In this document: positions 1 through 14,801 of the stretch, piece by piece
Layout of the letters: every line of letters begins with the position of its first letter
Position numbering within the stretch: the first letter of the stretch is position 1
Source: a virus
Taxonomy: Duplodnaviria > Heunggongvirae > Uroviricota > Caudoviricetes
Reading direction: 5' to 3' (one strand)
IMG/VR virus record: IMGVR_UViG_2706794684_000018
DNA: 14,801 nucleotides
Notes under the pieces: generated by a model
Told to the model about the DNA's origin: nothing
The model's database searches: none
Seen by the model: only the letters and a program-made list of their open reading frames with translations
Position numbers and translations under genes: made by a program

Positions 1-339
1 ATGACACACAAGAGAATTCCTAAAGATTGGGTAATCAAACGCTCAACTCCGTTCTTCACAAAAGAGAACGTACCTTCAGCGTTATTAACACATCATAATA
101 CAGCAGCAGGTGTTTTTGGGCAGTTGTGCGTAATGGAAGGCACTGTAACATATTATGGTTTTACTGATGAGAATGCTACTGAACCGGAGATAAAAGTAGT
201 CATTAATGCTGGCGCTTTTGCAACAAGCCCACCACAATACTGGCACCGTGTTGAACTAAGCGATGATGCTCAGTTTAATATTAACTTTTGGGTCGCTCCA
301 GACTTTTCGGGCGAAAAAGTCTATAGCACCAAAAAATAG
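1..339 (+). CDS. DUF1971-family protein (YeaR / TehB N-terminal-like); may be 5' partial at the window edge
   Basis: 112-codon ORF starting at window position 1 and ending with TAA. The protein resembles my recollection of E. coli YeaR (DUF1971) but is clearly not identical. An intrinsic-terminator-like hairpin follows at 369..406. Family assignment is from memory, not a search. Confidence 0.55.
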   Translation: MTHKRIPKDWVIKRSTPFFTKENVPSALLTHHNTAAGVFGQLCVMEGTVTYYGFTDENATEPEIKVVINAGAFATSPPQYWHRVELSDDAQFNINFWVAPDFSGEKVYSTKK

Positions 340-368
340 ATGATCATATTAAAAATGCTTTAACAGTC

Positions 369-406
369 AGACCCGGCAGGGCTATCCCCGACGGGTCTCA
401 TTTTTG
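369..406 (+). terminator. Putative rho-independent terminator downstream of the DUF1971 gene
   Basis: Inverted repeat AGACCCG (369..375) / CGGGTCT (392..398) with inner GGG/CCC pairing, followed by CATTTTTGT (399..407). Lies 30 nt after the stop codon of the 1..339 ORF. Confidence 0.5.
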
Positions 407-959
407 TAAATATATTGGTTCTACATTGACAGGAGACTTCAACCATAAGAAGTAATCTGAATACTTGAGCAATAAATTTACTTAAGATTAATGAGCGCAC
501 CTTGCCGGACAAAGATAAACCAAGGTAACACCTTTTTTCTAGCCAGTATGTAATCAATCAGAAAGCCGCTCCATAAGAACAACAGCAAGACAATAAATTG
601 CCATTACAGCCGCAATAGCCAGCGCACATTTGAGAACCAGCACGACAACCCCCTGTATTAGACGCACACCAGTCCTGATAAATATGAGGCTGTCTCGTCA
701 GTGATTCAATACAACTATTGGGTATAGTTTCTGTGATTTTATTCTGTAGAAATGGAACACAACAACCAGTCACCACCAGCACTTCCTTAAATGCTCTAAG
801 TCAGAAACAAGCCAACATTTTAGTCCGCTTTGAGCGATCTGCAGACATTGCTAGCAGCCTTCTGTGTGAATTCTCAGGGAGCAGGTCGGCATAGCATCAC
901 GTTGAGGCTCTTACCCTACTTGTTCACACCAACCCTAACTCCACAGACTGATTCATAAA

Positions 960-1961
960 TTAGTAATCTGCGTGTTTCGCACTTTTCAGAAATGCTTTCA
1001 TATTTTCATTAGGTCGCTCAATTTCGAAGTTACTTCCATATAACTCTTGTAATTTTGGCCATAACTTACTTAATAACCCTCTCCTGCGATAAAATGGATG
1101 TATCCAAACGGTAGATAGGTACGGAGAATTTGCATTTGAATTGTTTATTGTGACCAGCCCAACTAAACATTGTCGATAACCACTATTATCCATTGATTGT
1201 ATTTCTTCGACGAATGGATACGCGATTACATCAGTCCAACCATGATCGGTTGTATCCCATTGCATTCCGTCATGACATTCCTTCGACTGATAGCGGCGTA
1301 AAGCTACACACGCGAGCTTTTGCCAATCTGGAGAATTAATTGTGATCTCTTCATCGTATGACGCGCCTATTGGAGCGGGTATTGGTCTGATTAATCCAGC
1401 ATGGCATTCATCATAGAACTTCATGTTTCCCTCAGAAACGTTGTGTACGTTGGGTTGCTCCATGTGTGCGCCATTCAAAAATAGCTCTGATAGTAGTGTA
1501 TCTACACTGTAATCTTTATTGATTATTGTCGGCTTAGAGTTTTTCTTATTAAGGCCGCGAGTAACGATTTTTTGATCAATGTTAACAACATGGAATAATC
1601 CGTCGGGGAGGCTAGCGAACCACGATGGGGCATCGGACCAGAATAGCATGCCTTTTGTACTTCTTAAGAGTTTAATTAAGTTAATACAAGCTTCTTCACT
1701 AGTCTTGCCGTTGATGCGAAGTATGTTAGGACTAAAGTAATATTCATCCATATCAGGGAATGCAGCTTCGCAAAACTCCTGTACATAATTTAGCACCTGG
1801 ATTCTACAGAGATCATCATAGCTGGTAATAACTAAGGGGGTATCTTCATTACTATTATGATTATCAATAATGCAATCTATAGCGAGACTTACTGCTTTGC
1901 GTATCACTTCAGTTGAATCTAACGACTCTAAAAATTTTGTCTTTCGTGTGCGAATATCCAT
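960..1961 (-). CDS. Hypothetical protein (333 aa), cargo gene B; C-terminal GNAT-like acetyltransferase motif
   Basis: Uninterrupted 333-codon ORF; ATG at 1961..1959, 15 nt downstream of the stop of the upstream gene (operon-like). Residues VWIHPFYRRRGLLSKLW (1059..1109) resemble the GNAT beta4-alpha3 acetyl-CoA-binding segment, and NENMKAFL further downstream resembles the following GNAT motif. Sampled line 1021..1080 has 18 G+C of 60. No family assignment possible without a search. Confidence 0.6.
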   Translation of the reverse strand: MDIRTRKTKFLESLDSTEVIRKAVSLAIDCIIDNHNSNEDTPLVITSYDDLCRIQVLNYVQEFCEAAFPDMDEYYFSPNILRINGKTSEEACINLIKLLRSTKGMLFWSDAPSWFASLPDGLFHVVNIDQKIVTRGLNKKNSKPTIINKDYSVDTLLSELFLNGAHMEQPNVHNVSEGNMKFYDECHAGLIRPIPAPIGASYDEEITINSPDWQKLACVALRRYQSKECHDGMQWDTTDHGWTDVIAYPFVEEIQSMDNSGYRQCLVGLVTINNSNANSPYLSTVWIHPFYRRRGLLSKLWPKLQELYGSNFEIERPNENMKAFLKSAKHADY

Positions 1962-1976
1962 GTATGACCTGCGCTA

Positions 1977-2999
1977 TTAAAATTCATGAATGAACGGTTT
2001 GTCATCTGGTTGCAAAATGGTGGTTTTATTCGTTGCTACATTTAAACTGTTGTAGAGCATAATTGCCAGGTTCGATGCATTTTCAATCAGCGTTTCAAGA
2101 TCCTGGTCTGTAATCACTACGAGGTTCCCTTCTTTATCCTTTCCACCACGATGCACTAAGTGATTTCGATTGAGGGTTGCCAATTCAATAGCTTCTATCG
2201 GACAGTCTTTTTGTACTTTTATATCGAATGTAGCTTCATAGCGGTCGATTACCTTTTTAGTGCTATGCCAGCTTGCACTGATCAAGTGTTCCTTGATTGA
2301 CCTGATTAGCTCTCCCCTAATTTTCTCGATGGGTTCACCCTTGAAAGGCAACGCAGCAATATCTTTGCTTACTTTAAATTCAGTCTTACCTTTTTCTATA
2401 CAATTGGCTATGTAGACATCATCTTTCTCTATAGAATTAATGAATAGCTCAACATAAAGCGTTTCCAAAGCTGTAATAACATTCGTGTAGAGCAAACTAA
2501 GCAAGTGGTTTTTTTGCTGTTGTTCAGTTTTATCTTTTGCAAGTTTTTTTATTTTATCGATATTATCAATGAATTTTAAATACGGATTACCGGAAGACGT
2601 TACAGCGTCGTAGATATCATCATCGTACCAATCATCTATATTATTTGAGTTTCCAGACCAGTCAAAACATTGTGTTTGTAATTCATCTACTAATTCCTCA
2701 ATATACTCAGATTTAACATATTGACCGAAGATGGATTGTAGTTCTTCGCTCGCATCATACGGCCCGCCATATATGTAAGCATAGCCACCTTCTCTACTTT
2801 CATACGGACAAGCATTTGCCGGATCTTCAAAGTTTTCAAAGAACCAGTTTTTCATTACTTCGAGTTGATCTTTTTTGCTTATGTATTTTAAAGATTTTAG
2901 TGGAACTTTCTTTCCATTAACCTCGAAAACAATTTTCACGATGTAACGCTCCCTTGTATCAATTGCGCAACTATTATACCACAGCGAAATACAGGGCAT
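1977..2999 (-). CDS. Hypothetical protein (340 aa), cargo gene A; C-terminal HEPN-like R-N-x-x-x-H motif
   Basis: ORF in the supplied track extends to 3068, but the ATG at 2999..2997 is preceded by GGAGG with a 6-nt spacer, so I take 2999 as the start. Motif RNHLVH is encoded at 2168..2151 (cga aat cac tta gtg cat). Very AT-rich: line 2521..2580 has 11 G+C of 60, against 33 of 60 in recE line 9781..9840. Confidence 0.6.
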   Translation of the reverse strand: MPCISLWYNSCAIDTRERYIVKIVFEVNGKKVPLKSLKYISKKDQLEVMKNWFFENFEDPANACPYESREGGYAYIYGGPYDASEELQSIFGQYVKSEYIEELVDELQTQCFDWSGNSNNIDDWYDDDIYDAVTSSGNPYLKFIDNIDKIKKLAKDKTEQQQKNHLLSLLYTNVITALETLYVELFINSIEKDDVYIANCIEKGKTEFKVSKDIAALPFKGEPIEKIRGELIRSIKEHLISASWHSTKKVIDRYEATFDIKVQKDCPIEAIELATLNRNHLVHRGGKDKEGNLVVITDQDLETLIENASNLAIMLYNSLNVATNKTTILQPDDKPFIHEF

Positions 3000-3137
3000 A
3001 ACCTGCCTCCTTAAACTAACATACCATGAGCCAGCAATGTCCGCTATTGGCACAAAGCGGACAACCACGCTAGCTCTCCCCTGTGCCAGAAAAATGTCAA
3101 TTTACATATGAACTAATGCTCTTTGATCTAGTAACGT

Positions 3138-3554
3138 CTATAAATACCGAAGATTTCCTTGATAAAATGCCAGTACACGTTTCATAACTTCACTCTTCCG
3201 GCACTCGCGACAGATTATGTTCTGACGCCTGTCATAGCGGCGTATTTCTCCGTCTGGTAATGACCAGATAAGGTCAGGATCAACCACAACCGTTTTTTTC
3301 ACCTTTGCCCTGGATAGTTTTTTGCGGGCGTTTTTCCAATCCTTACGAGCCTGTTCAGACGGGAATAACCCATAGCCAGAGTTGTATACATCGCCACTGG
3401 CAACCAACTCTCTGGCAAGAATGCTCATCAGATATCTTGTCGCACCTGTCTTGGCCTCCAGTTGCCTTAACGTCTCGCGCCCACTCTGGCGTACCAACTC
3501 AACAACCTGCTCCTTAATTTTTTCACGCTCTTCCTGTGTAAAAACTTTTGCCAT
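3138..3554 (-). CDS. Hypothetical phage protein (138 aa), possible winged-helix N-terminus and a CxxC pair near the C-terminus
   Basis: ORF in the track runs 3138..3569; the internal ATG at 3554..3552 is preceded by GGAGG (MAKVFTQEE...), so 3554 is the preferred start. Lies 15 nt downstream of the preceding gene in the same leftward operon. No family recognised. Confidence 0.5.
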   Translation of the reverse strand: MAKVFTQEEREKIKEQVVELVRQSGRETLRQLEAKTGATRYLMSILARELVASGDVYNSGYGLFPSEQARKDWKNARKKLSRAKVKKTVVVDPDLIWSLPDGEIRRYDRRQNIICRECRKSEVMKRVLAFYQGNLRYL

Positions 3555-3569
3555 AAGCGCCTCCGGCAA

Positions 3570-4166
3570 TCACTTTTCCGACACAATACGACTGGAGGAA
3601 TCGACAATCTGTCGGACAATATCCCGGTGCTTGTTCAGCTCCCGCAGCGCGGCGCAGACTCGCTCCCACTTCTGGACATGATTTTTCGCCCGACGCAGTT
3701 CGCGGTTTGCCATATGCAGCGATGGTAAAACTAGGTCATCCGCTTGCGTTTCAGTAAACGATGGCAGCGACTGCACAATGTCCGCCACAGTTTCTGTTTT
3801 AATATCTTCCTGTGTTGCCGCTTCCTGTACTGGTAACGCAACACCGGCTGGCTGAGGAAAGGCTTTACCATCAGTTTCCGCTACCGATGCAGCTTTCGGC
3901 TCTGCTGGTAAATTATCGCCCGGCATGCAGTAACGAAATTTACTGTTCTGGTTTACGCGAATCAGGCGTCCTTTGCTGATTGCCATTGCCAGCGTTGAAG
4001 CAACTTTGCGGGATGTTGTACCGAACAGCGTAGCCAGTTCATCCGCCGTTTGTGGTCCGCGTTGTTCAATCGTCGCGGTTAAATCGCACTCTGAGATTTT
4101 CACTACAGTTGCCGTGGTGGTTTCTTCCGGCAGTTCTGCCTGCATTGGCTGTTCCTGCTGAACGTT
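3570..4166 (-). CDS. Hypothetical phage protein in the ydaW position (possibly DUF1627-like, winged-helix); 5' end hidden in the N-run
   Basis: The frame is open from the N-run (4167..4267) to the stop at 3572..3570, about 199 visible codons. The track fuses it with ydaV into a 463-aa ORF, which I consider an artefact. The first visible in-frame ATG is at 4145..4143, but the true start may lie inside the gap. Family guess is from memory of what follows DnaC-like genes in lambdoid prophages. Confidence 0.45.
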
Positions 4167-4267
4167 NNNNNNNNNNNNNNNNNNNNNNNNNNNNNNNNNN
4201 NNNNNNNNNNNNNNNNNNNNNNNNNNNNNNNNNNNNNNNNNNNNNNNNNNNNNNNNNNNNNNNNNNN
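4167..4267. other. Run of 101 N (assembly gap or masked sequence)
   Basis: Seen directly in the sequence. Hides the 3' end of ydaV and the 5' end of the downstream gene. Confidence 0.99.
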
Positions 4268-4961
4268 AATTCACCCATCGCCCGCCGTTCATGGTCATGC
4301 GATCCATAATCCGCTCGCCGAGCAATGTTTTCATGGCCTCATAGTTCAGGTTTGTCAGCATCCCCACGCTGCGCATCGACGCTGTCCGGCGATCAACAAT
4401 CTGGTGCAGCACCACCTGCTCGTTTTTCGTCTCGCGCTGAATGCCAATTTCATCAAGAACCAGCAGATCCACTTCGCATAGTTCCCGCAAAAATTTTTCG
4501 CCTGACTGCCCATCGTCATAGCTGGCGTGCAGGGCACTCATAACATCAGCCACGGTAACCACAATCACTGTCTGACCGTCTTTCAGCAGGCGATTCCCGA
4601 TAGCTGCCGCTAAGTGATTCTTCCCGGTACCAGGTTTTCCGCTGAACGCAAAATTTGTACACCCGGTCATCAGTTCATCAGCGATGGATTTCGCCTGACT
4701 CAACGCGTATCGCTGCGCTTCGTTCTGCACCTGGTAATTCGAAAACGAGCATTTGCGGTGCAATGGCTGGATGCCAGAGCGATTCAGAATTTTTTCCACC
4801 CGCAACTGACGATTCTGACGGTTGATCTCCTCACAACGTTTCTGGCCTTCGGAAAGTTGCCACTCGCGCCACTCCGCTACCGTCTTGAATGGCGCGGTTA
4901 CATGTGACGGGGCCAGTCTGCGGATACGTTCAAGAACGTCGCCTGTCGCAATATTTTTCAT
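4268..4961 (-). CDS. ydaV: DnaC-like replication/helicase-loader protein YdaV (visible portion; 3' end lies within the N-run)
   Basis: Starts MKNIATGDVLERIRRL...; contains the Walker A segment FSGKPGTGKNHLAAAIG and a DEIG Walker B-like motif, as in E. coli DnaC. Start ATG at 4961..4959 with a GGGGG Shine-Dalgarno upstream. If the protein is about 248 aa as I recall for K-12 YdaV, the stop would fall near 4215, inside the gap. Confidence 0.8.
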
Positions 4962-4967
4962 GGTCAG

Positions 4968-5786
4968 TTACCCCCTGAAGCCTGGCGGGATCGCACTATC
5001 CGGTAACGAGACGGTGTTAACCTGTCGGAGTAACGTCTCAGGTCGAACACCTTTCGGCGCGAACAAGCCCTGGTATTCATTGGCGATGCTGTGTCGAATC
5101 ACCTGCTCAGGTGAAAAACCCTGCTGGCGGAATTTTTCCAGCTCCCGTATCGCCCCGTTAGCGCCCTGCTCCGTTCGAATCGGTTTTCGCAATGCCTGGC
5201 GAAATTCAACCCACTCACGCCAAAGCGAGACAGAAATCCAGTTCGGCAAAGCAATATCCAGAGGGTCAAACTTTTTGACACCTCGATTCCCCCGGGGGGG
5301 ATTTAGGGGGGGATCTGTTTTTAGATCTTTATCTGTATCTTTATTAGTTGCCTTTGTGTTGACATCATGTTCAAACACCACTTCAACATCTGTTTGAACA
5401 CCTGTTAAATTTCTCTCTTGTTTTGTTTGAACATCTNNNNNNNNNNNNNNNNNNNNNNNNNNNNNNNNNNNNNNNNNNNNNNNNNNNNNNNNNNNNNNNN
5501 NNNNNNNNNNNNNNNNNNNNNNNNNNNNNNNNNNNNNNNNNNNNNNNNNNNNNNNNNNNNNNNNNNNNNNNNNNNNNNNNNNNNNNNNNNNNNNNNNNNN
5601 NNNNNNNNNNNNNNNNNNNNNNNNNNNNNNNNNNNNNNNNNNNNNNNNNNNNNNNNNNNNNNNNNNNNNNNNNNNNNNNNNNNNNNNNNTCAGCAACAAA
5701 TACGCACCATGCTCCTCTGCTGACAAATGCATGGTGTCAGCCAGGTAATCAGCTATGTACAGTTGCATGTATGGTAATGCGGCCAT
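4968..5786 (-). CDS. ydaU: DUF1376-family phage replication-region protein YdaU (interrupted by the N-run 5437..5689)
   Basis: N-terminus [32 protein letters not shown] is characteristic of DUF1376 and matches my recollection of YdaU. The preferred start ATG at 5786..5784 gives this N-terminus; the track's longer ORF to 5837 has no Shine-Dalgarno. The gene is immediately upstream of ydaV. Confidence 0.7.
5437..5689. other. Run of 253 N (assembly gap or masked sequence) inside ydaU
   Basis: Seen directly in the sequence. Confidence 0.99.
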
Positions 5787-5849
5787 AATTGCCCCGTATG
5801 ATGCTGCCCGGTGGCTTAGAATAAGCACAAACAGCATGGAAACTTTTGC

Positions 5850-6272
5850 TTAATGAACAATGACAGAATCGTCGGAAGACCCGCCGCCGCTGAAATGCGC
5901 TTTCCGGTAAACGGCTTGGACTGCATCATCATGCGCATCAATTGCCGTACTTAACGCTTCCTGCGCCGCCAGTAATGCACGGCGTTCCAGGGTATCGAAG
6001 ATGCAGAGTCGGTGACGCAGCTCGCGCGGAAGGATTGCCAGAATTGCTGGGATCAGCTTCTGAATTTTTTCTCTTTGCGTTTTCGTTTCACCTTTCAACC
6101 AACGGTGATAGATATTCTGCTGATTATTCCAGTCCTTGCCTGGTACCAGGGGCAATTCGCCGCCCCCCTGGCGCAGATATTCTTCAGTAATGGCATTGGC
6201 TACCCATGCCTGCCCTTTTTCGGCTGCCAGGGCTAACAACACTGACTCGATGTGCTCATGCTTGATTTTCAT
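5850..6272 (-). CDS. ydaT: YdaT (CII-like regulator, formerly described as a toxin)
   Basis: 140-aa ORF MKIKHEHIESVLLALAAEKGQAWVANAITEEY... matches my recollection of K-12 YdaT. GGGAG Shine-Dalgarno 7 nt upstream; the start overlaps the ydaS stop as ATGA (6272..6269 on the minus strand). Confidence 0.8.
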   Translation of the reverse strand: MKIKHEHIESVLLALAAEKGQAWVANAITEEYLRQGGGELPLVPGKDWNNQQNIYHRWLKGETKTQREKIQKLIPAILAILPRELRHRLCIFDTLERRALLAAQEALSTAIDAHDDAVQAVYRKAHFSGGGSSDDSVIVH

Positions 6273-6523
6273 GAATCAACTCCCATCAGCTTTTTCGTAG
6301 TAGTTTTATTTCTGCCAATAGTTAAAATTACATCAGCAGAAAATAATCCGTTTGATGCATGAGCGATTTTTTCAGCGTAATTTGTTTCGCCGGTATATTC
6401 TGTGCGAGGCAATTTTCCGTTATCCATCCATTTGTAGATTGCTCTTTGGCTGACACCACAAACGTCGGCCACAACAGAAACGCGAACAGTTTTGATTACA
6501 TCTTCAAGTGTTTTCTGGTTCAT
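6269..6523 (-). CDS. ydaS: Cro-like helix-turn-helix regulator in the ydaS position
   Basis: Track ORF runs 6269..6595; the internal ATG at 6523..6521 is preceded by GAGGGTGAT and gives an 84-aa protein MNQKTLEDVIKTVRVSVVADVCGVSQRAIYKW... with an HTH-like segment. It is divergent from racR and upstream of ydaT, as in Rac. The sequence does not match my recollection of K-12 YdaS well, so the symbol rests on synteny. Confidence 0.65.
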   Translation of the reverse strand: MNQKTLEDVIKTVRVSVVADVCGVSQRAIYKWMDNGKLPRTEYTGETNYAEKIAHASNGLFSADVILTIGRNKTTTKKLMGVDS

Positions 6524-6602
6524 ATCACCCTCACAATGTGAACTTTGAGTACATGCTATAACAGAACTGACAGTACATTCAAGAGTGAATATCATTGAAC
6601 TT
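6524..6602. promoter_or_regulatory. Divergent racR / ydaS control region with candidate operator repeats
   Basis: Short intergenic region between the divergent repressor and cro-like genes. Contains the heptamer AGTACAT twice in direct orientation (6548..6554 and 6572..6578, 24 bp apart) and the palindrome TCACAATGTGA (6529..6539). No clean -35/-10 hexamers could be assigned by eye. Confidence 0.45.
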
Positions 6603-7022
6603 ATGGTTCATGAAGATAAAGCGCGTAAAGAGTTCGCCAGTAGGCTTGCGCTAGCCTGTGAAAACGCTGGTTATGAACAACATGGAAGGCAGGCAGAAAT
6701 TGCCCGTCGAATGAAATTAACACCAAAAGCGGTTAGCAAATGGTTTAATGGCGAAACAATTCCTCGCCGAGAGAAATTAAGGGAATTAGCAACACTCATT
6801 GGAACAACACCAACCTATCTTTTGGGAGAGGATACAGAAGAAAGTGGACAGGTACGTTTCTATCAGGAGTTAAATCCAAGACAAAAAATCATCATTGACC
6901 TTCTGGACGAGCTCCCTGACAGTGAGACAGATGAACTTTTAAAAACTCTTGAGGAGAAAAAACAGAAGTACAATGCAATTTACGAAGAGCTAGCACGAAA
7001 GAAAAAACAAAAAGCCTCTTAA
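6585..7022 (+). CDS. racR: XRE-family (lambda CI-like) prophage repressor RacR
   Basis: ORF with HTH segment GRQAEIARRMKLTPKAVSKWFNGETIPRREKLRELATLIG. It is divergent from ydaS-ydaT, the arrangement known for Rac. Start is ambiguous: GTG at 6585 or ATG at 6603, neither with a strong Shine-Dalgarno. Confidence 0.7.
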   Translation: MNIIELMVHEDKARKEFASRLALACENAGYEQHGRQAEIARRMKLTPKAVSKWFNGETIPRREKLRELATLIGTTPTYLLGEDTEESGQVRFYQELNPRQKIIIDLLDELPDSETDELLKTLEEKKQKYNAIYEELARKKKQKAS

Positions 7023-7032
7023 ACCAGCATAA

Positions 7033-7070
7033 ATCCGGTAGCGTCCCCCTCCGGGTTTGTGCTTCACTTT
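7033..7070 (+). terminator. Weak candidate terminator downstream of racR
   Basis: Stem ATCCGG (7033..7038) / CCGGGT (7051..7056), with one mismatched position (T opposite G, a U-G wobble in RNA), and a 12-nt loop, followed by TTGTGCTTCACTTT. The stem is short and the loop large, so this is low confidence. Confidence 0.3.
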
Positions 7071-7085
7071 ATCCCATCTCATTTT

Positions 7086-7145
7086 TTTACACACAAAATG
7101 TACTTATAGTACTTTACATCAATGAACACAAAGTACATTATATAC
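7086..7145 (+). promoter_or_regulatory. Candidate operator/promoter region upstream of ydaG
   Basis: Further copies of the heptamer: ATGTACT (7098..7104, reverse complement of AGTACAT), AGTACTT (7108..7114), AGTACAT (7132..7138). GTACT-TAT-AGTAC forms a palindrome at 7100..7112. TTTACA hexamers at 7086..7091 and 7113..7118 could be -35 elements, but no convincing -10 was found. Confidence 0.3.
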
Positions 7146-7312
7146 CTACCAACCCACCCCGCCCCACAGAACGCAGGGCAATACTTCGAGTTACCAGGCA
7201 GTGGTCAGGGGTTAAGTAGCCAGCCCGAGGCGTATGAACATGACGGCAGGGTTCAGATTTTGCAGTGCAGCAGGTTTCAGTTCCGCCACCCGGCGTTAAG
7301 GGGAGAGATAAG

Positions 7313-7447
7313 ATGGTGCATTACGAAGTAGTTCAGTATTTGATGGATTGTTGCGGTATCACTTACAACCAGGCTGTGCAGGCTTTACGCAGCAACGACT
7401 GGGATCTCTGGCAGGCAGAAGTCGCTATACACAGCAACAAGATGTGA
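7313..7447 (+). CDS. ydaG: Small Rac prophage protein YdaG (44 aa)
   Basis: ATG at 7313 preceded by AAGGGGAGAG; encodes MVHYEVVQYLMDCCGITYNQAVQALRSNDWDLWQAEVAIHSNKM. Length and position (between racR and ydaF) match my recollection of K-12 ydaG. The ydaG/ydaF labels could be swapped. Confidence 0.6.
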   Translation: MVHYEVVQYLMDCCGITYNQAVQALRSNDWDLWQAEVAIHSNKM

Positions 7448-7457
7448 GATTCGCAAA

Positions 7458-7613
7458 ATGCAAAAAATCGACCTCGGCAACAACGAATCCCTGGTGTGCG
7501 GCGTGTTCCCCAACCAGGATGGAACGTTCACTGCCATGACGTATACCAAAAGCAAAACATTTAAAACCGAAACTGGTGCGCGCCGATGGTTGGAGAAGCA
7601 CACAGTAAGCTAA
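7458..7613 (+). CDS. ydaF: Small Rac prophage protein YdaF (51 aa)
   Basis: ATG at 7458; encodes MQKIDLGNNESLVCGVFPNQDGTFTAMTYTKSKTFKTETGARRWLEKHTVS and ends with TAA at 7611..7613, overlapping the convergent sieB 3' end by 4 nt. Below the track's 60-aa cutoff. Weak Shine-Dalgarno; the call rests on position and length. Confidence 0.5.
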   Translation: MQKIDLGNNESLVCGVFPNQDGTFTAMTYTKSKTFKTETGARRWLEKHTVS

Positions 7614-8098
7614 CGATTAAAACGTCTACTCCTGCTGTTCCAGAATAACTTCATAAAATGGGAGTATTTTTCGGTGACGAGATAATAAGAACAGTTTGCG
7701 CTATCACTCTGATGTTGAATGATGCCCTTCCGTTCTAATTTTTTCATAACCGGGTTACGGCAAGGAGAAGTGATAATAAGATTTCCTGTTTTAAGGAAAT
7801 CTTTAAATACAGCGATTTCTTTCTCAGATAAACGAAGCAATACTCGTTGCTCTGGTAGTAATGAATAATGCTTTTGAATATGTGCTCGCAATCTTGAGAA
7901 GGAAATGGCGACCACGAAAGAAAAGGCAAAAACGATAATCTGAAAGAGCCAAGGTATTTCAGTATAAGCATTGAATGCGACAGTAAACTCTTTCGGTATC
8001 AGCCAGAGAGTGAGACCAAAAATGATAATCGTATACATAAGTATTTCGAGTGGCTCGTTAGCAAAAAGTTTCAACAATGGAGTAAATACATCCAACAT
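7610..8098 (-). CDS. sieB: Superinfection exclusion protein B (membrane protein)
   Basis: Track ORF is 203 aa; the internal ATG at 8098..8096 gives a 162-aa protein MLDVFTPLLKLFANEPLEILMYTIIIFGLTLWLIPKEF... with hydrophobic segments, matching my recollection of SieB. AT-rich gene. Confidence 0.85.
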   Translation of the reverse strand: MLDVFTPLLKLFANEPLEILMYTIIIFGLTLWLIPKEFTVAFNAYTEIPWLFQIIVFAFSFVVAISFSRLRAHIQKHYSLLPEQRVLLRLSEKEIAVFKDFLKTGNLIITSPCRNPVMKKLERKGIIQHQSDSANCSYYLVTEKYSHFMKLFWNSRSRRFNR

Positions 8099-8539
8099 AT
8101 CAATAACTCTCAACTGTAAGGGTATTGAAATGTTAACACAAGCTCTCGCTGTAGGGGTATAGCCGAGACCACCGAAGCCCGGAGGTGGTGAAATAAAACC
8201 GGGCACAACACGAAGGCGCATTTCCGATATCCATAAAGAGTCGGTCTTGTCTGTTAAATTTAAATGGTGGGAGTGCGCCTCCGGTTGTAAATAACGACAT
8301 TGCTGTGTGTAGTCCTGGCGGCATCAGTTTTTTTCTTGAAGTTCGGCTGATGTCCGCCCTTTTTAAAGTGAATTTTGTGATGCGGTGAATGCGGCTAAGC
8401 GCACGTGGCACAGTTAAAAGTCATGTTAGTCCTTATTGGTTTGGGTGGGAAAGCCGACTGTAATTGTTAACTGGTTGCAGTCACCTGGAGGCACCAGGCA
8501 CCGCATCAACAAAGTTCATTTGTAAAAATGGAGATAATT

Positions 8540-8761
8540 ATGATTGCACATCACTTCGGAACTGATGAAATACCACGTCAGTGTGTGACTCCTGGCGATT
8601 ATGTTCTTCATGAAGGCCGGACATATATTGCCTCGGCAAACAATATTAAAAAGCGAAAACTATATATTCGTAACCTGACCACAAAAACATGCATTACTGA
8701 CCGCATGATTAAAGTCTTCCTCGGTCGTGATGGTTTACCTGTAAAGGCGGAGTCATGGTGA
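8540..8761 (+). CDS. kilR: Killing protein KilR (FtsZ-directed cell-division inhibitor)
   Basis: ATG at 8540 preceded by GGAGA; 73-aa product [73 protein letters not shown] matches recalled KilR. The stop TGA (8759..8761) overlaps the ydaE ATG. Confidence 0.9.
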
Positions 8762-8931
8762 TGACTAAGAAAATAAAATGTGCTTACCACCTTTGCAAAA
8801 AAGACGTTGAAGAAAGCAAAGCTATTGAAAGAATGCTTCACTTCATGCACGGGATTTTATCAAAAGACGAACCGAGAAAATATTGCAGTGAAGCTTGTGC
8901 CGAAAAAGACCAGATGGCACATGAACTTTAA
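8761..8931 (+). CDS. ydaE: Small zinc-ribbon-like protein YdaE (56 aa)
   Basis: Hand-translated: [56 protein letters not shown], with four cysteines in two pairs. Start overlaps the kilR stop (TGATG junction). Not in the supplied track because it is shorter than 60 aa. Confidence 0.8.
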   Translation: MTKKIKCAYHLCKKDVEESKAIERMLHFMHGILSKDEPRKYCSEACAEKDQMAHEL

Positions 8932-9005
8932 TTAATTGACTATTCGAAACTGAATTTATGCCAGAAATGGCAGGTATTCGCTCAACCTTAATTAAGGAGA
9001 AAAAC

Positions 9006-9281
9006 ATGATTACCAATTATGAAGCCACTGTTGTAACTACCGATGACATTGTTCACGAGGTGAATCTGGAAGGAAAGCGCATTGGCTACGTAATTAAAAC
9101 AGAAAATAAAGAAACCCCATTCACTGTGGTTGATATCGATGGTCCATCAGGCAACGTAAAAACACTTGATGAAGGTGTCAAAAAAATGTGCCTGGTGCAT
9201 ATCGGAAAGAATCTGCCCGCAGAAAAAAAAGCCGAATTTCTGGCAACTCTAATTGCAATGAAATTAAAAGGTGAAATCTGA
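9006..9281 (+). CDS. racC: Rac prophage protein RacC (91 aa)
   Basis: ATG at 9006 preceded by AAGGAGAA (8994..9000). Product MITNYEATVVTTDDIVHEVNLEGKRIGYVIKTENKETPF... matches recalled RacC; the track's 107-aa ORF is an N-terminal over-extension. Confidence 0.85.
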   Translation: MITNYEATVVTTDDIVHEVNLEGKRIGYVIKTENKETPFTVVDIDGPSGNVKTLDEGVKKMCLVHIGKNLPAEKKAEFLATLIAMKLKGEI

Positions 9282-9286
9282 AAGAA

Positions 9287-9311
9287 ATAGCCTGCGTATG
9301 GCGCAGGCTAT
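9287..9311 (+). other. Perfect 10-bp stem-loop between racC and recE
   Basis: ATAGCCTGCG (9287..9296), loop TATGG, CGCAGGCTAT (9302..9311); begins 6 nt after the racC stop. No downstream T-tract, so it is not a canonical intrinsic terminator. Confidence 0.5.
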
Positions 9312-9382
9312 GAACAGTGTGTATCCGGCAAGATCATTCACTGAACAAAACGAATTTTAATCTGAGTTGAGGTTAAAAAACA

Positions 9383-12016
9383 ATGAGCACAAAACCACTC
9401 TTCCTGTTACGGAAAGCGAAAAAATCATCCGGTGAACCTGACGTCGTCCTGTGGGCAAGCAACGATTTTGAATCGACCTGTGCCACTCTGGACTACCTGA
9501 TCGTTAAGTCAGGTAAAAAACTGAGCAGCTATTTTAAAGCTGTTGCCACGAATTTTCCTGTCGTTAATGACCTGCCCGCTGAAGGTGAGATCGATTTTAC
9601 CTGGAGTGAACGCTATCAACTCAGCAAAGACTCCATGACATGGGAACTAAAACCGGGAGCAGCACCAGACAACGCTCACTATCAAGGCAATACCAACGTC
9701 AACGGCGAAGACATGACTGAGATTGAGGAGAATATGCTACTCCCAATTTCTGGCCAGGAACTGCCCATTCGTTGGCTTGCTCAACACGGCAGCGAAAAAC
9801 CGGTAACGCACGTTTCACGCGACGGACTCCAGGCATTACACATTGCTCGGGCTGAAGAACTACCGGCTGTTACTGCCCTGGCTGTTTCCCACAAAACCAG
9901 CCTGCTCGACCCGCTGGAAATTCGCGAACTCCACAAACTGGTTCGTGACACTGACAAAGTTTTCCCTAATCCTGGTAATTCAAACCTGGGACTGATAACT
10001 GCTTTTTTCGAAGCATACCTGAACGCTGACTACACCGATCGAGGACTGCTGACAAAAGAGTGGATGAAGGGTAATCGTGTTTCACACATCACTCGCACGG
10101 CTTCCGGTGCTAATGCTGGCGGCGGAAACCTCACCGATCGCGGCGAAGGTTTCGTACACGATCTGACGTCACTGGCGCGGGACGTAGCCACTGGCGTACT
10201 GGCCCGTTCAATGGATCTGGACATCTATAACCTTCATCCGGCACACGCTAAACGCATTGAGGAAATTATCGCTGAAAATAAACCGCCCTTTTCTGTTTTC
10301 CGCGACAAATTCATCACCATGCCTGGCGGGCTGGATTATTCCCGCGCCATCGTGGTTGCGTCCGTAAAAGAAGCACCAATTGGGATCGAGGTCATCCCCG
10401 CGCACGTCACTGAATATCTGAACAAAGTACTGACTGAAACCGATCATGCCAACCCTGATCCGGAAATCGTGGATATTGCCTGCGGTCGCTCCTCTGCCCC
10501 GATGCCGCAGCGAGTAACAGAAGAAGGAAAACAGGATGATGAAGAAAAACCGCAACCATCTGGAACAACGGCAGTTGAACAGGGAGAGGCTGAAACAATG
10601 GAACCGGACGCAACTGAACATCATCAGGACACGCAGCCGCTGGATGCTCAGTCACAGGTAAATTCTGTTGATGCGAAATATCAGGAACTGCGGGCAGAAC
10701 TCCATGAAGCCCGGAAAAACATTCCATCAAAAAATCCTGTCGATGCCGATAAATTGCTTGCTGCATCACGTGGTGAATTTGTTGACGGAATTAGCGACCC
10801 GAACGATCCGAAATGGGTAAAGGGGATCCAGACTCGCGATTGTGTGTACCAGAACCAGCCAGAAACGGAAAAAACCAGCCCGGATATGAATCAACCTGAG
10901 CCAGTAGTGCAACAGGAACCGGAAATAGCCTGCAATGCCTGCGGCCAGACTGGCGGGGATAACTGCCCTGACTGTGGTGCGGTGATGGGCGACGCAACAT
11001 ACCAGGAAACATTCGATGAAGAGAGTCAGGTTGAAGCTAAGGAAAATGATCCGGAGGAAATGGAAGGCGCTGAACATCCGCACAATGAGAATGCTGGCAG
11101 CGATCCGCATCGCGATTGCAGTGATGAAACTGGCGAAGTCGCAGATCCCGTAATCNNNNNNNNNNNNNNNNNNNNNNNNNNNNNNNNNNNNNNNNNNNNN
11201 NNNNNNNNNNNNNNNNNNNNNNNNNNNNNNNNNNNNNNNNNNNNNNNNNNNNNNNNNNNNNNNNNNNNNNNNNNNNNNNNNNNNNNNNNNNNNNNNNNNN
11301 NNNNNNNNNNNNNNNNNNNNNNNNNNNNNNNNNNNNNNNNNNNNNNNNNNNNNNNNNNNNNNNNNNNNNNNNNNNNNNNNNNNNNNNNNNNNNNNNNNNN
11401 NNNNNNNNNNNNNNNNNNNNNNNNNNNNNNCCGCCGGACAAACTCCGGAAAAGAAGAAGAGAAAGCGTTTCTGAGGGAATGCGCAAGCACAGGAAAAACG
11501 GTTATCACTGCCGAAGAAGGCCGGAAAATTGAACTCATGTATCAGAGCGTTATGGCTTTGCCGCTGGGGCAATGGCTTGTTGAAAGCGCCGGACACGCTG
11601 AATCATCAATTTACTGGGAAGATCCTGAAACAGCAATTTTGTGTCGGTGCCGTCCGGACAAAATTATCCCTGAATTTCACTGGATCATGGACGTGAAAAC
11701 TACGGCGGATATTCAACGATTCAAAACCGCTTATTACGACTACCGCTATCACGTTCAGGATGCATTCTACAGTGACGGTTATGAAGCACAGTTTGGAGTG
11801 CAGCCAACTTTCGTTTTTCTGGTTGCCAGCACAACTATTGAATGCGGACGTTATCCGGTTGAAATTTTCATGATGGGCGAAGAAGCAAAACTGGCAGGTC
11901 AGCTGGAATATCACCGCAATCTGCGAACCCTGGCTGACTGCCTCAATACCGATGAATGGCCAGCTATTAAGACGTTATCACTGCCCCGCTGGGCTAAGGA
12001 ATATGCAAATGACTAA
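9383..12016 (+). CDS. recE: Exodeoxyribonuclease VIII RecE (interrupted by the N-run 11156..11430)
   Basis: 878-codon frame including the masked stretch. N-terminal and C-terminal sequence (…RWAKEYAND) match my recollection of RecE. The 3' end overlaps the recT start. Confidence 0.9.
11156..11430. other. Run of 275 N (assembly gap or masked sequence) inside recE
   Basis: Seen directly. The recE reading frame is preserved across it, suggesting length-preserving masking rather than an arbitrary gap. Confidence 0.99.
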
Positions 12017-12818
12017 GCAACCACCAATCGCAAAAGCCGATCTGCAAAAAACTCAGGGAAACCGTGCACCAGCAGCAATTAAAAATAACGACGTGATTAG
12101 TTTTATTAACCAGCCATCAATGAAAGAGCAACTGGCAGCAGCTCTTCCACGCCATATGACGGCTGAACGTATGATCCGTATCGCCACCACAGAAATTCGT
12201 AAAGTTCCGGCGTTAGGAAACTGTGACACTATGAGTTTTGTCAGTGCAATCGTACAGTGTTCACAGCTCGGACTTGAGCCCGGTAGCGCCCTCGGTCATG
12301 CATATTTACTGCCTTTTGGTAATAAAAACGAAAAGAGCGGTAAAAAAAACGTTCAGCTAATCATTGGCTATCGCGGCATGATTGATCTGGCTCGCCGTTC
12401 AGGTCAAATCGCCAGCCTGTCAGCCCGTGTTGTCCGTGAAGGTGACGAGTTTAATTTCGAATTTGGCCTTGATGAAAAGTTAATACACCGCCCAGGAGAA
12501 AACGAAGATGCCCCTGTTACCCACGTCTATGCTGTCGCAAGACTGAAAGACGGAGGTACTCAGTTTGAAGTTATGACGCGCAAACAGATTGAGCTGGTGC
12601 GCAGCCAGAGTAAAGCTGGTAATAACGGGCCGTGGGTAACTCACTGGGAAGAAATGGCAAAGAAAACGGCTATTCGTCGCCTGTTCAAATATCTGCCCGT
12701 ATCAATTGAGATCCAGCGTGCAGTATCAATGGATGAAAAGGAACCACTGACAATCGATCCTGCAGATTCCTCTGTATTAACCGGGGAATACAGTGTAATC
12801 GATAATTCAGAGGAATAA
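12009..12818 (+). CDS. recT: Recombinase RecT (single-strand annealing protein, 269 aa)
   Basis: ATG at 12009; product [23 protein letters not shown]...VIDNSEE matches recalled RecT. The track's ORF start at 11952 is an upstream over-extension. Overlaps the recE stop by 8 nt. Confidence 0.95.
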
Positions 12819-12873
12819 TTCAGCCTGGCGGTGTAATGCACCGCCAACTTGAAATATTTTTATGAGAAAAATT

Positions 12874-13023
12874 ATGAGATATGACAATGTTAAACCATGT
12901 CCATTTTGTGGTTGTCCATCAGTAACGGTGAAAGCCATTTCAGGATATTACCGAGCGAAGTGTAACGGATGCGAATCCCGAACCGGTTATGGTGGAAGTG
13001 AAAAAGAAGCACTCGAACGATGA
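12874..13023 (+). CDS. ralR: Restriction alleviation protein RalR (Lar), truncated to 49 aa by an in-frame TGA
   Basis: Hand-translated from ATG 12874: MRYDNVKPCPFCGCPSVTVKAISGYYRAKCNGCESRTGYGGSEKEALER then TGA at 13021..13023. The same frame continues NKRTTGNNNGGVHV to TAA at 13066..13068, which would give exactly 64 aa, the length I recall for K-12 RalR, if the TGA were TGG. Below the track's 60-aa cutoff. Confidence 0.6.
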   Translation: MRYDNVKPCPFCGCPSVTVKAISGYYRAKCNGCESRTGYGGSEKEALER

Positions 13024-13060
13024 AATAAACGAACCACTGGAAATAATAATGGAGGTGTTC

Positions 13061-13249
13061 ATGTATAAAATTACCGCCACTATTGAAAAGGAAGGTGGCA
13101 CTCCTACTAACTGGACAAGATATTCAAAATCTAAACTAACGAAATCAGAATGCGAAAAAATGCTCTCAGGTAAAAAAGAAGCAGGCGTTTCCAGAGAGCA
13201 GAAAGTAAAACTGATAAATTTTAATTGCGAGAAACTTCAGTCCTCGTGA
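13061..13249 (+). CDS. ydaC: Rac prophage protein YdaC
   Basis: ATG at 13061 preceded by GGAGG (13051..13055, 5-nt spacer); product MYKITATIEKEGGTPTNWTRYSKSKLTKSECEKMLSGKKEAGVSREQKVKLINFNCEKLQSS. An alternative in-frame ATG at 13049 has a weaker ribosome-binding site. Confidence 0.75.
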   Translation: MYKITATIEKEGGTPTNWTRYSKSKLTKSECEKMLSGKKEAGVSREQKVKLINFNCEKLQSS

Positions 13250-13348
13250 ATTGCATTGTATTCAAATTAAAACTTCATAGCTGATTATTAATAATCAACA
13301 TCGGGCGTCAATTTAAGTCTAACATTGGCGCCTGCCAGAGGTGATGCG

Positions 13349-13564
13349 ATGGCACAAGTAATCTTTAATGAAGAGTGGATGGTTGAATACGGCCTGATGC
13401 TTCGCACTGGTCTGGGGGCCAGACAAATTGAAGCATACCGCCAGAACTGTTGGGTGGAAGGCTTCCACTTCAAACGAGTATCTCCTTTAGGGAAGCCAGA
13501 CAGTAAGCGAGGGATTATCTGGTATAACTATCCAAAGATAAATCAGTTTATCAAAGACTCATGA
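13349..13564 (+). CDS. xisR: Prophage excisionase XisR (YdaQ)
   Basis: ATG at 13349 preceded by GAGGTGAT; 71-aa product [71 protein letters not shown]. Immediately upstream of the integrase; its stop is 1 nt before the intR ATG. Confidence 0.8.
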
Positions 13565-13565
13565 T

Positions 13566-14801
13566 ATGTCTAAATTACCAACAGGTGTCGAGATTCGAGG
13601 TAAATACATTCGCATCTGGTTCATGTTTCGAGGAAAACGATGTCGGGAAACATTGAAAGGCTGGGAGGTTACTAACAGTAACATTAAAAAAGCCGGGAAT
13701 TTAAGAGCGTTGATAGTTCATGAAATCAATTCCGGTGAGTTTGAGTATTTAAGACGTTTTCCCCAGTCCAGCACTGGGGCAAAAATGGTGACAACGAGGG
13801 TCATAAAAACGTTCGGGGAGCTTTGTGATATCTGGACAAAAATTAAAGAAACAGAGTTAACAACAAACACAATGAAGAAAACGAAATCACAATTAAAAAC
13901 ACTCAGGATAATAATTTGTGAGAGTACTCCGATATCGCATATTCGTTATAGCGATATCTTAAACTACCGGAATGAACTGCTGCATGGAGAAACGCTTTAC
14001 CTGGATAATCCAAGATCCAACAAAAAAGGAAGAACCGTGCGCACAGTTGATAACTATATCGCCCTGCTCTGTTCGTTGTTACGTTTTGCGTATCAGTCGG
14101 GATTTATATCAACCAAACCATTTGAAGGAGTAAAGAAATTACAGAGAAACAGAATAAAGCCTGACCCGTTATCTAAAACAGAATTCAATGCATTAATGGA
14201 AAGTGAAAAAGGACAGAGCCAGAACTTGTGGAAATTTGCCGTATACTCCGGGCTTCGTCACGGGGAACTGGCTGCTCTGGCGTGGGAGGATGTGGATTTC
14301 GAGAAGGGAGTTGTGAATGTCAGAAGAAACCTGACGATACTGGATATGTTCGGTCCCCCAAAAACAAATGCGGGGATCCGGACGGTAACACTACTGCAGC
14401 CTGCTCTTGAAGCACTGAAGGAGCAATACAAACTGACCGGGCATCATCGCAAAAGCGAAATCACTTTTTATCATCGGGAGTACGGCAGAACCGAAAAGCA
14501 AAAACTGCATTTTGTTTTCATGCCCAGAGTGTGTAACGGAAAACAGAAACCTTATTACTCGGTAAGCAGTTTGGGTGCGAGATGGAATGCAGCAGTAAAA
14601 CGTGCTGGTATTCGCCGCCGTAATCCGTACCATACGCGGCATACTTTTGCCTGCTGGCTGTTGACGGCAGGAGCGAACCCGGCGTTTATAGCCAGCCAGA
14701 TGGGGCATGAAACTGCGCAGATGGTGTATGAAATTTACGGTATGTGGATTGATGACATGAACGACGAACAGGTAGCCATGTTGAATGCGCGGTTATCGTA
14801 G
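13566..14801 (+). CDS. intR: Rac prophage tyrosine integrase IntR (411 aa)
   Basis: Full 411-codon ORF ending in TAG at the last base of the window. C-terminal catalytic region contains RHGELAALAWEDVD... and HTRHTFACWLLTAGANPAFIASQMGHET... with a terminal Y in YEIYGMW, consistent with a tyrosine recombinase. Confidence 0.9.
   Translation: MSKLPTGVEIRGKYIRIWFMFRGKRCRETLKGWEVTNSNIKKAGNLRALIVHEINSGEFEYLRRFPQSSTGAKMVTTRVIKTFGELCDIWTKIKETELTTNTMKKTKSQLKTLRIIICESTPISHIRYSDILNYRNELLHGETLYLDNPRSNKKGRTVRTVDNYIALLCSLLRFAYQSGFISTKPFEGVKKLQRNRIKPDPLSKTEFNALMESEKGQSQNLWKFAVYSGLRHGELAALAWEDVDFEKGVVNVRRNLTILDMFGPPKTNAGIRTVTLLQPALEALKEQYKLTGHHRKSEITFYHREYGRTEKQKLHFVFMPRVCNGKQKPYYSVSSLGARWNAAVKRAGIRRRNPYHTRHTFACWLLTAGANPAFIASQMGHETAQMVYEIYGMWIDDMNDEQVAMLNARLS

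Follow-up and report, generated by a model that had tools for sequence, protein, structure and literature searches.

The window analysed here, a 14,801-nt stretch of a Caudoviricetes genome, carries on its minus strand a two-gene cassette already known as anti-phage system DS-33, so that no new system is added. Very probably, gene A acts as the effector by means of its HEPN site, and gene B is a separate, accessory GNAT enzyme which is not needed for the defence conferred by A. The remaining interest lies in gene B, a highly conserved and widely mobile two-domain GNAT-like protein, as well as in the trigger and the RNA target of A.

Identity with DS-33

DS-33, with the working name 'GNAT', was reported in the DefensePredictor study (Science 2026, PMC13092281). 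Gene A (1977..2939, minus strand, PGAP coordinates) encodes the 320-aa protein WP_014639476.1 and is identical to DS-33A over 320/320 residues, with 0 differences. Gene B (960..1961, minus strand; WP_000354966.1, 333 aa) matches DS-33B (WP_000354965.1) at 332/333 residues, the sole difference being P289 in the window versus L289 in the tested clone. The two loci also agree in gene order and in their 15-nt spacer (DS-33 coordinates 7884/7900), but the tested copy comes from contig NZ_QOWT01000046.1, whereas the window copy belongs to a Rac-like prophage. The initial annotation had presented the pair as a candidate undescribed system and had suggested a PADLOC check; the same gene pair had already been cloned, validated and named (PMC13092281, Tables S6-S8). 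PADLOC-DB 2.0.0 (2023) gave no significant match (for A, best E 0.01 with PglX at 13 bits; for B, zero matches), DS-33 being missing from it because this version dates from 2023, and the named system was found in the literature instead. No match to DS-33 was found in main texts by accession number or by 'RiboL-PSP'; it is present in supplementary tables S6-S8. NCBIfam and PHROGs provided no functional name for A or B, PHROGs returning only two families of 'unknown function'.

The defence function that had been suspected from the letters was thus experimentally demonstrated by others for DS-33 (PMC13092281). The pair was cloned into MG1655 together with the region predicted to hold its native promoter and is listed as defensive, replicated (Table S6), with a 100- to 100,000-fold protection of E. 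coli against T7, T3, Bas67 and Bas26. Expressed as log10 for two replicates (Table S7) and measured on the published allele pair, the wild-type protection is 3.8/2.6 for T7, 3.3/2.4 for T3, 4.0/2.0 for Bas67 and 5.0/5.9 for Bas26 (PMC13092281). It is about 0 in the delta-HEPN strain, and defence is abolished by the R258A mutation (<=0.8 in two replicates). The delta-GNAT values are 4.8/4.3 for T7, 3.3/3.3 for T3, 4.0/3.3 for Bas67 and 5.0/4.9 for Bas26, and both deletion strains are viable (PMC13092281). The DefensePredictor log-odds are 9.45 for A and 1.08 for B, which was scored as non-defensive (Table S8, PMC13092281).

Limits and surroundings of the cassette

The mobile unit, delimited by blastn, corresponds to positions 886..3062 (minus strand) and comprises the promoter/leader, A, the spacer, B and about 74 nt of 3' flank. 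A Serratia grimesii locus (L008) shows 97% nucleotide identity over exactly this segment, in an unrelated island adjoining McrBC, and a larger block, 539-3564, is common to Rac-like and Qin-like E. coli prophages (blastn). The initial view of a horizontally mobile cargo is thereby supported, and its two minus-strand reading frames, 960..1961 (333 aa) and the one ending at 1977, as well as the 15 nt between them (1962..1976, minus strand), are confirmed.

The genes ahead of the cassette are arranged in the order cro(ydaS)-ydaT-ydaU-dnaC-like-DUF977. What had been described as the leftward early operon is the cro-side, lambda-PR-like operon, 'leftward' only in window coordinates, and the cassette, a moron that occupies the post-replication slot of a Rac-like prophage, also has a conserved candidate promoter of its own. 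A strikingly different base composition had also been put forward. The G+C content of the cassette (38.5%; 36.1% for A and 39.1% for B) is indeed lower than that of the rest of the window (45.9%), of recE (50.1%) and of the adjacent replication genes (47-52%), but this contrast is modest only; the sieB-kil accessory region is also at no more than 40.2%.

Start and promoter of gene A

Judging from sequence conservation, gene A probably starts at GTG 2939 (320 aa), and ATG 2999 (2997..2999, minus strand; 340 aa), which was chosen initially and in some phage annotations, is probably not its start. The NCBI PGAP annotation puts the start at 2939, and the homologues of other genera start with MK(I/V)VF. 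A ribosome-binding site, AAGGGAG (2949..2955, minus strand), lies 9 nt 5' of the GTG. The block CAAGGAG..GTTGCATC-GTG is conserved among paired and solo homologues of A, and the AAGGAG site followed by GTG is kept even in distant solo homologues, with ATG in two loci (L131, L045; alignment). ATG 2999 and its GGAGG are absent from L104, L125, L129, L130 and L132 (alignment), and this codon is located 5' of a conserved -10 element. The 340-aa version of A with its 'strong GGAGG' site thus looks like a wrong start.

The -10 element in question, TGgTATAAT (2973..2981, minus strand), is a candidate extended -10 promoter of the cassette. It is conserved in divergent paired loci: L008, L118, L122, L125, L129, L130, L104, L132 and L110 carry either TGgTA(t/c)AAT or TGaTAcAAT (alignment). 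The promoter proposal relies on this conservation, in place of a generic promoter/terminator scan, which detected nothing above shuffles and zero terminators. Zero RNA families were detected by Rfam in positions 1-3700 of the window at E<=0.1.

Gene A, a modular HEPN effector

At the N-terminus of A lies a HEPN_RES_NTD1-like alpha+beta domain (aa 1 to about 115; 2595..2939, minus strand). In the 340-aa model, aa 46-112 match Pfam PF18870 with an E value of 2.5e-4 and 21.8 bits, the gathering cut-off being 27.4 bits, and two relatives lie above this cut-off (L054, 29.3 bits; P0117, 28.7 bits). Most invariant columns of the A family alignment fall in this domain. The same domain is joined elsewhere, on phage contigs, to PIN_8 or other C-terminal domains, and a role as a sensor or regulatory module is proposed from this modular fusion to different nuclease domains.

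The C-terminal domain (aa about 140-308; 2016..2522, minus strand), of the RiboL-PSP-HEPN type, is predicted to adopt a HEPN fold, a four-helix up-down bundle, in a structure model of A with a pLDDT of 88.8. Pfam PF18735 (gathering cut-off 28.4 bits) gives zero matches with the window protein at E<=1; its homologues P0101 and P0095 score 36.1 and 24.8 bits, respectively, and many others carry a precomputed PF18735 hit. The R-N-H-L-V-H motif announced in the initial annotation is indeed encoded at 2168..2151 (2151..2168, minus strand). It corresponds to R258-N-H-L-V-H263, of the Rx4H type, followed by R264, and R258, H263 and R264 are invariant across 58 members of the family (alignment). The R258-x4-H263 motif is positioned at the start of the last HEPN core helix, in line with the Rx4-6H signature. 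The HEPN assignment is thus supported by the predicted fold and by the invariance of R258 and H263, the functional importance of the motif being illustrated by the R258A phenotype.

As the effector, A combines its HEPN_RES_NTD1 module with a RiboL-PSP-type HEPN domain, the Rx4H site (R258/H263) of which is needed for protection. In the most likely mechanism, A would be kept inactive as long as the cell is uninfected. Upon infection, its N-terminal module would sense a phage cue and thereby switch on the HEPN site, probably in a dimer, which is the usual state of HEPN RNases, and the cleavage of cellular or phage RNA by A would halt the infection.

Gene B, a two-domain GNAT-like protein

The structure model of B (pLDDT 90.2, pTM 0.81) shows an N-terminal domain (aa 1 to about 185; 1407..1961, minus strand) with no fold assigned, followed by a minimal GNAT-like domain (aa about 186-333; 963..1406, minus strand). 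The predicted GNAT alpha/beta fold of the latter agrees with the early proposal of such a fold at the C-terminus, behind an unrecognised N-terminal region. The model stops after alpha4 (helix 319-327), without beta6-beta7. B scores 19.9 bits with Pfam Acetyltransf_1, for a cut-off of 20.7, and its homologues P0164 and P0166 reach 27.0 and 26.2 bits. The stretch resembling an acetyl-CoA-binding core, VWIHPFYRRRGLLSKLW, is found as described at 1109..1059 (1059..1109, minus strand); it represents the beta4-alpha3 'motif A' region, with the invariant residues H288, P289 and R292. Motif A (Q/R-x-x-G-x-G/A) reads R292-R-R-G295-L-L in B; in the family, R292 never varies, G295 occurs in 33/41 sequences, and the last G/A is replaced by L, M or K. 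A BFVD structure search with B retrieved only generic phage GNATs, with no fold match for the N-terminal domain, and profile searches of PDB sequences with the A and B family alignments gave nothing meaningful. B would be co-transcribed with A, but separately selected as a GNAT acyl-CoA transferase with its own substrate.

The residue that distinguishes the two alleles deserves attention. Position 289 is P in 41/41 full-length members, in 20/20 sequences of CTD alignment A3, which combines 19 stand-alone homologues with the window domain, and in 113/113 fetched gene copies. The window thus has the consensus P289, and the tested DS-33B has L289. Because L occupies an invariant position, the tested DS-33B was perhaps inactive already, and the published outcome that the GNAT is dispensable may rest on a dead allele. 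The stronger claim, that B with P289 is an active acyltransferase controlling or extending DS-33, for example by acylating A itself or the RNA or protein that A targets, and that the dispensability is an artefact of the rare L289 allele, is considered unlikely. If true, an active P289 form of B steering DS-33 would represent a new way of regulating defence, in which a HEPN protein is combined with an acyltransferase. The mutated invariant proline in the sole tested allele makes the role of B cheaply testable.

Association and separation of A and B

A and B are found together in 209/209 E. coli genomes having either, which represents about 4% of the complete E. coli genomes (209/5426), including the ExPEC/APEC strains S88 and IHE3034. 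Beyond E. coli prophages, pairs occur in defence islands of Serratia, adjoining McrBC, and of Aeromonas, adjoining Thoeris. The 15-nt spacing is present in all intact pairs, down to 77.5% identity for A and 74% for B, and the two genes have co-diverged in four or more genomic contexts, their dS values matching up to about 0.7-1.1. Both are under purifying selection, with a dN/dS of 0.20-0.43 for B across pairs. The idea of a shallow adjacency, restricted to A at >=95% identity, was rejected on the basis of context look-ups and a metagenome scan, which extended the pairs to the identities given above. DUF977 was also discarded as a third component: it is missing upstream of the Serratia pair, and the 138-aa gene upstream of the Aeromonas pair is unrelated.

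With such a fixed spacer and co-divergence, the independence of B from A is not secure. B could be a functional partner missed by the published test, its P289 form acylating A, the trigger or the RNA target and thereby damping autoimmunity or shifting the phage range, by analogy with the MNT antitoxins that AMPylate HEPN toxins. This possibility is rather doubtful. It draws on the pairing in E. coli, Serratia, Aeromonas and different elements, on the strict co-occurrence in E. coli, on the L289 substitution, and on the delta-GNAT protection, which is up by 1.0 and 1.7 log for T7 and likewise rises for Bas67, T3 and T5 in one replicate or both. For T7, T3, T5 and Bas67, it equals or exceeds the wild-type level in each of the two replicates. 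However, a null L289 allele predicts a delta-GNAT strain equal to the wild type, not above it, and the rise could equally be an expression artefact. A also defends alone in the published assay.

The two families are, moreover, mostly made of solo genes. The homologues of A below 77% identity are never found with B, nor are those of B at <=62% identity found with A, which also speaks against a partnership. At 55-76% identity, the homologues of A stand solo in defence hotspots, such as the gpA-to-portal slot of P2, with an ApeA-like gene as neighbour, sites adjoining integrases, or the vicinity of Mrr or DUF2326 genes. Natural knock-outs point in the same direction: four independent loci combine an intact A with a disrupted B (L098, by IS1; L099; L125, by a stop codon; L134), and two different deletions have removed A but spared B and the leader. 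A genuine two-component system, as first assumed, is therefore not retained, since the delta-GNAT strain still defends, both families are mostly solo and either gene is lost naturally.

The same observations largely refute a toxin-antitoxin system, in which A would be a toxin with B as its obligatory antitoxin, or in which A would neutralise B, the latter being a GNAT toxin of the TacT or AtaT kind. The tight two-gene operon, the presence of HEPN and GNAT domains in known toxins and the location on mobile elements would suit it, but it looks most improbable given that the delta-GNAT strain is viable and defending, that the delta-HEPN strain is viable, and that natural genomes combine A with a broken B, or B with a deleted A. 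No MNT antitoxin was found adjoining A, B being its sole operon partner, with zero NTP_transf matches in Pfam. No RHH or DUF1778 partner is present either: unlike in GNAT-RHH pairs, B is a 333-aa protein with an extra domain, compared with roughly 170 aa for GNAT toxins, and it is bordered by A on one side and by non-coding DNA on the other. Zero toxin-antitoxin family matches were obtained for the cassette in Pfam, NCBIfam and PADLOC.

Solo members of the B family reside in ICEs, genomic islands and phages. Phage genomes carry stand-alone homologues of its GNAT domain, one following a DUF3987 replication gene (L103), another occupying a portal-protease moron slot (L102); full-length solo copies are found by antirestriction and RadC genes (L009) or by a DUF4400 gene (L010), on apparent mobile elements. 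Such contexts, together with the low log-odds of B compared with A, would fit a gene benefiting the phage, by counter-defence or host takeover, merely placed on the promoter of A, the cassette being then a stack of defence and offence. This explanation appears improbable, though: B has no similarity to characterised anti-defence acetyltransferases, and it also occurs at chromosomal sites without phage context (L013, L018, L101). The preferred reading thus keeps A as the effector and B as an accessory enzyme.

Comparison with known systems

The GNAT toxins TacT, AtaT and KacT, from toxin-antitoxin systems, and AcrVA5, an anti-CRISPR acetyltransferase, are small GNAT folds carried by mobile elements and active in conflict systems. 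B differs from them by its extra 185-aa domain, by a model without beta6-beta7, by the lack of an RHH or DUF1778 antitoxin neighbour, and by zero detectable sequence similarity. In the HEPN-MNT type II/VII toxin-antitoxin systems, the partner is an MNT nucleotidyltransferase, whereas that of A is the GNAT-fold protein B, which the published assay found to be dispensable. HepS (Gifsy-1) and Tha (S. aureus prophages) are prophage single-gene HEPN defences; their sequence relationship with A is limited to the HEPN core, and the N-terminal domain differs.

A also resembles the RiboL-PSP-HEPN family (Anantharaman et al. 2013, PMC3710099; PF18735), which includes PD-T4-2_B and has the same HEPN four-helix core with Rx4H. 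An HHblits probability of 96.1 is published for the match with a cluster that bears the annotation PD-T4-2_B (PMC13092281). The window protein itself stays under the Pfam and PADLOC thresholds, and some of its homologues pass the Pfam cut-off. At its N-terminus, A bears a HEPN_RES_NTD1 domain, in place of a fusion to endoRNase L-PSP or an operon shared with ParB.

Genomic Context

ORF calling and PGAP annotation mark the window as a lambdoid, Rac-like E. coli prophage. Its plus strand carries kilR, ydaE, racC, recE, recT, ralR, xis and int, and its minus strand the cro-like ydaS, ydaT and ydaU, then a DnaC-like gene, a DUF977 gene at 3138..3569 and, after it, gene A (1977..2939, HEPN protein) and gene B (960..1961, 333 aa, GNAT-like protein). 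ORF calls and sequence reading confirmed both ORFs and their 15-nt gap, as initially described, as well as the motif codons, RNHLVH at 2168..2151 in A and VWIHPFYRRRGLLSKLW at 1109..1059 in B. The low G+C content also proposed for the pair is real (36.1% in A and 39.1% in B, with recE at 50.1% and the remainder of the window at 45.9%), but this dip is not unique, the sieB–kil region being low as well (40.2%). Three masked N runs (4167-4267, 5437-5689 and 11156-11430), which break the DnaC-like gene, ydaU and recE, create artificial dips in the composition profile.

The approximately 620 bp located 3' of B (340-960) contain no ORF longer than 74 aa and no Rfam match. Segment 539-960 is nevertheless inherited along with the cassette, Rac-like and Qin-like prophages sharing it at 97% identity. 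At the window's left edge, downstream of the cassette, lies a convergent DUF1971/TehB-like gene (1-339, plus strand), an arrangement also seen in E. coli FORC_081.

Start and Expression Signals of Gene A

The initial annotation had started A at ATG 2999, behind a GGAGG motif. PGAP instead places the start at GTG 2939, giving a 320-aa product (WP_014639476.1), and MK(I/V)VF at this point is the N-terminus of all homologues from Yersinia, Dickeya, Aeromonas, Proteus and others. When the 210 nt 5' of A were aligned for 15 loci, a CAAGGAG-N9-GTG block was found to be kept even in distant solo A homologues, with ATG replacing GTG in two of them, and an extended -10 element, TGgTA(t/c)AAT (2981..2973 in the window), was conserved among paired loci. 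ATG 2999 and its GGAGG are missing from several loci. The cassette is thus most likely transcribed from a promoter of its own and encodes the 320-aa form of A, which is consistent with the published clone having worked from a "predicted native promoter region" (PMC13092281). The operon label needs correction too.

Domain Composition

Gene A matches Pfam HEPN_RES_NTD1 only weakly (21.8 bits), its relatives exceeding the cut-offs for both HEPN_RES_NTD1 and RiboL-PSP-HEPN. R258, H263 and R264 are invariant in a 58-sequence alignment. The A-type N-terminal domain is found again in phage contigs, where its fusion partners are PIN_8 or other C-terminal domains; such varied fusions would be typical of a module shared for regulation or sensing, and this domain may be one. 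HEPN_RES_NTD1-like modules (locus L069, 3996-5282, and protein P0117) also occur at the C-terminus of PIN_8 nucleases in phage contigs, or sit midway along proteins of 440-560 aa in which no further domain is recognised.

Gene B scores 19.9 bits against Pfam Acetyltransf_1 (cut-off 20.7), and its homologues exceed this cut-off. Its structure model ends after alpha4, so that B would be a minimal GNAT. Residues ~180-333 also turned up, in an exhaustive profile search, as stand-alone proteins of ~160 aa, some of them in phage genomes. The first ~185 residues are strongly conserved and gave no match to anything, including in a profile search of PDB sequences.

Distribution, Linkage and Gene Loss

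A and B are each present in 209 of 5426 complete E. coli genomes (at ≥99% identity in 208 of the 209), together in every inspected record, and sit after DUF977 in Rac-like and Qin-like prophages alike. The mobile unit is window 886..3062: exactly this stretch recurs at 97% identity in Serratia grimesii, in an island with RadC/CbeA genes on one side and McrBC on the other. An Aeromonas pair (A 87%, B 78%) adjoins Thoeris genes. At these Aeromonas loci (L104-L107), the pair has a class-1-integron-like region or a TIR gene on one side and ThsA/ThsB on the other, and is flanked by conserved small genes encoding 138 and 106 aa (4420-4836 and 7584-7904), with no Pfam hit for either protein; the 138-aa product is unrelated to DUF977. 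Pairs in genome, viral and metagenome loci keep the same 15-nt spacer down to 77.5% (A) and 74% (B) identity. The dS values of A and B are alike across pairs, and dN/dS (0.12-0.18 for A, 0.20-0.43 for B) indicates purifying selection on both.

Outside the paired clade, A and B are independent. A homologues of 55-76% identity are solo: some occupy the P2 gpA-to-portal hotspot, with an ApeA-like gene alongside, and others adjoin integrases, Mrr genes or DUF2326 genes. Such defence-like neighbours include an ApeA_NTD1 protein between gpA and the portal gene of a P2-like phage (L040, 3338-4696, minus strand) and a DUF2326 protein adjoining an integrase (L042, 6012-7715, minus strand). B homologues of ≤62% identity are solo in marine gammaproteobacteria and in an ICE. 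Solo B copies of ~86% identity derive from A–B pairs: the A leader, fused to the last 35-75 nt of A, persists upstream (L009, 5860-6000; L091, L126, L092). Two distinct leader/A junctions imply at least two independent internal deletions of A with B retained. Conversely, A has stayed intact at loci where B is disrupted: by IS1 in strain SF-173, and elsewhere by an IS in place of the 5' end of B, a stop codon or an interruption. Different E. coli strains have insertions of IS1, ISSen4 and IS2 in or beside the cassette (L098, SF-173; L099, MB56; L100, O78 strain 3), two ISSen4 copies flanking gene A; a preference for AT-rich targets could explain them, as could selection acting against the cassette.

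Comparison with DS-33

PADLOC 2.0.0 has no model for A or B. The pair, initially thought undescribed, is nevertheless listed in the supplementary tables of the DefensePredictor study (Science 2026, PMC13092281), and absent from its main text, as the operon WP_014639476.1 + WP_000354965.1, which has "GNAT" as its working id, is named DS-33 and is scored as defensive, with replication. DS-33A is identical to the window A, whereas the tested DS-33B differs at one residue, L289 instead of P289. The DefensePredictor log-odds were 9.45 for A and 1.08 for B, and in an HHblits search A matched, at a probability of 96.1, a RiboL-PSP-HEPN cluster that carries the annotation PD-T4-2_B (PMC13092281).

Published protection (log10, two replicates, Table S7 of PMC13092281) was 3.8/2.6 against T7, 3.3/2.4 against T3, 4.0/2.0 against Bas67, 5.0/5.9 against Bas26 and 0.8/0.1 against T5 for wild-type DS-33. 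It was about 0 (T7, T3, Bas67), 0.5/0.3 (Bas26) and 0.5/0.1 (T5) in delta-HEPN, and 0.8/0.5, -0.3/0.3, 0.5/0, 0.7/0.4 and 0.4/0.3, in the phage order used for the wild type, in R258A. The corresponding delta-GNAT values were 4.8/4.3, 3.3/3.3, 4.0/3.3, 5.0/4.9 and 1.7/0.5. In agreement with the comparative picture, A is a self-sufficient effector that does not require B; beyond the need for the HEPN active site, we infer the mechanism. An obligate two-gene mechanism is unsupported, since delta-GNAT defends, solo homologues of A and B exist, and either gene has been lost separately.

The P289 codon of B (1095-1097, minus strand) belongs to an H-P-F-x-R stretch at the beta4–alpha3 junction, the acyl-CoA-binding region of GNATs. 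The residue is proline in 41/41 full-length B family members, in 20/20 sequences of a C-terminal domain alignment (19 stand-alone homologues plus the window's own domain) and in 113/113 B copies among the fetched loci. Given this invariance, the sole experimentally tested allele, which carries L289 (PMC13092281, Table S8), may be impaired, and delta-GNAT may have been compared with an already impaired gene; if so, dispensability of the GNAT is not established for the common P289 allele. Against a fully dead L289 allele, delta-GNAT protected somewhat better than the wild type against T7 in both replicates (PMC13092281), an excess for which either some remaining damping by B or a mere change in expression could account. 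This caveat on the published GNAT result appears to be new.

The initial annotation was largely correct, its start codon and operon label excepted, and the HEPN, GNAT and defence assignments hold. The defence system itself is already known, and validated, as DS-33, and what remains novel is gene B with its consensus P289 allele.

Follow-up and report, generated by a model that had tools for sequence, protein, structure and literature searches.

The stretch of DNA analysed here (the window, 14,801 nucleotides) is that of a Rac-like prophage carrying ydaT, ydaG, ydaF, sieB, kilR, recE, recT, xis and int, and a prophage of O157:H7 EDL933 matches it at 97-99% identity. Within it lies an immunity cassette (Table 1) that is bounded by two breaks in a blastn comparison with the Rac prophage of K-12, where homology ends at position 6278 and restarts at 7147. 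The same cassette is found in phage Tritos, in which the counterpart of window positions 6249-7304 is 96% identical amid different flanking genes, the cro-OR-cI-OL/PL block of Tritos being bordered by different replication genes and by a different DicF/DicB region. The immunity cassette moves as a unit.

Table 1. Genes, operator sites and promoters of the immunity region and of the adjoining leftward operon (positions are those of the window).
Feature	Position	Strand	Sequence	Remarks
Immunity cassette	6279-7146	.		cro, OR, repressor, OL and PL; without homology to K-12 Rac
Cro-like protein	6269-6523	-		84 aa, HK022 Cro type
Immunity repressor	6603-7022	+		139 aa; HK022/933W-type HTH domain and DicA-like C-terminal tail
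ydaG-like	7313-7447	+		First gene downstream of the PL equivalent
ydaF	7458-7613	+		Second gene downstream of the PL equivalent
OR1	6539-6553		TGAACTTTGAGTACA	15-bp dyad, perfect pattern match; holds heptamer 6548-6554
OR2	6563-6577		AGAACTGACAGTACA	One mismatch to pattern; holds heptamer 6572-6578
OR3	6596-6610		TGAACTTATGGTTCA	Perfect palindrome; repressor ATG (6603) in the spacer
OL2	7099-7113		TGTACTTATAGTACT	One mismatch; halves are the inverted heptamer 7098-7104 and AGTACTT 7108-7114
OL1	7123-7137		TGAACACAAAGTACA	Perfect TGWAC-N5-GTWCA match; holds heptamer 7132-7138
PR-equivalent promoter	6553-6582	-	TTGAAT ... TATAGC/TAGCAT	For cro-like/ydaT; positional equivalent of HK75 pR
PRM-like maintenance promoter	6567-6595	+	CTGACA-17-TATCAT	Scan score 10/12
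PL-equivalent promoter	7113-7141	+	TTTACA-17-CATTAT	Scan score 9/12

The repressor has HTH_3 as its only Pfam domain, with no Pfam match to Peptidase_S24, and in alignment it has no counterpart of the GDSM...K region carried by the repressors of HK75, 933W and a Klebsiella phage. Its DNA-binding portion is nonetheless that of the same group: residues 6-102 share 47% identity with HK75 CI (E = 2e-31), and over the first ~100 residues the identity is 51% with 933W CI and 62% with the Klebsiella phage relative, which has an S24 domain. Residues K42, S45, K46 and W47 are invariant in the alignment, and a single V/I exchange separates the recognition helix, TPKAVSKWFNGE, from its counterpart in HK75 CI. 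The tail is homologous to that of DicA, to which the protein as a whole is 30% identical over 114 residues (E = 9e-15). A sequence search of the PDB gave a weak match only, to the N-terminal domain of P22 C2. Phage Tritos has, annotated as CI, a protein with the same sequence as the repressor (100% identity), and the repressor is present at 99-100% identity in 80 viral contigs, while a scan of species-representative genomes recovered one locus, in Shigella flexneri, with a 100% identical repressor. A second, profile-based viral scan returned the same 80 near-identical loci and no diverged relatives, the latter having come from the phage collection.

The oppositely encoded Cro-like protein resembles HK75 Cro at 58% identity (E = 1e-32) and 933W Cro at 47%, and both the cro and the repressor ORFs are intact. 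On the other side of the repressor, the ydaG-like and ydaF products have the Pfam assignments UBA_4 and DUF1391, and the K-12 and EDL933 annotations agree. The leader that precedes these two genes (7148-7315) is widely conserved and was considered as a structured RNA; this was rejected, as the leader has no Rfam match and folds no more stably than shuffled sequences (z = +1.36).

The sequence-only reading had drawn attention to a heptamer, AGTACAT, repeated on both sides of the repressor gene, and every copy it listed is present in the sequence: direct copies at 6548-6554 and 6572-6578 (24 bp apart) and at 7132-7138, the inverted ATGTACT at 7098-7104, and AGTACTT at 7108-7114, with a GTACT-TAT-AGTAC palindrome readable at 7100-7112. 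Its further statement that the heptamer is absent from the sieB/kilR intergenic region is likewise accurate, with zero copies found there. Across the window, AGTACAT occurs four times against 1.25 expected from window shuffles, and at least four copies are seen in 7 of 200 shuffles. The number of heptamers taken alone is marginal, but their clustering is not. A 150-kb sample of the E. coli K-12 chromosome, searched on both strands, contains 7 copies (0.047 per kb), from which 0.007 copies would be expected in the two regulatory stretches (~150 bp together), where four are seen. The motif count that had been proposed as a check on the reading thus finds the heptamer concentrated ~570-fold over the E. 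coli background in the regulatory DNA, rather than spread at like density. That a short AT-rich word should have clustered by chance in promoter DNA that is itself AT-rich, a possibility to which the shuffles that attain four copies lend something, is accordingly a negligible prospect at this local density, all the more as the copies lie inside longer dyads with a fixed 24-bp spacing and at homologous positions that are conserved in phages whose repressors are just 47-62% identical.

An unbiased repeat search extends the heptamer into a 22-nt family, found at 6539, 6563 and 7123. The heptamer (A-GTACA-T) forms the right-hand half of a dyad 15 bp long, with the consensus TGWACT-N3-AGTWCA, and is composed of position 6', the right half-site GTACA and one flanking T; the base 3' of the half-site, at 6554, is T or C across variants, showing that this flanking T is not conserved. 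The heptamers had therefore been rightly taken for half-sites, whereas the true unit is the dyad. In the case of ATGTACT (7098) and AGTACTT (7108), the positions were correct, but the two together are the halves of one site, OL2. The list of sites was also incomplete, in that the third OR site, which lies over the repressor ATG, was overlooked because its half-site reads GTTCA.

Allowing at most one mismatch, TGWACT-N3-AGTWCA has exactly five matches in the 14.8 kb, all of them in the two regulatory stretches, against an expectation of 0.13, and none of 200 shuffles attains five, although the pattern was chosen after the sequence had been inspected, which inflates the significance of these figures. 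All five sites also fit the looser TGWAC-N5-GTWCA with no more than one mismatch, every mismatch falling at position 1 or 1', and this looser form occurs at 0.08 per kb in the 150-kb E. coli background. Adjacent sites begin 24 bp from one another in both regions, and the gaps between successive OR sites are 9 bp and 18 bp. When TGWAC-N5-GTWCA was run on HK75, seven matches were returned, six of which are the annotated operators (OFR, oR1-3, oL2 and oL1) with one extra, and six matches at homologous positions were returned for the Klebsiella phage. This retrieval of sites in HK75 and the Klebsiella phage is independent support for the dyad. A counterpart of oL3, sought 53 bp upstream of OL2 at the position that it occupies in HK022 and the Klebsiella phage, is not present, nor is an equivalent of OFR downstream of cro.

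The correspondence with known operators extends to each of the sites. The GenBank record of HK75 annotates HK022-like oR1-3, oL1-3, OFR, pR and pL, features that were assigned by similarity to HK022, and that of 933W annotates oR1-3, pR and pM; the operator positions of HK022 itself were taken from the HK75 annotation and from PMC8053113. For OR, an essentially ungapped alignment is obtained from the window, Tritos, the Klebsiella phage, HK75 and 933W; every member has gaps of 9 bp and 18 bp between sites, and the invariant columns are concentrated in the half-sites. Here OR1 aligns to the annotated oR1 of HK75, OR2 aligns to HK75 oR2 (GGAACTGATAGTACA), and OR3 is at the position of the annotated oR3 in both HK75 and 933W, with a sequence identical to HK75 oR1 and oR3. 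Across OL/PL (7082-7142) the identity is 80% with HK75 and 83% with the Klebsiella phage, with OL2 aligning to HK75 oL2 (TGTACTACTGGTACT) and OL1 to HK75 oL1 (TGAACTTTAGGTACA). A literal search of the literature for the OR3 sequence found no paper, and in the literature on Tritos, CP-933R and Sp10 none was found on this repressor or describing the cassette or its sites.

The placement of the sites with respect to promoters follows the same scheme. A consensus scan, scored out of 12, found exactly two plus-strand promoters between 6400 and 7400, one on either side of the repressor gene. The first coincides with the annotated pM of 933W when the latter is mapped through the alignment, and a transcript from this promoter would begin at or beside the ATG at 6603; the repressor mRNA would then be leaderless, as it is in lambda. 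The second maps exactly onto the annotated pL of HK75 in an ungapped blastn match (window 7082-7142 against L003, the HK75 sequence, 2246-2306), and it reads into ydaG-ydaF and probably onward to kilR, recET, xis and int. The PR equivalent, on the opposite strand, is a weak match to consensus, has a weak -10 and scores below the scan threshold, and it is recognisable through homology alone. Predicted start points lie near 6602-6603 for the repressor transcript, near 7148 for PL and, on the minus strand, near 6547 for PR. OR1 and OR2 overlap this promoter, OR1 being just downstream of its -10 and overlapping it, and OR2 lying between its -35 and -10 while also covering the -35 of the pM equivalent. 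At the other end of the cassette, the -35 of the pL equivalent lies between OL2, which abuts it, and OL1, which is placed between -35 and -10. OR3 covers the pM start. Operators over both lytic promoters and over the repressor start are the classical layout for lytic repression combined with autoregulation.

The repressor and cro-like genes occupy the places that racR and ydaS have in a Rac-like prophage, and the sequence-only reading had named them so, with the heptamers as operators of RacR and YdaS. The genes are instead those of an HK022-type repressor and Cro. The match of the repressor to K-12 RacR is confined to a 33-residue HTH stretch at 36% identity, and the Cro-like protein has no significant match to K-12 YdaS. 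The footprinted operator of RacR is (T/A)TAGGC-n3-GCCTA(T/A) (PMC9638921), a dyad that in the window has two matches at two mismatches, neither of them within regulatory DNA, against 3.56 expected, and forms no cluster. These protein comparisons, the missing operator cluster and the lack of blastn homology to K-12 Rac between 6279 and 7146 refute the assignment to K-12-type RacR and YdaS, which is left with a vanishingly small probability.

The comparison with K-12 is informative in another respect. In K-12 Rac, TAGGC-N3-GCCTA is found six times: four copies lie between racR and ydaS, and the other two precede ydaG, where they are 25 bp apart, flank a TTGACA and occupy the same place as OL in the window, just inside the boundary at which the two prophages regain homology. 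Operator sequence thus covaries with immunity type between the window and the heteroimmune K-12 Rac, at the same OR and OL positions. Depletion of RacR in K-12 derepresses ydaG, ydaF, kilR, recET, xisR and intR, a result that supports shared control of leftward and rightward genes. Since the operators in the window are likewise present at both regions, the leftward (ydaG-ydaF and beyond) and rightward (cro-ydaT and beyond) operons would be under shared control. Shared control of ydaG-ydaF with a ydaS-ydaT operon had been proposed from the heptamers; the shared control is upheld, but the gene ahead of ydaT is cro-like and is not ydaS.

Variation within the population was considered for the same sites. 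The 83 copies of the cassette represent 59 distinct sequences, and a position was counted as commonly polymorphic when at least four variants differed. Between 7086 and 7150 there are 16 such positions, located in operator spacers, between sites and in flanks, and none of the 20 positions in OL half-sites is commonly polymorphic (hypergeometric P = 0.001); with a threshold set after the data had been viewed, and with 59 variants that are phylogenetically related, this pattern is supportive only. It nonetheless bears on whether the sites might be relics of HK022-type operators, the regulation having been lost in a cryptic, decaying prophage. Defects are frequent among Rac-like prophages, the -10 of the PR equivalent is weak, and the window alone has a T at 6586 where 58 of the 59 variants have C, all of which would suit decay. 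A relic would sit poorly, however, with a repressor that is nearly invariant across the 80 viral contigs and in the deposited Tritos genome, with intact cro and repressor ORFs, and with common polymorphisms that shun the half-sites and gather in spacers and flanks, and loss of regulation is on these grounds unlikely.

It might also be asked whether something other than the 139-aa repressor binds the sites, be it YdaT, the CII analogue, or the Cro-like protein acting alone. An HK022-type Cro should recognise the same DNA, and YdaT of K-12 footprints within the racR-ydaS intergenic region (PMC11879457). The YdaT box, TTGATT-N6-AATCAA, is a different sequence, however, to which the heptamer sites have no match, and in the window it is located at 6262-6279 and 13281-13298, away from the heptamers. 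The repressor, moreover, has almost the same recognition helix as HK75 CI, a protein with annotated operators that match these sites, and this argues further against an exclusive role for another protein, which must be judged very unlikely.

Taken together, the sites are best explained as operators of an HK022/933W-type lambdoid repressor/Cro immunity cassette residing within a Rac-like prophage, a reading to which a probability of about 0.86 may be attached. The assignment draws on homology to operators of HK022 and 933W that have been annotated and studied by experiment, on promoter overlap, on covariation with immunity type and on the pattern of polymorphism, and these same lines of evidence bear out the original suggestion that the repeats are half-sites of operators lying close to promoters in two parts of the immunity module. 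Repressor dimers on OR1 and OR2 would be expected to occlude the rightward promoter, and with it expression of the cro-like gene, ydaT and the replication genes, whereas binding to OL1 and OL2 would occlude the leftward promoter, which serves ydaG, ydaF and probably kilR, recET, xis and int. Occupancy of OR3, which spans the repressor's own start codon and the predicted transcription start, would result in negative autoregulation. The HK022-type Cro is expected to act on the same sites during lytic development. The sites, their spacing, the homologies of sites and of both proteins, the coincidence with promoters and the conservation pattern are observations; binding itself, the order in which the sites are occupied, any cooperativity among them, the start points of the promoters and the extent of the PL transcript are predictions.

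The repressor itself is chimeric and probably non-cleavable, with an apparent HK022 specificity. A more ambitious and more tentative proposal, somewhat short of even odds, is that it represents a natural chimera in which a DNA-binding domain of HK022 specificity is joined to a DicA-type tail in place of a RecA-cleavable domain, making its carriers immune to HK022 and insensitive to the SOS response. OR3 has the very sequence of HK75 oR1 and oR3, the recognition helices are one V/I exchange apart, and if the repressor does bind the operators of HK022 CI, two properties would follow. First, Rac-like prophages and Tritos-like phages with this cassette would be immune to phages of HK022 immunity. 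Second, kilR, recET and ydaT would be kept silent in an SOS-insensitive manner, such that a different route of induction would be required.

For annotation, the analysis provides a correction to a very common prophage module of E. coli and Shigella, which occurs in the Rac-like prophage of EDL933, in the 80 viral contigs and in phage Tritos, and which consists of five operators, three promoters and an HK022-type repressor and Cro. The corrected annotation predicts that the toxic and recombination genes ydaT, kilR and recET are silenced by this repressor. It also carries a caution, as results obtained with K-12 RacR, including its operator sequence, are not portable to Rac-like prophages with another immunity cassette. 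No new principle is revealed; this is an ordinary lambdoid OR/OL system, and the class of operator is already known from HK022 and 933W.

The resemblance to HK022 and HK75 comprises the same 15-bp dyad, the same OR spacing, an oR3 that likewise lies over the cI ATG, and the same pL with its oL1 and oL2 layout. The differences are that oL3 and OFR belong to HK022/HK75 and were not found in the window, that the flanks here are of the Rac type (ydaT, ydaG, ydaF, sieB, kilR and recET) whereas HK022 has nun and cII, and that the repressor has a DicA-like tail where the S24 domain for autocleavage and oligomerisation would be. The S24-type C-terminal domain is thought to mediate the cooperative binding and DNA looping of HK022 and lambda CI. 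For a 139-aa repressor that lacks such a domain, SOS inducibility, cooperativity and OL-OR looping thus cannot be transferred from HK022 or lambda. For HK022 CI, cooperative binding to adjacent operators and looping between OL and OR have been reported (PMC8053113).

In the case of 933W, the sites are 15 bp long, with positions 2-5 (G, A/T, A, C) critical, A or T tolerated at position 3 and T or C at position 6, and are arranged as three OR and two OL sites (PMC3317979). The sites in the window agree with these properties, in length, in the bases at positions 2-6 and in the three OR/two OL layout. The position of pM is also the same, and the N-terminal domain of the repressor is similar (51% identity), with conservation of K42 and K46, the residues identified by mutagenesis as specificity determinants of the 933W repressor (PMC3317979). 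The 933W operators differ in favouring C at position 1 (CGTAC...), and the 933W repressor differs in possessing an S24 domain; this repressor reportedly binds adjacent sites without cooperativity (PMC3317979).

DicA of the Qin prophage resembles the repressor in size (135-139 aa) and in the combination of an HTH_3 domain with a homologous short helical C-terminal tail. The recognition helices are unlike (VAHVTISQWERDE in DicA versus LTPKAVSKWFNGE here, one V/I exchange from HK75 CI), and DNA specificity should therefore differ. With K-12 Rac, finally, the window shares a prophage backbone and a general plan, with several dyads in the interval from which the repressor and cro-like genes diverge, the last of them over the repressor ATG, and two dyads flanking a -35 upstream of ydaG (PMC9638921 and this analysis). 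What distinguishes the two is that the proteins are unrelated outside the HTH, and that their operators are unrelated in sequence, TAGGC-n3-GCCTA in K-12 Rac and TGWAC-N5-GTWCA here.

To judge from its sequence, the 139-aa repressor of the immunity cassette (window 6603-7022) is a natural chimera, with residues 1 to ~100 being of the HK022/933W CI type, and residues ~88-139 sharing homology with the DicA C-terminal tail, which replaces the S24 autocleavage domain. A relative in a Klebsiella phage, in contrast, has retained the S24 autocleavage domain, and is 62% identical to the window repressor across the first ~100 residues. Upstream of the repressor, position 6586, which lies within the spacer of the PRM-like promoter, is a T in the window whereas 58 of the 59 distinct cassette variants compared have a C. 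This T also creates an upstream in-frame GTG that was taken as the start codon in ORF calling.

On the other side of the repressor, the leader separating ydaG from the PL equivalent (window 7147-7304) is the piece of the query matched most widely in E. coli genomes, with thousands of records at 87-91% identity, and no annotated feature lies beneath these matches. The leader has no match in Rfam, and its predicted folding is no better than that of shuffled sequences (z = +1.36).

In the K-12 Rac prophage, a TTGACA sequence upstream of ydaG is flanked by two RacR-type dyads, TAGGCATAGCCTA and TAGGCATTACCTA, spaced 25 bp apart. By its sequence, the dyad pair looks like an OL for RacR, and is a putative operator. 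In K-12 transcriptomes, ydaG and ydaF are derepressed upon depletion of RacR. Neither gene is mentioned in the RacR literature examined, where operators are described only for the racR-ydaS intergenic region.

Features in the window and in compared sequences (L001 is the K-12 Rac sequence).
Feature	Location	Strand	Context or score
RacR-type dyads TAGGCATAGCCTA and TAGGCATTACCTA	L001 2990-3002 and 3015-3027		K-12 Rac, racR-ydaG interval
IstB/DnaC-like ATPase (ydaV-like) joined to DUF1627 domain, one 463-aa ORF	window 3570-4961	-	
Perfect YdaT box, TTGATTTTCATGAATCAA	window 6262-6279		over ydaT start codon (6270-6272)
YdaT box with one mismatch, CTGATTATTAATAATCAA	window 13281-13298; also L091 2502-2519		versus consensus TTGATT-N6-AATCAA
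DicF, Rfam match below gathering score	window 8304-8359	+	39.1 bits (gathering 48)
STnc100, Rfam match below gathering score	window 8361-8547	+	35.5 bits (gathering 47)

Both sub-threshold RNA matches fall in the sieB-kilR intergenic region, part of which (window 8354-8520) aligns with phage Tritos (L005 4639-4803); just upstream of the aligning stretch, Tritos has an annotated DicF sRNA (L005 4592-4644). As for the ydaV-like ORF, EDL933 differs in that ydaV and the DUF1627 protein are annotated as two separate genes.

The perfect YdaT box at the ydaT start agrees with the published YdaT box of CP-933P and Rac (PMC9986795, PMC11879457), and marks the immunity cassette's left boundary because K-12 homology ends at 6278. 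The one-mismatch box, which K-12 Rac keeps in the rcbA-xisR interval, precedes the start of xisR by ~51 bp. The published YdaT work examined makes no mention of xisR. By analogy, this box could be a site of action of YdaT, the CII analogue, at an xis/int promoter, the model for which is lambda CII acting at PI.

Follow-up and report, generated by a model that had tools for sequence, protein, structure and literature searches.

The Rac prophage of E. coli K-12 carries RalR/RalA, a type I toxin-antitoxin system whose toxin inhibits growth and cleaves DNA (Guo et al. 2014, PMC4041452). The toxin gene ralR was formerly named lar (King and Murray 1995, cited in PMC4041452). In K-12 MG1655 (b1348) it has 195 nt and encodes 64 aa, with TGG (Trp50) at codon 50. 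RalA pairs with the ralR mRNA through a repeat described in the same study (Guo et al. 2014, PMC4041452).

The whole 14,801-nucleotide stretch of viral DNA analyzed here, the window, represents the early-left arm of a Rac-like prophage. Its genes run in the order ydaV-ydaU-ydaT-ydaS/racR-ydaF-sieB-kilR-ydaE-racC-recE-recT-ralR-rcbA-xisR-intR, as annotated in a finished genome with 100% identity, and the order racC-recE-recT-ralR-rcbA-xisR-intR beside ttcA is present in the annotations of CM2010-0578/1, which is 100% identical, and of EDL933. The locus resembles K-12 RalR/RalA (PMC4041452) in its position between recT and xisR of a ttcA-integrated Rac-like prophage and in having rcbA downstream, and the first 49 residues of RalR, the full-length RalA and the 16-nt repeats are identical. 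It differs from K-12 in that residues 50-64, including W-N-K-R, are missing from the RalR product, the haplotype is about 2.3% diverged across recE'-intR, and rcbA encodes 62 aa versus 69 aa in K-12. RalA and the pairing repeats of the K-12 system are present and the full-length 64-aa toxin ORF is absent. The ralR genes of CP-933R (EDL933) and Sp10 (Sakai), with the product WP_001443846.1, are identical to the window in the DNA of 12418-14464 and in the 49-aa protein, but the rest of the prophage differs. The product shares the CPFCG...C..C zinc ribbon of the Lar family (PF14354) and scores above the gathering threshold, but unlike the family it lacks the invariant W-N-x-R at the end of the domain.

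The ralR reading frame, RalA and rcbA

The features of the locus are as follows.
12874..13023, plus strand: truncated ralR (lar) ORF, 49 codons and TGA (PGAP ralR on the identical EDL933 sequence; Pfam PF14354)
12998..13015, plus strand: RalA target repeat inside ralR, GTGAAAAAGAAGCACTCG, intact, ending 5 nt before the stop (direct repeat D1, PMC4041452)
13016..13018, plus strand: Arg49 codon CGA (AGA in K-12), synonymous, marking the background of the stop (alignment, 61-mer counts)
13021..13023, plus strand: premature stop TGA replacing TGG (Trp50), following base A (alignment to K-12 and to the intact CGA-TGG alleles of ST2747, ETEC1717 and EL361)
13024..13068, plus strand: former 3' end of ralR, 14 codons NKRTTGNNNGGVHV and TAA, untranslated barring UGA readthrough
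13061..13249, plus strand: rcbA (ydaC), DUF1187 family, 62 aa (Pfam PF06688, 132 bits)
13067..13245, minus strand: RalA antitoxin sRNA gene, full length (Rfam RF02694, 225.1 bits versus a gathering score of 170, model positions 1-179 of 179)
13170..13187, plus strand: partner repeat inside rcbA, whose complement in RalA pairs with the ralR mRNA (direct repeat, PMC4041452)

Translation from the ATG at 12874 gives MRYDNVKPCPFCGCPSVTVKAISGYYRAKCNGCESRTGYGGSEKEALER, 49 codons ended by TGA at 13021-13023, and the frame then stays open for 14 further codons, NKRTTGNNNGGVHV, up to TAA at 13066-13068. Within ralR the window and K-12 differ at two bases only. Position 13018 is C in the window versus A in K-12, which changes AGA to CGA and leaves Arg49 unaltered; position 13023 is A versus G, which changes TGG to TGA and Trp50 to a stop. 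The first-pass annotation, made from the letters of the window, had read an in-frame TGA after 49 codons followed by NKRTTGNNNGGVHV and TAA, and translation of 12874-13068 agrees. The 64-aa K-12 RalR and the C-terminus that it gave are exact for b1348, the alignment to K-12 ralR confirms its single TGG-to-TGA nonsense change removing the last 15 residues, and the coordinates give the 37-nt gap that it had placed before the ydaC start at 13061. Upstream, recT is followed by an 8-bp GC-rich hairpin (12826-12846) and then by a T-run (12857-12861) directly upstream of the ralR start. The T-run is one T shorter than that of K-12, and the hairpin and T-run were uncalled by the terminator scan.

The RalA gene is antisense to rcbA and adjoins ralR. 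The window and K-12 match without a difference between 13024 and 13246, RalA is identical to that of K-12, and both repeats that form the 16-nt RalA-ralR complementarity are unchanged. An effect of the stop on RalA pairing was rejected because the changed base lies 5 nt past the repeat and the predicted RalA-mRNA duplex energies of the two alleles are at most 2 kcal/mol apart. The overall duplex energy, -73.5 kcal/mol, differs from that of shuffles by only about 2 sd, and therefore no extended pairing is claimed. The antitoxin RNA persists because RalA overlaps another gene.

The former ralR 3' end (13024..13068) holds the rcbA ribosome-binding site and start codon. A canonical GGAGG Shine-Dalgarno sequence is located at 13051-13055, 5 nt upstream of the rcbA ATG, and no significant RNA structure sequestering the rcbA start was predicted (z = -0.71). 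The first-pass annotation had suggested that truncation could alter coupling to ydaC. Such dependence is not supported, since rcbA has its own GGAGG in a region without significant structure, and lost translational coupling to rcbA was rejected on these grounds. At its own 3' end, rcbA stops at TGA 13247-13249 after 62 aa in the window, EDL933 and four other sampled strains. K-12 MG1655 has AGA at this position and seven more codons (69 aa). The DUF1187 profile ends at residue 62, and therefore the rcbA of the K-12 laboratory reference appears to be a stop-loss variant.

Effect of the stop on RalR

The 49-aa RalR keeps the zinc ribbon cysteines (Cys9, Cys12, Cys30 and Cys33) and the first 7 residues of the C-terminal helix. 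It scores 39 bits against PF14354 (Lar_restr_allev) over profile positions 2-52 of 58, above the gathering cut-off of 28.6, and the restored 64-aa protein covers the whole profile with 53.5 bits. Truncation thus lowers the score by 14.5 bits and leaves the six positions at the end of the profile uncovered. What is missing is the C-terminal A-x-x-x-W-N-x-R motif, because Arg49 is the last residue of the product; the W-N-x-R codons other than that for Trp are still present past the stop but are untranslated. Conservation of the motif was measured in 193 aligned Lar-family domains taken from the best 150 of the 3,968 members that a profile search retrieved from 1.84 billion representative proteins. 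Trp was found at position 50 in 193/193 domains, Asn51 in 188/192 and Arg53 in 169/186, counts that are biased upward because the 150 members were picked by a profile containing the motif. In the zinc cysteine columns, aligned over 193-198 domains, Cys makes up at least 97%, and the three motif residues are comparably conserved. Salmonella and Citrobacter homologues retain W-N-K/R-R, and their tails beyond the motif are variable.

In an AlphaFold model of RalR, of moderate confidence (pLDDT 70), three strands are accompanied by a helix spanning residues 43-58. A stop at codon 50 therefore cuts the modeled helix after seven residues. Foldseek against the PDB returned no match at E <= 0.001 and no nuclease fold, the only resemblance being a weak one to an ELOF1-type zinc ribbon with a helix; a search of solved structures by sequence gave only chance matches to a chitin-binding protein. 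Translation of this natural, stably inherited nonsense allele ends after residue 49, with the zinc ribbon kept and with W-N-x-R and over half of the predicted C-terminal helix lost. Because the part removed includes a family-invariant motif and most of this helix, we infer that the toxin and restriction-alleviation activity is most likely lost or strongly reduced. Our literature search for work discussing or testing the 49-aa allele found none.

The best-surviving alternative, though an unlikely one, is that the zinc ribbon alone suffices, in which case the shortening would be functionally neutral and the 49-aa protein would remain active as a toxin or in restriction alleviation. All four cysteines and all three predicted strands are kept, the intact zinc ribbon is probably the DNA-contacting part of RalR, and the protein passes the PF14354 cut-off (39 versus 28.6 bits) and has no PGAP pseudogene flag. 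The ORF is otherwise intact across hundreds of genomes. The allele is older than the O55:H7/O157:H7 split and shows no further ORF decay, and such long persistence means that it could be tolerated or even useful rather than dead. Against retained activity, Trp50, Asn51 and Arg53 match the zinc ligands in conservation across the family, and residues this invariant are seldom dispensable. In addition, toxicity is reported to be abolished by non-synonymous changes in the 16-nt repeat region, which lies immediately ahead of residue 50 (Guo et al. 2014, PMC4041452).

Several relatives of window 12874-13249 in the protein databases (P0012, P0015, P0005 and P0002) have further natural lesions in the same gene. 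They comprise two RalR-RcbA fusions, with the P0012 junction at the shared GAAGCA repeat, a 69-aa RalR with a frameshift and a variant in which Trp50 is Ser.

A second alternative is that the UGA is leaky and decoded by near-cognate Trp-tRNA, so that a small fraction of wild-type 64-aa RalR is made as a dose-attenuated toxin that rises under conditions favoring readthrough. No stop codon in E. coli is leakier than UGA, at which mainly Trp is inserted (PMC11126739, PMC10570021), so readthrough would restore the exact wild-type RalR. A Trp-to-TGA reporter is among the strongest readthrough sites and rates are higher in the cold and under nutrient stress (PMC11126739, PMC10570021). The frame is open downstream, and its 14 codons are identical to K-12. 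However, the rcbA ribosome-binding site and start codon lie in these 45 nt and account for their conservation, and no stimulatory structure was predicted downstream. The high readthrough values come largely from K-12, in which RF2 is inefficient (PMC11126739), and the carriers of the allele are non-K-12. The base after the stop is A, whereas G is singled out as lowering termination accuracy (PMC11126739). There is no sign of selection maintaining the arrangement. Readthrough is accordingly improbable as a selected function, given the constraint of the rcbA start on these codons, the lack of a stimulatory structure and the origin of the reported values in K-12 RF2. More doubtful still is the proposal that Trp50-to-UGA is a tuning device rather than a dead gene, with a few per cent or fewer of the ribosomes making wild-type RalR. 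If it were true, tuning would give a stress-graded, heterogeneous dose of DNase toxin that is higher in cold or starved O157:H7 and related strains. Selenocysteine recoding was rejected because no hairpin follows the UGA.

Distribution and origin of the allele

The stop is real. It is a common natural nonsense polymorphism, already catalogued, in a known prophage toxin gene. At least 40 complete E. coli genomes contain the 701 bp around it with 100% identity, among them those of O157:H7 EDL933 and Sakai, O55:H7 CB9615 and RM12579, and O111:H- 11128. An exact 61-mer centered on the stop was found in 310 of 5,426 complete E. coli genomes; a close match is present in 1,560 genomes, of which the 310 make up about 20%. 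Three phage genomes in the databases also carry the allele. RefSeq lists the exact 49-aa protein as WP_001443846.1, and it occurs on at least 1000 contigs; PGAP annotates the identical EDL933 sequence as ralR under this accession without a pseudogene flag. The first-pass annotation had allowed that reference alleles might also stop here and that its 64-aa length might be wrong; such alleles exist, and the 64-aa K-12 length is correct. Its other option, an error of sequencing or assembly in the IMG/VR record, can be dismissed: the window's assembly does contain runs of N, but the changed base is not in a homopolymeric region and the same base is present in 310 independently finished genomes from many laboratories and in the three phage records, with the 49-aa product in RefSeq.

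The runs of N are at 4167-4267, 5437-5689 and 11156-11430, the last inside recE, and an otherwise identical finished genome is 94 bases longer over the same span. The Sakai record NC_002695.2 has recT, ydaC and ydaQ annotated in its match to window 12700-13400 and ralR absent; PGAP records name the 49-aa ORF RalR. PP818812.1 (Actinobacillus phage vB_Apl-pPE4) matches window 12826-13298 at 90.6%, which is unexpected for the stated host.

Alleles were distinguished by codons 49-50, with exact 61-mer matches counted in 5,426 genomes.
CGA-TGA (window): 49 aa, 310 matches
CGA-TGG: 64 aa, 123 matches
AGA-TGA: would be 49 aa, 0 matches
AGA-TGG (K-12): 64 aa, no separate count

All other sampled ralR alleles read TGG at codon 50, and therefore the stop is the derived state. 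The absence of AGA-TGA from the 5,426 genomes favors a single origin on the CGA background, and recurrent mutation was rejected because the stop occurs on the K-12 AGA background in 0 genomes. The pattern fits a stop that would have arisen once, on a Rac haplotype in which the synonymous CGA at Arg49 was already present.

The segments of the prophage differ in their closest relative. The window is identical to EDL933 over 12418-14464 and has 99.7% identity to it across 11431-14801, a segment in which 78 positions differ from K-12 (97.7% identity, 2.3% divergence). Window 7769-11155 has 99.8% identity to K-12 and is nearer to K-12 than to EDL933, and the left part of the window has only 91-99% identity to EDL933. 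At least 80% of the whole window is matched by only 12 genomes. These differences, with so few whole-window matches, indicate that the allele rides on a recT-to-intR module common to otherwise mosaic prophages. It travels with recT-ralR-rcbA-xisR-intR in Rac-like prophages of many E. coli lineages, among them O55:H7, O157:H7, O111, and livestock and poultry strains.

Implications for RalR/RalA outside K-12

The work on RalR/RalA in K-12 does not justify assuming that the pair functions as a toxin-antitoxin system in O157:H7, O55:H7, O111 and the other carriers. The stop is present in about one in five E. coli genomes that have a close ralR, and automatic annotation still calls the 49-aa product a toxin. 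The finding poses no challenge to current understanding. It offers an example of a single point mutation that probably disables a prophage toxin gene, with the antitoxin RNA persisting, and its main use is as a caution on moving K-12 results between strains and on trusting the automatic 'toxin' label.
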